Shown here: positions 1 through 64,000 of the stretch, piece by piece
Position numbering within the stretch: position 1 is the stretch's first letter
How the letters are laid out: every line of letters starts with the position of its first letter
Source: an uncultured Acidobacteriota bacterium
GTDB lineage: Bacteria > Acidobacteriota > Thermoanaerobaculia > UBA5066 > Gp7-AA6
DNA: 64,000 bases
Assembly: GCA_963764025.1 (NCBI GenBank)
Contig: CAVXRK010000011.1
Span: 320,999 to 384,998 of the forward strand
Reading direction: 5' to 3'
Translations under genes and position numbers: made by a program
The notes under the pieces: generated by a model
The model's input: only the letters and a program-made list of their open reading frames with translations
Told to the model about the DNA's origin: nothing
Databases searched by the model: none

Positions 1-1107
1 GCGGCCGGAAGCGGCCCGGGCCTGGAAGTACTCGTGCACGGCGACGAGGTACCAGAGCGATGCGTCGACGGAGTTGAATTCGGGCTGAACTTTTCCGTCG
101 GGAAAGAGGTTCGGCAGCATGCCCTCCGAGACCGCGCCCGCCCACTGGACGAGGATCTGCCCCGCCTCGTCGAGGCGGCCCGTCGCGAGGCACAGGCCGC
201 GGAGGGCGATGAAGGTGTCGCGTCCCCAGTCGGTGAACCACGGGTAGCCCGCGACGACGGTCCGGCCCTCTCCTCGCCGCACGAGGTAAGCGTCGGCCGA
301 GCGCTCCAGCCGGCCGGGAAAAGCCGCTCGGCGCGTGCGCTCGGAGCTTCGGAACGTCTCGACGGCAGCCTCCGCGGAGCCGGTGCCGAGGGCCGCCTCG
401 TGCCCCTCCGCCGCCATGAGCCAGATCGCGTCGCCCCGAGCGAGGTCGAACGTCAGGGTGCCGGGCGACGCAAGGTCCTCGGAAAAGTCGAGGCCGCGGG
501 CGCGCTCTTCCGCGTAGAGGAAGTTGCGGTACCAGTCCGGAGAGTGCGCGTAAACGCCGTTCGAGAGCATCGTGATGGCGGGCTGGTTGGCGTAGGGACG
601 CAAGCGCAGGCGGCCTTCCTCCGCCGAGGCCGAATCGGCATCGAAGCGAAAGCCCGGGTTCTCGTGGTGAAGCGAGTGATAGTCGCGCCCCGAGAGGAAG
701 GGCCGGACCTCGAGCGTCACGACGCCCGTCCCGGACAGCAGCTTCCACGCGACAGCCGCAGCGGAGGAACCCTTCAGGACCAGGATCTCCTGAGCGATAC
801 GCGTGCCGTCCGGAAGGCGGAACGTCCAGCGCGGCCAGGGCTCGAGCTCGAAGCGGTCGGCGCGGGAGGCGCCGTCGGGGTAGGTGACGTCGGGGCCGTA
901 GGCCTGCGAGGTGATCGCGTAGCGGCCCGAGGACGTCGTGACCCAGGCGTCGAACCCGTTGACGAGGACGACGCGGCCCGTCGGCGGCGTCGTCGCCGTC
1001 AGGAGGAGCGCGTGATAGCGGCGGGTCCGGATGCCGGCGACCGTGCCGGAGGCGAAACCGCCGAGGCCGTCCGCTTCGAGCCACTCCCGGGTCAGGGCGT
1101 CGCTCAT
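1..1107 (-). CDS. glycogen debranching enzyme (amylo-alpha-1,6-glucosidase family), N-terminal part; C-terminus lies off the window
   Basis: Minus-frame translation starting at the ATG at 1107 reads MSDALTREWLEADGLGGFASGTVAGIRTRRYHALL...VLVNGFDAW, typical of the bacterial/archaeal GDE N-terminal domain. The plus-strand 34..1401 ORF is its antisense. Confidence 0.7.
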   Translation of the reverse strand, partial: MSDALTREWLEADGLGGFASGTVAGIRTRRYHALLLTATTPPTGRVVLVNGFDAWVTTSSGRYAITSQAYGPDVTYPDGASRADRFELEPWPRWTFRLPDGTRIAQEILVLKGSSAAAVAWKLLSGTGVVTLEVRPFLSGRDYHSLHHENPGFRFDADSASAEEGRLRLRPYANQPAITMLSNGVYAHSPDWYRNFLYAEERARGLDFSEDLASPGTLTFDLARGDAIWLMAAEGHEAALGTGSAEAAVETFRSSERTRRAAFPGRLERSADAYLVRRGEGRTVVAGYPWFTDWGRDTFIALRGLCLATGRLDEAGQILVQWAGAVSEGMLPNLFPDGKVQPEFNSVDASLWYLVAVHEYFQARAASGR

Positions 1108-1126
1108 CGCCACAGGCTATCCCGTC

Positions 1127-1336
1127 TCACGCGGCGCGAGAGCGCGACAGCTCGATGCGTACCGGCCGGATCGCCACCCGTCCGCAAGCGCAACCGAAGA
1201 CCTCGGCGAGGATTCCCGGAAACTCGTCGTCGCGCGCGTAGGGCCCGTCGCCCGCCCAGCTCAGGTCCAGCCGATCGATCTGCGGCCGCATCTCGTTTCC
1301 GCAGCCCAGGCACCGCATTTCTCTCGCGTCGGTCAT
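1127..1336 (-). CDS. small hypothetical protein with CxxC...CxC zinc-ribbon-like motifs, 69 aa
   Basis: ORF sits 20 nt upstream of the GDE start and has high GC3. It carries CLGC and CAC cysteine pairs. No recognisable family. Confidence 0.35.
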   Translation of the reverse strand: MTDAREMRCLGCGNEMRPQIDRLDLSWAGDGPYARDDEFPGILAEVFGCACGRVAIRPVRIELSRSRAA

Positions 1337-1387
1337 CGATCACCCCCTTGCCCTCCATTCGATGCCGCTCCCACCCCCCCGTTTCCT

Positions 1388-1540
1388 GGGGTCAGCCCTG
1401 AAAGAATGAAAGATTGCCGCGAACCGAATCTCCGACGGCTCAGTTCGACGAGGAAAACCGGCCTCGATGGGGGTAGGACTCTCGAGCGAGTTTCAATCTT
1501 TCAGGACTGGCCCCAAGTGTCAGACTTTCAGGGCTGACCC
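1388..1540. repeat. REP doublet (REPIN-like): GGGGTCAGCCCTGAAAGAATGA on the left, two inverted copies on the right, with an internal GAAAGATTG/CAATCTTTC hairpin
   Basis: The same about 22-nt GGGGTCAGCCCTG(A/C)AAG(T/A)(C/A)TGA element recurs at 11412-11460 and, inverted, at 12451-12500, flanking a RAYT gene. Confidence 0.75.
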
Positions 1541-2550
1541 TACTCGACGAGCTGGAGGAGGTGGCCGTCGGGGTCGGCGGCGAGGAGGGCGCGGGAGAAG
1601 CCGAGGACCGGGGACGGGAGGGTGACGAGGCCGGGCGAGAGGAAGCCGGCGCGAGCGGCGAAGAGGGCCTTTTCGGCGGCGGCGGCGTCGCGGACCCGAA
1701 GCTCCGTCTGCCAGGCGACGAGGTCGTTCGAGCGGACGTCCGGCGGACGCGGGCGTCCGTCCGACGGGGCGAGGTACTCCAGGAACTCGATCCCCGGCCC
1801 CTGCGCCGCCCGCAGCGCCGTGATCCGCAGGCGCGCGCCGAAGACGTTGTTGAGGTGCTCCTGCTCGGTGCCGTAGTTTTCGGCGCCGCCGGCGACCTTC
1901 ATCCCCAGCGCATCCCGGTAGAGCGCGAGGCTCCTCTCCGTGTCGGACACGACGATCGCCGTGTGATCGATTCCGAGAAAGAGGCGCCCCTTCTCCTGCC
2001 ACCGCGGTTCGCCTTTCCCCGGCGGAAACGCCAGGATCTCGAGGGCGTGGCCGTCGGGATCCTTGAAGTAGAACGCCTCGATCCCGCCGGCGTTCGGATT
2101 CCAGTCCGGAAGCCTCTGCGGGCCGCTCGAGGCGTGCCGCACGCGGTGCTCGCGCAGCCGCGCGTAGGCCTTCGCCATGTCGGAGACGATGATCGCGACG
2201 TGCTGGAACCAGCGGTCGTTCGAGCGCGAGTCGACCGGGACGGGACGGCCCTCCGGGGCGAGGTACCCGACGAGCTCGATCCGCTCCGACCCGAGCCGCA
2301 GCGTCGCCGACCGGACTCGCAGCCCGAAGACGCCCTCCAGGCGTTCCCACGCCTCTCCGGCGAGCTCGACCTCGCCGACCTTTTCGAAGCCCAGCACCTC
2401 CGAGTAGAACGCGACGGACCGGTCGAGATCGGAGACCGGGATCGTCACCGAATCGACGGCCGTCACGAGCGGCTGGCCGAGGGCCGCGGCCGCCGCCGTC
2501 CCGACGACGAGGATCGCGACGGCAAGGGCCCGGGTAAGCGGCCGCCTCAC
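1540..2550 (-). CDS. secreted VOC (glyoxalase/bleomycin-resistance/dioxygenase) family protein with two tandem VOC domains
   Basis: GTG start at 2550. N-terminal signal peptide RRPLTRALAVAILVVGTAAAAALG. Two VOC-like halves (VTIPVSDLDRSVAFYSEVLGF... and LGIDHTAIVVSDTERSLALYRDALGM...). Overlaps the GMC gene by GTGA. A REP follows the stop. Confidence 0.7.
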   Translation of the reverse strand: MRRPLTRALAVAILVVGTAAAAALGQPLVTAVDSVTIPVSDLDRSVAFYSEVLGFEKVGEVELAGEAWERLEGVFGLRVRSATLRLGSERIELVGYLAPEGRPVPVDSRSNDRWFQHVAIIVSDMAKAYARLREHRVRHASSGPQRLPDWNPNAGGIEAFYFKDPDGHALEILAFPPGKGEPRWQEKGRLFLGIDHTAIVVSDTERSLALYRDALGMKVAGGAENYGTEQEHLNNVFGARLRITALRAAQGPGIEFLEYLAPSDGRPRPPDVRSNDLVAWQTELRVRDAAAAEKALFAARAGFLSPGLVTLPSPVLGFSRALLAADPDGHLLQLVE

Positions 2551-4115
2551 GCCAGGCGTTCCTTGAGGTGCTCGCCGACCCGCAGCGCGTTCGCGATGAT
2601 GGTCAGCGCCGGATTTACGGCCGCCGAGGATGGGAAGAAGCTGCCGTCGACCACGTAGAGGTTGTCGAGGTCGTGCGCCTTGCAGTTCGAATCGAGCGCC
2701 GAGGCTTTCGGGTCGCGGCCGAACCGGGCCGTTCCGTTCTGGTGCGCCACCCCCGCGAGCGGGATCTTCTCGCCGAGAAAAAGGCTCCGTCCGAAAAGGC
2801 CGACGTGGCACGAGTCCCCGTGCATCGAGCACTTGCGCTGCTTCTGCATTGCCTTCTGCAGGGTCGCGCGGAGGCGCTCGTGCGCGGTCACGTTGTTGGG
2901 CTGGTACTTGAGAACGATGTTCCCGTCGCGGTCGAGCGTCACGCGATTCTCGGGGTCCGGCAGGTCCTCCGAGGTCAGCCAGAAGTCGAGCGAGTGCTTC
3001 GCCATCATCTCGAGCGTGAATCCCGGCGCGATCGCCGGCGCGCCCGCCGAGAGCGCGATGCCATCGAGCTTGCCGACGAAGGAGATGTGGCCCATCGGGT
3101 AGCCCCACTCCTTCGACGCAAAGTAGTAGTCGTTGACGCCGAGCGTCTTCTGGAAGACGGTCGGATTCGGGCAGCGCGAGATCGCGAGCAGGACCGAGTT
3201 GACGTGCCCCATGTAGTGCCGGCCGACGACGTCGCTCGAGTTCGCGAGGCCGTTCGGGTGCCTGTCGTTCGCCGACCGAAGGAGCAGCGCCGCCGAGTTG
3301 ATCGCGCCGCAGGAGACGACCACGACGTCGGCCGTGTATTCCTCGGGCACGCCTTCGCGCTCGACCGAGACTTTCGTCACACGGCGGCCCCCGGCATCGG
3401 TGTGGAGGCGCGTGACCTTCGCGCCGGTCTGCAGCGTCACGTTCGGGTGCGCCAGCGCCGGGTCCACGCAGCAGACCTGGGCGTCCGCTTTGGCCTGCAC
3501 CAGGCACGGGAACCCGTCGCACGACTCGCAACGGATGCACCTGGAAGCGCGGCGGTCCTTCTCGTTCAGCATGATGCCGAGGGGCACGTGGAAGGGGCGC
3601 AGGCCCTGCTGCTCGAAGTCGTCCGAGAGGTCCTGGATGCGGGGCTCGTGCGAGACGGCGGGGTGCGGGAAGGGGGTCGAGGCCGGCGGCTCCGTCGGGT
3701 CTTCGCCCCGGGTGCCGTGGACGCGGTAGAGCTCCTCGGCTTTCGCGTACCAGGGCTCCATCTCCGCATAGGAGATCGGCCACGCCGGCGAAACTCCCCC
3801 GTGGTGCCGGATCTCGCCGAAGTCCTCCTGGCGCAGGCGAAAGAGGGCGGCGCCGTAGAACTTGGTGTTCCCCCCCACCCAGTAGTTGGTGTGGGGATGG
3901 AGGTCCTTGCCGTGCTTGTCGCGCCAGACTTCCTTCGTGGCGTATTTGCCGTCGACGTTGACGGCCTTCGAGCTCCAGTTGTCCTTCTCGCGGGGAACGA
4001 AGTCGCCGCGCTCGAGCACCAGGATCCTCTTGCCCGTCGGCGCGAGCGACCAGAGCAGCGTCCCGCCCCCGGCGCCCGTGCCAATGATGATCACGTCGTA
4101 GTGGTTCGCGGACAT
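2547..4115 (-). CDS. GMC family FAD-dependent oxidoreductase
   Basis: MSANHYDVIIIGTGAGGG Rossmann motif with an AGGGGA SD upstream. C-terminal GMC_oxred_C-like HDLDNLYVVDGSFFPSSAAVNPALTIIA. Confidence 0.85.
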   Translation of the reverse strand: MSANHYDVIIIGTGAGGGTLLWSLAPTGKRILVLERGDFVPREKDNWSSKAVNVDGKYATKEVWRDKHGKDLHPHTNYWVGGNTKFYGAALFRLRQEDFGEIRHHGGVSPAWPISYAEMEPWYAKAEELYRVHGTRGEDPTEPPASTPFPHPAVSHEPRIQDLSDDFEQQGLRPFHVPLGIMLNEKDRRASRCIRCESCDGFPCLVQAKADAQVCCVDPALAHPNVTLQTGAKVTRLHTDAGGRRVTKVSVEREGVPEEYTADVVVVSCGAINSAALLLRSANDRHPNGLANSSDVVGRHYMGHVNSVLLAISRCPNPTVFQKTLGVNDYYFASKEWGYPMGHISFVGKLDGIALSAGAPAIAPGFTLEMMAKHSLDFWLTSEDLPDPENRVTLDRDGNIVLKYQPNNVTAHERLRATLQKAMQKQRKCSMHGDSCHVGLFGRSLFLGEKIPLAGVAHQNGTARFGRDPKASALDSNCKAHDLDNLYVVDGSFFPSSAAVNPALTIIANALRVGEHLKERLA

Positions 4116-5008
4116 CAGCGTCCCCTTTCCGCGGCGGCCGCGGCCGGCGGGCCGCACGGCCTGTAGCCGCACCGGAAGATGCAGCGATGGTCGTTCTCGT
4201 GGTGGAGCTTGGCGCAGAGAACCGAGCTCGTGCCCGAAAGTCGCAGGCGCAGCTTCGGCCGCCGCGAGCATGCCGATCGGCGGGAGCGACGAAGTAGATC
4301 CAGAGGTGGTCCCAGCGCCTGGCGGCCGCCGCCGAGCCGAAGGTCCGGGCCGGGTTCATGCTCATGCCCGAAATCGGGGCCTCGAACGTGATGAAGAGCG
4401 CCACGCAGGCACCGGCGGCGATCCCCGTGAAGCGGTTGGTCCGCGGATCGTTCGAGACCGCGAGCACCACGGTCATCAGGATGAAGGTGATGAGGACCTC
4501 GGCCCCGAAGGCGCGCGCGAGGCCCGCGGGCCCGGGGATCGTGACGGCGAAGTTGACCGCCGGGTGCCGCACCGCGGCGGAGAGGAAGAGCGCCGGCGAC
4601 GAGGCAGCCGGCGAACGCCCCGACAAACTGCGCGGCCGCGTAGAAGAGCGCATCCGGCGCCTCCACCTTGCCGAGCCGCAGGAACGTCAGTGTCGTCGCG
4701 GGGTTGATGTGCGCCCCGCTCCGCTTCCCCCAGCCCGAGTAGATGATCGCGACGGCCGTCATCCCCATCGCCAGGCCCATCAGCGCCCGGCGGACGAAGG
4801 GATCCGGCAGCGCGGCATGGACGGCCGATCCGGGATGCTCGAGGAGCGCGGCGAAGACGCAGGCCGACACCATGAAGAGCCCGAGGAGCGCTCCCTCGAT
4901 GAGGTATTCCGGCCAGTGCGCCCGAAGGGCCGCCGCCAGGACGCCGTTTCGCGGCGCGCGGCGGCCCGGGGCCGCCGGGGAGTCGAGGGATTCGCGCAGG
5001 GCCGTCAC
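4115..5008 (-). pseudogene. aquaporin/MIP family channel, disrupted by at least two ±1 frameshifts (possibly sequencing errors)
   Basis: The N-half (frame of 4115..5008) carries SGAHINPATT (NPA box 1). The C-half continues in the frame of the 1540..4653 ORF with GMSMNPARTF (NPA box 2). The TGA stop overlaps the ATG of the GMC gene. Confidence 0.6.
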
Positions 5009-5093
5009 GATGGCGCTTGGATGTCCGCGGAGCCTCCGCGGTTTCGCCTCCGCCGCGGGCGCCGAGTGCCGGTGGTAGCATCCGCGCGGCGGT

Positions 5094-6240
5094 TTGCCTC
5101 AAATGCCGTTGCTCCCGCCAGCCGAGCTGCCCGCGGACTATCCACCGCTGCTCGCTCTCGCTGAACGGCTCGGGTTCGTCCCTTCGATCTTCCCCGCGCA
5201 GGCCATCCTGCCGCGCGCGATCGAAGCGGAGACGCGACTCCTCCGCGCCCTCCTCATCGAGCCCGGGGCCCTCGGCTGGGAGCGCAAGGAAGAGATCCTC
5301 GTCGCCGTCGCGGCCGCCCGCCGCAACCGGTACTGCCTCGCGGTGCACGCCCGGGTTCTCGGGAACCTGGGCTGCGCCGCGCCGGACATCGCGGCGCTGG
5401 CCGAGGGGCCGCTTCGAGTCATTCGAGAAGAGCCGGGCCGCCCTGCTCGACTTCTCCGTCCGCCTGGCTCTCGCGCCGCTCTCGACCGGGGCGCCGGATA
5501 TCGAGCGGCTGCGGGCGGTCTCCGCGTCGGACGAGGAGATTCTCGAGGCCGTGCAGACGGCCGCCCTGGCGGAGTTCCTTTGCGCGCTCTCGACGGGTCT
5601 CGCCGCGGAGGTCGACGTGCCGATGCCACCCGCGATCCTCGCGGCCGTCGAGCCCGCGGCGGCGCGGGCATCGGCCCCGGCGGTCCCGCGCGCGCCCGGT
5701 GCTTACCTTCGCGCTGTGCCCCTCGCCCCGGACGCCTTCGGTCCGTTCGGGGAGCTCAAGGGCCGCTTCGGATTCGTTCCGGCGCTCTTCCGCGCCCAGA
5801 CGCTCACGCCCGGGGCCCTCGAAGCCGAAATCGAGGCACTGCGCGAAATCCTCCTGACGGAAGACGTCCTGAGCCGGCGGCAGAAGGAGCTCGTGCAACT
5901 CGTCGTCTCGGCGTGGAACCTCGACACCTACGGCGTCGCGCTCCACACCGAGCTCCTGCGCGGCCTCGGCGTGCCTCCCGAGGCCTCGGACCGCGTCGTG
6001 TCCGACCACCGGAACGCGGACCTTTCGGCGGCGGACAGGGCCCTTCTCGATTTCGCCTGGAGGATCACCGCCGAAGGGCCGGCCTACGGCGAATCCGACG
6101 CCGCGGCCCTGCGCGCGGCCGGGTTCTCGGATCCCCAGATCCTCGAGGCGATTGTCGTGACCTCGCTCGCCGGCTTCCTGAGCACGCTCGCGGCGGGACT
6201 TAACCCGAAGCCCGACTTCAAGCCGCGGCGCGACCTCGTC
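5094..6240 (+). CDS. tandem carboxymuconolactone-decarboxylase (CMD)/AhpD-like peroxidase-related protein; +1 shift in a GGGG run near 5409; 3' end uncertain
   Basis: Domain 1 is in frame 0 (FVPSIFPAQAILPRAIEAETRLLRALL...RRNRYCLAVHARVL). Domain 2 is in frame 1 (FVPALFRAQTLTPGALEAEIEALREILL...DTYGVALHTELL). Removing one G from GAGGGGCCG joins them. Confidence 0.65.
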
Positions 6241-6262
6241 GCCGAACGCGCCGCCACGGCCG

Positions 6263-6875
6263 CGCAGCGAGGCCGAGCGCGCCGCCGATCCCGACGCGGA
6301 GCTCGTCGCGCGCGCCCGCGGCGGCGACGTCGCAGCCTTCGAGGACCTCATCCGCCGCAACCAGGCGCGTATCTATCGGAACCCTCGCCGGCCTGACGGG
6401 CAGCGCCGAGGACGCCGAGGACTGCTGCCAGTCGGCGTTCGTCAAGGCGTTCCGGAAGATCGGCGACTTCGCCGGCGCCTCCCGGTTTTCGACCTGGCTG
6501 ACGCGGATCGCGATCAACGAGGGTCTCGATCGCCTGAGGAGCCGCCACCCGTCGGAGCCCCTCGACCTGGCGGCCGCCGGGGACGAGGAGTTCCGTCCTT
6601 CGCCGGGCGAAGCCTGGATCGAGGACCCGGAGCGGCTCTATGCCCGCGAGGAGACGCGGCGGCTCGTCCGGCAGGAGCTGGCGCGCCTGCCCGTGGCCTA
6701 CCGGACCGCCGTCATGCTGCGCGACATCGAGCAGCTCTCGACCGCCGAGGCGGCCGCGATCCTGGATCTGCCCGTGCCGACGCTGAAGACGCGGCTGCTG
6801 CGCGGACGCTTGATGCTTCGCGAAGCCCTGGCGGCGCACTTCGCCGCCGGACCTCCGGGGGCCCGCCCTGCTTAG
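6263..6875 (+). CDS. ECF (sigma-70 family group IV) RNA polymerase sigma factor; frameshift near 6385 (AA run); start codon not identifiable
   Basis: Region 2 reads DAELVARARGGDVAAFEDLIRRNQARIYR, then after the shift TLAGLTGSAEDAEDCCQSAFVKAFRKIGDF...STWLTRIAINEGLDRLRSRH. Region 4 reads AYRTAVMLRDIEQLSTAEAAAILDLPVPTLKTRLLRGR. No ATG/GTG/TTG lies in any frame between 6181 and 6290. Confidence 0.7.
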
Positions 6876-7107
6876 CTGCGACGACGTCCGGGCCGAGCTC
6901 TCGAACCTCCTCGACGAGGACGTGGCGCCGGAGGTGCGCCGAGCGCTCGAGCACCATCTCGCCGACTGCCGGACGTGCCGGATCCTCTACGACTCGACGC
7001 GCAAGACCATTCGGATCGTCACGGACGCGGGGGCGTGGGAGCTTCCGGCGGGAGCGTCGGAGCGGCTGACCGCGAAGATCCTCGCCGCGCTCGAGAAGAC
7101 CGACTAG
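6868..7107 (+). CDS. ZAS-type (zf-HC2) anti-sigma factor, cognate to the upstream ECF sigma factor
   Basis: LLSCDDVRAELSNLLDEDVAPEVRRALEHHLADCRTCRILYDS carries the HxxxCxxC redox zinc motif, as in RsrA/ChrR. Overlaps the sigma-factor stop. The only upstream in-frame candidate start is a CTG at 6868; an ATG is internal at 6922. Confidence 0.65.
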   Translation: MLSCDDVRAELSNLLDEDVAPEVRRALEHHLADCRTCRILYDSTRKTIRIVTDAGAWELPAGASERLTAKILAALEKTD

Positions 7108-7670
7108 CCGCGTCCGCCGGCGCCCGCGAGCACGATCTTCGAGGCGTCGAAGTCCGGCAGAGTTCCGAGGCCGAACGAAACGGTGTTCGCGAACTGCGCG
7201 ACGCCGACCATCAGGATCGTCTCGAGGATCTGCTGCTCGCTGAAGCCGTATGTCCGCAGGCCCTCGATGTCGTCCGCGTCGATCTTGAGCCCCTCTTTGT
7301 TGAGCTTCAGGGCGAAGTTGAGAAGCGCCTTGTCCTCGGCGGCGATGTTGGTGCGATTGTGGTCGAGCGCGATCTGCTCGGGCTCGGGCCCGTGGATCCC
7401 GAGCATGCGCACGATCTCGCAGTGCGCGGTCACGCAGTAGGTCGAAAGGTTCGCAGCCGAGCAGACGAGGAAGACGTACTCCTTCTGGCGCCTCGCCAGA
7501 GCCCCTTCCTTGACCATCACGCCGCCGATCAACGCGAGCTCGGCCTCGATCAAGTCGGGGCGCAACGTCTGCGCCCGGAAGAAGTTCGGAAGAAACCCGA
7601 AGGCTTCGCGGATCTGCTGGAACGGGGGGAACTCGGATTCGTCGATCGGCCCGCGGCCGATGTAACTCAT
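7104..7670 (-). CDS. CMD/AhpD-like peroxidase-related enzyme (single domain, 188 aa)
   Basis: Clean ORF: FLPNFFRAQTLRPDLIEAELALIGGVM...RRQKEYVFLVCSAANLSTYCVTAHCEIV. Paralogous to both halves of the 5094 gene. Convergent with the anti-sigma gene, overlapping it by 4 nt. Confidence 0.8.
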   Translation of the reverse strand: MSYIGRGPIDESEFPPFQQIREAFGFLPNFFRAQTLRPDLIEAELALIGGVMVKEGALARRQKEYVFLVCSAANLSTYCVTAHCEIVRMLGIHGPEPEQIALDHNRTNIAAEDKALLNFALKLNKEGLKIDADDIEGLRTYGFSEQQILETILMVGVAQFANTVSFGLGTLPDFDASKIVLAGAGGRG

Positions 7671-7741
7671 TGGAACCTCCCGGCTTGCAGACTATACCGC
7701 CCATTTGAATCTTTTCGGCGCCCCGGCCCGTCCAATGGACA

Positions 7742-8003
7742 GTGTTTTCCTGCGAGGCGCTCCGCCAGGCGCTGTCCGACCTCCTCGACGGGGAGGTCGA
7801 TCCGTCCGTCCGCCGGGAGGTGGAGATCCACCTTCAGGACTGCGCGGCCTGCCGGATCCTCTACGACTCCGCCCGGAAGACGCTCGCCGTCGTCTCGAAC
7901 GTCGGCACCTTCGACCTGCCGGCGCCGGTGTCGGAGAGGCTGGTTCGCCGGATCCTCGAGACCGTGCTCGACCCGCGCCACTCCGTCCCGGCCGCCTGTC
8001 CCG
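7742..8003 (+). CDS. second ZAS (zf-HC2) anti-sigma-like domain with no stop codon; continues by a +1 shift into the downstream sigma54 activator (possible fusion)
   Basis: GTG start. MFSCEALRQALSDLLDGEVDPSVRREVEIHLQDCAACRILYDSARKTLAVV is paralogous to the 6868 gene. The frame stays open to 8473. The sigma54 activator has no start codon of its own. Confidence 0.5.
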
Positions 8004-8010
8004 TCCCGGA

Positions 8011-10415
8011 CCGCGAAGGGAGACCGCCTCGAGGCCCTCCGCGCCTACGGCGTTCTCGACACCGGCCCCGAGGGGGCGTTCGACGACCTGGCCGACCTCG
8101 CGTCCCGGATCTGCCAGGCCCCGATGGCGCTGATCAGCCTCGTCGACCGGGACCGCCAGTGGTTCAAGGCCAGGGTCGGTCTCGACATTTCCGAAACCCC
8201 CCGCGAGATCGCCTTCTGCGCCCACGCGATCCTGGGTTCCGAACTGATGGTCGTCCCGGACGCCCGCGCCGACGCGCGGTTCGCCGACAACCCGCTCGTG
8301 ACCGGCGACCCCGGGATCCGGTTCTACGCCGGCGCGCCCCTCATGACCGACAAGGGCCAGGCCCTCGGAACGCTCTGCGTGCTCGACCGGGTTCCCCGCG
8401 CCCTCACCCACGACCAGACCGCGGCCCTCGCCACCCTCTCGCGCGAGGTGGTCGCCCGGCTCGACCTGCGTAGGGCCAACGCCGAGCTCGAACGGGTCGT
8501 CGCGGGAGAGCGCGCCGCATCCGAGGCGCTGCGGTCGAGCGAGGAATTCAAGACGCGGATGATCGAGTGCAGCCGCGACTGCATCAAGGTCCTCGACCTC
8601 GAAGGCCGGCTGCTCTCGATGAACGCCGGCGGAATGGAGGCCCTCGAGATCTGCGACATCGGCCAGTACCTGGGCGCGTCGTGGATCGACTTCTGGAAGG
8701 GCCCGGACCGCGACTCGGCGCGGGCGGCGGTGGAAGCCGCACGCAACGGCGGCATGGGTCACTTCGTCGGCTACTTCGAGACCGTTCAGACGCGGCAGCC
8801 TCGCTGGTTCGACGTCGTCGTCAACCCGATCCTCGGCTCGGAGGGCCGGCCCGAGAGCCTCCTCGCCGTCTCGCGCGACGTCACCGAGCGCAAGCGCTCG
8901 GAGGACCTTTTCCGGCGGCTGACGGAGGCCACCGCCGCGACGACGGGCGCCGGATTCTTCAAGACGCTCGTGGAGACCCTGGCCACGGCGCTCCGCGTCC
9001 GGTACGCGTTCGTCACGGAGTGCGGTCCGGGCGACCCGACGGCGCGGATGCTCGCGTTCTGGAAAAACGAGTCGATCGCGGAGAACCTCGAGTACGGCCT
9101 GGCCGGCACGCCCTGCGAGGCCGTCATCCGGGGCGAGGTGCGGTTCTACGCGGACCGGCTGGCCGAGCGCTTTCCCGAGGACACGGGCCTCGTCGACTGG
9201 CGGGCCGAGAGCTTCCTCGGCATCCCGATGGTCGGTCACGACGGCGTCGTCATCGGCCATCTCGCGGTTCTCGACGACCGGCCGATGAGCGAGGCGTCGA
9301 TCGAAATCTCAGTCCTGCGGATCTTCGCCGACCGCGCCGCGGCCGAGCTCGAGCGGCTGCGGGCGCAGACCGAGCTCGAGCGCCTCAAGGATCGTCTGCA
9401 GGCCGAGAACGTGTACCTGCAGGAAGAGATCCGCACGCAGCACAACTTCGAGGAGATCATCGGAAACGCGCCTCCCCTGCTCGACGCCCTTTCGAAGGTG
9501 GAGCGTGTCGCGCAGACGGATTCGACCGTGCTGATCGCGGGCGAGACCGGCTCGGGCAAGGAGCTCTTCGCGCGCGCCATCCACAGCCGGAGCGCCCGGC
9601 GCCAGCGGCCCCTCGTCAAGGTCAACTGCGGAGCGATCCCGGCCGGCCTCGTCGAAAGCGAGCTCTTCGGGCACGTCAAGGGCGCTTACACGGGAGCCCT
9701 CGACAGGCGCACCGGCCGGTTCGAGCTCGCCGACGGCGGCACGATCTTCCTCGACGAAATCGGCGAGCTTCCGCCGGAGACGCAGGTCAAGCTGCTGCGC
9801 GTGCTGCAGGAACGGGAGTTCGAGCCCGTGGGTTCGTCGCGCACGATCAAGGTCGACGTGCGGATCATCGCGGCGACCAATCGCGACCTCGAGGAGGAGG
9901 TCCGGCGCGGGCGCTTCCGCGCCGACCTGCTCTACCGGCTGAACGTGTTTCCGATCGCCGTCCCCTCGCTGCGGGAGCGGCGGGGAGACATCCCGCTGCT
10001 CGTCGCCTTCTTCCTGACCGGCCTCGCCAAGCGGCTCGGCAAGCCGCTCGAAGGTTTCACGCGTTCGTCCATGAACGAGCTCTGCGCGTACTCCTGGCCC
10101 GGCAACATCCGGGAACTGCAGAACGTCGTGGAGCGAGCGGCGATCCTCGCGCCCGGGCCGACGCTCGAGGTGGAGCGGGGCCTGCTGCGGGGCGATCCGG
10201 CGGCGGCGACATCGGCGTCCGCATGGACGGCCCCGTCCGGCGGCGGCGCGAAGCTCGTCGAGATCGAGAAGTCCCACATCCGCGAAGTCCTCCGCTCGAC
10301 CCGGGGCGTGATCGAAGGTCCGGCCGGCGCCGCCCGACGCCTCGGCCTTCATCCCAACACGCTTCGGAGCCGCCTCAAGAAGTACGGCATCGAGCCCCGC
10401 CACGAAGCATCGTAG
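8011..10415 (+). CDS. sigma54-dependent transcriptional activator with a GAF-PAS-GAF sensor, AAA+ sigma54-interaction domain and Fis-type HTH
   Basis: GAF: [51 protein letters not shown]: [29 protein letters not shown]+: [22 protein letters not shown]-terminal HTH: [23 protein letters not shown]. No ATG/GTG/TTG upstream in frame. Confidence 0.8.
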
Positions 10416-10552
10416 CGACCACGAAATTTCGTGGCGCAGGGGCCGCGGCGCGAACCCCGCCAAAATGTATAAGCGACTGAATCCAAACGACTTCGGTCTG
10501 CCACTCGGCCGCCGAAAACCTGGCTCCGCCGTTGCTCTTGCAGGGGTCAGCC

Positions 10553-10795
10553 ATGTTGAGAATCAGCAAAGCCAACGAATGCCTGGTGGTCGAGGGACGG
10601 GTGGCCGGACCCTACGTCGACGAGCTCGCACGGGCGCTCGGGGACGCCGCGGGGATGAAGGCCATCGACGTCTCCGGCGTGGGGTACGTCGACGCGGCGG
10701 GCGCCAGGCTCCTGCAGCGGCTGGTGAAGCAGGGAATCGCGATCCGCGGAAGCTCCGCGTTCGTCGCCGAGACCCTGAAAGGAGCGTCGTCGTGA
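10553..10795 (+). CDS. STAS-domain protein (anti-sigma-factor antagonist-like)
   Basis: MLRISKANECLVVEGRVAGPYVDELARALGDAAGMKAIDVSGVGYVDAAGARLLQRLV. Its stop overlaps the GTG of the downstream ECF sigma (GTGA). Confidence 0.65.
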   Translation: MLRISKANECLVVEGRVAGPYVDELARALGDAAGMKAIDVSGVGYVDAAGARLLQRLVKQGIAIRGSSAFVAETLKGASS

Positions 10796-11433
10796 ACGTC
10801 GAGCTCTCACGCCGGATTCCGGATGCCGAGCCCGCGCCCGGGGCCGCGCCGGCCCTCCCCGGAGAGGCCGGGCTCCTCGAGCGGCTGCGCCGCGGCGACG
10901 AGGAGGCCTGCGAGATGCTCGTGCGCGCGCACAGCGGCCGGCTCCTGTCGGTCGCGCGGCGTTACCTGCGGTGCGAGGAAGACGCGCGCGACGCCGTCCA
11001 GGAAGGGTTCGTCGCGGCGTTCCGGGCGATCGGACGCTTCGAGGGCGGCTCGAGCCTCTCGACCTGGCTGCATCGCATCGTCATCAACGCGTGCCTGATG
11101 AAGCTGCGCTCGAGCCGGCGCCGCCCGGAGACATCGATCGAGGAACTGCTCCCGAAGTTCGACGAGTCCGGCCATCGCGTCGCGGAGCCCGAGGAATGGC
11201 GCGAATCCGCCGAGACCGCGCTCGACCGCAGTCAGACGCGGCGACGCGTCCGCGAGGCGATCGCGCAGCTTCCCGAGCACTACCGCTCCGTCCTGTTGCT
11301 CCGCGACATCGAGGAGCTCTCGACCGCCGAGGCCGCGCGCCTTCTCAACCTCACCGAGAACGCGGTCAAGATCCGCCTCCACCGCGCCCGCCAGGCCCTC
11401 CGCACCCTCCTGGGGTCAGCCCTGCAAGTCTGA
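10792..11433 (+). CDS. ECF sigma factor (sigma-70 group IV)
   Basis: GTG start. Region 2: LLERLRRGDEEACEMLVRAHSGRLLSVARRYLRCEEDARDAVQEGFVAAFRAIGRFEGGSSLSTWLHRIVINACL. Region 4: HYRSVLLLRDIEELSTAEAARLLNLTENAVKIRLHRARQAL. The last residues GSALQV and the stop are encoded by a REP element. Confidence 0.85.
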   Translation: MNVELSRRIPDAEPAPGAAPALPGEAGLLERLRRGDEEACEMLVRAHSGRLLSVARRYLRCEEDARDAVQEGFVAAFRAIGRFEGGSSLSTWLHRIVINACLMKLRSSRRRPETSIEELLPKFDESGHRVAEPEEWRESAETALDRSQTRRRVREAIAQLPEHYRSVLLLRDIEELSTAEAARLLNLTENAVKIRLHRARQALRTLLGSALQV

Positions 11434-11460
11434 AACTTGGGGTCAGCCCTGAAAGAATGA
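11412..11460. repeat. REP doublet (two direct copies of GGGGTCAGCCCTG(C/A)AAG...TGA) on the left flank of the RAYT
   Basis: Direct sequence match to the elements at 1388-1409 and, inverted, at 12451-12500. Confidence 0.8.
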
Positions 11461-11512
11461 CACTTCGGGGGCGGCTCGCGACAATCTAAAGACAGGGGCG
11501 GAGGCTGGAGCG

Positions 11513-12496
11513 ATGTCGCGTGCGCCGCGGATCGAAATCGCCGGAGGCGTCTACCACGTGATCGCGCGCGGGAACGAACGGCGCGACATCTTTCGAGACG
11601 ACTCCGACCGGCATCTCTACCTGGCGCGCCTCGCGGAATGCCGTGACCGATACCGATTCGGAGTCCTCGCCTACTGCCTCATGCCGAATCACGTCCACCT
11701 CGCCGTCGAACGAGGCCCGGTTCCCCTTTCAAAGATCATGCTCGCGCTCCACTCCTACTACAGCCAGAAATTCAATTTTCGACATGAGCGTGTCGGGCAC
11801 CTGTTCCAGGGCCGATACAAGGCTTTTCTGGTCGAACTCGACCGATACCTCGCTGCGCTCGTTCGCTACATCCACCTGAACCCGGTCAAGGCCGGCGTCG
11901 CCGATCGACCCGAGAGCTATCCGTGGTCGAGCGACCGGTGGTATCGCGAAGGTGGCGGTCCAAGCTGGCTCGACGTCGACTTCGTCCTCGCGCGTCTTGC
12001 GCCCAGCCGGTCCAGGGCCTGCGCCGCTTACCGGCGGTGGATGGGGTCCGGTGAACCGGACGACTACGACCGCGCGCGCCCGATCGGCCGCGTCGTGAAG
12101 GGCGACGAGAAGTTCGCCAAACGCTCGATGCGCGAGGCCCGCGTCACTCTTCCCAGAAGAAGTGGTTGGACGCCGTCGAGGTTCGCCGCCGCCGCGAGCG
12201 CGTTTCAGGGATTCTCACTCGGCCGGCTGAAGGGACCGTCCCAAGCCCGAGCGGAGTCACGGGCTCGGCTGATCACGGTCTTCGTCGCGAGGCGCGATCA
12301 TTCGATTCCAGCGTCGGCGCTGGCCAGGTGCTTCGACCGCGACGAATCCGCGTTCGCGCACGGCCTCCGAAGGCTCGAACGTGCGATCGCACGAAATCCA
12401 GAGCTCGCAAGGCACGTCGAGCGCGTGGCCGCCGCGCTGGGCCCCGAAGCGTCAGACTTACAGGTCAGGCCCCAGATTTCAGACTTTCAGGGCTGA
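11513..12496 (+). mobile_element. REP-associated tyrosine transposase (RAYT; IS200/IS605 Y1 HUH family) with a C-terminal extension
   Basis: RIEIAGGVYHVIARGNERRDIF...VLAYCLMPNHVHLAVE (HuH motif)...HLFQGRYKAFLV (catalytic Tyr region). Flanked by inverted REP doublets. The ORF reads through into the right REP (…SDFQG*). Confidence 0.8.
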
Positions 12497-12500
12497 CCCC
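12451..12500. repeat. REP doublet in inverted orientation on the right flank of the RAYT
   Basis: TCAGACTTTCAGGGCTGACCCC is the reverse complement of GGGGTCAGCCCTGAAAGTCTGA, preceded by the variant GTCAGACTTACAGGTCAGGCCCC. Confidence 0.8.
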
Positions 12501-13946
12501 AGGTCGAGGAGGGAGTTGAAGGAGCCGTGGGGGTCGGCCTCGCGCAGCGAATGGGAGGGGTCGGGGAGCCAGCGGGCCCCGTCGACGACGAGCTTGTAGC
12601 GGTGGCGGCCGGGCGGCGGGGCGGGGAGAGCCGGCGCGCCACACGCCGTCCGCCTGCCGCGCCATCGGAAGGCGCGACGCGTCCCAGCCGTTGAAGTCGC
12701 CGGCCACGGCGACCGACGTGGCGTCGTCGTCGTGGAAGGTGAAAACGAGGCGGCCGTCCTCGACGCGGGGCGGCCCACCGACTCGGCCGGCGCCGGCGTG
12801 CGCCTCCCGCCGCGCGACCGCCACCGCCGCGGCGGGGTCCACGACGCCATGCCCCTGGCGCAGCGCCGCGATGCCCGGGACCGGGCTCGCGCTCGCGAGC
12901 AGGATCCGGCGGACTTCCGCCGGCGTGAGCGCCGGATTGGCCTCGAGCATCTGCGCGACGACCGACGCGACGACCGGCGCCGCGAACGAGGTCCCGTCCA
13001 CGTGCTGATAGTGCGCAGCCACGATCTTCTCGGCGCGAAGCCGCTCTTCGACCCAGCTCCGCAGTGCCGCCGCCTGACGCGGGAGCTCCGGGATTCCCCC
13101 ACGGACCTCGTCCGCGAGACGCGCCAGGCGGTAATCCGGCGCCGATGCCAGCCGTGTCAGCGTCTGCGCGCGCCGCCAGGCCGGCGTGCCCGGCAGGATC
13201 GGCGCCGCGACCCACATCGCCGGAGCGATCAATTCCGGCTTGACGAGACCGTCGGCCGTCACGCCGAAGCTCGAGCAGTACGCCGCGAGGTGCCGCCGCT
13301 CGGGATCGTTTGCGTCGTCATATCCGCCGACGGCGATGACCGAGGGCGCCGTGGCTGGAGGCAATACGCGGGGCGCGGGTCCGCACCCGGAATTTCCCGC
13401 GGCGGCCACGAGCACCATGCCGCGGGCGACGGCCGCCTCGGCGAGCTGGTTGATCCGGCTCTCCGCGAGCGTCCGGTCCGCGTCGCCGCCGAGCGACATG
13501 CTGACGATCCGTATCGCGTGCCGTTCGTGGTTCGCGAGCACCCACTCGAGTCCGCGCTCGATCGCGTCGTCGGTGATTCGCCCGTCCCGCCCCACCCGCA
13601 CCAGCACGAGCGCCGCCTCGGGCGCGAGCCCGCGGTAGACGCCGTCGGAAAGCAACCCGCTGCCGGCGGCCGCGACGCACGTCTGCGTGCCGTGCCAGCA
13701 GTCCGGGGCCGGTATCTCCGCGTTCTCCAGCATGCCCTGCGGATCGTGGACGTCGTGATACGCCCGGATCCGCTCGCCCGGCTCGGTGATGTCGGGATGG
13801 GGATGGAAGCCTGAGTCCAGGAAGGCGACCGTCACCCCGCGGCCGCGGAGCGTCCCGTCGTCGCCGAAGCGCTCCGGGGTCGAGACCACGGCGAACCGAT
13901 TGGGCGCGTGGCCGTGGCCCGCGTGCAGCTCTCCCCCGTCGCTCAT
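12479..13946 (-). CDS. cytoplasmic S8 subtilisin-like serine peptidase with a C-terminal CBM48/E-set (glycogen-binding-like) domain; one frameshift near 12650
   Basis: Catalytic triad in context: VAFLDSGF (Asp), HGTQTC (His), GTSFAAPVVAS (Ser). No signal peptide. C-terminus reads RLVFTFHDDDATSVAVAGDFNGWDASRLPMARQADGVWR, then continues in the adjacent frame as ALPAPPPGRHRYKLVVDGARWLPDP (shift in a GG run). The stop is supplied by a REP. Confidence 0.75.
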
Positions 13947-14006
13947 CCACGGATGAGATGCCGCCGGGGGCCGCCGGTTACGCGTCGGCGGTGAAAATCG
14001 CCGCGC

Positions 14007-14858
14007 TCAGCGAGAGGCTGGCAGGACGACGCCCTGGAAGAGTCCCTCGGCCACCCAGTCGCGCAGCCACCGGAAGAGCTGGTCGCCCGCGGAGCCCTGG
14101 AGCCCACGCGCCGCCGTTGCGACGGCCTTGCCGAACGGCCGGCCCTTGACCAGTGCAGCGAGGAAGTCGTGGGCCGGCTTCGAGAGGTCGAGGCGCCAGA
14201 CTTCGTAGTTCTTCCGATAGACGGCGATCCAGGTGGGGCGCCGTCCGGTCGGCGGATGATCGTGATCGTCGTCCTTGACCGACTGCAGGTAGGCGTTGAC
14301 GGGATACGCGAACGCCGCGACCCGCAGGGCCGCCGACGGACGGAGCACGACCCCGGGCCAGGCCGCCTCCGGGACGCGCGCGATCTCTTCGGCCGGCCAG
14401 GCGGGCGACTCGGGCGCGTCGAAGACCTCGGTGACGAGGCTTTCGAGGCGGGCGAGGTCGGCGACGAAGGCCTTCCGGCGGATGCCCTGCGAGCCCCGGA
14501 TGAATTCGGGAAGGCGGTCGCCCAGGCGGTTCAGGGTGTAGCTCCGGGAGGGGTGCGCCGCGACATAGCGCGTCACGAGGTCCGCGAAGTCCTCGGCTCC
14601 GAGCAGGTGCGCCACGGCCGGAAAGTCGTTCTCGAGCGCCTCGACCATGCGGAGCAGATACATGCCCTGGTAGACGCCGACCCGTTCGACCGGCGTCAGC
14701 GTCTTCGACGGCCGGATCACCCGCGCGATCTCGTCCGGCTCGAGCTCGGCGCGCGCAGCGGGCGATGTCACGGCCTCCTCGGCCGTGCCCGGCTGCTCGA
14801 TGACCGCCTGCATCCAGCGCTGGAGGCGCGGGAGCGGCAGCTCAAGAGGCCGCGGCAA
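14007..14858 (-). CDS. DUF2063-family protein (BufC/MbnC-like partner of a DUF692 MNIO enzyme)
   Basis: 283 aa, immediately downstream of and overlapping the DUF692 gene. Paralogous to the 18072..18932 gene (shared LPFL...LARLE, YVAAHP/YLGVFP regions). Confidence 0.7.
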   Translation of the reverse strand: MPRPLELPLPRLQRWMQAVIEQPGTAEEAVTSPAARAELEPDEIARVIRPSKTLTPVERVGVYQGMYLLRMVEALENDFPAVAHLLGAEDFADLVTRYVAAHPSRSYTLNRLGDRLPEFIRGSQGIRRKAFVADLARLESLVTEVFDAPESPAWPAEEIARVPEAAWPGVVLRPSAALRVAAFAYPVNAYLQSVKDDDHDHPPTGRRPTWIAVYRKNYEVWRLDLSKPAHDFLAALVKGRPFGKAVATAARGLQGSAGDQLFRWLRDWVAEGLFQGVVLPASR

Positions 14859-15771
14859 TCGCCTTCTCCTCGTTCCGGAACCGCCGCGCCTTGAGGGCCT
14901 CCGCGTGGACCTCCTCGAACGACGGGATCTCGCCGTCCCACTCGAAGAGCGTCGCGACGTTGCCCGTCCGCGCGACCGCGTGGCGATAGAGCTCCCAGAC
15001 CTCGGGAATCGCCCGGTCGCTGTGCGTGTCGAGGATGTGCGTGCCCTTGTTCGTGTGGCCGGCGAGGTGGTACTGCGCCACGCGCGACGGATCGATCGCG
15101 TCGAGGTAGAGCTTCGGGTCGAATCCGTGGTTGAACGCGCTGACGTAGACGTTGTTGACGTCGAGGAGCATGCCGCAGTCGGCCTTCTCCATGAGCCGGC
15201 CGAAAAACTCCCACTCCGGCATGCTCGAGGCGGAAAACTCCGCGTAGGTCGACGCGTTCTCGAGGATCAGGGGCCGCTCCAGAACGTCGGAGACGATTCT
15301 CACGCGCTCGGCGACGTGGGAAAGCGCCTCCTCGGTGAGCGGCATCGGGAGCAGGTCGTGCGTGTTTCGTCCGGAAACGCCGGTCCAGCACAGGTGGTCC
15401 GACACCCAGAGGGCGCGGGTGCGGGCGGCGAGGGCTTTCAGTTTCGCGAGGTATCCGTGGTCGAGCGGATCGGTCGAGCCGATCGACATCGACACGCCGT
15501 GGAGCACGACCGGATAGCGCTCGGCCACCTGGTCGAGGACCCAGGCGGGCCGGCCGCCGGTGTCGAGGTAGTTCTCGGAGAGGACCTCGAAGAAGTCGAT
15601 CTCGGGCTTCTTCTCGAGGATGTGGGGATAGTGGACCGTGCGGAGACCGATGCCGACGCCGAGGTCGGGAAAGTTCCAGCGGTTTCGGGTGAGCGGCTTC
15701 ACGTGAGACTCGATCTTACGATTGGAAAGTGAACCGGGGGGCGCGGCCTCGGCCGCGACCCCCCGCTTCAC
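14842..15771 (-). CDS. DUF692 multinuclear non-heme iron oxidative enzyme (MNIO; MbnB/BufB-like)
   Basis: LGVGIGLRTVHYPHILE...VLHGVSMSIGSTDPLDHGYLAKLKAL...[11 protein letters not shown]...LILENASTYAEF...GMLLDVNNVYVSAFNHGFDP...YHLAGH..LDTHSDRAIPEVWELY...TLFEWDGEIPSFEE. An alternative GTG start lies about 15705. Confidence 0.85.
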   Translation of the reverse strand: MKRGVAAEAAPPGSLSNRKIESHVKPLTRNRWNFPDLGVGIGLRTVHYPHILEKKPEIDFFEVLSENYLDTGGRPAWVLDQVAERYPVVLHGVSMSIGSTDPLDHGYLAKLKALAARTRALWVSDHLCWTGVSGRNTHDLLPMPLTEEALSHVAERVRIVSDVLERPLILENASTYAEFSASSMPEWEFFGRLMEKADCGMLLDVNNVYVSAFNHGFDPKLYLDAIDPSRVAQYHLAGHTNKGTHILDTHSDRAIPEVWELYRHAVARTGNVATLFEWDGEIPSFEEVHAEALKARRFRNEEKAIAAAS

Positions 15772-15781
15772 GACGGTGAAG

Positions 15782-16204
15782 TCAGGCCGCCTTCTTCGGA
15801 GCCACCGGGACCGCGCAGCCGCCCTTGCCCTTGCAGGAGTTCTTGCCGGCGCAGCCGTTCTCGCCGCTCTTGCAGCCGCCCTGGCCCTTGCAGGAGTTCA
15901 TGCCCTTGCAGGAGTGCTTCATGTCGGCCGAAGCGCAGCCGCCCTTGCCCTTGCAGGAGTTCTTGCCGGAACAGCCGTTGTCGCCGGCCTTGCAGCCGCC
16001 CTTCCCCTTGCACGAGTTCATGCCCTTGCAGACGTGCTTGTCGGAGGTCGCGGCCGCCTTGTCCTTGGCGCCCTTCGCCCGCCTGCCGCTCTTGCCGCCG
16101 GACTTCGCTTCGTTCTTCGGCAGAGCCGAGAGCAGCTGGGAGCCCGCGAGAACGCCGGCCACCGCGAGACCGATCGCCTTCACCTTCAGATCGCCCTTCT
16201 TCAT
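15782..16204 (-). CDS. Sec-signal Cys-rich RiPP precursor, bufferin BufA2-like (BUF_6/12Cys type); 12 Cys in two tandem 33-aa repeats
   Basis: AAGGAG SD 7 nt before the ATG. MKKGDLKVKAIGLAVAGVLAGSQLLSALP signal peptide. Core: HVCKGMNSCKGKGGCKAGDNGCSGKNSCKGKGGCA, then a second copy HSCKGMNSCKGQGGCKSGENGCAGKNSCKGKGGCA. Lies directly upstream of the MNIO and DUF2063 genes. Confidence 0.8.
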   Translation of the reverse strand: MKKGDLKVKAIGLAVAGVLAGSQLLSALPKNEAKSGGKSGRRAKGAKDKAAATSDKHVCKGMNSCKGKGGCKAGDNGCSGKNSCKGKGGCASADMKHSCKGMNSCKGQGGCKSGENGCAGKNSCKGKGGCAVPVAPKKAA

Positions 16205-16277
16205 CCCTGTCTCCTTTCGTCTCCCCGTCTCGGGGTCGCGAATCACCGCTGCAGCCGACATGGCTGCCGCGACTTAC

Positions 16278-16303
16278 CCACGTTGCCGGGTCAAGCCGTT
16301 CGA
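16278..16303 (-). promoter_or_regulatory. candidate ECF-type promoter (GAACGG-N15-CGTGGG) upstream of the precursor operon; speculative
   Basis: Minus-strand sequence tcGAACggcttgacccggcaaCGTgggtaag lies about 75 nt upstream of the precursor ATG. A sigma54-like GG-N10-GC (TGGGTAAGTCGCGGCA) overlaps it. Confidence 0.2.
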
Positions 16304-16539
16304 GCCCCTCGAGCGACTTGAGCCGCGAATTCTATCCCCCCCGCCCGGTGTACCGCGCCACCCTTCGCCTTCCGGAAGCCGCCACCCGCCACGGTGAACG
16401 AGACCCGCGTCCCGCGCCGGTCTCCCGCGGAGTACGCGGAAACCGCCAGGGCTGGATCTCGATCCGAGGAGCGGGCGAGCAGATCGAAGAGGTTGCGCGT
16501 CCGGGCGTCCCCCGGCTCGGCAAAGATGTGGATGGTCAT
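16291..16539 (-). CDS. small hypothetical protein (82 aa), doubtful
   Basis: High-GC3 ORF MTIHIFAEPGDARTRNLFDLLARSSDRDPALAV... immediately upstream of the precursor gene. No recognisable family. It overlaps the putative promoter region. Confidence 0.2.
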   Translation of the reverse strand: MTIHIFAEPGDARTRNLFDLLARSSDRDPALAVSAYSAGDRRGTRVSFTVAGGGFRKAKGGAVHRAGGIEFAAQVARGARTA

Positions 16540-16648
16540 GGGGCTTGGATGCCCCGGCCGTCCCGAGGTTTCGGCGCTCCCCCCGCGCCTCCGGGACGAT
16601 CCTGAAGGATGGGTTAAGAATTTCCCGAGGAGCCCGGGCCGGGCCGCC

Positions 16649-17655
16649 TCAGGCGGAGCGTGGGGGCGGGAAGCGTCCGGCCTGGACGTCGCTCAGGAAA
16701 CCCAGGAGGTGCCGGAAGTAGGGCTCCTGGTCGTCCCACATCGCGAGGTGGCTGCCGTTCTCGCAAATCGCCACCCGGGAACGCGGAAGAAGGGTCCCCA
16801 TCCGGCGGATGTCGTCCGGGTTCATCTCGTCGTACTTCGCGCCGACGACGAGCGTCGGAACGGAGATCTTCGAAGGTCGTCCCAGCGGTCCCAGTCCTTG
16901 AAGGTCCCCGTCACGACGAACTCGTTGGGCCCCTGCATCGTGCCGTAGACCTGGTTGTTGATGTGCTTGAACGCGCGCGCGACCGGGTCCGGCCAGGGAT
17001 CGACGCGGCACACGTGACGCTTGTAGACCCCCTCGTACATCGCCTCCTGGTACTCGGGAGCGTCGTACTTGCCCTGGGCTTCGTACTTCTCGAGCGTCGC
17101 CAGCAGATCCTTCGGCAGCGCCGCGCGGAGCTTCGCGACGTAGGCCATGTACGACGGAATCGAGGCCGTCATGCTCGAGAGCACCAGGCCCTTCAGGTGC
17201 TTCTGGTATTTCAGCGCGTACTCGATCGCGAGCATGCTGCCCCAGGACTGACCATAGAGATAGAAGTCCTCGAGCCCGAGGGCCGACCGCACCTGCTCGA
17301 CCTCCTCGCGGAACCGGTCGATCCTCCAGAGCGACGGGTCGTCGGGCTGGTCGGAGTAGAAGGATCCGAGCTGGTCGTAGTAGTAGAACTCGACGCCCGC
17401 CTGCGGCAGGAAGTCTTCGAAGCACTCGAAGTACTCGTGCGTGACGCCCGGCCCGCCGTGGAGCGTCAGCATCTTGATCGGTCCCCTGCCGAGCTTCTTC
17501 GTCCAGACCTTGTACTTGCCGTCGACGGGGATCAGCCGGATGCCGGCGGTCTTGACCGCGGGTGTCGGCGCGGGACCCGGCCCCGCCGCGGCGAAGCGGG
17601 AGTGGGCGAGCGATGCGGCGGCGAGGGAGAGGAGAGTCCGGCGGTCGAGAGGCAT
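16649..17655 (-). CDS. exported alpha/beta hydrolase, proline iminopeptidase-like (S33 family); frameshift near 16850
   Basis: Tat/Sec-like N-terminus MPLDRRTLLSLAAASLA. HGGPGVTHEYF. Nucleophile elbow GQSWGS. The C-terminus continues in another frame (PKISVPTLVVGAKYDEMNPDDIRRMGTLLPRSRVAICENGSHLAMWDDQEPYF). Confidence 0.7.
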
Positions 17656-17754
17656 GGAGCGAATAGTAGGACAGACCGCAGACGGCAGACCGCGGACGGC
17701 AGAAGGAAAGGACGGCAGAGGCGCCGGGCCGTCTGCCGTCCGCCGTCCTGACCG

Positions 17755-18075
17755 CTACGACTTCTTGACCGACTTCTTGGCCGCCGGCTTTTCCGCCGCC
17801 ACCTTCGTCAGGCTCCCGCCCTGGATCTTCAGACAGGTCTCGGGTTCGAGCCGCAGGAACCCCTGGCCCTTGCAGGCATTCGAGCCGTGGCAGCCGGAGT
17901 GGCGGCATCCTTCGGCGCCGCAGTCGCCGGTGCCCTTGCACTTGTTGACGCCCCAGCACGGCTTGAGCTTGCCGTCGTCGGGAGCGGGTTTCTGGTCCTG
18001 GGCCCGGAGAGCCGCCGGCAGCGACAGCACTCCGGCCAGCGCGGCCGCGAGCAGGGACTTCGACCGAGGGTTCAT
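17755..18075 (-). CDS. DUF2282-type Sec-signal Cys-rich RiPP precursor (bufferin BufA1-like)
   Basis: [35 protein letters not shown] signal peptide. Core: KPCWGVNKCKGTGDCGAEGCRHSGCHGSNACKGQGFLRLEPETCLKIQGGSL matches the DUF2282 pattern (C.G..KC..DC....sC.G.n.CKG.G....TC....GG). Its ATG overlaps the stop of the DUF2063 gene (ATGA). Confidence 0.8.
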   Translation of the reverse strand: MNPRSKSLLAAALAGVLSLPAALRAQDQKPAPDDGKLKPCWGVNKCKGTGDCGAEGCRHSGCHGSNACKGQGFLRLEPETCLKIQGGSLTKVAAEKPAAKKSVKKS

Positions 18076-18932
18076 GAGAATTCCTCCTTGAGGACGTCGA
18101 GAGCCCCGGTCCATCCGGTGCTCCGCTTGATCACGAAGACGTCGCGCTCGGCGAGAGCGCGGAACGACTCGACGAGGCGGTGGAGCCCGGCCGCGTCCGA
18201 GCCGGCGCCCGTCAGCTCCTGCAGGTCCGGAAGCGTCGCGTCGCCGCACGACGCGGCCTCGACGAGGGCGGCCTCGGCGTCGTCGATCCGTTCGACGCGC
18301 ACGCGGCCGTCGCGGCGGAAGATCAGGACGTTCGCGGGCCGGCCCTCGAGGGCGATCGAGATCGCCTCGTCGTCATCCTCGAATCGGCAGGCCCAGAGCT
18401 CGTCGAGCGGCCAGGCCGAGCGCACGAGCGCGACACCCGGAAGAAGGCCGAACCGCAGGGCGAGGAGCTCCTCGGGGGTGCGGCGGCGCAGGTCCTCCCA
18501 TCGGGCGGGGGTTGCGTCCGCCGCGACGAACGACTCGCCGATGGTCCGCTCCAGCCGTGCGAGGTCCGGCAGGAACGGGAGGTCCACGGTCGCCCGGTCG
18601 AACTCGAGAAAGGCAGGGAGCCGGTCGCCGACGCGGGCGAGGTCGAACGAGCGGGGCGGGAAGACGCCGAGGTAGCGCGTCATGAGCGCCTCGAAGGCGT
18701 CGGCGCCGAGGATCCGCCGGATCGCCGCGTACTCGAGGCCCGCGACCTCGACGATCCGGGCCACGTAGCCGTGGGCGTAGACGTGCCAGCGGTCGGCGAC
18801 CGATCCGCGGCGGGGCCGGCGGAAGGCCGTCTCGCGTTCCGCCTCCGACCGCGGCCGCCGGCCGGTGAGGTCGTCGATGAAACCCTGCTGCGCGAGACGA
18901 AGCTCGTGGACGTCAGGCCGCGGTCGCCGCAT
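18072..18932 (-). CDS. DUF2063-family protein (second copy)
   Basis: [24 protein letters not shown]...[54 protein letters not shown]. 286 aa. Located between the MNIO and precursor genes. Confidence 0.7.
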
Positions 18933-19780
18933 GAAACGCCTCCTCCGAATTTCGCTGAATCTCTTCGGCGCGCCGCGCCTCGGCGAGCACCGTCGCGAGC
19001 GGCGGGATTGCCGCGTCCCACTCGATGAGGGTCGGCACGGGGCCAAACCGGGCCACGGCGGACCGATAGAGGCCCCAGACCGCGTCGGCGACGGGATGGT
19101 CGTGGGTGTCGATGACGAGGTCGCCGTGGTCTTCGTGGCCGGCCAGATGCATCTGCCCGACCCGATGCGCCGGCAGCCGCCTGAGGAAACGCCGCGCGTC
19201 GAGGCCGTGGTTGCGGGCGTTGACGTAGAGGTTGTTGACGTCGAGCAGGATCCCGCAGTCGGCTTCGTCCGCGACCGCCGCGAGGAAGTCCGCCTCCGAG
19301 AGGCGGGACGCCGCGTGCTCGACGTAGCTCGAGATGTTCTCGACGAGGATGCGGCGGCCCGAGGAACTCCTGGACGCTCGCGGATCTTCCGCGCCGCGCG
19401 ACACACGGCCTCTTCGGTGAGCAGCAGCGGGAGCAGGTCGTGGCTGTTGTGGCCGCCGAGGCCGGTCCAGCAGAGGTGGTCCGAGACGATGACCGGAGCA
19501 CGCGGTCACAGAGGGCCTTGAGGCGACGCAGGTATCCGCCATCGACGGGCTCGGCCGAACCGAGCGACATCGAGACGCCGTGGAGCGCGACCGGGTAGTC
19601 CCGGCGCACTCGGTCGAGCATCGCGAGCGGGCGGCCCCCGTCGACCATGAAGTTCTCCGAGATCGCTTCGAAGAACGGAACCGCAGGCCGCTCGGCGAGG
19701 ATTTCGTCGAAGTGCTCCTTGCGCAGACCGATCCCGCATCCCGCGAAGCCGCGCGGGCGAAAGCCGCGCCCGCGTTTCAC
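18913..19780 (-). pseudogene. DUF692 MNIO (second copy), broken by about 3 frameshifts (GGG runs and others)
   Basis: Frame 1: [28 protein letters not shown]...[28 protein letters not shown]. Frame 3: [30 protein letters not shown]. Frame 2: [12 protein letters not shown]...[18 protein letters not shown]...MHLAGH...[16 protein letters not shown]...[11 protein letters not shown]. Confidence 0.65.
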
Positions 19781-19784
19781 TTGA

Positions 19785-20243
19785 TCACCGCCGCCCCGCG
19801 AGGGCGATCTCCTCGTCGACCTGGGGCGAATCGCCCGAGACGCCGATCGCGCCGACGAACTGGCCGCCCGAGAAGATCGGCACGCCGCCCTGGAGCGGAG
19901 TGAAGTCCTCGAGGGCGAGCGTGACGATGCGGCCGTTCCTGACCTGCTCCTCGAAGTACCGCGTCGGCCGCTTGAAGTGCGCCGCGGTGCGCGCCTTGCC
20001 GATGCCGACCTTGATCGAGCCGACCTGCGTCGTGTCGAGCCGCTCGAGGAGGAGCAGATTCCCCGCGTCGTCGACGAGGACGATCACGACCGGGAGCCCC
20101 CGCCGTTTCGCGTCGGCTTCCGCGGCCGCGGCCGCCGCCTTCGCGCCCTCGAGGGTGAGAACCTTCTTGTCCGCGACCTGCTCCGCGCGGGCGGAGGCGG
20201 TGAAGATCGTCATTGCGAGCAGAGTCGTGGCGGTTTTGTTCAT
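19785..20243 (-). CDS. secreted DUF336 protein (GlcG/HbpS-like heme-binding family)
   Basis: Signal peptide [20 protein letters not shown]. Core: [21 protein letters not shown]...[12 protein letters not shown]....[39 protein letters not shown]. Confidence 0.75.
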
Positions 20244-20299
20244 ATCAGCGTCCTCGGAAATTCGATGCCGGCGCAGCGCCCGCGTTTCCGAAACGAAAC

Positions 20300-20400
20300 G
20301 GGGTCAGGTCTGGATTTTTCGGATCGTGCGAATCGGGAAGCGGTCGCGGCCGCCCGCTCGATCCAAACCGAAAAAACGAGACCTGACCCCGCCTAGAAGC
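20300..20400. repeat. long imperfect inverted repeat (GGGGTCAGGTCTGGATTTTTCGG ... CCGAAAAAACGAGACCTGACCCC), REP-like arms
   Basis: The arms share GGGGTCAG with the REP family. Lies between the gluconolactonase stop and the DUF336 start. Possible terminator or REPIN variant. Confidence 0.5.
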
Positions 20401-20402
20401 CC

Positions 20403-21340
20403 TAGCCGCGGGTCGTCGTGCGGATGCGGCCGATCGAGTGGTTCGCGGCCACGAAGAGAGTCGAGCCGTCTTCGCCGAAGGCGCAGTTGCCGGTGGCCAC
20501 ACCCGTCTCGATCGAGCCGAGGAGGGCGCCGTCGGGCGCGAACACGGAGACGCCCCGGGCGCCGCGGCCCACACGTTGCCGTGGACGTCGACCTTGAGGC
20601 TGTCGGGAACGCCCGGGCCGGAGGCCGCCCAGGCACGAGCCGTCGTGGAAGCACTCGCGCGGGCCCGAGCGTGCCGTCGGGCTTCACGTCGAAGGCCGTA
20701 CCAGACGGGCCGCGCGGGATCGGCGTTGGCGACGTAGAGCGTCTTCTCGTCGGGGGAGAAGCCGATCCCGTTGGTGGCCCGCGACCTCGGATGGTCAGCA
20801 GCGTCAGCGACGCCGTCCCGCGCGAGCCGGTAGACGCCCTGGAACGGGAGCTCTTTGGCCGGGATCGCCGAAGCGCGCGCGGGCAGGCCGAAGGGCGGGT
20901 CGGTGAAGTAGAGATCGCCGTTCGATTTGAAGGTCAGGTCGTTAGGGCTGTTGAGGCGCTTTCCGTCGAACCGGTCGGCCAGGACCGGTCAAGGCGGCCG
21001 TCCGCCTCGCGGCGCACGATCCGCCGGTCGCCGTGCTGGCAGAAGATCAGCCGGCCCTGCGAGTCGAAGGTCGAGCCCGTTCGAGCCGGGCTCGCGGCCC
21101 GGTGAACGGCGCGGCGCCCGGAGTATCCGCTCGGCGAGAGGTAGGTCGGTCAGGCCCTCGCCCGCCTTCCAGCGGAGGATCGCGTTCGAAGGGACGTCGG
21201 AGAAAAGGAGGGCCTTCTCGCGTCGCGATCCCAGACCGGCCCCTCCGCCCAGGCCACGCCGTCGGCGACCCGTCTCGAGCGTCGCACCGGCGCGGCAGCG
21301 AGCGCGTCGAGGCGCGCGTCCTTGCGGACCACGCGGCCGA
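20403..21340 (-). pseudogene. SMP-30/gluconolactonase/LRE-like (SGL) protein, copy A, multiply frameshifted
   Basis: N-terminal ADGVAWAEGPVWD...ALLFSDVPSNAILRWKAGEG. C-terminal GVPDSLKVDVHGNVWAAAPG, then after a shift in a GGGG run GVSVFAPDGALLGSIETGVATGNCAFGEDGSTLFVAANHSIGRIRT*. Boundaries are approximate. Confidence 0.55.
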
Positions 21341-21344
21341 GCGG

Positions 21345-22345
21345 GCCCGAGGGACGGATGCCCGGAATCCCCAGCCGCATCTTGTAGAGGCCCGATCCGG
21401 GCGCAGAGGTAGAGCGTCTTGCCGTCCTCGTCTCCCCACGCGAAGTTGTGCGGGTGCTTCGGCGGCACGATCGTTCCGAGGTGGCTGCCGTCGGGCCCGA
21501 GAGGATCCACAGCCCGCCGGGCCCGAGACGTAGAGGTTGCCCTGCCGCGTCGACCTTGATCCCGTCGAGCGCGTCCTCGCCGGGCGCCGCGGTCATATCG
21601 AAGAACACCTCGCCCGTTCGCCGAGCCGTGCCGTCGGCGTCGGACTCGTAGCGCATGATGACCTTCTTCTTCTCGTCCCAGTGGCCGACGTAGAGGAATT
21701 CTCGTCGGGCGAGAAGGCGATGCCGTTCGGCCCGGTCAGCTCGGTGCGTCAGCAGCTGCAGCTTGCCTTCCTGCGCAGCGCGTAGACGCCGCTGAACGGC
21801 AGCTCCTTGCGCGGGTCGTCGAAGAATTTCGGGAGGCCGAACGGCGGGTCGGTGAAGTAGAGCGTGCCGTCCGACCGGTAGACGAGGTCGTTCGGGCTGT
21901 TGAGACGCTTGCCCTCGTACCGGTCGGCGAGCACCGTCATCGCGCCGTCCTGTCCAGGCGGACGACGCGGCGGTTGCCGTGCTGGTCGATGGTGAGCCGG
22001 CCCTCGCGCGTCGAGCGTGAGGCCGTTGGAGCCGGGCTGGCCGTACTCGGCGATGTCGGCGCCGGAGTACCCGCTCGGGCTGCCGGAAGGACCGAGACGC
22101 TGGCCCGTCGGGCGCGTATTGTAGATGATGTTGGCTGTTGGGGTCGCGAGAAGAGCAGGTACCTCCGTCGGCGCACCCAGACCGGGCCTTCGGTGAACTG
22201 GAAGCCCTCCGCGAGCTTCCAGACCTTCGGGTTCGGCCCGCACGATCGCGTCGAGCGCCGGATCGTTGCGGACCACCTCACGTTCACCTCGGCCGGCGTG
22301 ATCGCATCGGCGCCGGATCGCCCGGGTAGAATTCGAGCGTGGCGC
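21345..22345 (-). pseudogene. SGL gluconolactonase-like protein, copy B (tandem paralog), multiply frameshifted
   Basis: Pieces lie in three frames: PKVWKLAEGFQFTEGPVW; GKRLNSPNDLVYRSDGTLYFTDPPFGLPKFFDDPRKELPFSGVY; GIKVDAAGQP..GGLWIL; GSHLGTIVPPKHPHNFAWGDEDGKTLYLCA. Confidence 0.5.
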
Positions 22346-22959
22346 ATGCGGATCTAGATGAAGTTCGTCGGCGGATTCGAGAGCGGGCCGTTGATGCCGA
22401 AGATCGCGAGCTGGATCTTCTGGCCGGGCTTCACGTCGCGGCCGACGACCAGGCGGTTGGGGGCGTTCCAGCCGGCGACCACGCGAGCCGCCCCTCTGCC
22501 CGAGGCGACGCGTGCAGCTCGCCGTCGACCCAGACCTCGGCGTAGTCGTCGAGCGACGTCTCGAAGACGACCGTCGATGCCGGTCGTGATCGAAGTCGCC
22601 GACCTTCGCCGGAATCGTCGACGCGCGATGCGGTACCAGTTGAAGCAGAGCCGGCCGGTGCGCGCGCCGCGGCTCCGAGCGCGTCGGAGCGATCGACTCC
22701 CATCCGAGTCGTCGAAGTCCGCCCCGCCGGCGTGCGGCGTCGTAGTCGTAGGTCTCGACCGGCCGGCGCCGGTCGGCTGGTTGTCGGGGCCGGGCCCGCG
22801 GAAATCCGTCTCGACGATCGAGGCGTCGCTGTAGCGCCACTGGCCTTCGACGAGCGTCACGCCCTTCGGCCGTCGCGAGATCGATCGCCGCCTCGGGCGC
22901 GCCCGTCGGCGCGTCCTGGGGCGCCGGCTGCGAAAGAGCGGCGGCGGCGCCGAGGAGAA

Positions 22960-23335
22960 GCGCCGCCGCCGCGAGGAGGACCGGTTTCGTGGCGACATCG
23001 TCAGCGCACCTTCACGACGTAGTAGCTGAATGGCCGCCGGGACCTTCTGGAACCAGTGGGGCATGCCCGCCGGAACGATCATGACGTCACCCTTCTCGAG
23101 CTGCCGCGTCTCGCCGGCGGCGATCGACGGCGCCGCGGACCTCGTCCGGCGCGGTCGTCTTCGGGTCGACCACCGTGCCGCCCGTCACGAACGTGGCCGT
23201 GCCGTCGAGAACGTAGATGATGTCGGCGTCCTTGCGCGTGGACCTCCGCCATGGCCGGCCCCGTCGCGCCGCGTGGCGTGGACCATGTAGCGCTCGCCCT
23301 GGTCGAAGAGCACCGCGCCCTTCGCGAAGGCCGCC
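22960..23335 (-). pseudogene. cupin-domain protein, frameshifted; possibly contiguous with the upstream DUF336 ORF
   Basis: AAFAKGAVLFDQGERYMVHATRRDG...DADIIYVLDGTATFVTGGTVVDPKTTAPDEVRG...GDVMIVPAGMPHWFQKVP is spread over three frames. Confidence 0.45.
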
Positions 23336-23339
23336 CGGA

Positions 23340-23859
23340 CCGTGGCCGGCGTCGAAATAGGTGACCTTCGCCGGCGCCGCCCCGACCGCCGCGGCCCCGA
23401 GCGATCGCGAGCTCCTCGTCCTGCGGCCGCGCTGGCCGCGCCGCGAGACGCCGACCGCGCCGACGATCGGCGCCGTCGACCATGATCGGCACCCCGCCCC
23501 GGAGCGGCGTGAAGTCGCCCACCGTCGTCATGGCGGTGCGGCCCTTGTTGATCAGGTCTTCGAAGAAGCTCGTCGGCTTCTTGAAGAGCGCCGCGGTCCG
23601 CGCCTTGCCGATCGAGATCAGCCCGCCCGCGGCGAAGGTCCCGTCGATCCGCTCGACGGCCATGAGGTTCCCGCCGTCGTCCACGACCGCGATCGCGCCG
23701 GTCGTGCTGCGCTTCTTCGCTTCGCCGACGATCGCGCCGATCGCCCGGTGCGCCCCGTCGAGAGTCAGCGTCTTCTTCTCCATCCACTGGCCGCGCGCCC
23801 GCCGCGGAGATCAGCATCCCCGCGGCCGTCCAGGCCAGGATCGCATTGCGTCGCATCGT
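23340..23859 (-). pseudogene. second DUF336 (GlcG/HbpS-like) gene with a signal peptide, frameshifted
   Basis: MRRNAILAWTAAGMLISAAGA (frame a), then [69 protein letters not shown]...GGVPIMVDG...QDEELAIA (frame b). Confidence 0.55.
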
Positions 23860-24138
23860 CGTCGCCTCCTTGTTTCTCGCCCGTTGGATGCCGTCGCCCC
23901 CGGCCCGTTTCCGGCGAAACCCGGGGCGCGGCCCGGGCACCCACCGCGCCAAGGAGGCACACGCCATGCGCACCCGGTCGTTACTCGGAATCGCTCTGGC
24001 CGCGGCAGCTCCCGCACATGCGCGCCTCGTTCGAGAAGCGGCAGCGGGAGGGCTGGATGACCCGGATCACTCTGTGGAAGCGGGTCGGGGACTGAAGGGG
24101 ACTGGAGGCGGGTGGGTGGCGGGCGTGCCTTCTGCCTT

Positions 24139-24405
24139 CTAGGGCTTCGCCCGCGCCTTGAGGATCGCCCGGACGAGTTCTTCGGGCGCCTCGTCGGCGG
24201 CCGGCCGGTCCGGATCCGCGTAGGCGGCGCGGCCGAGCCGGATCGACTCCTGGTACTGGCGGATGTATTCCCGGCAGGGGTCGCAGACGCCGAGGTGCCG
24301 CTCGAACTCGCGGTGGCGATCTCCCGGCAGCTCGTTTTCGAGATACAGGTAGAGGAAGTCCAGCAGTTCCCGGCAGGTGATGTAGGGACGCTGGTCGGCG
24401 CTCAT
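24139..24405 (-). CDS. ZAS-type (zf-HC2) anti-sigma factor-like protein, 88 aa
   Basis: MSADQRPYITCRELLDFLYLYLENELPGDRHREFERHLGVCDPCREYIRQYQESIRL carries the HxxxCxxC motif. Confidence 0.7.
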   Translation of the reverse strand: MSADQRPYITCRELLDFLYLYLENELPGDRHREFERHLGVCDPCREYIRQYQESIRLGRAAYADPDRPAADEAPEELVRAILKARAKP

Positions 24406-24508
24406 GAGGGGCTCACACTTCACTCCCGACCCTTCGATGCCGGTGCGGGGGGGAGGTTTCGGCGGATTTTCGGACGATCCCGATCTTTGACATAATCCGC
24501 CCACTCTC

Positions 24509-24844
24509 ATGGATCTGGCGACGCGCGAAGACGGCGGGGTGACGATCATCACGGTCACGGGGGACCTCGTGATCGGCGACGCCGAGTCCAACTTCAAGAA
24601 GGCCGTCACGCGCCTTCTCGAGGAGGGCCGCGTGAACCTCCTCATCGACCTTTCCGCCGTAGGGTTCCTCGACAGCTCGGGTCTCGGCGCCCTGGTGCGG
24701 GCGCTGACGAACTCGCAGAAGGAAGGCGGCCAGACCAAGCTGCTGAACGCCGGGCCCCAGATTCGCAAGCTCCTCCAGATGACCAAGCTCGATTCGGTCT
24801 TCGAGATCCACGAGGACATGGAGGCGGCCGTCTCGAGCTTCTGA
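24509..24844 (+). CDS. STAS-domain anti-sigma-factor antagonist (SpoIIAA-like)
   Basis: ITVTGDLVIGDAESNFKKAVTRLLEEGRVNLLIDLSAVGFLDSSGLGALVRAL...KLLNAGPQIRKLLQMTKLDSVFEIH. Confidence 0.8.
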   Translation: MDLATREDGGVTIITVTGDLVIGDAESNFKKAVTRLLEEGRVNLLIDLSAVGFLDSSGLGALVRALTNSQKEGGQTKLLNAGPQIRKLLQMTKLDSVFEIHEDMEAAVSSF

Positions 24845-24881
24845 CCCCGGTGATTCCTTTGCCGTTTCCGGAAGGAGATCG

Positions 24882-27323
24882 TTGGCGGACGAACCCGAGG
24901 AACCCGGCGGCTTAGCGGGTGACGCGGTTGGGGCGTCCGACGGGACCGAGGCGCAGGTTTCGGCCCTGGCGGAGCTCGCTCTGTGCGAGAACCTCGCCCA
25001 GACGTCGGGCTGGGCCGCTCGCTGGAGCGCGACGATGGCCGGCGCCGACGCGACGCTCCTGTGGGCGCCCGACACCGTCCATCCCATCTTCCTGTGCATC
25101 GGCGCCGAAGGCCAGGGCGTCGAAAAGTTCCTGAGGCGTTCGGCGCCGCGGGATACCGGTTACATCCACGAGCTCGTCCGCGACCGCCAGCCGATCGTGC
25201 TGGCCGGAGACGAGTTGACGACGAACGACCCGTTCGTGCGCGGCCTTTCGGGCTATCGGGCGTGCATCGCCGTGCCGCTCGAGGCCGAGGGTCTGGTCGT
25301 CGGCCTGCTCGCGATTTTCTTCATCCAGATGCCGAACGCCGAGCAAGCGCTCGCCCGCCTCGAGCGCTTCCTCGAGCAGGCGGCGCCGGCCCTCGGCCGG
25401 GCGCTCCGGTCCGAGCGCAAGACCGTCGGGATGCTGCACGCGATCGAGCGGCTCACCAACCTCTACGACCTCTCGAAGGCCTTCGGATCGACGATCGACA
25501 TCGACGAACTCTCGACGCTCATCGTCCGCAAGGCCGCCGACTTCGTGACGGGCGAGACGGCGTGCCTCTGGATGCTCGAAGGCGAGGACGACGTCATCGT
25601 CGCGGGGTCCGCCGTCAACGAGAACTACGACGTCGAGTCGCCGCCCGACGCCGTGGGCGGCGCGCTCGTCGGCGACGTCGTGGCCGACCAGGTTTCCATC
25701 CGCCGCAACCGGATCCCCGAGGACGACCCGGTCGCGACCGAGAATCCGTCCTACCCGGTCCGCTCGGCGCTCGCCGTGCCCCTCGTCGAGGACGAGATTT
25801 CCATCGGGGCGCTCGTCGTCGCCAACAAGCGGGGGCGCCACCCCGAGTTCACGGCCGAAGACGAGGAGCTCTTGAACGACCTCGCCCGCCAGGCCGTGCG
25901 GGCGTTGCGCACGGCGCGCCAGCACGAGGCCGAGAAGAAGGTCGAGGAGCTCGACGCCCTGCTCGCCGTCAGCCGTGAGATCACCGCCACCCTCGATCTC
26001 GACAAGGTGATGCAGACGATCGTCAACGCAACCTCGGCGCTGATCGATTACGATCGCTGCGGCATCGCGATCCAGGAGAAAGGAAGGCTGCGGCTGGGCG
26101 CGATCTCCGGAACCGCCGAGTTGGACCGCAAGGACCCGGACGCCCGGCGCATCGAAGACCTGCTCCAGTGGGTCTTCCTCTCAGGAACGGACACCGCGGT
26201 CACCCAGACCGAGGACGGTGCGATCTCGGCGGACCGTCCCGAGACCGAGGAGAAGTTCCGCGCCCTCTTTCAGGAGACGGGCCTACGCTCCTTCTACGGG
26301 GTCCTGCTGAAGGACGAGGAAGGCAAGCTCGGAGCGCTCGGCTTCGAGAGCAAGGAGCCGCTCGTCTTCGACGAGGAGACGCGAGATCTGCTCTCTATCC
26401 TGGTCAACCAGGCCACGGTCGCGGTCCGCAACGCGCAGCTGTACCAGCAGGTGCCGCTCGCCGGCTTCTGGAAGCCGCTGCTCGAGAAGCGGCGCAAGCT
26501 CGCTGCGATCCCGAAGTCACGGCGCCGTGCCTGGGCCATTCGGGTCGGCGTGGCCGCGCTCATTCTCGTCGTGGCCCCGTGGCCCCTGCGCATCACCGGC
26601 CCGGCGCGGGTCCTGCCGGGACGGCGTGCCGCAGTCACCTCCATGGTGGACGGCGTCGTGGGAACGGTGCTGCGCCGGGAAGGGGATCGCGTCGAGGCTG
26701 GCGACGTCATCGCGACGCTCAAGGACGAGAGCTACCAGGCGGCTCTCGCGGAAGCCAGATCGAACCTCACGCTGGCGGAGAGCGATATCGCGCGGTCCCG
26801 CCAGAACGCCGACGCCGGCGCGGTGTTCGACGCCGAGGCGCGGCGCCGCGAGGCCCTGGCGCGCATCGCGCTCGAGGAGGATCGGCTCTCGCGCACCCGA
26901 CTGACCGCCCCCGCCTCCGGGGTCATCGTTACCCCGCGCATCGAGGAACGGGTCGGGCAACTGCTGTCCCGAGGGGCAGAGCTGTGCGTCGTCGCCGACG
27001 TCCGGAACGTCACGGCCGAGGTCGCCGTTCCCGAGTCCGATGCCGGGCTGGTCAAGGCCGGCCAGAAGACTACCTTGAAGTTCAATTCCTACCCTGGCTC
27101 TCTCTTCCGTGGCGAAGTCGCGCGAGTCGCGCCCCGCATTCGCGAGGAGGGCGACCAGCGTTTCGTGATCGCCGAGGTCGCCGTGTCGAACCCCGACGGC
27201 AGGCTGAAGACCGGCATGCTCGGGAACGGCAAGGTCTCCGTCGGCACCCGCCGCGTCATCACGGCGCTCTTCCGAAAGCCGCTGCGCTACCTCTGGAGCA
27301 AAATCTGGCCCCTGCTTCCGTGA
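24882..27323 (+). CDS. triple-GAF domain protein fused to a TM segment and an HlyD-family periplasmic adaptor (membrane fusion protein)
   Basis: Three GAF-like blocks (aa about 20-170, 190-340, 360-520). TM: AWAIRVGVAALILVVAPW. HlyD beta-sandwich/lipoyl-like region: ITGPARVLPGRRAAVTSMVDGVVGTVLRREGDRVEAGDVIATL...LTAPASGVIVTPRIEERVGQLLSRGAELCVV. 813 aa. Confidence 0.75.
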   Translation: MADEPEEPGGLAGDAVGASDGTEAQVSALAELALCENLAQTSGWAARWSATMAGADATLLWAPDTVHPIFLCIGAEGQGVEKFLRRSAPRDTGYIHELVRDRQPIVLAGDELTTNDPFVRGLSGYRACIAVPLEAEGLVVGLLAIFFIQMPNAEQALARLERFLEQAAPALGRALRSERKTVGMLHAIERLTNLYDLSKAFGSTIDIDELSTLIVRKAADFVTGETACLWMLEGEDDVIVAGSAVNENYDVESPPDAVGGALVGDVVADQVSIRRNRIPEDDPVATENPSYPVRSALAVPLVEDEISIGALVVANKRGRHPEFTAEDEELLNDLARQAVRALRTARQHEAEKKVEELDALLAVSREITATLDLDKVMQTIVNATSALIDYDRCGIAIQEKGRLRLGAISGTAELDRKDPDARRIEDLLQWVFLSGTDTAVTQTEDGAISADRPETEEKFRALFQETGLRSFYGVLLKDEEGKLGALGFESKEPLVFDEETRDLLSILVNQATVAVRNAQLYQQVPLAGFWKPLLEKRRKLAAIPKSRRRAWAIRVGVAALILVVAPWPLRITGPARVLPGRRAAVTSMVDGVVGTVLRREGDRVEAGDVIATLKDESYQAALAEARSNLTLAESDIARSRQNADAGAVFDAEARRREALARIALEEDRLSRTRLTAPASGVIVTPRIEERVGQLLSRGAELCVVADVRNVTAEVAVPESDAGLVKAGQKTTLKFNSYPGSLFRGEVARVAPRIREEGDQRFVIAEVAVSNPDGRLKTGMLGNGKVSVGTRRVITALFRKPLRYLWSKIWPLLP

Positions 27324-27329
27324 GCTCTC

Positions 27330-28620
27330 GTCCTGGCCGACTCCTCTCCGCGACCCGCATCGAAGAGAGCGCGGCGGCCCTCGCGGCCCTCCACGGGACG
27401 GCGAGCGACCGACCTGCGATCCGCTCCGACGCCGTGATCCGGCGCGTCGTGCAACTGGGGGAGATCCACTGGGTGATCAAGAACCCGGAGACCACGAAGT
27501 ACTACAACTTCGACGACCCGGAGTGGGGTCTCTGCCAGCTCTTCGACGGCACGCGCACGGTCGCTCAGGTCCACGCCGACTACCAGGCACAGTTCCCGCG
27601 CGAGAGGATCGAAATGTCCGTCATCCGCGAGTACGAGGAGATGCTCCGGGAGATGGGCCTGATCGAGCAGTCTGCGGCCGAAAGGAACCTCAAACTCCTC
27701 GCGAACGCGAAGACCGCGCGCCAGCGCGCCGCCGAGGAAAAGGCCGAGGGCTTCAACCCGTTCTTCCTCCTCTTCCACGTCCTCGACCCCAACCGCTTCC
27801 TGGACCGCACCGTGAAGTACGTCCGCTGGATCTGGACGCCACCGGTCGTGGCCGCCGCGCTGATCTTCGCTGCCTGGGCTTTCGGGGTCATCCTCATGCA
27901 CTGGGGCGCGATCTGGAGCGGGACAGTCGAACTTTACGCCCTGACATCGAAGCCACTTCTCGACATCATGCAGTTCTTCTTCATCTTGACGTTCATCGGG
28001 CTGTTTCACGAGTTCTCCCACGCGTACGTCACCAAGATCTACGGCGGCGAAGTGCACGACATCGGCCTCGCGCTGCTGTACTTCACGCCCGCGTTCTACT
28101 GCGATACGACCGACTCGGTGCTTTTTACAAGCAAGTGGCAGCGGCTGTGGGTCACAACGGCGGGCATCTACATCGAGGCCATCATGTGCTCGGTGGCCAC
28201 CGTCGCGTGGATGGTTTTCGTACCCCGACACGCTCCTCCACGAGATCGCCTTCAAGACGATGCTCTTCACGGGTGTTTCGACGATCTTTTTCAACATCAA
28301 CCCGCTGATCAAAATCGACGGGTACTACGCGCTCTCGAGCGTTCTCGAGATCCCGGACCTGCGGGAGGAGTCATTCCGGTACATCGGGACGTGGTTTCAG
28401 CGCCACGTCCTGCGCCTCCCGTCGAAGTCCCGGCCGTTTCCCGCCGAAAACGCCGGATCTACTGGATCTTCGGCTCGTTCGCTCTGGCTCTGGGTGGCCG
28501 TCGATCATGCGGTTCATCGCCGGGGTCTTCTTCAACCTCTACAACCACTTCTTCCCGAACTGGGCCGTCGTGCTGCCGCCATCACGCTCTACCGCCTCTT
28601 CCGCCAGCGCGTACGCCTGG
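27330..28620 (+). CDS. site-2-protease-like M50 family membrane metallopeptidase, with at least two frameshifts
   Basis: HEFSHAYVTKIYGGEVHD (HExxH) within TM helices. A second motif NINPLIKIDGYYALS (LDG-like) lies in a shifted frame. Start and end are approximate. Confidence 0.6.
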
Positions 28621-28669
28621 TGACGCGCACGGCGCACCTCTTCTATCTCGACAAGAAGGAGTTGCTCAT

Positions 28670-29500
28670 GTCCCTCGCGTCCGCTCGGCGCTGCTGGCCG
28701 GCGCCGTCGTCCTGCTCTGCTTGTCCTTGTGCCATGGAGCCGGCGTACGTTGCGTGCCCCCGCCGCCCTAGGCCGATGGCAGCGGCCCGCCTCGAGGCAC
28801 CAGAGGACGCGGTCGTAACGCGGGCGCTGGTCGAGGAAGGCGACCGGGTCGAGGCCGGCCAGCCGTCCTTCAGCCTCGTGAGCGCAGCGGCAACGGAGGA
28901 GACGGCGGGCGTACGTCTGAGGGCGAGCGGTTGGCTCGGGGAAGCCAGCCGCGAAAGGAGGCCGGTGAGCCGGACGCGTTTTCGCGTCCGAGACCCGCGG
29001 CATGGCGGCAAACGCCGCGCTCAGAAGTGGCCTCGCCCGGGAAGAGCGCCTGCTCATGAAGAGCCCGTGGCCGGCCGCATCCTGACGCCGTACCTGCGCG
29101 ACCTCAGGGTCGTTCCGTCCCCGCCGGAACGCTGCTGGCCGAGGTCGGCGAGGACCGACAGATGGCGGCGGAGCTCACGGTCTCGGAACGGCTCCTCGAG
29201 GACATCGTACCCAATGCGCAGGTTTCGGCGCTCTTCCGCGGTCATCCCCGCCCCGTGCGCGGCACCATCGTCTCGTGGCCCCGGCGGCCATGGCGTAGCC
29301 CAAGACCGCCGGCGGGTTCGACCCGGCCGCGCCGCAGGAACACCCCGAACAGTTCGTCGCCCTCGCCGTTTTCGAAAACACCGACGGGAGCTTGATCGCC
29401 CGGAATGATCGGATACGCCAAGATCTACGGCCGTCGAGCGTCCTACGCCGGTCGGGTCTGGCGAGTGCTCAAGCGGTGGGTGCAGTCGGTGGCGTGGTAG
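28670..29500 (+). CDS. HlyD-family secretion/adaptor protein (second, short), frameshifted
   Basis: AAGGAG SD before ATG 28670. MSLASARR, then after a shift the TM SALLAGAVVLLCLSL. Later: EAPEDAVVTRALVEEGDRVEAGQPSFSLV; LTVSERLLEDIVPNAQVSALFRGHPRPVRGTIVSV; IGYAKIYGRRASYAGRVWRVLKRWV*. Confidence 0.5.
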
Positions 29501-29532
29501 TCGAGGGGGGCCGCGCGGGTTCCAAAAGAAAA

Positions 29533-29554
29533 GCGCCCCGCCGGAGCGGGGCGC
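29533..29554 (-). terminator. Rho-independent terminator (GCGCCCCGC-cgga-GCGGGGCGC followed by a U-tract on the minus strand); possibly bidirectional
   Basis: A perfect 9-bp GC stem with a 4-nt loop. On the minus strand it is followed by TTTTCTTTT. It lies between the convergent HlyD-like gene and the repeat-protein gene. Confidence 0.8.
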
Positions 29555-29587
29555 TTCGAACTCCGAAAAACGTCGACTTAGAAGCTG

Positions 29588-29962
29588 GCCTTGCCCGTCG
29601 CCCGAGCGCCAATCGACTTGCCCGTCGCCCGAGCGCCAATCGACTTGCCCGTCGCCCGAGCGTCGATCGACTTGGCACCCGCACGAGCGTCAATCGACTT
29701 GGCCCGTCGCCCGAGCGCCAATCGACTTGCCCGTCGCCCGAGCGCCAATCGACTTGCCCGTCGCCCGAGCGCCAATCGACTTGCCCGTCGCCCGAGCGCC
29801 AATCGACTTGCCCGTCGCCCGAGCGCCGATCGACTTGGCCCGTCGCCCGAGCGCCGATCGACTTGCCCGTCGCCCGAGCGCCAATCGACTTGCCCGTCGC
29901 CCGAGCGCCGATCGACTTGCCCGTCGCCCGAGCGCCAATCGACTTGCCCGTCGCCCGAGCCG
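29588..29962. repeat. 27-nt tandem direct repeat array, about 14 copies, unit CGACTTGCCCGTCGCCCGAGCGCCAAT, with a few 28-nt and variant units, inside a coding sequence
   Basis: Direct inspection. Units differ by A/G at one position. Two units are 28 nt (TTGGCCCG versus TTGCCCG). Confidence 0.95.
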
Positions 29963-30100
29963 AGACCGAATGGCTCGTGGGCGAATGCGTCGGGATCCGC
30001 CGAAGCTCTCGACGCGAATCTCGGGCAGGTCCTTGCCCGTGGCTTCCTTGATCTTGGCCTTCTGAGCGTCCGTCAGCTTGATCTTGACTTCGTTACCCAT
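29690..30100 (-). CDS. tandem-repeat protein of unknown function (unique N-terminus followed by 9-aa repeats)
   Basis: GAAGGAGGG SD 8 nt before the ATG. N-terminus MGNEVKIKLTDAQKAKIKEATGKDLPEIRVESF. The repeats read as (LGRRASRLA)n or (GKSIGARAT)n depending on frame; the 28-nt units switch frame. A terminator follows the stop. Confidence 0.65.
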   Translation of the reverse strand: MGNEVKIKLTDAQKAKIKEATGKDLPEIRVESFGGSRRIRPRAIRSRLGRRASRLALGRRASRSALGRRASRLALGRRASRSALGRRAKSIGARATGKSIGARATGKSIGARATGKSIGARATGKSIGARATGQVD

Positions 30101-30132
30101 GTGAAACCCTCCTTCTTGATGCCAATACAAGA

Positions 30133-30149
30133 GGCAAGAAGAGGGCCAG
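30133..30149 (-). promoter_or_regulatory. sigma54 (-24/-12) promoter CTGGCCCTCTTCTTGCC upstream of the repeat-protein gene
   Basis: GG-N10-GC spacing with TTGC at -12. About 35 nt upstream of the ATG. An NtrC-family activator is encoded immediately upstream. Confidence 0.55.
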
Positions 30150-30235
30150 AATTGGCGACGCCTGCCTCCGCTCCCAAGCCTTTCGTTTTCAGTTGCTTGC
30201 AAAAGAGCTCCGCCGATCGTCAGGGCCGGCTGGTT

Positions 30236-30272
30236 GAAACTTCCTTTCACCGAGGTTGAATTTCTCAACCGG
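30236..30272 (-). promoter_or_regulatory. candidate enhancer (UAS): inverted repeat GGTTGAG-aaat-TCAACC plus a third TTTCAACC half-site
   Basis: A palindrome about 100-130 nt upstream of the sigma54 promoter, in the intergenic space between the response regulator stop and the repeat gene. Confidence 0.35.
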
Positions 30273-31653
30273 TCAGAGCCCGTGCTTCCGGCAGAGATAC
30301 TTGATCTGGTTGGCGTCGAGCCCCAGGCGGCGAGCCGCTTCCGCCTTCACCCCGCCGGCCGCCGCGATCGCCTCCGCGAGCGTCCGGCGCTCGAAATCCT
30401 CGACGGCCGACGCGAAGTCGCGGACCGTGGATGCCCCGCCGCCCGCGGGAGCGCGCGGCGCCTCCCGGAGGGCCCGCGGAAGCTCCTCCTCGCCGATCTC
30501 GGGCGCGTCGGAAAAGAGGACGAGCATCTCGACGACGTGCTGGAGCTCGCGCACGTTGCCCTTCCACGCGTGGGCCCGAAGCCGGGCGAGGGCGCCCTCG
30601 GAGAAGCGGCGCCCGGTCTTCCCGTGCCGCTGCCCGAAGAGCGCCAGGAAATGGTCGGCGAGCAGCACGATGTCTTCCCCGCGTTCGCGCAACGGCGCGA
30701 TCCGGAGCGGAACGGTGTGGATCCGGTAAAACAGGTCCTCGCGGAACGTTCCGGCGGCGACCCGCGCTTCGAGGTCCTCGTTGGTGGCCGAAATCAGCCG
30801 GAAATCGACGGGGATCGGCCGCCGTCCGCCGACGCGCTCGACCACCCGGCTCTCGAGCACCCGGAGGAGCTTCGACTGCACCCCGGGCGAAAGTGTGCCG
30901 ATCTCGTCGAGGAAAATCGTTCCGCCCGAGGCGAGCTCGAACCGGCCGGGCCGCGATGCGATCGCGCCCGTGAAGGCGCCCTTCTCGTGGCCGAAGAGCT
31001 CCGCCTCGGCGAGCGACTCCGGCAGCGCCGAGGCGTTGACCGGCACGAATGCGCGGTCGCGCCGGGGGCTCGCGGCGTGGATCGACTGCGCGACGAGGTC
31101 CTTGCCCGTCCCGCTCTCCCCCGAGATGAGCACGGTCGCGTCGCTGCCGGCGACCCGCTCGATGTCGCGGGCCAGGGCGAGCATGGGCGCGCTCCGGCCG
31201 ATCAGCCGGTCGAGGGAGCGGGAGGGCTGGGCGGCCGCACGGAGCTCGCGGTTCTCGACGAGCAGCCGCCGGCGCTCGAGCGCGCGGTCGAGGATCAGGA
31301 GGAGCTCCGCCGTGTCGATCGGCTTCTGGAAGAAGTCGAAGGCGCCGAGCGCGACCGCCTGCAGCGCGTACTGCCGCTCCCCCTCTCCGGACATCATCAC
31401 GACCGTCGCCTCCGGGTCGCGCTCCCGCACGTAACGCAGCAGGTCGAGCCCCTCCTGCACCTGACCGGAGGGCGGCAGCCGCATGTCGAAGAGGTAGAGG
31501 TCCGGGTCCGAGGCGCAGAGCGCCCGGCCGTGGGTCGCGTCGCGGGCCGACGACACCGCGAACCGTCCCTTGAGCGCCCAGGTCAGCTGCTCGAGGAGAA
31601 AGGCGTCGTCCTCGACGATGACGATCCGTCCCAGGGGACGCGCCGGCTCGGTC
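30273..31653 (-). CDS. sigma54-dependent two-component response regulator (NtrC family: REC + AAA+ + Fis HTH)
   Basis: GTG start overlapping the kinase stop (GTGA). REC domain: RIVIVEDDAFLLEQL...DLYLFDMRLP. AAA+: GESGTGKD, GAFTGA, ELFGHEKG. C-terminal HTH: AEAARRLGLDANQIKYLCRKHGL. The listed ORF start is an upstream in-frame GTG. Confidence 0.85.
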
Positions 31654-32365
31654 ACCCCGCCTCCCCGGCGCTCCCCGGCAGCGACAGGCGGATCAACGTC
31701 CCCCCGCCCGGCTGCGAAAGGATCCGGATCGATCCCCGGTGGAACTTCACGATCTGGCTGGCGGTCGACAAGCCGAGGCCCACGCCTTCCGGTTTCGTCG
31801 TCTCGTACGGCTGGAAAAGTCGGTCCCGCAGGAACTCCGGCGTCATCCCGGCGCCATTGTCGATGAATTCCACGACCGCGCGGGGCCGCCGCGCGGAGCC
31901 GCCCGTGTAGGTCCGCACGAGGACCTTGCCCTCGGGAATCGCCGCCTCCCACGCGTTCTCGAGCAGGCTCGCGAATGCGTCGCCGAGATAGACCGGGTCT
32001 CCCCAGATCCGCGGAACGTCGCCCAGCGCGAGCGACACGGACGGGCCGTCCCCGGGCGTTCCGCGCGCGCCGCGGCGCGTCGGCTTGCCGGCGATCTTCC
32101 GGAGCAGCTCATTGACGTCGAGCTCGACCTTGACCAGCAGCGCGTCCTCGCGCTCGACGAAACGGCCGGCGATGTCCTCCAGCCGCTCGACGGTCGACGC
32201 CAGGAGGTCGCGTACGGTTTTTCGGAACTCCCCGTCCTCCCAGTGCTCGTCCAGGTTGGACAGCAGGAGCCGGAGGCGAAACGACATGTTCTTGACGTCG
32301 TGGACGAGCACGCGGTCGAGCGCCGAGCGCAGGCGCGCCGAGGAACGGGGCCGTTTCGGCGGCAT
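31652..32365 (-). CDS. histidine kinase (HisKA + HATPase_c) with no sensor or TM domain
   Basis: H-box LVHDVKNMSF. N/G-boxes: LGDAFASLLENAWEA...VEFIDNGAGM...GVGLGLSTASQIV. 237 aa. Confidence 0.75.
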   Translation of the reverse strand: MPPKRPRSSARLRSALDRVLVHDVKNMSFRLRLLLSNLDEHWEDGEFRKTVRDLLASTVERLEDIAGRFVEREDALLVKVELDVNELLRKIAGKPTRRGARGTPGDGPSVSLALGDVPRIWGDPVYLGDAFASLLENAWEAAIPEGKVLVRTYTGGSARRPRAVVEFIDNGAGMTPEFLRDRLFQPYETTKPEGVGLGLSTASQIVKFHRGSIRILSQPGGGTLIRLSLPGSAGEAG

Positions 32366-32388
32366 CGGCGGTCGCGCCAGAGGCGGCC

Positions 32389-33141
32389 CTACCGGGCCGC
32401 GGGCGCCGGGAGGCGGACTTTGACCGCCATCCCGGGGCGCAGCACCGACTTGCCCGGCTCGCGCCGGACGCGGACCACGACCTGGAAGGTGCTGCTCGCC
32501 GCGTCGACGGTCGGGCTGATGAACTGGATCTCGCCCGTCGTCTTCGCGTCGGGGAAGCGCTCGGCAACGACGTCGACCCGGTCGCCCACGCGGACCTGGA
32601 GCAGACGTTCCTCGGGAAGATAGATGCGCGCGAGCAGGGGCTCCGTCGCGGTGATTTTGAAGAGAGGCTCGATGCGGTCTTCGATCACCTTCTGGCCGAT
32701 CCGGGCGTACTTTTCCGTCACCACGCCCGCGAACGGGGCGCGGATTACGGCATAGTCCTTCTGCGTCTTCATCTTCTCCCAGCGCGCCACGGCCACGGCG
32801 TACTGGGCCTTCTTCTCGTCGAGGTCCTGGACGCTCATCACCTTCGAATTCGCCAGGGCCTCCGCGCGGTCGTACTCGGCCTTGCGCAGGTCCATGTCTT
32901 CCTTGGCCTCGCGCACGTCGGCATCGAGAGCCCGCGTATCGAGGGTCGCCAGCGTCTGGCCCTGGACGACCGCCGTGCCCCGGTCGACCACGATCGTCTC
33001 GACGATGCCGGTGATGCGCGCCGACACGACGACGTCCTGGTCCACCATCAGGTGGGTGGAATAGACACCCTCGTCGCCGGGCGCGCCTCGGGCGGCCGCG
33101 CCGGCGAGCAGGAGCAGAAGCAGCGGCAAAGCTCTTTTCAC
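32389..33141 (-). CDS. short HlyD/RND-type membrane fusion (periplasmic adaptor) protein with a signal peptide
   Basis: MKRALPLLLLLLAGAAA signal peptide. Lipoyl/beta-barrel motifs: VSARITGIVETIVVDRGTAVVQGQTLATLD...VIRAPFAGVVTEKYARIGQKV...QVRVGDRVDVVAE. Confidence 0.75.
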   Translation of the reverse strand: MKRALPLLLLLLAGAAARGAPGDEGVYSTHLMVDQDVVVSARITGIVETIVVDRGTAVVQGQTLATLDTRALDADVREAKEDMDLRKAEYDRAEALANSKVMSVQDLDEKKAQYAVAVARWEKMKTQKDYAVIRAPFAGVVTEKYARIGQKVIEDRIEPLFKITATEPLLARIYLPEERLLQVRVGDRVDVVAERFPDAKTTGEIQFISPTVDAASSTFQVVVRVRREPGKSVLRPGMAVKVRLPAPAAR

Positions 33142-33183
33142 GATATCGGAAAAACGACGAGATGCTATCGTTTACGAAGTCTC

Positions 33184-33528
33184 ATGTCGATCACCCTGGC
33201 GAGCGAATCCCCGTCCATCGAGCAGAAGGGTCTGCGGGCGAACTTCTCCTGGACCATGTCCGAGCCCTGGGACGAGCGCCGCCTCGCGGCCTTCCTGATG
33301 ACCAAGCACCGGAGGAGCGACTCGGACTGGACCCGCCGCCCGTCGCCCTTCTTCGCGTCTCTCGGGCAGGCCACCGTCGAGTGCTCGGTTCCCGTCGCCC
33401 GGCCGGAAGCCCTCCCCGACCTCGCCGCGATCCTGACGGTCGAGCTGACGGGTATCCTGACGGGGGCGAGCGCGATTTACGAGCAGATGGTGGCCGGCCA
33501 GGACTGGAAAACGGTCTCCCCGCCCTGA
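33184..33528 (+). CDS. hypothetical protein (114 aa) upstream of the DGQHR gene
   Basis: High GC3 and consistent codon usage (MSITLASESPSIEQKGLRANFSWTMSEPWDERRLAAFLMTKHRRSDSDW...). Same strand, 92 nt before the DGQHR ATG. Confidence 0.45.
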   Translation: MSITLASESPSIEQKGLRANFSWTMSEPWDERRLAAFLMTKHRRSDSDWTRRPSPFFASLGQATVECSVPVARPEALPDLAAILTVELTGILTGASAIYEQMVAGQDWKTVSPP

Positions 33529-33620
33529 AAAGGGCCCCGTTTCCGGCGGTCATTTCTCTAGGCTCCAAACCGCCCGACGGCGGTATACGCTTTCGCCGCC
33601 CGGGCCGAGGGACTTACCCG

Positions 33621-34784
33621 CCGGGCGACCCGGACGGCCAGGAGGTGACCATGATCTCGGTGCCCTCGCTTCGGCTGAACCAGTTTGGAGTGCGGTTCTA
33701 CGAGGCCCTGCTCTCGGGCGCGGACCTGCAGTCCCTGGTCGGCTTCGAAGTCCTGTCCTTCGGCCCCGGCAGCGAAACAACCCGCGGAAAGGCCGCCAAG
33801 AAGGCCCCTCACGGACGGGTCAACTGGGAGTTCCTCGAAAAGCGGATCTCGGCGTCCGAGCAGGCTTTCCAGCGGCCGATCATCAAGAAGAAGATCGACG
33901 AGCTCGTCACCTACTACCTCCAGTGCGCCGACTCCGGGACCCTTCCCGCCATCCCCGGCAGCGTTCTCCTCGTTTCGGAGAAGCGGCTCGAGTACGCCCC
34001 GTCGGGCGGCCGGTCCGACGCCGGCTCGCTCAAGCTCCCGGAGGAGTCCGGCATCCTCCGGGCGCTCGACGGGCAGCACCGCCTCCTTGCCCTCCACCAG
34101 CTCGCCGAGAAGCACAGCCTGCGGGACTTCCAGGTGCCGGCCGTCGTGTTCGACAACCTGACGCCCGACCAGGTCGTCGAGCTCTTCGTGACGATCAACA
34201 GCAAGCACACGAAGCTGAACCCGTCGCACCTGATCTCGCTCGCCGGCCGGCGCCTCTACCGCGACGACAACCTCGCGGCCGCCCACGACGTCGTCCGGAC
34301 GCTCAACGAGGACGAGGGCTCGCCGCTGAAGGGCTCGATCAAGGTCCTCGGCATCGGCAAGGGCACGGTGACCCAGGCCTCGCTCGCCGACGAGCTGCGC
34401 GACGTGTTCGCCGCGATCGACACCGCCGGCGGGCGCGTGGCCCGGGAGTTCCGCGAGAACGCCCGCCGCTTCTTCCTGAACTACTTCAAGGCCGCCGCCC
34501 GGGCCTTCCCCGCGGCCTTCGCCGGACGCAAGTACTCGATCAAGAGCTCGACGTCGCTGCGCGCCTTCATCCGCATCGTCCCGTACGTGATCGCGATGGT
34601 CCGCAAGCGGGGCGGCGACGTCTGGTCCGCCGGCGAGCTCGACGCGGCGCTGCGCCCGTGGGCCGAGGCGATCGGCGACCGCCGCTTCGAGACCGACACC
34701 GTCTGGAAGGAAAAGCTGACGGGCGGAACGCGGTCCGGGGTCGAGATTCTGGCGCGGGAGCTGCGCCAGGGTCTGAACACCTGA
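33621..34784 (+). CDS. DGQHR-domain protein (DndB-like, ParB/Srx nuclease superfamily)
   Basis: AGGAGG SD. Hallmark LRALDGQHRLLALHQLAE motif. 387 aa. No dndACDE genes nearby. Confidence 0.75.
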   Translation, partial: PGDPDGQEVTMISVPSLRLNQFGVRFYEALLSGADLQSLVGFEVLSFGPGSETTRGKAAKKAPHGRVNWEFLEKRISASEQAFQRPIIKKKIDELVTYYLQCADSGTLPAIPGSVLLVSEKRLEYAPSGGRSDAGSLKLPEESGILRALDGQHRLLALHQLAEKHSLRDFQVPAVVFDNLTPDQVVELFVTINSKHTKLNPSHLISLAGRRLYRDDNLAAAHDVVRTLNEDEGSPLKGSIKVLGIGKGTVTQASLADELRDVFAAIDTAGGRVAREFRENARRFFLNYFKAAARAFPAAFAGRKYSIKSSTSLRAFIRIVPYVIAMVRKRGGDVWSAGELDAALRPWAEAIGDRRFETDTVWKEKLTGGTRSGVEILARELRQGLNT

Positions 34785-34837
34785 GCCTTTGAACTCTCGG
34801 GCCGAAAAAGCGTAATTAGAGGCGGAGGAAACGCGAT

Positions 34838-35422
34838 TTGGCCGCAATCGGAGGCTGCCTCGTCATCCTGCTCGTCGGCGCCGTCGTTTGCGCCATTTGG
34901 GCGATCTGGCGCTACAACAACCTCGTCTCGCTCCGCAACCAGGTCGCCAACGGCTGGAAGCAGATCGACGTCCAGTTGAAGCGCCGGCACGACCTCATCC
35001 CGAACCTCGTCTCGGCCGTGAAGGGCGAGATGCAGTTCGAGCAGGACACCCTCGAGAAGGTGATCCAGGCCCGCAACTCCGCCGTCGCCGCCCGGGGCGT
35101 CGCCGACGCCGCCGACAAGGAGAACGCCCTGACGCAGACCCTCTCGCGCCTCTTCGCCCTGGCGGAGAACTACCCGACGCTCAAGGCCAACGAGTCGGTC
35201 AAGACGCTCATGGAGGAGCTCTCGTCGACGGAGAACCGGATCGGCTTCGCCCGCCAGTTCTACAACGACATCGCGACGCGCTACAACACGTCCCAGCAGG
35301 TTTTTCCCGACAGCCTGATCGCGCAGGCGTTCAAGTTCCAGCCGGTCGAGCTCTTCGAGATCCAGGACGCCGCCGAGCGCGCGGTGCCGAAGGTGGACCT
35401 GAGCCTTCGCCCTCCGCAATAG
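34838..35422 (+). CDS. LemA family protein
   Basis: N-terminal TM then RYNNLVSLRNQVANGWKQIDVQLKRRHDLIPNLV...ENYPTLKANESVKTLMEELSSTENRIGFARQFYND. Confidence 0.85.
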   Translation: MAAIGGCLVILLVGAVVCAIWAIWRYNNLVSLRNQVANGWKQIDVQLKRRHDLIPNLVSAVKGEMQFEQDTLEKVIQARNSAVAARGVADAADKENALTQTLSRLFALAENYPTLKANESVKTLMEELSSTENRIGFARQFYNDIATRYNTSQQVFPDSLIAQAFKFQPVELFEIQDAAERAVPKVDLSLRPPQ

Positions 35423-35449
35423 GCCCCGGGTCTCCCCCGGGGGACTTCG

Positions 35450-36410
35450 ATGCCTCTCAATCTCTACGACCAGCAGAAGCGCAACATCGCGAACACGCGG
35501 ATGTTCATCGCCGGGTTCATCCTGCTCCTCGTCCTCGTCGGGCTCGGTGCCGACGGCATGCTCTACGCCGGCGGGGTTTCGCCGGGGCTGCCGATCGCCA
35601 CCCTCGGGGCCCTCTGCCTCGGAAGCTTCTCGGCATGGTGGTCCCTCCAGGGGGGCGACCGGGCCGTGATCGAATCGACGCGGGCCGTTCCCCTCGACCC
35701 TGCCGATCCCCGGCAGCGGGTCCTCGAAAACGTCGTCGAGGAGATGGCGATCGCGAGCCGGGCTGCCGAAGCCCGCGATCTACGTCATCCCGGACGGCGA
35801 CCCCAACGCCTTCGCGACGGGCATCGGCCCCGAGCGCTCCTCGATCGCGGTGACCCGGGGATTGCTCGAGAAGCTCGACCGCGACGAGCTCCAGGGCGTG
35901 GTGGCCCACGAGCTCTCGCACGTCCGCAACTACGACGTGCGATTGATGACCGTCGTCGCCGCCCTCGCGGGCGCGATCCTGCTGCTATCCGACTGGAGCC
36001 GCCGTGGCTTGCGGTTCGGGGGCCGCCGGGATTCCTCGGAGAAGGGCGGAGGCCTCGGCCTCCTCTTCGTCGCGCTCTGGCTGGTGTCGATCGTGCTCGC
36101 GCCGATCATCGCCCAGCTCGTGTCGCTCGCGGTCTCGCGCCAGCGCGAATACCTCGCCGACGCGTCCGGCGCGGAGCTGACGCGCAACCCCCTGGGCCTC
36201 GCGTCGGCGCTCGAGAAAATCGCCGCCTCGGTCGAGCCGACGCCCTCGATCAAGCAGGGCATCGCGCACCTGTGCATCGAGGATCCGCGCGGACGACCCG
36301 TCAACGGCCGGGAGGGCTTCGTCGCGAACCTCTTCGCGACCCACCCGCCCGTCGAGAAGCGGATCGCGGCGCTGCGGGAGATGGCGTACCAGTCGGCCGG
36401 ACGCGCCTAG
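35450..36410 (+). CDS. htpX: HtpX-like M48 zinc metalloprotease; +1 shift in a GGG run near 35765
   Basis: N-terminal TMs (MFIAGFILLLVLVGL). After the shift: LPKPAIYVIPDGDPNAFATGIGPERSSIAVTRGLLEKLDRDELQGVVAHELSHV (HExxH)...REYLADASGAELT. Confidence 0.75.
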
Positions 36411-36438
36411 CCTCCCGAGCTGGCGCCCGGCCCGGAGG

Positions 36439-36729
36439 TCAATCGAGGTCGATGTCGCGAACGGGCTTCGAGGTGTCGCCCTTCGTCTTCTCGAACAGCT
36501 CCTGGAACTTGCGGTTGAGGACTTCCTTCTTCGACTTCTCCGCTTCGACGGAGGCCGCGAACTTCTTCTCGCGCTCCTCGTCCTGGCCCTTGAGAGCCCC
36601 GATCGCGTCGTCGACCGAGCCGAACTTGCGCGGGACCTTCGGCGCCTCGTGGGCGACGACCGCCTTGAGGTCGGCGTCGACCTTGAGGCGCGCGTTGCAG
36701 CAGGGGCAGAGAACGTCGAAATCCATCAC
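36439..36729 (-). CDS. small zinc-ribbon-like hypothetical protein (CPCC, Lys/Glu-rich tail)
   Basis: MMDFDVLCPCCNARLKVDADLKAVVAHE.... Uniformly high GC3 codon usage argues for a real gene. Confidence 0.5.
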   Translation of the reverse strand: MMDFDVLCPCCNARLKVDADLKAVVAHEAPKVPRKFGSVDDAIGALKGQDEEREKKFAASVEAEKSKKEVLNRKFQELFEKTKGDTSKPVRDIDLD

Positions 36730-36736
36730 GCCGAGT

Positions 36737-37150
36737 CTATTCCGAGTCGCCCCGCTTGTGGCGGATCCGGTCGCGCCGGGCCCGCTTGTCGGGGCGCCCG
36801 GCGTTCCGGCGCGGCGCGAGCAGCCGGTCGAGCCGCCGGGCCTCGAGAACCTCGGGCGGCGGCGCCGGGGTCACGTCCTCGTACAGCGTGCGCGCCGCGG
36901 CCTTCGGAATCGAGCGGTCGGCCAGGCCCTTCACGACGAGCTCGCGCCGCATGCCCGAATCGTCGCGCGCCGCCAGCCCGATGCGGTCGCCCGGCCGGAC
37001 CTCCCGATGCGCCTTGGCTCGCGACCCGTTGACGTCGACCTTCCCGCCCTCGCAGGCCTCCTTCGCCTGGCTGCGCGTCGGAAAGACGCAGGCGACGTCG
37101 AGCCACACGTCGAGACGGACGGCCGCGAGGGGCTCGGGCTCGCCCTTGCC
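36737..37150 (-). CDS. S4-domain RNA-binding protein (Hsp15/RlhA-like); start uncertain (possible TTG)
   Basis: S4 motif VRLDVWLDVACVFPTRSQAKEACEGGKVDVNGSRAKAHREVRPGDRIGL. The long N-terminal extension in the ORF is likely spurious. Confidence 0.55.
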   Translation of the reverse strand, partial: GKGEPEPLAAVRLDVWLDVACVFPTRSQAKEACEGGKVDVNGSRAKAHREVRPGDRIGLAARDDSGMRRELVVKGLADRSIPKAAARTLYEDVTPAPPPEVLEARRLDRLLAPRRNAGRPDKRARRDRIRHKRGDSE

Positions 37151-37154
37151 CAAG

Positions 37155-38114
37155 CTACGCGCTCCGGGAGGCGCCGCGGCGGGACTCGAACCAGGCCTTG
37201 AGCTCCGGCGAAGCCGCCGGGGGCTCGGCCGCGGGCCGCGCCAGGAAATACCCCTGCGCGGCGGCGACACCCTCCGCGGCGCAGACGTCGAGGTCCTCGG
37301 CCGACTCGACGCCCTCCGCGATCAGCCGGAACGCGAACTCGCGCGAGAGGTCGGCGAGAAATTTGAGGATCGCCCGCCGGCGCGGGTCGGTTGCGATCCC
37401 CCGCGTCACCTCGCTGTCGACCTTGATGAACTCGGGCTGCAGGGCGTGGCAGAGCTGGAGCGTGCCGTAGCCGGAGGTCACGTCGTCGAGGGCGATCACC
37501 GCGCCGAGATCGCGCGGTACCACGAGGGCGGTCGAGAGGCCGGCGGCAGCCGGCAGGGTCTCGACCTCCACGATGTCGAGCACGAGGCGGGAAAACGAGA
37601 CGCCTCGCCGGTCCGCCTCCTCGCCGAGCGCGGAGAGGGCGTCCTCGGACCGGCCGATCAGGCGAGGATTGACGTTCAGGAACACGAGGGCGCTCTCGGG
37701 CAGCCGAGCGGCCGACTCGAGCACGCAGGCCCAGGCGAAGCGTTCGAAGGCCGGGGCGAGGTTCAACGCGTCGGCGGCCGGAAAGATCTCGGCAGCGAGC
37801 CGCATGATCCCCCGGCCCCGCGCCCGCAGGAGGCCCTCGTGGCCCAGGATGTCCCCGGTCTTCAGGTCGAAGATCGGCTGGAACTCGACGAAGAACTCCC
37901 CCGTCGAGAGCTCGTCGGCGAGCCAGAGCGCATCCACTTCGTGCCGCGCCCGCGGCAGCGGAGTCAGGCGGCTCATGGCGTCCCACTTGGTCTGCTGCAT
38001 GTCCTCGGGCGCGACGCGCACCCGCTCGGCGAGCGGACCGAGGACTTTGCTCAGCTCGTCGAGGAAGTGCTCGGGGGTCCGCTCCACGAGCAATCGACGG
38101 GCTCGGCCGTACAT
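37155..38114 (-). CDS. EAL-domain protein (c-di-GMP phosphodiesterase-like); start may lie further upstream, up to about 38270
   Basis: EFFVEFQPIFDLKTGDILGHEGLLRAR...FLNVNP...ALDDVTSGYGTLQLCHALQPEFIKVD...LIAEGVESAEDL...AQGYFLARP. Confidence 0.75.
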   Translation of the reverse strand: MYGRARRLLVERTPEHFLDELSKVLGPLAERVRVAPEDMQQTKWDAMSRLTPLPRARHEVDALWLADELSTGEFFVEFQPIFDLKTGDILGHEGLLRARGRGIMRLAAEIFPAADALNLAPAFERFAWACVLESAARLPESALVFLNVNPRLIGRSEDALSALGEEADRRGVSFSRLVLDIVEVETLPAAAGLSTALVVPRDLGAVIALDDVTSGYGTLQLCHALQPEFIKVDSEVTRGIATDPRRRAILKFLADLSREFAFRLIAEGVESAEDLDVCAAEGVAAAQGYFLARPAAEPPAASPELKAWFESRRGASRSA

Positions 38115-38305
38115 CGGGGCGCGGACCCAGCTCCGACCGAACGCCGCGGCGACCGCGCGCTCGGCTTCGACGCCGTCGGGCCGTACGAACACCGCGCGCG
38201 CTTTCCGCCAGCGATCAAGTCGGCCAAGGATCTGGCCGTCCAGAACGCTTCCGGATGCTTTCACCGATTCGATTGTACGTGCGGACGGGCCGCGCGGGAG
38301 AGCTT

Positions 38306-39841
38306 TTAACCGAGCTTGCGCAGACTCGGCCAAATCGCGCGGAGCGAGGCCTTCGGCTTCCGGCAAACCCAAACGTCGAAGTGCTGGTACGGCATCGAGT
38401 ACGGATGCTCCACGCGCCCCCCGTACTCGACGGATCCGAAGAGCTCCTCGAGGCGCGGCCGGTCGTCGTCGAAGACGATCAGGACCTGCGGGTCCTCGGC
38501 CGGCGGCCCCCACGCGTGGTACGCGAGGTGCCCGGAGAGGGCCGGTGGAAGCCCGAGACCCGGGCCATACATGTCGATGGCGCCGGCCTGTCCATAATTC
38601 TGCCCGAAGACCCGGGCGTGCGCCTGCTCCTCCGGAGGCAGGGCGTGGAAGATTTCGGCTGCCTTGCCCGCCATCTCCTTCCAGCCGAAGCGGTCGGCGA
38701 AGAGCTGCGGAAGCGGCCCCATGTGGTGAGTCTCGATGCGCGGCAGCTCCATCCCGATCGCGCGCGCGTAACGCACGTACGCCTCGGGCGGCAGGCACGG
38801 GAGGGAGAGGGGCGCGAGGAAGATCCCCGCGGCGGCGAGCAGCCCGGCGTATGCCGGCCGGATCCACGCGACACGACGGCTTCCGAGGAGCCGTTCCGCC
38901 GCCACTCCGCCCGCGGCGAAAAGCATCGGATACGCGGGCGCGAGGTAATAGACGCGGCCGTGCTTCGCCAGCAGGGTCCCGAGCACGACGAGGTAGACGA
39001 TCGCGAGTACCCGGTGCCGCCGCCCGTCGCGTCCGAAAAGGAGCCAGCCGAGGCCGCCGATCCAGAGCGGCGCCGAGAGCGGGAGGAGAAACTCGACCTG
39101 CTGCCCGAGGAAGGCGAGCGGCGAGAGCTCGACGTTCCGGCGGTTCTGCCGGATCGCCTCCTGGAGCTCGAAGAAGGGAAAGCCCTCGCGGACGTTCCAG
39201 GCGAGGTTCGGAAGGAAGACGAAGAAGGCGGCGGCCGCCCCGATCCAGACCCAGCGGCCCCTCAGGATCTCCCGCCCGCGGGCCGTCGCGACGAGCCCGA
39301 CGGCCACGCCGGCACCGAAGAGACCCATCGTGTGCTTGTTGAGCAGGCCGACGCCCGCGATCAGGCCGAAGGCGAGCCAGAGCCGCGGGTCCGCCCCGTC
39401 GAAGAGACGGACGAGGAGGATCCCGCACCCGGTCCAGAAGAGCGGCTCCCACGCGTTCATCGTCGAGAGGCTGTGAATCGCGAGGAAGATCGGCGCGACG
39501 GCGACGCCGATCGCCGAAAGGACCTGCGCCGACCGGCCGCCGCCGAGGTCCCGCGCGAGCACCCCCGTCAGCAGGACGAGCGCGGCGCCCGCGAGGGCCG
39601 GGAGGAGCCGGATGGCGAAGAGCGAGCCCGGCGCGATCGCCGTCACGAGGGCGGTGACCGCCGGATGGAAGGGCGGCATGTCGACGTAGCCCCACGCGAG
39701 GTGCTTCGCGCAGGCATTGAAGTAGAGCTCGTCGACGAAGTACTCGTAGCCGAAGCGGCCGGTCGTGAGCAGATGGGCCAGAAGCTTCACGGCGGCCACG
39801 AACCCGACCGCCGGGGCGAGGCGCTCTCCCCGATGCCGCAC
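38306..39841 (-). CDS. GT39/GT83-like (PMT/ArnT family) membrane glycosyltransferase
   Basis: 511 aa, polytopic. VDELYFNACAKHLAWGYVDMPPF...LNKHTMGLF match the dolichyl-phosphate-mannose-protein mannosyltransferase/ArnT fold. Confidence 0.65.
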   Translation of the reverse strand: MRHRGERLAPAVGFVAAVKLLAHLLTTGRFGYEYFVDELYFNACAKHLAWGYVDMPPFHPAVTALVTAIAPGSLFAIRLLPALAGAALVLLTGVLARDLGGGRSAQVLSAIGVAVAPIFLAIHSLSTMNAWEPLFWTGCGILLVRLFDGADPRLWLAFGLIAGVGLLNKHTMGLFGAGVAVGLVATARGREILRGRWVWIGAAAAFFVFLPNLAWNVREGFPFFELQEAIRQNRRNVELSPLAFLGQQVEFLLPLSAPLWIGGLGWLLFGRDGRRHRVLAIVYLVVLGTLLAKHGRVYYLAPAYPMLFAAGGVAAERLLGSRRVAWIRPAYAGLLAAAGIFLAPLSLPCLPPEAYVRYARAIGMELPRIETHHMGPLPQLFADRFGWKEMAGKAAEIFHALPPEEQAHARVFGQNYGQAGAIDMYGPGLGLPPALSGHLAYHAWGPPAEDPQVLIVFDDDRPRLEELFGSVEYGGRVEHPYSMPYQHFDVWVCRKPKASLRAIWPSLRKLG

Positions 39842-39851
39842 CGCCCGGCGC

Positions 39852-41948
39852 CTACTCCTGTTCGCCGAACCTCTTCAGGTCTTCCGGGCCCTCCCTCGTC
39901 GCAATCTGCTCCTTGCCCTGCACGGTCTCGCGAATCTGCTCGACGATGTCCGGATTGGCCAGTGTCGTGATGTCGCCCGTGGCCAGGTGATTGGAGATGG
40001 CGGAAAGGACGCGTCGCATGATCTTTCCGGATCGGGTCTTGGGCATGTCGGGGACGATGTGAACCATCTTGGGCCGCGCGATCTTGCCGATGATCGTCTC
40101 GAGCGCGGCGACGACCGAGTCGCGGATCTCCTTGCTGGCCGTGTAGCCGGGCTTCAACGCGATGTAGATCTCCGGAACGCGCCCCTTGATGTCGTCCATG
40201 ACCGGGACGACGGCCGCCTCGGCGACCTCCGGAACGGTCAGGCAGGCCGACTCGAGCTCCTTGGTGCCGAGGCGATGCCCCGCCACGTTGATGACGTCGT
40301 CCACGCGGCCGAGGATGCGGAAGTAGCCGTCGGCGGCGAGCACGGCCCCGTCGGCTGCGAAGTAGGGCCAGTCGCGCCAATCCTTGCTCCCGGGGTCCTT
40401 GCGGTACTTGGAGTAGTACTGGTTCACGAACCGGTCGCGGTCGCCCCAGATCGTCTGGATGATCCCCGGCCACGGGTTCCGGATGCAGATGTTGCCGGCC
40501 CGTCCGGTCCCCGCGCCGACCGCCTTGCCCTCCTCGTCGTAGATGACCGGGTAGATTCCGGGCACCCCGGGCCCGGCGCTTCCCGGCTTCATCCGGTCGA
40601 TCGCGGGCTTCGTGCTGCAGAGGAAACCGCCATTCTCGGTTTGCCACCAGGTGTCGACGATCACGGCCTCGCCCTTGCCGACGACGTCGTAGTACCACCT
40701 CCAGACCTGGGGCTCGATGGGCTCGCCGACCGTCGTCATGTGCTTGAAGCGGTAGTGATACTTCTTCGGCTCCTCGGGACCCGCCTTGCGCAGCATGCGG
40801 ATGGCCGTCGGCGACGTGTGGAAGATGTTGACGTCCAGGCGCTCCGCGATTCGCCACACGCGCCCCGCGTCGGGAAAGGTCGGAACCCCCTCGTAGATGA
40901 CCGAGGTCGCGGCGAGCGCGAGCGGACCGTAGACGATGTAGGAGTGGCCGGTGATCCAACCGATGTCCGCCATGCACCAGTACACGTCCTCCGGGTGGAT
41001 GTCCTGGATGTACTTGGACGTCCCCGTCACGTACGCGAGATATCCGCCCGTGCGATGCTGGCAGCCTTTGGGTTTTCCGGTGGTGCCGCTCGTGTACATC
41101 AGGAAGAGGGGCGCCTCGGAGTCCATCGGAACGGGATCGACGCGCTGGCCACGGTAGTTGCCGATGATCTCGTCCACGAAGAAGTCCCGGCCCTTGACCA
41201 TGGGCGTCGCGGACGAGCCCTTTCCGGGATACCGCCTCCACACCAGGACCTTGTCGATCGTCTGTCCGGCCGCTTCCGCCGTCGCGACGGCGATGTCGGC
41301 GGACGCCTTGTGATCGATCATCTTTCCGCTGCGGTAGTAGCCGTCCATGTAGATGAGCACGCGGCTGCCGGAATCGGCCGCGCGCAGGCCGCACGCTTCG
41401 CCGCTGAACCCTCCGAAGACGACGGAGTGGATCACGCCGAGGCGCGCGCACGCGAGCATGGTGATCGGCAGCTCCGCGAGCATCGGCATGTGAATCGTGA
41501 CGCGGTCGCCGGCCTTCAATCCCGCGAAGTCGCGCAGCAGCGCGGCGAACTCGTTGACCCGGACGTACAGCTCCTGGTACGTCACGGTGACGGGATCCTC
41601 TCCCTCCGGCTCCGGGACCGAGATCAGAGCCGCCTTGTTCTTGTGCTTCGCCAGGTGACGGTCCACGCAGTTGAAGGAAGCGTTGAGCTTGCCGCCCACG
41701 AACCATTTCCAGAACGGCGGGTCGCTGGTGTCGAGCACCGTGTCCCAGCGCCGGGACCACGTGAGCATCTCCGCGTACTCCTCGAAGCAGCGGGGAAAGT
41801 TCTTCTCCGCGAAGCGCTCGTTGACCGAGGGATCCTTCAGGTTGGCCTGCGCGACGAACCCGGCCGGAGGGTCGTAGTACTCCTCTTCCTTCCAGTGGAC
41901 CGCGATCTGCGCTTCGTTCGCCTCCGCCGTGGTCTTCAAATCCGTCAT
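39852..41948 (-). CDS. acs: acetyl-CoA synthetase (acetate--CoA ligase)
   Basis: ACAS_N region WKWFVGGKLNASFNCVDRHL. AMP motifs YTSGTTGKPKG, YWCMADIGWITGHSYIVYGP, TWWQTE. C-terminal PKTRSGKIMRR. 698 aa. Confidence 0.85.
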   Translation of the reverse strand: MTDLKTTAEANEAQIAVHWKEEEYYDPPAGFVAQANLKDPSVNERFAEKNFPRCFEEYAEMLTWSRRWDTVLDTSDPPFWKWFVGGKLNASFNCVDRHLAKHKNKAALISVPEPEGEDPVTVTYQELYVRVNEFAALLRDFAGLKAGDRVTIHMPMLAELPITMLACARLGVIHSVVFGGFSGEACGLRAADSGSRVLIYMDGYYRSGKMIDHKASADIAVATAEAAGQTIDKVLVWRRYPGKGSSATPMVKGRDFFVDEIIGNYRGQRVDPVPMDSEAPLFLMYTSGTTGKPKGCQHRTGGYLAYVTGTSKYIQDIHPEDVYWCMADIGWITGHSYIVYGPLALAATSVIYEGVPTFPDAGRVWRIAERLDVNIFHTSPTAIRMLRKAGPEEPKKYHYRFKHMTTVGEPIEPQVWRWYYDVVGKGEAVIVDTWWQTENGGFLCSTKPAIDRMKPGSAGPGVPGIYPVIYDEEGKAVGAGTGRAGNICIRNPWPGIIQTIWGDRDRFVNQYYSKYRKDPGSKDWRDWPYFAADGAVLAADGYFRILGRVDDVINVAGHRLGTKELESACLTVPEVAEAAVVPVMDDIKGRVPEIYIALKPGYTASKEIRDSVVAALETIIGKIARPKMVHIVPDMPKTRSGKIMRRVLSAISNHLATGDITTLANPDIVEQIRETVQGKEQIATREGPEDLKRFGEQE

Positions 41949-42158
41949 GATTCGTCTCCCTCTGGCCGCGTCGGTCCGTGAGCGGCTGACGTCATTACGG
42001 CTTTCGTCGAAGGTTGCTTCTCTCCGCCTTCGCCTCGAAGCCCGCCCGCATCTTATTGCAGTCCCCGCCGGCGGCGGACCGGTGGCGGCCGATGCATTAC
42101 GATCCCCGGGAAGGCCCGGGCGGAACTCGGGGAAGCTGATCCGCCCCTGGAGGTCCCC

Positions 42159-43988
42159 ATGGAAGGCAAGTCGGGTTTACCGGAGCTCATGGATCCGGCG
42201 GCCTTCCTGCGGACCGTGCACCCGTTCGACGGCCTGCCGCCCGAGGCCTTCGCGAAGGCGGCCCGTCGGCTCGAGATCGGCTATTACCCCCGGGGAACCC
42301 GTCTCGTTTCCACGGGCGGCGAGCCGAGCAAGGCCCTCTGGATCATCCGCAAGGGCGCCGTTCGCCTCGATCGACACGGTCAGACGGCGGCCACGCTCGA
42401 GGAGGGCGACGTTTTCGGGTATCCGTCCATCCTCTCGGGAAAGGGATCATTCGACGTATTCGCGGAAGAGGAGTTGCTCGCCTACCTCCTTCCGGAAGAT
42501 GTCTTTCGCGAGCTGCTCGCCGAGCCCGCCTTTGCGAGGTTCTTCACGCTGGCGCTCGCCTCCCGCCTGCGCCACTCGCTGCCCCGGCCTTCCGAGACCG
42601 ACCCGTCGGTCGACTTCAACCGGCCCATTGGAGACCTGCTCTCGCGAGGTCCGGTGACGATCGCGGCTTCGGCGACCGTCGGGGACGCGGCCCGCCGGAT
42701 GCGGGACGAACAGATCAGCTCCATCCTGGTCGAGGCGGACACCTGGGGCATCGTCACCGACCGGGACCTGAGGAGTCGGGTGCTGGCGGAAGGCCGCGGG
42801 GCGGATCTCCCGGTTCGCGACGTCGCGAGCTTTCCGCTCCGGACCGCGCCCGCCGAAACACCCGTCTACGGCGCCTGGCTGACGATGCTCGAAGAAGGGA
42901 TCAACCACCTTCCGGTCACCCGCGACGGCCGCATCGTCGGCGTTCTGACCGACACGGACCTGCTGCGCCACCACACGCACGGCCCGCTCTTCGCGTTCAA
43001 GCGAGTCCAAAGGCTGCCCGGCCGATCCGCCCTCGGGGGGTATTCGGAGGACCTCCATCGCATGGCCGAGGTCCTGCTCTCGAGCGGGCTCGACGCGATT
43101 CCAATCGCCCGCCTCGTGTCGCGGGTCAACGACGCCCTCGTCGAAAAGATCCTGGAGTGGGCGCGTGCCGACCTGGGCGAGGCGCCTCAACCATTCGCCT
43201 GGATCTGCTTCGGCTCGGAAGGACGGTACGAGCAGACGTTGCTGACCGATCAGGACAACGCGATCATCTGGGAGACCGAGTCGCCGGAGGCCGTCGCCTA
43301 CTTCGAGGCCCTGGCCGAGCACGCCGTCAACGACCTGAAGGCGGCGGGGTTCCCCGCGTGCCCCGGCGGATACATGGCCACCCGGTGGCTCGGCCCCCTG
43401 GAGCAATGGGAAAACCGGTTCCGCGCCTGGATCGAGGAACCCGAGCCGGAGGCCCTGCTGCGGTCCTCGATCTTCTTCGACCTGCGACGCGTCGCGGGCG
43501 ACCTGAGCCTGGACCCGATCGCCGAGATCCTGAAGACCGCCCCTTCCCATGCGCCTTTTCTCGCCCGTCTCGCCTCCGTGGCCCTCGAGTTTCGACCGCC
43601 GCTGACCCTCTTCCGGACCGTGCGGGAGGAGGAAGGGGGCGTCGATCTGAAAAAGGGGGGCCTGATGCCGATCTCGGGTCTGGCCCGGGCCTACGGGCTG
43701 CAGTGCGGCTCGAGCGCCACCAACACGCTCGATCGGCTCCAGGACGCCTCGGCGTCGGGCCTCCTCCCCGAGGAAGACGCGGAAAACCTGCGAGAGGCCT
43801 ATCGCTTTCTTCTCCAGCTCCGGCTCAAGAACCAGCTTCGAGACCTGGACGCCGGTTACCCTCCCGGCAACCGGGTGGCGCTCGAGTCGCTGTCGCCCAT
43901 GGAACGCCGACAACTGAAGGACGTCTTCCAGGCCCTCTCCGACTTTCAGGACGCGGCCGCCTTTCACTTCCACACGGCCGAGCTGTAG
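42159..43988 (+). CDS. cNMP-binding + tandem CBS + DUF294 (putative nucleotidyltransferase) signal-transduction protein (COG2905-like)
   Basis: cNMP domain (YYPRGTRLVSTGGEPSKALWIIRKGAVRL...EEGDVFGYPSIL). CBS pairs. ICFGSEGRYEQTLLTDQDNAII (nucleotidyltransferase motif). Confidence 0.8.
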   Translation: MEGKSGLPELMDPAAFLRTVHPFDGLPPEAFAKAARRLEIGYYPRGTRLVSTGGEPSKALWIIRKGAVRLDRHGQTAATLEEGDVFGYPSILSGKGSFDVFAEEELLAYLLPEDVFRELLAEPAFARFFTLALASRLRHSLPRPSETDPSVDFNRPIGDLLSRGPVTIAASATVGDAARRMRDEQISSILVEADTWGIVTDRDLRSRVLAEGRGADLPVRDVASFPLRTAPAETPVYGAWLTMLEEGINHLPVTRDGRIVGVLTDTDLLRHHTHGPLFAFKRVQRLPGRSALGGYSEDLHRMAEVLLSSGLDAIPIARLVSRVNDALVEKILEWARADLGEAPQPFAWICFGSEGRYEQTLLTDQDNAIIWETESPEAVAYFEALAEHAVNDLKAAGFPACPGGYMATRWLGPLEQWENRFRAWIEEPEPEALLRSSIFFDLRRVAGDLSLDPIAEILKTAPSHAPFLARLASVALEFRPPLTLFRTVREEEGGVDLKKGGLMPISGLARAYGLQCGSSATNTLDRLQDASASGLLPEEDAENLREAYRFLLQLRLKNQLRDLDAGYPPGNRVALESLSPMERRQLKDVFQALSDFQDAAAFHFHTAEL

Positions 43989-43994
43989 CCCGCC

Positions 43995-44597
43995 ATGCCT
44001 CCTGGCTCGACGGCCTGGGCGGACGCGGTCTACTGGGCGCTGGATCTCGAGACCGGGGGCTTGTCTCCGGGCCGGGACCCGATCCTGTCCGTCGGGATGG
44101 TCCCCATCCGGGACGGGGTCGCACGCCTGGCGGAGTCCTACGCCACGATGGTCCGGCCCCCGCGAAGCTCGGGAGCTCCCTCGGCCGGGGCGGTCGCGGC
44201 GCACCACATTCTGCCGGGCGAGGCGACCAACGGGCTGCGGCTCGTCGAGGTCCTGCCGGAGATCGACCGGCGGCTCCGGGAGGGCGTCCTTCTGGTGCAT
44301 CACGCCCGCATCGACGTCACTTTCCTCAAACGCGCGTATCGAGCCATGTTCCGGAGATGGCCCCGGCCGAAGGTCGTCGACACGGTCTCCCTGATCTGGA
44401 AGCTGTCCTGGCGCGGGCGATTCCTGGGAGCCCCTCCGGGCACCGTGCCGACGCTGCGGCTCTCGGAGATCCGTGACGAGCTGGGTCTGCCGGGCTACCC
44501 CGCCCACGACGCCCTGACCGACGCGGTCGCAACGGCCGAGCTCTTTCTCGTGCTGCGGGCCCGGCTGGGGGCAAGAAAGCTCCGGGAGCTGCTTTGA
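43995..44597 (+). CDS. DEDD-family 3'-5' exonuclease (DnaQ/epsilon-like)
   Basis: YWALDLETGGL (Exo I)...LVHHARIDVTFL (Exo II)...YPAHDALTDAVATAELF (Exo III). Confidence 0.8.
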   Translation: MPPGSTAWADAVYWALDLETGGLSPGRDPILSVGMVPIRDGVARLAESYATMVRPPRSSGAPSAGAVAAHHILPGEATNGLRLVEVLPEIDRRLREGVLLVHHARIDVTFLKRAYRAMFRRWPRPKVVDTVSLIWKLSWRGRFLGAPPGTVPTLRLSEIRDELGLPGYPAHDALTDAVATAELFLVLRARLGARKLRELL

Positions 44598-44630
44598 GCC
44601 CGCCGGACGGGAAATAATCGGCCACATCTC

Positions 44631-45815
44631 ATGGAGCACGCCGGCGGATTCGGTCCGTTTCTCCTCGCGTTCGCCCTGGCGCTGATCCTGGCGAAGCTTT
44701 TCGGGGAGCTCGCCGAGCGTCTGCGCCAGCCGGCCGTCCTCGGGGAGCTCGTGGCCGGGACGATTCTCGGGCCGTCGGTCCTCGGGCTCGTCCCGCTCTC
44801 GGCCGAAATCACCCTCGTGGCGGAGATCGGGGTGGTGCTCCTCCTCTTCGAGGTCGGGCTCGAGACGGACCTCGAAGAGCTCAAGCGCGTGGGCGGACCG
44901 GCCCTCGCGGTCGCGGTCGTGGGAATGGTCCTTCCGTTCATCGGAGGATTCCTCCTGACGCGATGGGCGGGGTTCTCGGCCCTCGTCTCGATCTTCGCCG
45001 GGGCCGCGCTGACCGCCACGTCGATCAGCATCACGGCGCGGGTCCTTTCCGAGATCGGGGCCCTGGCGTCCCGGGAGGGACAGATCATCCTGGGGGCCGC
45101 GGTCGCCGACGACGTGCTCGGTCTCGTGGTTCTGGCCGTCGTGAGCCAGCTCGCGAAGGGTGCCGGTCTCGACGCCGCGATCGTCGTCCGATCCACGGGG
45201 CTCGCCGTCGGCTTTCTCCTGCTGGCCCTCGTCCTCGGGATCCCGATCGGTCATCGCCTCGTCCGGGAAGTGGGCCGGGCCCGCGTCCGAGGCATCCTTC
45301 TGGTCGCCGCCGTGGCCTTCGCGCTTCTGGTCGCCTGGGGCGCGCAGCGGGCGGGCTCGGCGGCGATCGTCGGCGCGTTTGCGGCCGGACTCGTGCTCGC
45401 CCGGACCAACCGGCGGCACGACATCAACGTCGCCCTGCGGCCGGTGGTGGACATTTTCGCGCCCGTCTTCTTCGTCGTCGTGGGCGCCCAGGTCGACGTC
45501 CCGAAGCTCAATCCATTCGCTCCCGATAATCGGCCTGCGCTGCTGCTGGCCGCCGGGCTGACGGTGGTGGGAGCCGTCGGAAAGTTCGCCGCCGGTTTCG
45601 TGGCGTGGGGCCCCACGCGGCGCGCCTTCGTCGGAGCGGGGATGCTGCCCCGGGGGGAGGTCGGCCTCATCTTCGCCTCGATCGGGCGAGCGACGGGGGG
45701 CCTGCCTCCCGAGGCATTCAACGCCGTGGTCATCGCGATCTTCGCCACCACGTTCCTGGCGCCGCCCCTGCTCGGGCTGCTGCGGCCCGCGGCGGCGCGC
45801 TCAAAAACGCCTTGA
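44631..45815 (+). CDS. cation:proton antiporter (CPA1/CPA2 Na+/H+ exchanger family)
   Basis: 12-TM profile. LVAGTILGPSVLGLV...LLLFEVGLETDLEEL. Confidence 0.8.
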   Translation: MEHAGGFGPFLLAFALALILAKLFGELAERLRQPAVLGELVAGTILGPSVLGLVPLSAEITLVAEIGVVLLLFEVGLETDLEELKRVGGPALAVAVVGMVLPFIGGFLLTRWAGFSALVSIFAGAALTATSISITARVLSEIGALASREGQIILGAAVADDVLGLVVLAVVSQLAKGAGLDAAIVVRSTGLAVGFLLLALVLGIPIGHRLVREVGRARVRGILLVAAVAFALLVAWGAQRAGSAAIVGAFAAGLVLARTNRRHDINVALRPVVDIFAPVFFVVVGAQVDVPKLNPFAPDNRPALLLAAGLTVVGAVGKFAAGFVAWGPTRRAFVGAGMLPRGEVGLIFASIGRATGGLPPEAFNAVVIAIFATTFLAPPLLGLLRPAAARSKTP

Positions 45816-46056
45816 CATCCGGCCCGGCTTCTCAAAGGCTTGGCAAAGTTTCGAGCGCCTTACCTGCAGTCCGCCTGCCGGGAGGGTCTATGGAAGGGGT
45901 TGTCGAGGCCGTCCGCCTTCCTTGCGCGGCCCAGCCGCCAACCCGAGACCCGCGTCCCGACATCTCGATCGCAATGGATGTTTCGAGTCCGCACGGCTAC
46001 TCGGAAAGGAGGAACGGGATGGTCCTGAAAGGTCCGCTCGGCTGGGGAGGCTCGCC

Positions 46057-46329
46057 ATGTCACAACATCTGACGCCCGAACAGAAACACGCGTACTGGGA
46101 TTACAACCGCCGCCTGGTCGTCATCCTGCTCGCCATCTGGTTCGTCGTCACCTATCTCTTGTCCGGGCTGTGGGCGGCCACCCTCAACAAGGTCAGCTTC
46201 CTCGGATTCCCCTTCGGCTACTACATGGCAGCGCAGGGATCGCTGATCATCTTCGTGATCGAAATCGCGATCTACGCTCGGCTGATGAACAAGAAGGACC
46301 TGGAGTACGGGATCCAGGAGGAGGGCTAG
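46057..46329 (+). CDS. yjcH: DUF485 (YjcH-like) inner-membrane protein
   Basis: MSQHLTPEQKHAYWDYNRRLVVILLAIWFVVTYLL...GFPFGYYMAAQGSLIIFVIEIAIYARLMNKKD. Immediately precedes actP. Confidence 0.8.
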   Translation: MSQHLTPEQKHAYWDYNRRLVVILLAIWFVVTYLLSGLWAATLNKVSFLGFPFGYYMAAQGSLIIFVIEIAIYARLMNKKDLEYGIQEEG

Positions 46330-46334
46330 AAGCG

Positions 46335-48281
46335 ATGAGCCTGCGCAAGATCTTCACGCTCTACACGGTCGCCTTCCTCGGGGTCACGATCCTGATCGGC
46401 ATCGCGGAGCAGGCCTTCGGGCTTCCCAACCGGTGGATCGGTTGGATATTCATGGGCCTTTCGCTCGGGATCTACATCGTCATCGGCATCGTGACGCGGA
46501 CGGCGGTCGCCGACGAGTACTACGTCGCGGGCCGGAACGTGCCGGCGATCTTCAACGGCATGGCGACCGGCTCGGACTGGATGTCCGCGGCGTCCTTCAT
46601 CTCGATGGCGGGCGCCCTGTTCATGCTGGGCTTCGGCGGCCTCGCCTACGTGATGGGGTGGACCGGCGGCTACCTGCTCCTCGCGGTGTTCCTCGGCCCG
46701 TATCTGCGCCGCTTCGGCGCCTACACGATTCCGGACTTCCTCGGCGAGCGCTACGGCGGCAACGCCGCCCGCCTCATCGGCGTGCTCGCGGCGATCACCT
46801 GCTCCTTCACCTACCTGATCGCCCAGGTCACCGGCGTCGGCCTGATCGTCTCGCGATTCATCGGCCTCGACTTCAAGGTCGGCTGCTTCGTCGGACTCAT
46901 CGGCGTTCTGTTCTGCTCGGTCCTCGGCGGCATGCGCTCGGTGACCTGGACGCAGGTCGCCCAGTACATCATCCTGATCACCTCCTACCTCGTTCCGGTC
47001 GTCGTGCTCTCGTTCAACATCTTTCACGTTCCGATCCCGGAACTGACGTACGGGCGGCTCCTTCAAAAGAACTCCGAGCGCGCCGTCCAGATCACCCGGG
47101 ACCCGCAGGAGAAGGCGACGCGCGCCATCTGGAAGCAGGAGGCCGACGAGATCGCCGCCAAGCTCAAGGCGGGCGGGCTGCCGGCCGGCGAGAAGGAAAA
47201 GCTGACCGCGGCGCAGAAGCTCGCGACCCAGCAGGCGACGGCGCCGGCCCCGAGCGATGACGCGACCACGAGCAACTACCTGGCCGTGCCCAAGGGCGTC
47301 AAGATGTGGAACTTCCTCGCCCTGACCTTCTGCCTGATGGTGGGAACGGCGGGGCTTCCCCACATTCTGACGCGCTACTACACGACGCCCTCGGTCCGCC
47401 AGGCTCGAACGTCCGTCGGATGGTCCCTGTTCTTCATCTTCCTTCTCTACTTCACGGCCCCGGCCTACGCGGCCTTCGCGCGCTACGAGGTCTACGACAA
47501 GCTGGTCGGAACCCAGATCGCCGACCTGCCGCGGTGGGTGACACTGTGGAAACCGGCGGGGCTCTTCGAGATCGTGGACAAGGCCAAGGACGGGATCGTG
47601 CACTTCGCCGACTTCGCCATCAAGAGCACGGACTTCGTCGTGCTCGCGACGCCCGAGATCGCGAAGCTGCCCTTCGTCATCACGGGACTGGTGATGGCGG
47701 GCGGCCTCGCCGCCGCCCTCTCGACGGCGGACGGCCTCCTCCTGACGATCGCCAACGCGATCTCCCACGACCTCTACTTCAAGGTCATCGATCCGAAGGC
47801 TTCGCTCGTGAAGCGGCTGACGATCACGAAGGCGCTCCTGGTGATCACGGCGCTCATCGCCGCCTCCGTGGCGACGTTGCGGGTCGCCATCATCGTCGAG
47901 CTCGTGGCCTGGGCCTTCAGTCTGGCGGCCGCGTCGTTCTTCCCGGCCCTCGTGATGGGGATCTGGTGGAAGCGGGCGAACAAGGCCGGGGCCCTCGCGG
48001 GCATGTGGGTCGGCTTCCTGCTCACCCTCTACTACATGATCGGAAGCCGTTTCTTCAGCGTGTCGTGGTTCGGGACCGCCACGATCGCCTCGGGTGTCTT
48101 CGGGATCCCGCTGGGCTTCATCGTGATCTGGATCGTCTCTCTGGCGACGAAGGCCCCGCCCCAGGAGGTCCAGGACTTCGTCGCGAACATCCGGTATCCC
48201 GAGTCGGGACGGCGCAAGGCCCCGCCGACGTTCGGGACCAAGGATGCGGGAATGGGAGGTGCGGAGCCGTCGGCCATCTGA
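46335..48281 (+). CDS. actP: cation/acetate symporter ActP (sodium:solute symporter family)
   Basis: GRNVPAIFNGMATGSDWMSAASFISMAGAL...GLPHILTRYYT. 13-14 TMs. GGAGG SD. Confidence 0.85.
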   Translation: MSLRKIFTLYTVAFLGVTILIGIAEQAFGLPNRWIGWIFMGLSLGIYIVIGIVTRTAVADEYYVAGRNVPAIFNGMATGSDWMSAASFISMAGALFMLGFGGLAYVMGWTGGYLLLAVFLGPYLRRFGAYTIPDFLGERYGGNAARLIGVLAAITCSFTYLIAQVTGVGLIVSRFIGLDFKVGCFVGLIGVLFCSVLGGMRSVTWTQVAQYIILITSYLVPVVVLSFNIFHVPIPELTYGRLLQKNSERAVQITRDPQEKATRAIWKQEADEIAAKLKAGGLPAGEKEKLTAAQKLATQQATAPAPSDDATTSNYLAVPKGVKMWNFLALTFCLMVGTAGLPHILTRYYTTPSVRQARTSVGWSLFFIFLLYFTAPAYAAFARYEVYDKLVGTQIADLPRWVTLWKPAGLFEIVDKAKDGIVHFADFAIKSTDFVVLATPEIAKLPFVITGLVMAGGLAAALSTADGLLLTIANAISHDLYFKVIDPKASLVKRLTITKALLVITALIAASVATLRVAIIVELVAWAFSLAAASFFPALVMGIWWKRANKAGALAGMWVGFLLTLYYMIGSRFFSVSWFGTATIASGVFGIPLGFIVIWIVSLATKAPPQEVQDFVANIRYPESGRRKAPPTFGTKDAGMGGAEPSAI

Positions 48282-48329
48282 TTCGATTCCACGGGGCCGG
48301 GCGGACGGCCGCCCGGCCCACGGGTTCTC

Positions 48330-48623
48330 ATGAACGAGTGGCTTTTTCGCGTGCTCTACGTGCTTCGGTTCATCGCCTTCATGGGCACTTTCTATCTGGC
48401 GCTCCACCTCGTCGTGGCGCGGTGGCTTCGGGACCCGACGAGCAAGGTCGCCGCGTTCTTCACCATCCTCACCGCGCCGCTGGTGCGTCCCGTCCGGGGA
48501 CTGCTCCCGCCCGGGCGCAGCGAGCAGCAGGTCCGCCTGGCTGCGTTCCTCGTGTTCCTCGTTCTCTGGCTTTCCCTCGCGCTCGTGTCCGCCTGGGCGG
48601 CCGCGAGCTTCGCCGGATCCTGA
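48330..48623 (+). CDS. small hydrophobic hypothetical membrane protein (97 aa)
   Basis: Two to three predicted TM helices. Sits between actP and the ABC substrate-binding gene. Confidence 0.4.
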   Translation: MNEWLFRVLYVLRFIAFMGTFYLALHLVVARWLRDPTSKVAAFFTILTAPLVRPVRGLLPPGRSEQQVRLAAFLVFLVLWLSLALVSAWAAASFAGS

Positions 48624-48636
48624 AAGGAGGCTCGAC

Positions 48637-49971
48637 ATGTCTCGCAAACACCGTCGCGGGTTGACCCGAAGGCAGTTCGCAAAGCTCACGGGAGCCGGGG
48701 CGCTCGCCGCCGCCGGTCCCGCCTTTCTCTTCCCGGCCCGAGCCGCCGCACAACAAAGGACCCTGAAGATCCTGCAGTGGAGCCACTTCGTCCCGGGTTA
48801 CGACAAGTGGTTCGATGGCGTCTTCACCAAGGAATGGGGAAGCAAGCACGACACCAGCGTCGTCGTGGACCACATCTCGATCGGCGAGGTCAATGCGCGG
48901 GCCGCCGCGGAAGCCTCGGCCAAGAAGGGCCATGACCTGTTCATGTTCCTCGCCCCGCCGGCGGCCTACGAAAAGCAGGTCATCGACCACAGGGAGATCT
49001 ATCAGGAGGTCGAGAAGAAGCACGGCAAGATGATCTCCCTCGCCGAGAAATCGACCCTGAACCCGAAGACCAAGAAGTACTTCGCCTTCTCGGATTCCTA
49101 CGTCCCGGATCCCGGCAACTACCGGAAAGACCTCTGGGAAAAGGTCGGGTTCCCCAACGGCCCCGACACTTACGAGGATCTGCTGAAAGGCGGCAAGAAG
49201 ATCAAGGACGAGTTCGGCAACCCGGTCGGGATCGGGCTCTCGCAGGAGCTCGACAGCAACATGGCGATGCGCGCCGTCCTGTGGTCCTTCGGCGGCTCCG
49301 TGCAGGACGCCGGGGGCAACGTCGCGATCTACTCCAAACAGACCATCGAGGCGATCAAGTACGTCCGGGACCTCTACAAGCAGACGATGACTCCGGAAGT
49401 CTTCACGTGGGATCCCTCCTCGAACAACCGGGGAATCATCGCCGGCAAGCTCTCCTTCGTCGACAACGCGATTTCGGTCACCCGCACCGCCGAGAAGGAC
49501 AACCCGGACATGTCTTCCAAGATCTGGCTGACTCCGGCGCTCAAGGGCCCCGTCCGCCGCATCGCGGCCGAGCACGTCATGGACTGCTACGTGATCTGGG
49601 ACTTCGCCGAAAACAAGGAGGGCGCCAAGCAGTTCCTGGTCGACTACATGGATTCCTTCGGGGCGGCCTTCAAGGCCAGCGAGTTCTACAACTTCCCCTG
49701 CTTCCCTCAGACCGTGCCCGACCTCGCGGCGCAGATCTCGAACGACCCGAAGGCCAATCCCCCCGACAAGTACAAGGTCCTCGCCAACGTGCTCGACTGG
49801 GCGACCAACGTGGGGTACCCCGGCTATGCGACCGCCGCCATCGACGAGGTCTTCAACACGTTCGTCCTCCCGACGATGTTCGCCAAGGCCGCCCAGGACG
49901 TGCTGAGCCCGGAGGACTCGGCGCGCGCGGCGGAGAAGGAGATCAAGCGGATCTTCGACAAGTGGAAGTGA
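48637..49971 (+). CDS. ABC transporter substrate-binding protein (carbohydrate uptake family 1) with a Tat signal
   Basis: RRQFAKLTGAGALAAAGPAFLFPARAAA twin-arginine signal. 444 aa. Followed by ATPase and permease genes. Confidence 0.8.
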   Translation: MSRKHRRGLTRRQFAKLTGAGALAAAGPAFLFPARAAAQQRTLKILQWSHFVPGYDKWFDGVFTKEWGSKHDTSVVVDHISIGEVNARAAAEASAKKGHDLFMFLAPPAAYEKQVIDHREIYQEVEKKHGKMISLAEKSTLNPKTKKYFAFSDSYVPDPGNYRKDLWEKVGFPNGPDTYEDLLKGGKKIKDEFGNPVGIGLSQELDSNMAMRAVLWSFGGSVQDAGGNVAIYSKQTIEAIKYVRDLYKQTMTPEVFTWDPSSNNRGIIAGKLSFVDNAISVTRTAEKDNPDMSSKIWLTPALKGPVRRIAAEHVMDCYVIWDFAENKEGAKQFLVDYMDSFGAAFKASEFYNFPCFPQTVPDLAAQISNDPKANPPDKYKVLANVLDWATNVGYPGYATAAIDEVFNTFVLPTMFAKAAQDVLSPEDSARAAEKEIKRIFDKWK

Positions 49972-49979
49972 GTTTCTGA

Positions 49980-51019
<1,040 letters not shown>

Positions 51020-51023
<4 letters not shown>

Positions 51024-51907
51024 GCCGCCTCTCGCGGCGGAGCTGGCTCGGGCCGGCGATGCTGCTTCCCGCGATCGTCTACGTGATCGCCCTCGTCGGC
51101 GTGCCCTTCCTCCTCGCCATCGTCTACGCCGTCGGTGACGTGAAGGTCGGGTCGACGGGATATCACTTCGTCGGCTTCGCCAATTTTGCGTCCGTGCTCG
51201 AGAACCCCGGATTCCGGCGGGCGCTGCGAAACTCGATCGTGTTCACCGTCTGTTCCCAGTTTCTCGTCCTCGTCTTCGGCAACATTCTGGCGATCGTCCT
51301 CAAGGACGCCTTCCGCGGCCGCCGGCTCGTCCGCTTCCTCGTGATTCTCCCCTGGGTCGCCCCCGTCTCGATCGGGAGCATCGGGTGGAAGTGGATTCTC
51401 GACAGCCTCTACAGCGTGATCAACTGGGTTCTCATTCGGCTTCACCTCGTCGATCCGTTGTCGCCGCCCATGTGGCTGGGCGAACCGACGCTGGCGATGA
51501 TCTCGGTGATCCTGGTCCACACCTGGCACGTTCTCCCGTTTGCGACGGTGATCCTGCTCGCGGGCTGGACCGCCATTCCCCGGGACATCCCGGAGGCGTG
51601 TGCCGTCGACGGAGCGGGCTACTTCCGAACGCTCTTCCAGATCACGCTCCCGATGCTCCGGCCGATCATCAGCGTCGCGCTTCTCTTCGGCATCGTCTTC
51701 ACGTTCACCGACATGACGGTGATCTACATCCTGACGCGGGGGGGGCCGTACGACACGACCCAGGTCCTTCCCTCGATGGCGTTCTTCACCGGCATCCTCG
51801 GCAGCGACCTGGCGGAAGGGGCCGCCATCTCGATCTTCCTGCTTCCCCTGCTCGTGGTCGTGGCCTGGCAAATGCTGCGCACGGCCCATCGCGCCGAGGT
51901 CGCCTGA
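51020..51907 (+). CDS. ABC transporter permease (MalF/UgpA-like)
   Basis: 6 TMs and an EAA-like loop (EACAVDGAGYFRTLFQITLPMLRP). Confidence 0.85.
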
Positions 51908-52760
51908 TGGCCGTCGGACGCCGCGCCCGCCGGACGTTCGCGGCCACGCTGCGCTGGGGGATCCTCGCCGGATTCGCGACGGCGCTGTCGTTTCCCTTCT
52001 ACTGGATGCTGATCGCGACCTTCAAGCAGTCGAGCGACCTCTACGACCTCAAGAACAACCCGTTCCTGTTTCACGAGGCGCCGACGCTCGACCACCTGCG
52101 GCTGCTCTGGAACGAGACCCTCTTCCCGCGCTGGCTCTGGAACACCACCATGGCAGGCGTCATCGTCGTCGCGATCACGCTGCTCCTGTCGCTGCCGGCG
52201 GCCTACGCGCTGGCGCGCCTGACCGGAGCCGTGGGGAGGGCGCCTCGGGAATCGCGATCTTCCTGACCTACCTCATCCCGCCGACGCTGCTCTTCATTCC
52301 CCTTTCCCGCGTCGTCGCCACCTTGGGGCTCCAGGACACCATCTGGTCGATCGTCGTCGTCTATCCGAGCTTCACGATTCCGTTCTCGACCTGGCTGCTC
52401 ATGGGTTTTTTCAAGTCGATCCCCCGGGAGCTGGAGGATGCCGCCATGGTCGACGGCCTGACCCGGTTCCAGGCCTTCCTTCGGCTGGTCGTTCCGATCT
52501 CGGTCTCGGGCATCCTGACCGTCGTCATCTTCTCCTTCACGCTGGTGACCCAGGAATTCGTCTACGCCCTGACCTTCATTTCCTCGGCCTCGCACCAGAC
52601 GGTCGGCGTCGGCGTCCCGATCTACCTGGTCCGGGGCGACGTCTACTACTGGGGCTCGCTCATGGCCGCCTGCCTGATCGCGAGCCTCCCGATCGGCTTC
52701 GTCTACAACCTCTTCCTCGACCGGTTCATCGCCGGTTTTACGTTCGGGTCGGTCAAATGA
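51907..52760 (+). CDS. ABC transporter permease (MalG/UgpE-like); one shift in a GGGG run near 52240
   Basis: N-half in the frame of 51385..52266, C-half in the frame of 52323..52760 (EDAAMVDGLTRFQAFLRLVVPIS, EAA motif). ATGA overlap with the preceding gene. Confidence 0.75.
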
Positions 52761-52990
52761 GAAGGTCGGGAGCAAAAACCGGACTAAGATGGCGTCCAGA
52801 GGGCCGCGAGAGGATGCGGAGTCGACCGGCCACGGTGGCGTCCTCGGTTTCTGCGAAGAAGCGGGACACCGAACGACTGCCCCGCGGACCCGCGTCCTGC
52901 CGCCCTCCCTGACGCTCCCGCCCAGATTCCCATCCGGCGGCTCCTCGCCGGAAAGGCGCACTTCCCCATTCGGAGGGAGAAGGAGGGTCA

Positions 52991-54208
52991 ATGAGGTTTG
53001 CAGTGCGCTCCATGGTCATTCTGGCATTCACGGTTCTCGCGGCTGGCGAGGCGTCGGCGCAAAGCACTTTCCAACTGGGCACCGCCGGCACGCTCACGTT
53101 CAAAGGGTTCTTCAGCGTCACGGCTTTCGCGCAGGACCAAAACTTCATTTTCGGCAACGGACAGAACGCCGAAGTCCCGGTTGGTCCGGACTGCACGGTC
53201 GACTGCTGGTTCGGCGGCGCGGACGTTCGCAACACCCGCCTGACGATGGTCTTCGACGGGCCCAAGATCACCGGCGACTGGAAGGTCGGCGCCACCCTCG
53301 AGATGGATTTCTTCGGAGGGAACAACGGAGTCGGCGCGTTCAGCGGCCAGCAGCCGGTGCCGAGGCTGCGCCTGGCTTACATCGACTTCGGCAACGGCAG
53401 CACCACCATCCGCATGGGCCAGCAGTGGTCCCCGCTCTTCGGCAACGTGGCCGTCTCGCTCTCCCACATCGCGTTTCCCCTGGGTTACGGCGCGGCGGGC
53501 GACATCGGCTGGCGCTTTCCGGGAATCTTCATCTACCAGAAGCTCACGTCCAAGGACTCGGTGGTCAACGCCGAGCTCCAGGGCGCGATCATGTCCGGCT
53601 CGTGGAACGGCCCGGACTGCACCGCGGCGACCAACAACTGCAACAACTGGGACACGGCCGGGAACGCGTCGTATCCGCAGTTCGAGCTGCGATTCAACCT
53701 CGGCGGCAAGATGGGCAGCAACAGCACGTGGTCGACCTACATCGTCGGACACTACGACGAGAAGGACCTGTCGGGGCCGGGCGCGTCCGCGCCGAACGAC
53801 AGGCTCACGGGCTCGGCCGTCGAGATCGGCGCCAAGTTCCAGATCGGTCCGGTCCTGATCCAGGGCAACGGCTACTCGGGACACTCGATCGGCCAGAACT
53901 TCGGCATGATCACGCAGTTCGGGAAGATCCAGGGCCAGGGCGGCTGGGCCCAGATCGGCTTCGACATCACGAAGAACTGGGGCGTCTTCGGCTTCTGGGG
54001 CATCGACGATCCCAAGAACACCGACGTGCTGCGCGCCGTCGGCGCCAACGGCCGGATGAAGAACACGATGTACGCCGGGATGCTGCGCTGGAAGTCCGGG
54101 CCGCTCGCGTTCGGGTTCGAATACATCTACGACAAGCTGCTGACGGGCGTGGCCGAGGTCAAGACCGGCGGAACGCAGCTCGCGCTCTCGGCGCTCTACA
54201 ACTTCTAG
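52991..54208 (+). CDS. outer-membrane beta-barrel porin-like protein
   Basis: Signal peptide MRFAVRSMVILAFTVLAAGEASA. Alternating amphipathic strands. C-terminal ...LSALYNF (terminal Phe). Confidence 0.7.
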   Translation: MRFAVRSMVILAFTVLAAGEASAQSTFQLGTAGTLTFKGFFSVTAFAQDQNFIFGNGQNAEVPVGPDCTVDCWFGGADVRNTRLTMVFDGPKITGDWKVGATLEMDFFGGNNGVGAFSGQQPVPRLRLAYIDFGNGSTTIRMGQQWSPLFGNVAVSLSHIAFPLGYGAAGDIGWRFPGIFIYQKLTSKDSVVNAELQGAIMSGSWNGPDCTAATNNCNNWDTAGNASYPQFELRFNLGGKMGSNSTWSTYIVGHYDEKDLSGPGASAPNDRLTGSAVEIGAKFQIGPVLIQGNGYSGHSIGQNFGMITQFGKIQGQGGWAQIGFDITKNWGVFGFWGIDDPKNTDVLRAVGANGRMKNTMYAGMLRWKSGPLAFGFEYIYDKLLTGVAEVKTGGTQLALSALYNF

Positions 54209-54249
54209 GAATCCGGGCGGGAGCCGGGCGCTCCCGCCCTCCCTTTGCT

Positions 54250-56160
54250 TCAGTCGCGGCCGGCGCGCACCTGCTCCCGCATGGCCTGCCAGGCCTGCCG
54301 GGCTTCGTCGACCGAGCCGCCGTCCTCGATCGTCGTGATGTCGCCGGGCTCCATGTCGAGCGTGACGGCCTTGAGAACGCGGCGCATGATCTTTCCGCTC
54401 CGCGTCTTCGGCAGCGAGTTGACGAAGTTCAGGTCTCCGATGACGGCGACCGGCCCGAGCTCGCGGCGGATCGTGGCGAGGATGTCCTGCCGCAGCCCCT
54501 CCGACGATTCGTGCCCCTGCCGGAGCACGACGAACGCCGAGATGACCTCTCCCCGAAGCTCATCCGGACGGCCCGTCACGCCCGCTTCCGCGACCGCCGG
54601 ATTCTGGAGGCAGGCCGTCTCGACCTCGATCGTCCCGATGCGATGCCCGGCGATCTTGATGATCTCGTCGGCCCGGCCGGCGAACCAGACGTAGCCGTCC
54701 CCGTCGATGTGGGCGGAGTCGCCGGTCGAGTACACGCCGGGGATGCGCTCCCAGTAGTCGCGTCCGTACCGTTCGGGTTCCCCCCACAGGGACGCGGTCA
54801 GTCCCGGGAAAGGCCGCCGGATCACCATGATCCCCTTCTCGTCCGGCGCGCAGGGCGCGCCGTCGGCGGTCACGATGGCCGCATCGATCCCCGGAAGCGC
54901 GACCGTGGCCGAGCCCGGCTTGATCGGCAGCATCGCGAGCCCGTACGGATTGCCGAAGACCGGGCCGGCCGTCTCGGTCTGCCACATGTGATCGATGACC
55001 GGGACGCGTCCGCGAAAGACCTTCTCCTGCAGCCACTCCCAGGCCGGGGCGTTCAGGACTTCGCCCGCGCAGAAGACGCGCTCGAGGCGGGAGAGATCGT
55101 GCCGGTGCGCCGGGGCCTCCCCGTACCGCATCAGCAGCCGCACCGCGGTCGGGGACGTGAACATGCCGGTCACGCCGAAGTCCTCGACGAGCTTCCAGAC
55201 GGTTTCCGGATCCGGATGGTCGATCGCGCCCTCGTAGGCGAGCGTCGTGCACCCCGCGAGCAGCGGCGCATAGACGATGTAGCTGTGCCCGACGATCCAG
55301 CCGATGTCCGAGGTCGACCACCACACATCGCCCGGGCGCAGGCCGAAACACCAGCGCGCCATGCTCGCGATGTGGACGGCGTAGCCGCCGTGCGTGTGCA
55401 CCGCCAGCTTCGGCTTGGCCGTCGTGCCCGAGGTCGCCAGGATGAACGCCGGCTCGTTGGACTCCATCTCGACGTGCTCGCCCGTGTGCCCGCGGCCCTT
55501 TTCCAGGAAGTCTTCCCACGTCACGTCGCGGCCCGGGGTCATGGCGACCGCGCCGCCGCGGCTCCAGACCACGACCCGCTCGACGGCATGATTTCCGCCC
55601 GCCAGGGCCTGGTCGACGATCTCCTTGAGCCCCACGTCCTTGCCCTTCCGGAAGGTCTTGTCGGCGGTGAAAACGGCCTTCGAGCCGCTCGCCCGGATGC
55701 GGTCCCCCAGGGCGCCGGAGCCGAATCCGGCGAAGACGACGACGTGGATCGCGCCGATCCGGACGGCCGCGAGCATCAGCACGATGGCTTCGGGACACGT
55801 CGGCATGTAAATGGTGATCCGGTCGCCCTTGCCGACCCCCATGCCCCGGAGGGCCGCGGCGACGCGCTCGACCTCCGAGAGCAGCTGGGCGTACGTGAAT
55901 ACCCGCCGTTCTCCGCGCTCGTTCAAGCCGACGAGGGCCGCGTGCCCTCCCCGCCCGCGGTTCACGTGGTGATCGAGCGCGTTCCACGCGAGGTTGGTCC
56001 GGCCGCCCACGAACCAGCGAAAGGTGGGAGGCTCCCAGACCAGGGTCTTCTCCCACGGCCGGAACCAGGGTAGCTCGCGGGCCGCCCGGGCCCAGAATGC
56101 CTCCGGATCCGCGGTGCCGTCGCCGAGCCAGCGGCGCACGATCGGGTTGATGAGATTCAT
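54250..56160 (-). CDS. acyl-CoA synthetase, ACS family (propionate/acetate--CoA ligase-like)
   Basis: FRWFVGGRTNLAWNALDHH. ATSGTTAKPKL. WWSTSDIGWIVGHSYIVYAP. WQTETAG. PKTRSGKIMRR. Confidence 0.85.
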   Translation of the reverse strand: MNLINPIVRRWLGDGTADPEAFWARAARELPWFRPWEKTLVWEPPTFRWFVGGRTNLAWNALDHHVNRGRGGHAALVGLNERGERRVFTYAQLLSEVERVAAALRGMGVGKGDRITIYMPTCPEAIVLMLAAVRIGAIHVVVFAGFGSGALGDRIRASGSKAVFTADKTFRKGKDVGLKEIVDQALAGGNHAVERVVVWSRGGAVAMTPGRDVTWEDFLEKGRGHTGEHVEMESNEPAFILATSGTTAKPKLAVHTHGGYAVHIASMARWCFGLRPGDVWWSTSDIGWIVGHSYIVYAPLLAGCTTLAYEGAIDHPDPETVWKLVEDFGVTGMFTSPTAVRLLMRYGEAPAHRHDLSRLERVFCAGEVLNAPAWEWLQEKVFRGRVPVIDHMWQTETAGPVFGNPYGLAMLPIKPGSATVALPGIDAAIVTADGAPCAPDEKGIMVIRRPFPGLTASLWGEPERYGRDYWERIPGVYSTGDSAHIDGDGYVWFAGRADEIIKIAGHRIGTIEVETACLQNPAVAEAGVTGRPDELRGEVISAFVVLRQGHESSEGLRQDILATIRRELGPVAVIGDLNFVNSLPKTRSGKIMRRVLKAVTLDMEPGDITTIEDGGSVDEARQAWQAMREQVRAGRD

Positions 56161-56353
56161 CGCCCCTCCTTCGAAACGCCCGTTTCGCGGCGTTTTGCAG
56201 CCGACGAAATGCTACTTTACGGCGCCCGGCCGCCCCTGATGCACTTGCGTCATGCGGCCCGTCTCCCGGGCCGGTTCCGTATCGCCGGCGGCCGCCCCTC
56301 GAGCAGCCCCCGCGAGAACTCAGGTTCACTGTATCGTGATCCGATATTCGCGC

Positions 56354-56382
56354 TTGACAAGAGACACCGCGAGGACTTGAAT
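56354..56382 (+). promoter_or_regulatory. candidate sigma70 promoter (TTGACA-N17-TTGAAT) upstream of fdnG
   Basis: A perfect -35 with a weak -10, about 50 nt before the fdnG ATG. Confidence 0.25.
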
Positions 56383-56431
56383 CGCTTCTGGACGTGCTCT
56401 TTCCCGGGAGGCGATCCCGAAAGGAGGGGCC

Positions 56432-59400
56432 ATGGAGGTCACGCGTCGAGGGTTCCTGAAGGCCACCGGTCTCGGAACCACCATCGCCCTCGGGTTCGAC
56501 GTCTCCACGGCGCGGGCCGAAATGCGGGAGCTCAAGGTCTCCCGCACCACCGAGACGCGAAGTACCTGCCCCTACTGCGCCGTCTCCTGCGGGATGATCA
56601 TTCATACGCTCGGAGACAAGGCCAAGAACGCGACGCCCGCCGTCGTGTACGTCGAGGGAGACCCGGACCATCCCATCAATCGAGGCACCCTCTGCCCCAA
56701 GGGGGCGACCGTCAAGGACGACATCAACAGCAAGACCCGCCTGATGAAGCCGCAGGTCCGGCGGCCGGGCTCGGACAAGTGGGAGGACATCTCCTGGGAC
56801 GAGGCGATCGCCAAGATCGCCCGCCACATCAAGGACACCCGCGACAAGAACTTCGTCGGCAAGAACGCCAAGGGTCAGGTCGTGAACCGCAATCCGGGCA
56901 TGGCCATGATCGGCGGCTGCACGGATACGACCGAATTCAACTACCTCTACTGGAAGTCCGCGTCGGCCTGGGGGGTGCCGTACCGCGATACCCAGGCCCG
57001 GGTTTGACACGGCCCCACGGTGGCCAGTCTGGCCGCCACGTTCGGTCGGGGGGCGATGACGAATGGATGGGTCGACATCAAGAATGCCGACGTCGTCCTG
57101 TGCATGGGCGGCAACCCCGCCGAGAACCATCCCTGCGGATTCAAGTGGGCCATCGAGGCCAAGAAGACCCGTAACGCAAAGCTCGTCGCGGTCGATCCGC
57201 GCTTCACACGGACGGCGGCCGTCGCGGACCTCTACTCCCCGATCCGCACGGGAACCGACATCGCCTACCTTCTCGGCATCATCCGCTACGCGATCGCGAA
57301 CAACCGGTACCACGAGGAGTACGTCAAGACTCTTCACGAACGCGCCGCTGTCTGATCAATCCACGAGTTCAAGTTCGACGAGGGGCTCTTCTCCGGTTTC
57401 GACGAGGCGGCCGGCAGCTACAAGCGCGACACCTGGGCCTACCAGCTCGACCCGAAGACGGGATTCGCGAAGACGGACCCGACGCTCCAGGACCCGCAAC
57501 TGCGTCTTCCAGCTGCTTAAGAAGCACGTCGACCGGTACACGCCGGAGATGGTCGAGAAGATCTGCGGGACACCCGAAGGAGACGTTCCTGAAGGTGGCC
57601 GAGGTCGTGACGTCGACCGGCAACGCCGCGCGATGCGGCACGATCATGTACGCGCTCGGCTGGACGCAGCACTCGATCGGCGTGCAGATGATCCGGACGG
57701 CCGCGATGCTGCAGCTCCTGCTCGGCAACGTCGGGCGGCCCGGCGGCGGCGTCAACGCGCTCCGCGGCCACTCCAACATCCAGGGGGCGACCGACACCGC
57801 CGGCGTCTTCGACATTCTCCCCGGCTACCTCAAGACGCCGCAGGCCCAGTGGCAGACCCTCAAGGAGTACGGAAGCGACGCCAACGTGCCCCAAGCCCCT
57901 CGGCCCCTCCATGAACTACTGGCAGAACTACCCGAAGTTCATGGCCTCGGTCCTCAAGGCCTGCTACGGCAAGGCGGCCACGAAGGAGAACGAGTTCGGC
58001 TACGGGTGGCTGCCCAAGATCGACGGGAACTACTCCTGGATGTACATCTTCGACGACATGTACCGCGGCAACTCGACTCGCGCCGGCGGGCAGGAGCCGG
58101 GCCCCGAGGGCCTCATGACGTTCGGGATGAACCCGGTCGGGATCGGCCCGAATTCGCCGAAGATGGTCGCCGCGCATGCAAAGCTGAAGTGGCTCGTCGT
58201 CGTCGAGAATCACGAGGTCGAGACCGCGACCTTCTGGCGGGCTCCGAAGGAGTACGGCGCGCCGGATCCCTCGAAGATCCAGACCGAGGTCTTCCAGCTT
58301 CCCGCATCCAATTTCGCCGAGAAGGACGGGTCCTTCACCAACTCCGCGCGCTGGATCCAGTGGAAGTGGAAGGCCGTCGATCCCCCGGGACAGGTCAAGA
58401 CCGACCAGGAGATCCTGGCGCGCATCTTCCTCGCGGTGCGCGAGCTCTACCGGAAGGAGGGCGGCGCGTTCCCGAGGCCGTGCTCAACGTGGACTGGAGC
58501 TACACGAACCCGGCGGCGCCGGACCTGCCGAAATCCTGAAGGAGCTCAACGGCAGGGCCCTCGCCGACATCCCGGACCCGAAGGACAAGACGAAGGTCTC
58601 AAGACCGCCGGGCAGCAGCTCGACGGCTTCGGCCAGCTCCAGGACGACGGCTCGACGATGTGCGGCAACTGGCTGATGTCGGGCGTCTACACGGAAGCCG
58701 GGCAACATGGCGCAGCGCCGCGTACTCGACCGACGACCCGAGCGGCCTCGGCATGTTCCACAACTGGACCTTCTCCTGGCCGGCCAATCGCCGCGTGATG
58801 TACAACCGCGCGTCGGCCGACGCCGAAGGCAAGCCCTGGGACCCGACACGCGTCGGGATCAAAGTGGAACGGCCGAAGTGGGTCGGCGACGTCCCCGACA
58901 TGAAGCCGGATGCGCCCCCGGGGACGTTCGGGGCTTTCATCATGCTGCCCGAGGGCTCGGCCGCCTGTATCGCGCCGGCCTGAACGACGGCCCCTTCCCG
59001 GAACACTACGAGGCGGTCGAAGCGCCGGTCGCAAAACCTCCTTCATCCGAAGGTCACGTCCAACCCGGCTCCAAGAAATTCAAGTCGGACAAGGACGTCT
59101 ACGGAAACGCCGCGGACTTCCCGATCGTCTGCACGACCTACCGGCTGACCGAGATGTACCACTACTGGACGAAGCACATCAATCGCCTCAACCAGCTGCA
59201 GCCCGGGTTCTTCATCGAGATTCCGGAGGCGCTCGCCAAGGAGAAGGGCATCGTCAACGGAGGCAAGGCGCGGGTCACCTCCGCGCGCGGCTCGATCGAA
59301 GGGGTCGCCATGGTCACCAAGCGCATGCGCCCCCTCCAGATCGACGGCAAGCAGCACTGGCAGATCGGCTTCCCCCTCCACTGGGGCTACGAGGCAACGG

Positions 59401-59507
59401 CCGACCACACCGGCCCGCTGGCGAATTTCCTGACGCCGTCGGCCATGGACCCGAACACGTGGACCCCCGAATACAAGACCTTCCTCGTCAAGCTCGAGAA
59501 GGCGTGA
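56432..59507 (+). CDS. fdnG: formate dehydrogenase alpha subunit (FdnG/FdoG-type, periplasmic, Tat-exported) with an in-frame UGA selenocysteine; several apparent frameshifts
   Basis: Tat motif RRGFLKATG. 4Fe-4S CPYCAVSCG. RDTQARV-[TGA at 57005]-HGPTVASLAATFGRGAMTN collinear with E. coli FdnG around Sec196. Remaining blocks (ALGWTQHSIGVQ, NALRGHSNIQGATD, CTTYRLTEMYHYWTKH, TPEYKTFLVKLEKA*) lie in alternating frames. Confidence 0.85.
57008..57050 (+). promoter_or_regulatory. SECIS element (selenocysteine insertion stem-loop) immediately 3' of the UGA
   Basis: CACGGCCCCACGGTGGCCAGTCTGGCCGCCACGTTCGGTCGG parallels E. coli fdhF CACGGCCCATCGGTTGCAGGTCTGCACCAATCGGTCGG. Stem GGTGGCCA/TGGCCGCC with loop GTC. 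Confidence 0.7.
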
Positions 59508-59520
59508 AGGGAGGAGCGCG

Positions 59521-60405
59521 ATGAGCACACAAGCCCTCGACATTCGCCGCTCCTCGGCGTCCGTCCTCGGCAGCCGGTCGGGGCTGCGAACGGCGACGAC
59601 GGTTTCCAAGTACATCGATACCTCGACGTGCATCGGCTGCAAGGCCTGCGAGGTCGCCTGCCAGGAGTGGAACGATCTCAAGATCGTCCCGACGCAGCAG
59701 ACCGGGACCTACCAGACGCTGCCGACCCTTCACCCCGACTACTGGAACCTGATCCGCTTCAACGAGCGCGACTTCGACGGCGGCATCGTCTGGCTGATGC
59801 GCAAGGACCAGTGCATGCACTGCGACGAGCCGGGCTGCCTCGCGGCCTGCCCCGCGCCCGGCGCGATCGTCCAGTACGCCAACGGCATCGTCGACGTCAA
59901 CGCCGACCAGTGCATCGGCTGCGGCTACTGCGAAACGGGCTGCCCGTTCGACGTGCCGCGCTTCTCCGCGACGACCGGCAAGATGTCGAAGTGCACTCTC
60001 TGCGTCGATCGCGTCTCCGTCGGCCTCGAGCCGGCCTGCATCAAGGCCTGCCCCACCGGCTGCCTGCACTTCGGAACCAAGGAGGACATGGTCGCCCTCG
60101 GCCGGCACCGCGTGGATCAGCTGAAGGCCGGAGGGTTCACCCACGCCGTGCTCTACGACCCGCCCGGCGTCGGCGGCACGACCGTCGTGACCGTTCTGGC
60201 GCATGGTGACCGGCCCGACTGGTACGACCTTCCCGCGGATCCGCACGTGCCCTGGGGTGTGAAGCTGTGGAAGAAGGTCGTGCGACCGCTCGGCGTCATC
60301 GCGGTCTTCGGCGCCGTCATCGGCGCCTTCGGGCACTACATGAACCACGGACGGAAGGGTGTCCAGGGCGCCGACACGCACGACGCCAACCTTCCCGAGG
60401 CATAG
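59521..60405 (+). CDS. fdnH: formate dehydrogenase beta (iron-sulfur) subunit
   Basis: Four ferredoxin-like Cys clusters (CIGCKACEVAC, CMHCDEPGC, CIGCGYCETGC, CTLCVDR...CIKACP) and a C-terminal TM anchor. Confidence 0.9.
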   Translation: MSTQALDIRRSSASVLGSRSGLRTATTVSKYIDTSTCIGCKACEVACQEWNDLKIVPTQQTGTYQTLPTLHPDYWNLIRFNERDFDGGIVWLMRKDQCMHCDEPGCLAACPAPGAIVQYANGIVDVNADQCIGCGYCETGCPFDVPRFSATTGKMSKCTLCVDRVSVGLEPACIKACPTGCLHFGTKEDMVALGRHRVDQLKAGGFTHAVLYDPPGVGGTTVVTVLAHGDRPDWYDLPADPHVPWGVKLWKKVVRPLGVIAVFGAVIGAFGHYMNHGRKGVQGADTHDANLPEA

Positions 60406-60414
60406 GAGGATCGC

Positions 60415-61116
60415 ATGAGCACCGCCGCACCGTCCCGCCGGCCCATGGATCCCGCCGTCCTCGTGGCGCGCGACAAGGAAGACGTCCTCGTCGGGAACGA
60501 GATCATCCGTCACAAGCTCTCCTCGCGCGTCATCCACTGGATCGTCGCCGTGACGTTCTTCGGGTGCCTCTTCACGGGAATGCCGATCTGGACTCCGGTC
60601 TTCGGCTGGATGGCATCTCTCTTCGGCGGCCTGACCGTCTGCCGGGTCATCCACCCCTGGCTGGGAATCGCGTTCTTCATCGCGGTCCTGGTCGAGACGA
60701 TCGACTGGGCCTCGGACATGAAGTTCGAGCCGCAGGAGCGGGGATGGTGGGGACCGAAGCTCATCCGCTACATGCGCTGGGAGGTCGAGGACGAGGAGGT
60801 CGGGAAGTACAACGGAGGTCAGAAGTTCTTCTTCTGGTCCATGGGGCTCGGCGCCCTCGGGCTGCTCCTGTCCGGCCTGCTGATGTGGTTTCCCCGCAGC
60901 TTTCCGCGGATCCTGATGGAGTTTGCGTTTCTGCTCCACGACGTCACCTTCATCCTGTTCGTCGTGGCCATCGTGTTTCACGTCTATCTCGGCACGTCGG
61001 CGGAACCGGGCACCTTCCGTTCGATGACCCGCGGCACGGTCACCAAGAAATGGGCGCGCCTCCACCACTCCCGGTGGTACCGCGAAGTGATGGGTGAAGA
61101 GCCCCGTCGCCCGTAG
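60415..61116 (+). CDS. fdnI: formate dehydrogenase gamma subunit (cytochrome b556)
   Basis: 4 TMs with heme-ligand His (RVIHWIVA, HPWLG, HDVTF, HVYLG). NrfD/FdnI-like. Confidence 0.85.
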   Translation: MSTAAPSRRPMDPAVLVARDKEDVLVGNEIIRHKLSSRVIHWIVAVTFFGCLFTGMPIWTPVFGWMASLFGGLTVCRVIHPWLGIAFFIAVLVETIDWASDMKFEPQERGWWGPKLIRYMRWEVEDEEVGKYNGGQKFFFWSMGLGALGLLLSGLLMWFPRSFPRILMEFAFLLHDVTFILFVVAIVFHVYLGTSAEPGTFRSMTRGTVTKKWARLHHSRWYREVMGEEPRRP

Positions 61117-61912
61117 CCTCTCCGGGGTGGCTTCCGAGTTCGAGCGCCGCGCGGCCCGCGCGGAGACGCTGGCGCGCATCGCCGGCGCCCCGCGCGACCC
61201 GCTCGAGTTCGCGGCCGGACTCTTCCGCGCCCAGGCGCGCGTGGCGGCCGCCCTCGAGGACCTGCACGCCGACGACCCTCTCTCGGGTCGCCTGGCCGAG
61301 GACGCCGAGCGCCTCGGCGCGCAGGCCGCGGTCGTCCTCCGTTATGCCGCCGAGTGCGGTCCTCCCGGACTCGCAGCCGACGCGCTCTCCCGCCGGGAGG
61401 ACACGGCCTCCACGGCCCGGACGCGGATGCTCGTCTGGTGGGAGGGCGGCCCGCCCGCGCGGGAGGACTACCTGTCGCGCGCGATGCTGCGCCCGTACGT
61501 CGCGGTCCTGCGGACGCTCGGCATCGCTCCCGACCGCATCCACCGTCGGGGCGCGTGTCCCTACTGCGCCGGCGCGCCGTCGGCGGCGGCGCGCCGCGAG
61601 GGCTCGCTGATGGAGGGAGCGAAGCGCATGCTGGTATGCGCGCTTTGCGGAGACGAGTGGTCCTTCGGCCGCATCCTGTGCCCGTGTTGCCTCGAGGAGA
61701 ATCCCGAGCGGCTCCCGTCCTTTTCGGCGTCCGCGCACCCCACCGTGCGGATCGAGGCGTGCGAGACGTGCCGTCGCTACGTCAAGTCGATCGACCTGTC
61801 CGAAGACGCCCGCCCGATTCCCGAAGTCGACGACCTCCTCTCCCTCTCGATGGACCTCTGGGCCCGCGAGCAGGGCTTCGAGCGAATCGAGCCGGGAATC
61901 GCGGGACTCTGA
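61094..61912 (+). CDS. fdhE: formate dehydrogenase accessory protein FdhE
   Basis: Four CxxC pairs (CPYC, CALC, CPCC, CETC) spaced as in FdhE. Overlaps fdnI. Confidence 0.8.
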   Translation: MKSPVARSLSGVASEFERRAARAETLARIAGAPRDPLEFAAGLFRAQARVAAALEDLHADDPLSGRLAEDAERLGAQAAVVLRYAAECGPPGLAADALSRREDTASTARTRMLVWWEGGPPAREDYLSRAMLRPYVAVLRTLGIAPDRIHRRGACPYCAGAPSAAARREGSLMEGAKRMLVCALCGDEWSFGRILCPCCLEENPERLPSFSASAHPTVRIEACETCRRYVKSIDLSEDARPIPEVDDLLSLSMDLWAREQGFERIEPGIAGL

Positions 61913-61926
61913 CGTGGAGGACGCGC

Positions 61927-62360
61927 TCGCGCTCCTCAATGCGGACGCAGGCCGCCCTGCGCGACCGCTTCGACGACTTTCACCGGGCCTTCGAACGCCG
62001 CGACGAGGCCGCGTACCGCATGGCCCTCGCGGATTTTCACGACTGGCTGTGCCGCTGGACCGCCGCCGAGGAGAACGCCCTCCTCCCGGCCTTGCGGCGC
62101 GCCCGCCTGCCCGACCGCGACCCCCAGCGCGAGCTCAAGCTCGAGTACGTTCAGCTCCGGGAGCTGACCCGCCACACGCGCGAGCAAATCGAGGCCCGCG
62201 CCCGGATGTCCGACATTCTCGGCCTGATCGAGAATCTCTCCCGGCGCTTCGACGCGCACGAGCGGGGAAATCTCGACGTGTATTACCCGGCCGCGGCACC
62301 CCTTCTGACGCCGGCGGAACGCGAGATCGCTGGAGGAGGCGGCGCCCGCCGCCTGACGCG
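61927..62360 (+). CDS. hemerythrin-like (HHE cation-binding) domain protein; 3' end uncertain
   Basis: FDDFHRAFERRDEAAYRMALADFHDWLCRWTAAEENALLPALR...RFDAHERGNLDVYYPA pattern of H/E ligands. The frame stays open beyond 62360, so there is a likely indel near the end. Confidence 0.4.
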
Positions 62361-62362
62361 CC

Positions 62363-63339
62363 CTAGCCGAGCTGCGGCATGTCCATCGCGACGGCGGCCT
62401 CGTTCGACGGCCGCAGCGCCGCGTAGGCACCCGCCAGGCGGTCCTGCGTCCAGCCGAGAAAGATTCCGTCTCCCCGGTAGGCGGCCGCGCCCGGACCGAG
62501 CTCCACCAACGCGATCGTGCCGGCCCCTTCGTCGGCGCCCACCGTCAGCCGCCATGCCGAGAGCGTGACGGACGCTTCGCGGGAGCGGATCGGGAATCGA
62601 TCGAGGGCGAGGCCGCGAGGATTCGTCAACCCTTCGACGATCGTTCCCGCGGGCCCGGTCAAGGCCGCGCCTTGCAGGAGAAGATCTGGGCGCGGTCGTC
62701 GGTCCGGAGGATCAGATCGCCACCCACTTGCACGGCTTCGCGGGCGCACGGCCCGGACGTCTCCCCGTTCTCGTCCCTGCAGGCGTCGGCGCCGGCGACG
62801 TCGCCGAGATAGACGCAGCCCTTCGCCGCACCCCGGTCCGCGGTGATGCGGACCCGGGCGCCGGGCGGCGTCTCCATCGGTGGCGTGCCCGGAGTCGGCT
62901 CGGGCATCGGGGCCGTCGACGGAGGAGCCGGGAGCGTCGCGGACGGTCGAGGAGCCGTCACGGTCGGCGTTGGTTCCGTGGGCGTGGCGGGAGGGGCCTT
63001 CGCGGAACCCGTTCCGTGCCCCGAGCAATCGTAGGCCTCCCCGACCGGTCCGTTCATCAGAAGCGTGTCACCGCCCGCGAGTCGGACCTGATATCTCAGA
63101 CATTCCTCGAACGTCGGCTGCACGGTCAGGCCGCAGCCTCTCTGCGAATCACGCGAATCGACTCCCCGGATGAGCCGACAGGCGGCGACGTCCCCGCGAT
63201 TGGTCGTCACCCTCACGTCCCAGATCGAGCTGGTCGCCTGGTACGTCTGCTTGTAGTCGGTGCAGCCCGAAACGACAGCGAGTGCGGCGAATACCGCGAG
63301 CGCCGAAACCGCGCCGGTTCGGAGCCGTCTCCCGCTCGA
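62363..63339 (-). CDS. Cys-containing lipoprotein with a Pro/Thr-rich linker; probable frameshift near 62660 joining two ORFs
   Basis: GTG start. Signal RRLRTGAVSALAVFAALAVVSGC (lipobox). Two Cys-containing domains separated by PPATPTEPTPTVTAPRPSATLPAPPSTAPMPEPTPGTPP. The downstream frame (LTGPAGTIVEGLTNPRGLALD...) runs to the stop at 62363. Confidence 0.45.
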
Positions 63340-63428
63340 ATGAAACGACGGACGCACTCCTCCAAGCGTATCAAGTTGAGCCTTCGCCGCAACGGTCGAC
63401 CCGCCTGCCCCGCCGGCGCGACCGCCGA

Positions 63429-63890
63429 TCAGCCGCCGGCGTTGCGTCGCCGGGAGGAGGCCACGAGCCGCTCGCTCGTCACGAGGGCCCTCCGGTGGGT
63501 GGCCCGGCCGATCTCGCCCCCGCCATCGCGCGCGACGACCTCGAACCGATGGAGCTTGCCCTCGCGCCCCACGTAGCGCGCGGTCGCCGTCACCCGGGCG
63601 CCTTCGGGGGTCGCCGCCGAGTGCGTCACGTCGACGGTCACGCCGACCGAGAGCTCGCCGGGGCCGAGAAACGGCCGGAGCACGCGCGCGGCGGCGAGCT
63701 CCATGAGGGCTACCATCCGCGCCGTCGCGAGGACCGGCGGGAAAGCGTCCTCCGGACCCAGCCTCAAGGCGCTGGCGAGGTCGGAGGCCGCAACGACGAG
63801 CTCCACCGACGCCGTCGCGCCGATCTCGGGTGCCGCGCCCTCCGCCGTCGGCGGCGGCGGCGGCGGGATTTCCGCGCGACGTCATGCCCC
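63429..63890 (-). CDS. hotdog-fold thioesterase family protein; one shift in a GGG run near 63850
   Basis: AAGGAGGGGG SD + ATG (MTSRGNPAAAADGGG), then after the shift AAPEIGATASVELVVAASDLASAL...FPPVLATARMVALMELAAARVL...GVTVDVTHSAATPEGARVTATARYVGREGKLHRFEVVARDGGGEIGRATHRRALV. Confidence 0.65.
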
Positions 63891-64000
63891 CTCCTTCTCG
63901 ACGAAACGGTAGAAGGAGGCCCCCCGGACGTTCTCGTCGATCCCGAGCTTGCGGTGGATGGGCGGGAACGCGCGCTGGTCGCAGTCCATGCGCTCGCACA
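63888..64000 (-). CDS. C-terminal fragment of an unidentified protein running off the window end
   Basis: ...MDCDQRAFPPIHRKLGIDENVRGASFYRFVEKEGA*. The stop overlaps the thioesterase ATG (ATGA). Confidence 0.3.

Follow-up and report, generated by a model that had tools for sequence, protein, structure and literature searches.

To our knowledge, the only known DGQHR proteins are DndB and DpdB, regulators or helpers of defence systems based on DNA modification. DndB, the regulator of DNA phosphorothioation by dndBCDE, is a repressor that binds DNA and is modulated by ATP, and binding of both ATP and GTP has been found for a DndB-like protein (bioRxiv 10.1101/2025.10.10.680097). DpdB, the ATPase partner of the transglycosylase DpdA in the 7-deazaguanine modification of DNA, is a homodimer, the C-terminal domains of which make a basic tunnel of the size of DNA (PMC10164549). 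Hallmarks of the DGQHR domain are a near-invariant DGQHR pentapeptide, a QR pair and a FxxxN motif (PMC4619093). The variant pentapeptide DGQQR has been equated with GxxRxxA, and is needed for the NTPase activity of SspE (PMC10164549).

The window analyzed in this work, i.e. the whole stretch of 64,000 nucleotides, hosts a DGQHR-domain gene preceded by a small ORF (Table 1). On the basis of its sequence, the 377-aa gene is a member of an uncharacterised stand-alone subfamily in the DGQHR (DndB/DpdB-like) branch of the ParB/Srx superfamily, and its product is orthologous to neither DndB nor DpdB. The gene starts at an ATG located 5 nt downstream of AGGAGG. The strong Shine-Dalgarno sequence claimed in the original prediction is in place, but the length of 387 aa given there must be revised, as it would require a start at 33621, where no start codon is found. 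Sequences of the Shine-Dalgarno type occur no more than 20 nt upstream of the DGQHR start in all the 76 loci compared. Homologues share the start M[IL]SVPSL, range in length from 374 to 379 aa, and are 73-93% identical; all those assigned to a named organism come from Thermoanaerobaculia or Acidobacteriota. The gene has been found in 183 species genomes, a count which by itself does not amount to universality in the class, and has a dN/dS of ~0.10.

Table 1. Features of the DGQHR locus (positions are counted from the first letter of the window)
Feature	Position	Strand	Remarks
Extended -10-like element TGCTATCGT	33163..33171	+	12 nt upstream of the small-ORF ATG; putative promoter
Small ORF	33184..33528	+	114 aa, acidic, pI 5.3; lineage-restricted
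Weak terminator-like hairpin followed by T-rich run	33537..33549	+	just past the small-ORF stop; 5 pairs
-10-like hexamer TATACG	33584..33589	+	61 nt upstream of the DGQHR start; candidate separate promoter
Shine-Dalgarno AGGAGG of the DGQHR gene	33640..33645	+	
DGQHR-domain gene	33651..34784	+	377 aa, basic, pI 9.7
Codons of D140-G-Q-H-R144	34068..34082	+	from the translation; with A147 forms GxxRxxA, a nucleotide-binding motif of the ParB Box II type

The assignment to the DGQHR family, advanced in the original prediction, is supported by a full-length alignment to the TIGR03187 profile, from position 2 to 274 of 276 and over residues 7-312 of the protein (118.8 bits, cutoff 58.85, E 3.6e-34). 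PF14072, the Pfam family called DndB, scores 50.3 bits (cutoff 29.1). Both profiles describe a family defined at the level of the domain, to which no function is assigned, and the protein matches above the curated cutoff. All the three hallmarks of the domain are present. The pentapeptide D140-R144, the pair Q74-R75 and F179...N183 are each invariant in an alignment of 56 sequences, which spans two families only 26-31% identical to each other. Residues G141-x-x-R144-x-x-A147 make up a putative NTP-binding motif. In the AF2 model of the protein (pLDDT 74, pTM 0.50) an alpha/beta N-terminal domain is predicted to be followed by an all-helical C-terminal domain, and the GxxRxxA-type motif falls at a strand-to-helix junction. 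The loop 183-203, which contains the invariant residues T187, S192 and H193, is conserved, and is predicted with low confidence. Links to the ParB fold are weak but consistent. They include matches to a ParB-like partition protein of the PHROG collection (E 3e-5), to GmrSD_N (E 4e-4, 20.9 bits, under the Pfam cutoff of 33.2) and, in Foldseek searches with the model, weak matches to PadC, the top meaningful one (prob 0.66), and SspE. The family profile matched no PDB sequence at E <= 1. DUF1524 or HNH domains were not matched in the protein by Pfam, and the EHxxP motif of SspE/GmrSD-type nucleases is absent from its sequence. The protein had been credited with a ParB/Srx nuclease fold: assignment to the superfamily is supported, but the term nuclease overstates the sequence, because no motif of the SspE/GmrSD kind is found.

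DpdB is the best-scoring characterised relative. The NF041060 profile, however, reaches 41.5 bits for a cutoff of 300, aligning residues 71-290 to positions 44-268 of 352, and the PADLOC match to DpdB is similarly sub-threshold (E 5.7e-11, 39.8 bits). The architecture of DpdB, a ParB-fold N-terminal domain joined to a helical C-terminal domain (PMC10164549), is also predicted for the window protein. In turn, DpdB carries DGQQR in place of DGQHR, and neither a dpdA/TGT-like gene nor dpdC is found in the flanks of the window gene or of related loci. DndB belongs to the same superfamily and has similar length, yet the TIGR03233 profile yields 28.8 bits for an equivalog cutoff of 328, with residues 63-192 alone aligned, and the PADLOC match to DndB is partial and sub-threshold (E 2e-7). 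Unlike DndB, the window protein has no dndA, dndC, dndD or dndE encoded at its side, and only ordinary chromosomal genes were recognised in the related loci checked. SspE and GmrSD, which are DUF262-DUF1524 NTPase-nucleases, exhibit weak N-terminal similarity to the window protein and have the DGQ(H/Q)R NTPase motif in common with it, but differ for the DUF1524/HNH domain and the EHxxP motif. The CTP-dependent DNA clamps ParB, Noc and PadC share the GxxRxxA-type motif, the similarity being at the superfamily level only. Unlike in ParB, neither a helix-turn-helix/parS-binding domain nor a C-terminal dimerisation domain was detected in the window protein, and no parA is found near its gene. The catalytic cysteine of sulfiredoxin resides in the sequence GCHR, which reads GQHR in the window protein. 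Compared to the DGQHR domain family at large, the window subfamily is a distinct stand-alone group of ~375-aa proteins, found in Thermoanaerobaculia and Methylomirabilota.

The flanking genes are those of the original prediction: a membrane-fusion protein, here assigned to the HlyD type and encoded on the minus strand, precedes the two genes, and LemA follows them. Genes in the surroundings encode also a sigma-54 regulator, a histidine kinase, a M48 peptidase, S4-domain and EAL proteins, and a PMT_2 glycosyltransferase. The claim that the gene is an orphan holds, since a scan of 10 flanking ORFs (~24.9-39.8 kb) turned up no dnd, dpd or restriction gene; WYL and cas genes are missing from the window. 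PADLOC searches on the same 10 neighbours gave no defence match except for generic AAA+ similarity, and matches labelled RtcR were discarded as similarity of this kind in the sigma-54 response regulator. The order small ORF-DGQHR-LemA-M48 is conserved across ~75 species genomes of Thermoanaerobaculia, and persists where the genes located further upstream differ. DGQHR is the best-conserved gene of the neighbourhood, the median identity being 87.8%, vs 46-83% for the neighbours. For any given scanned neighbour, at most one of the loci compared departs from this ranking, or two in the case of the small ORF. Viral contigs encode only relatives 22-30% identical to the protein, and no close ones. 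The gene does not fit the profile of a defence island, made of defence-rich neighbours, patchy distribution typical of mobile DNA, and phage relatives. Extreme conservation and fixed genomic position argue for a core cellular role, rather than for anti-phage defence.

The small ORF is a genuine gene with good codon usage (GC3 0.93, dN/dS ~0.19), as originally predicted. It is found immediately 5' of DGQHR, and is 58-99% identical, in all the 76 loci of the window clade reaching far enough upstream. In 69 of the 76 loci the ORF begins with ATG and spans 114 aa without interruption, and in four others it measures 112-116 aa. Versions of 130-138 aa are found in L001 and L077, the same contig of an MFD assembly fetched twice, and in L026, from another MFD assembly. 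A frameshift is suspected in L001, because DNA remains alignable past the loss of the reading frame. Homologues fall into 280 protein clusters, almost all of 114 aa. The protein has no match in Pfam, NCBIfam, PADLOC or PHROG, and its profile picked up only noise among PDB sequences. The fold is predicted with confidence by AF2 (pLDDT 86, pTM 0.78) as beta-beta-alpha-beta-beta-long alpha. The best Foldseek match, 1xkp_B, a chain of the SycN-YscB chaperone, is weak (E 0.012, TM 0.49); DR_1245, SycE, Spa15 and AvrPphF-ORF1 were also matched, and none of the matches reached E <= 0.001. A profile search for homologues of the small ORF near other DGQHR relatives, covering the 75%, 54-60%, 51% and 45% clades and the sister family, was negative (best E 0.62).

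Each of the two genes is preceded by a promoter-like element of its own. The motif TGnTAnnnT is found at position -21±2 of the small ORF in 73 of 75 related loci, vs 2.7 expected from shuffles. Sequences of the Shine-Dalgarno type precede the small ORF in just 3 of 76 loci, and not in the window. Since none follows the -10-like element, the mRNA is plausibly leaderless, or has a very short leader. TATA[AC][TCG] is found in 74 of 76 spacers (3.6 expected), 23-102 nt upstream of the DGQHR ATG, and takes the form TATAAT in more distant subclades. The terminator-like hairpin at the end of the small ORF is not significant alone, as a consensus scan returned 2 such sites vs 1.4 expected; visual inspection of the closest loci shows, again just after the small ORF, short GC hairpins with ATTTCTCT behind them. 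The spacer, which contains repeats, varies in length between 26 and 968 bp, and the long spacers of L066 and L078 are repeat expansions with no inserted genes. No known RNA was identified by Rfam in the leader and spacer regions of the window and of L063. Two candidate signals were discarded. The conserved block TCTCnTGGCTC located 5' of the DGQHR -10 element, inspected by eye, does not qualify as a sigma-54 -24/-12 promoter, for it lacks both TTGC and the right GG-GC spacing. A hairpin sequestering the Shine-Dalgarno sequence, suggested in some loci by a C-run and a G-run found after TATAAT, was dismissed because the C-run is in the discriminator, and is probably upstream of the start of transcription. 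The two genes do not have the traits of an operon: the spacer is not fixed, 74 of the 76 loci feature a separate -10-like element, and the small ORF is missing in other clades. For the same reasons the small ORF, though a real gene, has a weak claim to the name of partner given to it in the original prediction. Its link to DGQHR is a matter of synteny only, because the small gene is missing near every relative outside the clade. To judge from sequence comparisons, the best explanation, which we hold at slightly better than even odds, is that both are chromosomal genes of Thermoanaerobaculia (Acidobacteriota), a soil lineage, vertically inherited and transcribed separately.

Housekeeping surroundings are found around the DGQHR gene also in the 75%, 54-60% (the 54% representative comes from Methylomirabilota) and 51% clades, and in the sister family. 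In the latter, identified in Nitrospirota, Thermoplasmatota and an Acidoferrales genome, the gene is alone among housekeeping genes; in two Nitrospirota genomes these are queG and thiI, genes of nucleoside modification which lie at either side of it, an arrangement observed in a single phylum. No dnd, dpd or cas genes were recognised, by neighbour homology and clustering, within 7-8 kb in ~160 fetched loci of the housekeeping-context clades. Full-length DGQHR homologues of another clade, ~45% identical, are encoded inside CRISPR-Cas loci of type I-G, where genes are arranged in the order WYL regulator-DGQHR-coupled small protein-Cas3g. In a neighbour-joining tree this clade is the sister of the window-gene clade, and the DGQHR family is thus not intrinsically housekeeping. 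CRISPR-linked DGQHR genes lie between the WYL regulator and cas3g/cas8g, neither of which is near the window gene. They are associated with a different small protein, which is located downstream and is translationally coupled to DGQHR, whereas the small ORF of the window lies upstream. Searches of the flanks fetched for these loci returned no CRISPR array, and we found no paper describing a DGQHR clade linked to type I-G CRISPR-Cas.

We favour, with a probability of about 0.55, the notion that the DGQHR protein is an NTP-gated, non-nuclease, DNA-binding protein of the ParB fold with a chromosomal role. The most likely mode of action is suggested by the characterised relatives. Binding and slow hydrolysis of a nucleoside triphosphate would take place in the N-terminal DGQHR domain, through Q74-R75, G141xxR144xxA147 and F179xxxN183; this domain would also control the closure of a dimer, and DNA would be held by the basic helical C-terminal domain. 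The output would be the regulation or the organisation of chromosomal DNA, not its cleavage or modification. The core cellular role would belong to the DGQHR protein, the acidic 114-aa protein being a clade-specific neighbour.

The original prediction proposed that the small ORF and the DGQHR protein may be a stand-alone module for nucleic-acid targeting or defence. DGQHR and DUF262-type domains are indeed known in the Dnd, Dpd, Ssp and GmrSD defence systems, and the nearest sister clade resides in CRISPR-Cas loci. Yet, this hypothesis is hardly tenable in the face of the fixed synteny and the top conservation of the gene in ~75 species at a dN/dS of ~0.1, the non-defence neighbours, the lack of close viral relatives and of a nuclease motif, PADLOC similarities to DpdB and DndB which stay sub-threshold, and a small ORF which comes with a separate promoter-like element and has no counterpart near the other clades. 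Orthologues are in essence consistently set in housekeeping surroundings, both in these genomes and in related clades. Regulators and helpers of DNA-modification or CRISPR systems are usually encoded within the system that they serve. It is therefore unlikely, though less so than a defence module, that the protein acts in trans on phosphorothioate or 7-deazaguanine modification, or on CRISPR-Cas, encoded elsewhere, as a NTP-sensing repressor similar to DndB or an ATPase helper similar to DpdB: genes of these systems were not recognised within 7-8 kb in the ~160 loci inspected, conservation exceeds what is expected for the partner of patchily distributed systems, and the queG/thiI adjacency, which would fit this role, is observed in a single phylum. 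Such jobs are, on the other hand, done in cis by DndB and DpdB (bioRxiv 10.1101/2025.10.10.680097; PMC10164549), and genes for WYL regulators and Cas3g accompany the sister clade.

A slightly smaller chance is given to the hypothesis that the two proteins form an obligate pair, in which the small acidic protein, akin to a chaperone, would mask or deliver the basic DGQHR protein, as a chaperone or an antagonist, in a toxin-antitoxin-like manner. Adjacency is strict in the window clade, even when the genes further upstream differ, the charges are complementary (pI 5.3 vs 9.7), and type III secretion chaperones and DR_1245 are the best structural matches of the small protein; that this protein may bind the DGQHR protein is speculative. 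Adjacency may however be plain synteny, because LemA and M48 are equally syntenic. The structural matches are weak, promoter-like elements separate and the spacer variable, and DGQHR persists with no homologue of the small ORF in the other clades and in the sister family. As poorly rated as the defence module is an enzyme of the ParB/Srx fold not acting on DNA, which would work on a protein or a small molecule in the manner of a sulfiredoxin or a kinase. The fold has been recruited for the reduction of sulfinic acid and other NTP-dependent chemistry (bioRxiv 10.1101/2025.10.10.680097; PMC10164549), and binding of DNA by the DGQHR protein is argued by analogy. Against this, the catalytic cysteine of sulfiredoxin is absent, the protein is strongly basic throughout, and its best profile matches (DGQHR, DpdB, DndB, GmrSD_N, phage ParB) are all DNA-associated.

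For the window, the analysis mainly sets the record straight: what was proposed as a possible defence module turns out to be two conserved genes with no assigned function. Orphan DGQHR genes should accordingly not be labelled as defence genes by association. A sizeable DGQHR subfamily crosses phyla, is found alone at stable chromosomal positions and is subject to very strong purifying selection, which suggests that cells put the ParB-fold NTP switch to a use still unstudied. The sister clade linked to type I-G systems is a concrete lead for work on CRISPR accessory genes. A tentative view, to which we assign clearly lower odds than to the chromosomal role itself, is that an undescribed DGQHR family may comprise two branches. 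A chromosomal branch, found in Thermoanaerobaculia and Methylomirabilota, would encode a highly constrained DNA binder working as an NTP switch with a core role in the cell, for example in the organisation of the nucleoid or in global regulation. The sister branch would be a type I-G CRISPR accessory module, made of the WYL regulator, DGQHR and the translationally coupled small protein, upstream of cas3g. If true, DGQHR proteins would serve also beyond the modification of DNA with phosphorothioate or 7-deazaguanine, and the two branches would illustrate an exchange between defence and housekeeping.

Within a known kind of protein, the DGQHR gene falls in a stand-alone subfamily of its own. The family assignment of the original prediction was borne out by a full-length match to the DGQHR domain profile TIGR03187 (E 3.6e-34, 118.8 bits vs a cutoff of 58.85, profile positions 2-274 of 276), and by Pfam PF14072 (50.3 vs 29.1 bits). 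The protein measures 377 aa, not the 387 aa first proposed; no start codon is present at 33621, and homologues share a uniform N-terminus, M[IL]SVPSL, and a length of 374-379 aa. Identity with DndB and DpdB is excluded, the scores (28.8 and 41.5 bits, respectively) being far below the DndB equivalog cutoff (328) and the DpdB cutoff (300). In translation the motif reads D140-G-Q-H-R144; because the motif is GQHR, the catalytic cysteine of sulfiredoxin is missing. The protein has no EHxxP/DUF1524 nuclease module like that found in SspE and GmrSD. No solved structure was matched by sequence with the family profile.

Coordinates of features in the window and in fetched loci carrying DGQHR relatives (L numbers; coordinates are internal to each locus)
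Feature	Coordinates	Strand	Remarks
27-bp tandem repeat	29590-29960		unit CTTGCCCGTCGCCCGAGCGCCAATCGA; 13.7 copies, 93% match
Extended -10-like element	33163-33171	+	TGCTATCGT (pattern TGnTAnnnT), before small ORF
Small ORF	33184-33528	+	114 aa
-10-like hexamer	33584-33589	+	TATACG, in the spacer
DGQHR leader	33590-33650		
Shine-Dalgarno of DGQHR gene	33640-33645	+	AGGAGG
DGQHR gene	33651-34784	+	ATG at 33651
96-aa ORF	36439-36729	-	downstream of M48 peptidase gene
Long small-ORF versions	L001:7582-7974; L026:7494-7910		130 aa (L077 is the same contig as L001); 138 aa; MFD assemblies
Expanded spacers (320-970 bp)	L066:7033-8000; L078:7250-8000		also L059, L061, L064, L071
~100-nt DGQHR leader	L056:7907-8006		…GACGGGAGCGGCCGTTCCAAGCCGTTCCGCCGGCGGGACTTAGCCGGAGGGCGGCAGAGGAGG; same region in L058, L062, L063, L067, L070, L072, L079, L081
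C-run/A-rich/G-run	L036-L038, L041, L044-L055, L074-L083		e.g. TATAATgCCCCCgcgaaaaGGGGGGtcaggATG; about 30 nt before DGQHR start
queG–DGQHR–…–thiI	L084:5549-9855; L175:4502-10067		two Nitrospirota genomes
CRISPR-linked loci	L089:5920-11590; L094:5914-13624; L090:456-8139; L091:1571-8062; L092:1-5846		type I-G

The gene was rightly described as an orphan, since no dnd, dpd or restriction gene occurs among the neighbours examined, and the flanks are as claimed. Upstream, on the minus strand, reside genes for a HlyD-type membrane-fusion protein, a histidine kinase and a sigma-54 response regulator; downstream are found LemA, an M48 peptidase, an uncharacterised 95-aa protein, an S4-domain protein, an EAL protein and a PMT_2 glycosyltransferase. 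The order small ORF–DGQHR–LemA–M48 is maintained across the loci of the window clade, including roughly ten in which the HlyD, kinase and regulator genes are missing upstream. DGQHR is the best conserved gene of the neighbourhood: against any given neighbour, at most two of the loci compared depart from this ranking. Median identities to the window counterparts in related loci are 87.8% for DGQHR, 83% for LemA, 81% for the 96-aa ORF, 75% for the small ORF, 72% for both the M48 peptidase and the S4-domain protein, 71% for the histidine kinase, 70% for the HlyD-type protein and 58% for the EAL protein. Conservation rank and a dN/dS vs the window of about 0.10 are the signature of a gene vertically inherited under strong constraint, unlike a gene of a defence island. 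No close relative was found in viral contigs, the best viral matches being 22-30% identical. Given the fixed synteny, the conservation, the low dN/dS and the lack of close viral relatives, the proposal that the gene is part of a standalone nucleic-acid-targeting or defence module is not supported.

Two more sequences of the region deserve mention. The 96-aa ORF is another real, uncharacterised small gene, matched by no Pfam or PADLOC family, and syntenic in 71 related loci at 66-98% identity. The tandem array is located in a gap that begins at about 29.4 kb and closes at 30273, where the sigma-54 regulator gene ends; the long ORFs found over it are repeat artefacts.

The small ORF is, as predicted, a real gene. 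Homologues form 280 clusters, nearly all of exactly 114 aa; the frame is intact, with an ATG start and 114 aa, in 69/76 related loci, and encodes 112-116 aa in 4 more; GC3 is 0.93 and dN/dS about 0.19. In one of the loci with a longer version, L001, DNA downstream of the point at which the frame is lost is still alignable with the window, and a frameshift or an assembly error is therefore suspected. The product matched no family in Pfam, NCBIfam, PADLOC or PHROGs. An AlphaFold2 model is confident (pLDDT 86, pTM 0.78), and its structural neighbours, type III secretion chaperones and DR_1245 only, are weak (best E 0.012, TM 0.49). With its pI of 5.3 the product is acidic, and might, speculatively, bind the basic DGQHR protein.

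Whether the two genes are partners is a separate matter. The TGnTAnnnT element is found 21±2 nt 5' of the small-ORF ATG in 73/75 loci vs 2.7 expected, and a Shine-Dalgarno sequence intervenes in only 3/76; this arrangement suggests that the small-ORF mRNA is leaderless or near-leaderless. The DGQHR start is always preceded by a Shine-Dalgarno sequence, and a -10-like hexamer of its own, TATAAT in more distant subclades, is present in the spacer in 74/76 loci vs 3.6 expected, 23-102 nt before the start. Spacer length ranges from 26 to 968 bp, the longest spacers being repeat expansions, and the 8,523 ORFs from the surroundings of all other DGQHR relatives include no match to a profile of the small protein (best E 0.62). 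The separate -10-like elements, the variable spacer and the lack of matches elsewhere thus make it probable that the genes are two transcription units, adjacent throughout one clade. The adjacency originally noted stands, the partnership is unproven, and the two genes are no more closely associated with each other than with LemA and M48.

The spacer shows further peculiarities. Extra DNA in L066 and L078 is made of short GC-rich repeated sequence (REP/MITE-like), and hosts no credible gene. In one subclade a well-conserved leader of ~100 nt separates the TATAAT box from the DGQHR start codon; it has no Rfam match (L063), and could be a cis-regulatory RNA. The window leader differs in being shorter, and variable among close relatives. 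In subclades with a perfect TATAAT, the hexamer is directly followed by a C-run, an A-rich stretch and a G-run corresponding to the Shine-Dalgarno sequence, which may be a discriminator rich in GC or else a small hairpin that covers the ribosome-binding site.

Close homologues (73-93% identity), where organism names are available, are all from Thermoanaerobaculia or Acidobacteriota. In a scan of one genome per species, 183 genomes proved to carry relatives; identity is 83-99% for the 80 best, the nearest (99%) being in MAG MFD05942.bin.1.319. When 1.84 billion representative proteins were searched exhaustively, only 972 came up at E <= 0.001, among which few are full-length relatives (54, 51, 45, 44 and 38% identity, then a sister family at ~33%). 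Genes of the 75% clade, also Thermoanaerobaculia, lie in a different genomic place, adjoin Ser/Thr kinases and lack the small ORF. Those of the 54-60% clade, of which the 54% representative is from Methylomirabilota, are convergent with greA in 39 loci, near ppiD, and those of the 51% clade are flanked by a membrane acyltransferase-like and a LamB/YcsF-like gene, both assigned by eye. The ~33% sister family, found in Nitrospirota, Thermoplasmatota and one Acidoferrales genome, occurs alone in housekeeping surroundings, in one Thermoplasmata genome after an XPD-like helicase. In the two Nitrospirota genomes, queG (epoxyqueuosine reductase) is divergent, with a sigma-54 regulator beyond it, and 1-3 small genes precede thiI (tRNA 4-thiouridine synthase). 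Both flanking genes are nucleoside-modification genes, and the placement may be plain synteny.

A different setting is found in the ~45% clade (L089-L094), whose full-length homologues are encoded within type I-G CRISPR-Cas loci. There DGQHR is followed by a 150-220-aa protein, cas3g (PADLOC E 1e-213) and cas8g/csx17 (E 4e-191), with a WYL regulator upstream in 4/5 loci for which upstream sequence is available. The start of the 150-220-aa protein gene overlaps the DGQHR stop codon in L090, L091 and L094; the product, which differs from the window small protein, has a conserved helix, AYExGYREAL, near its N-terminus and the motif ...RFxxDVxxCRKGDxxRRQLK near its C-terminus. No CRISPR array was found in the fetched flanks. 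A neighbour-joining tree places the CRISPR-linked clade as the sister group of the clade containing the window gene. The window itself has neither WYL nor cas genes. A literature keyword search found no description of a DGQHR clade in type I-G loci.

What the DGQHR protein may do can be drawn from its motifs, its model and its relatives. QR, DGQHR and FxxxN are invariant in the alignment of two families at 26-31% identity, and the pattern of ParB Box II recurs in G141-x-x-R144-x-x-A147. In the model, the N-terminal domain is alpha/beta and carries the motif where a strand passes into a helix, and the C-terminal domain is basic and all-helical; the protein has a pI of 9.7, and a basic loop (~36-58) is modelled at low confidence. 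Weak links to the ParB fold are provided by GmrSD_N, a PHROG ParB-like family, and Foldseek matches to PadC and SspE. The DGQQR motif of SspE, equivalent to the ParB nucleotide-binding motif, is needed for NTPase activity, and DpdB forms ATPase homodimers in which the helical domains surround a basic tunnel of a size to fit DNA (PMC10164549). DndB acts as a repressor modulated by ATP, and both ATP and GTP are bound by a DndB-like protein (bioRxiv 10.1101/2025.10.10.680097). Taken together, these data point to a putative NTP-gated, non-nuclease DNA-binding dimer, which would have a regulatory or organising role on the chromosome. Worth following up are the type I-G-linked sister clade and the unusually high degree to which the chromosomal branch is conserved.
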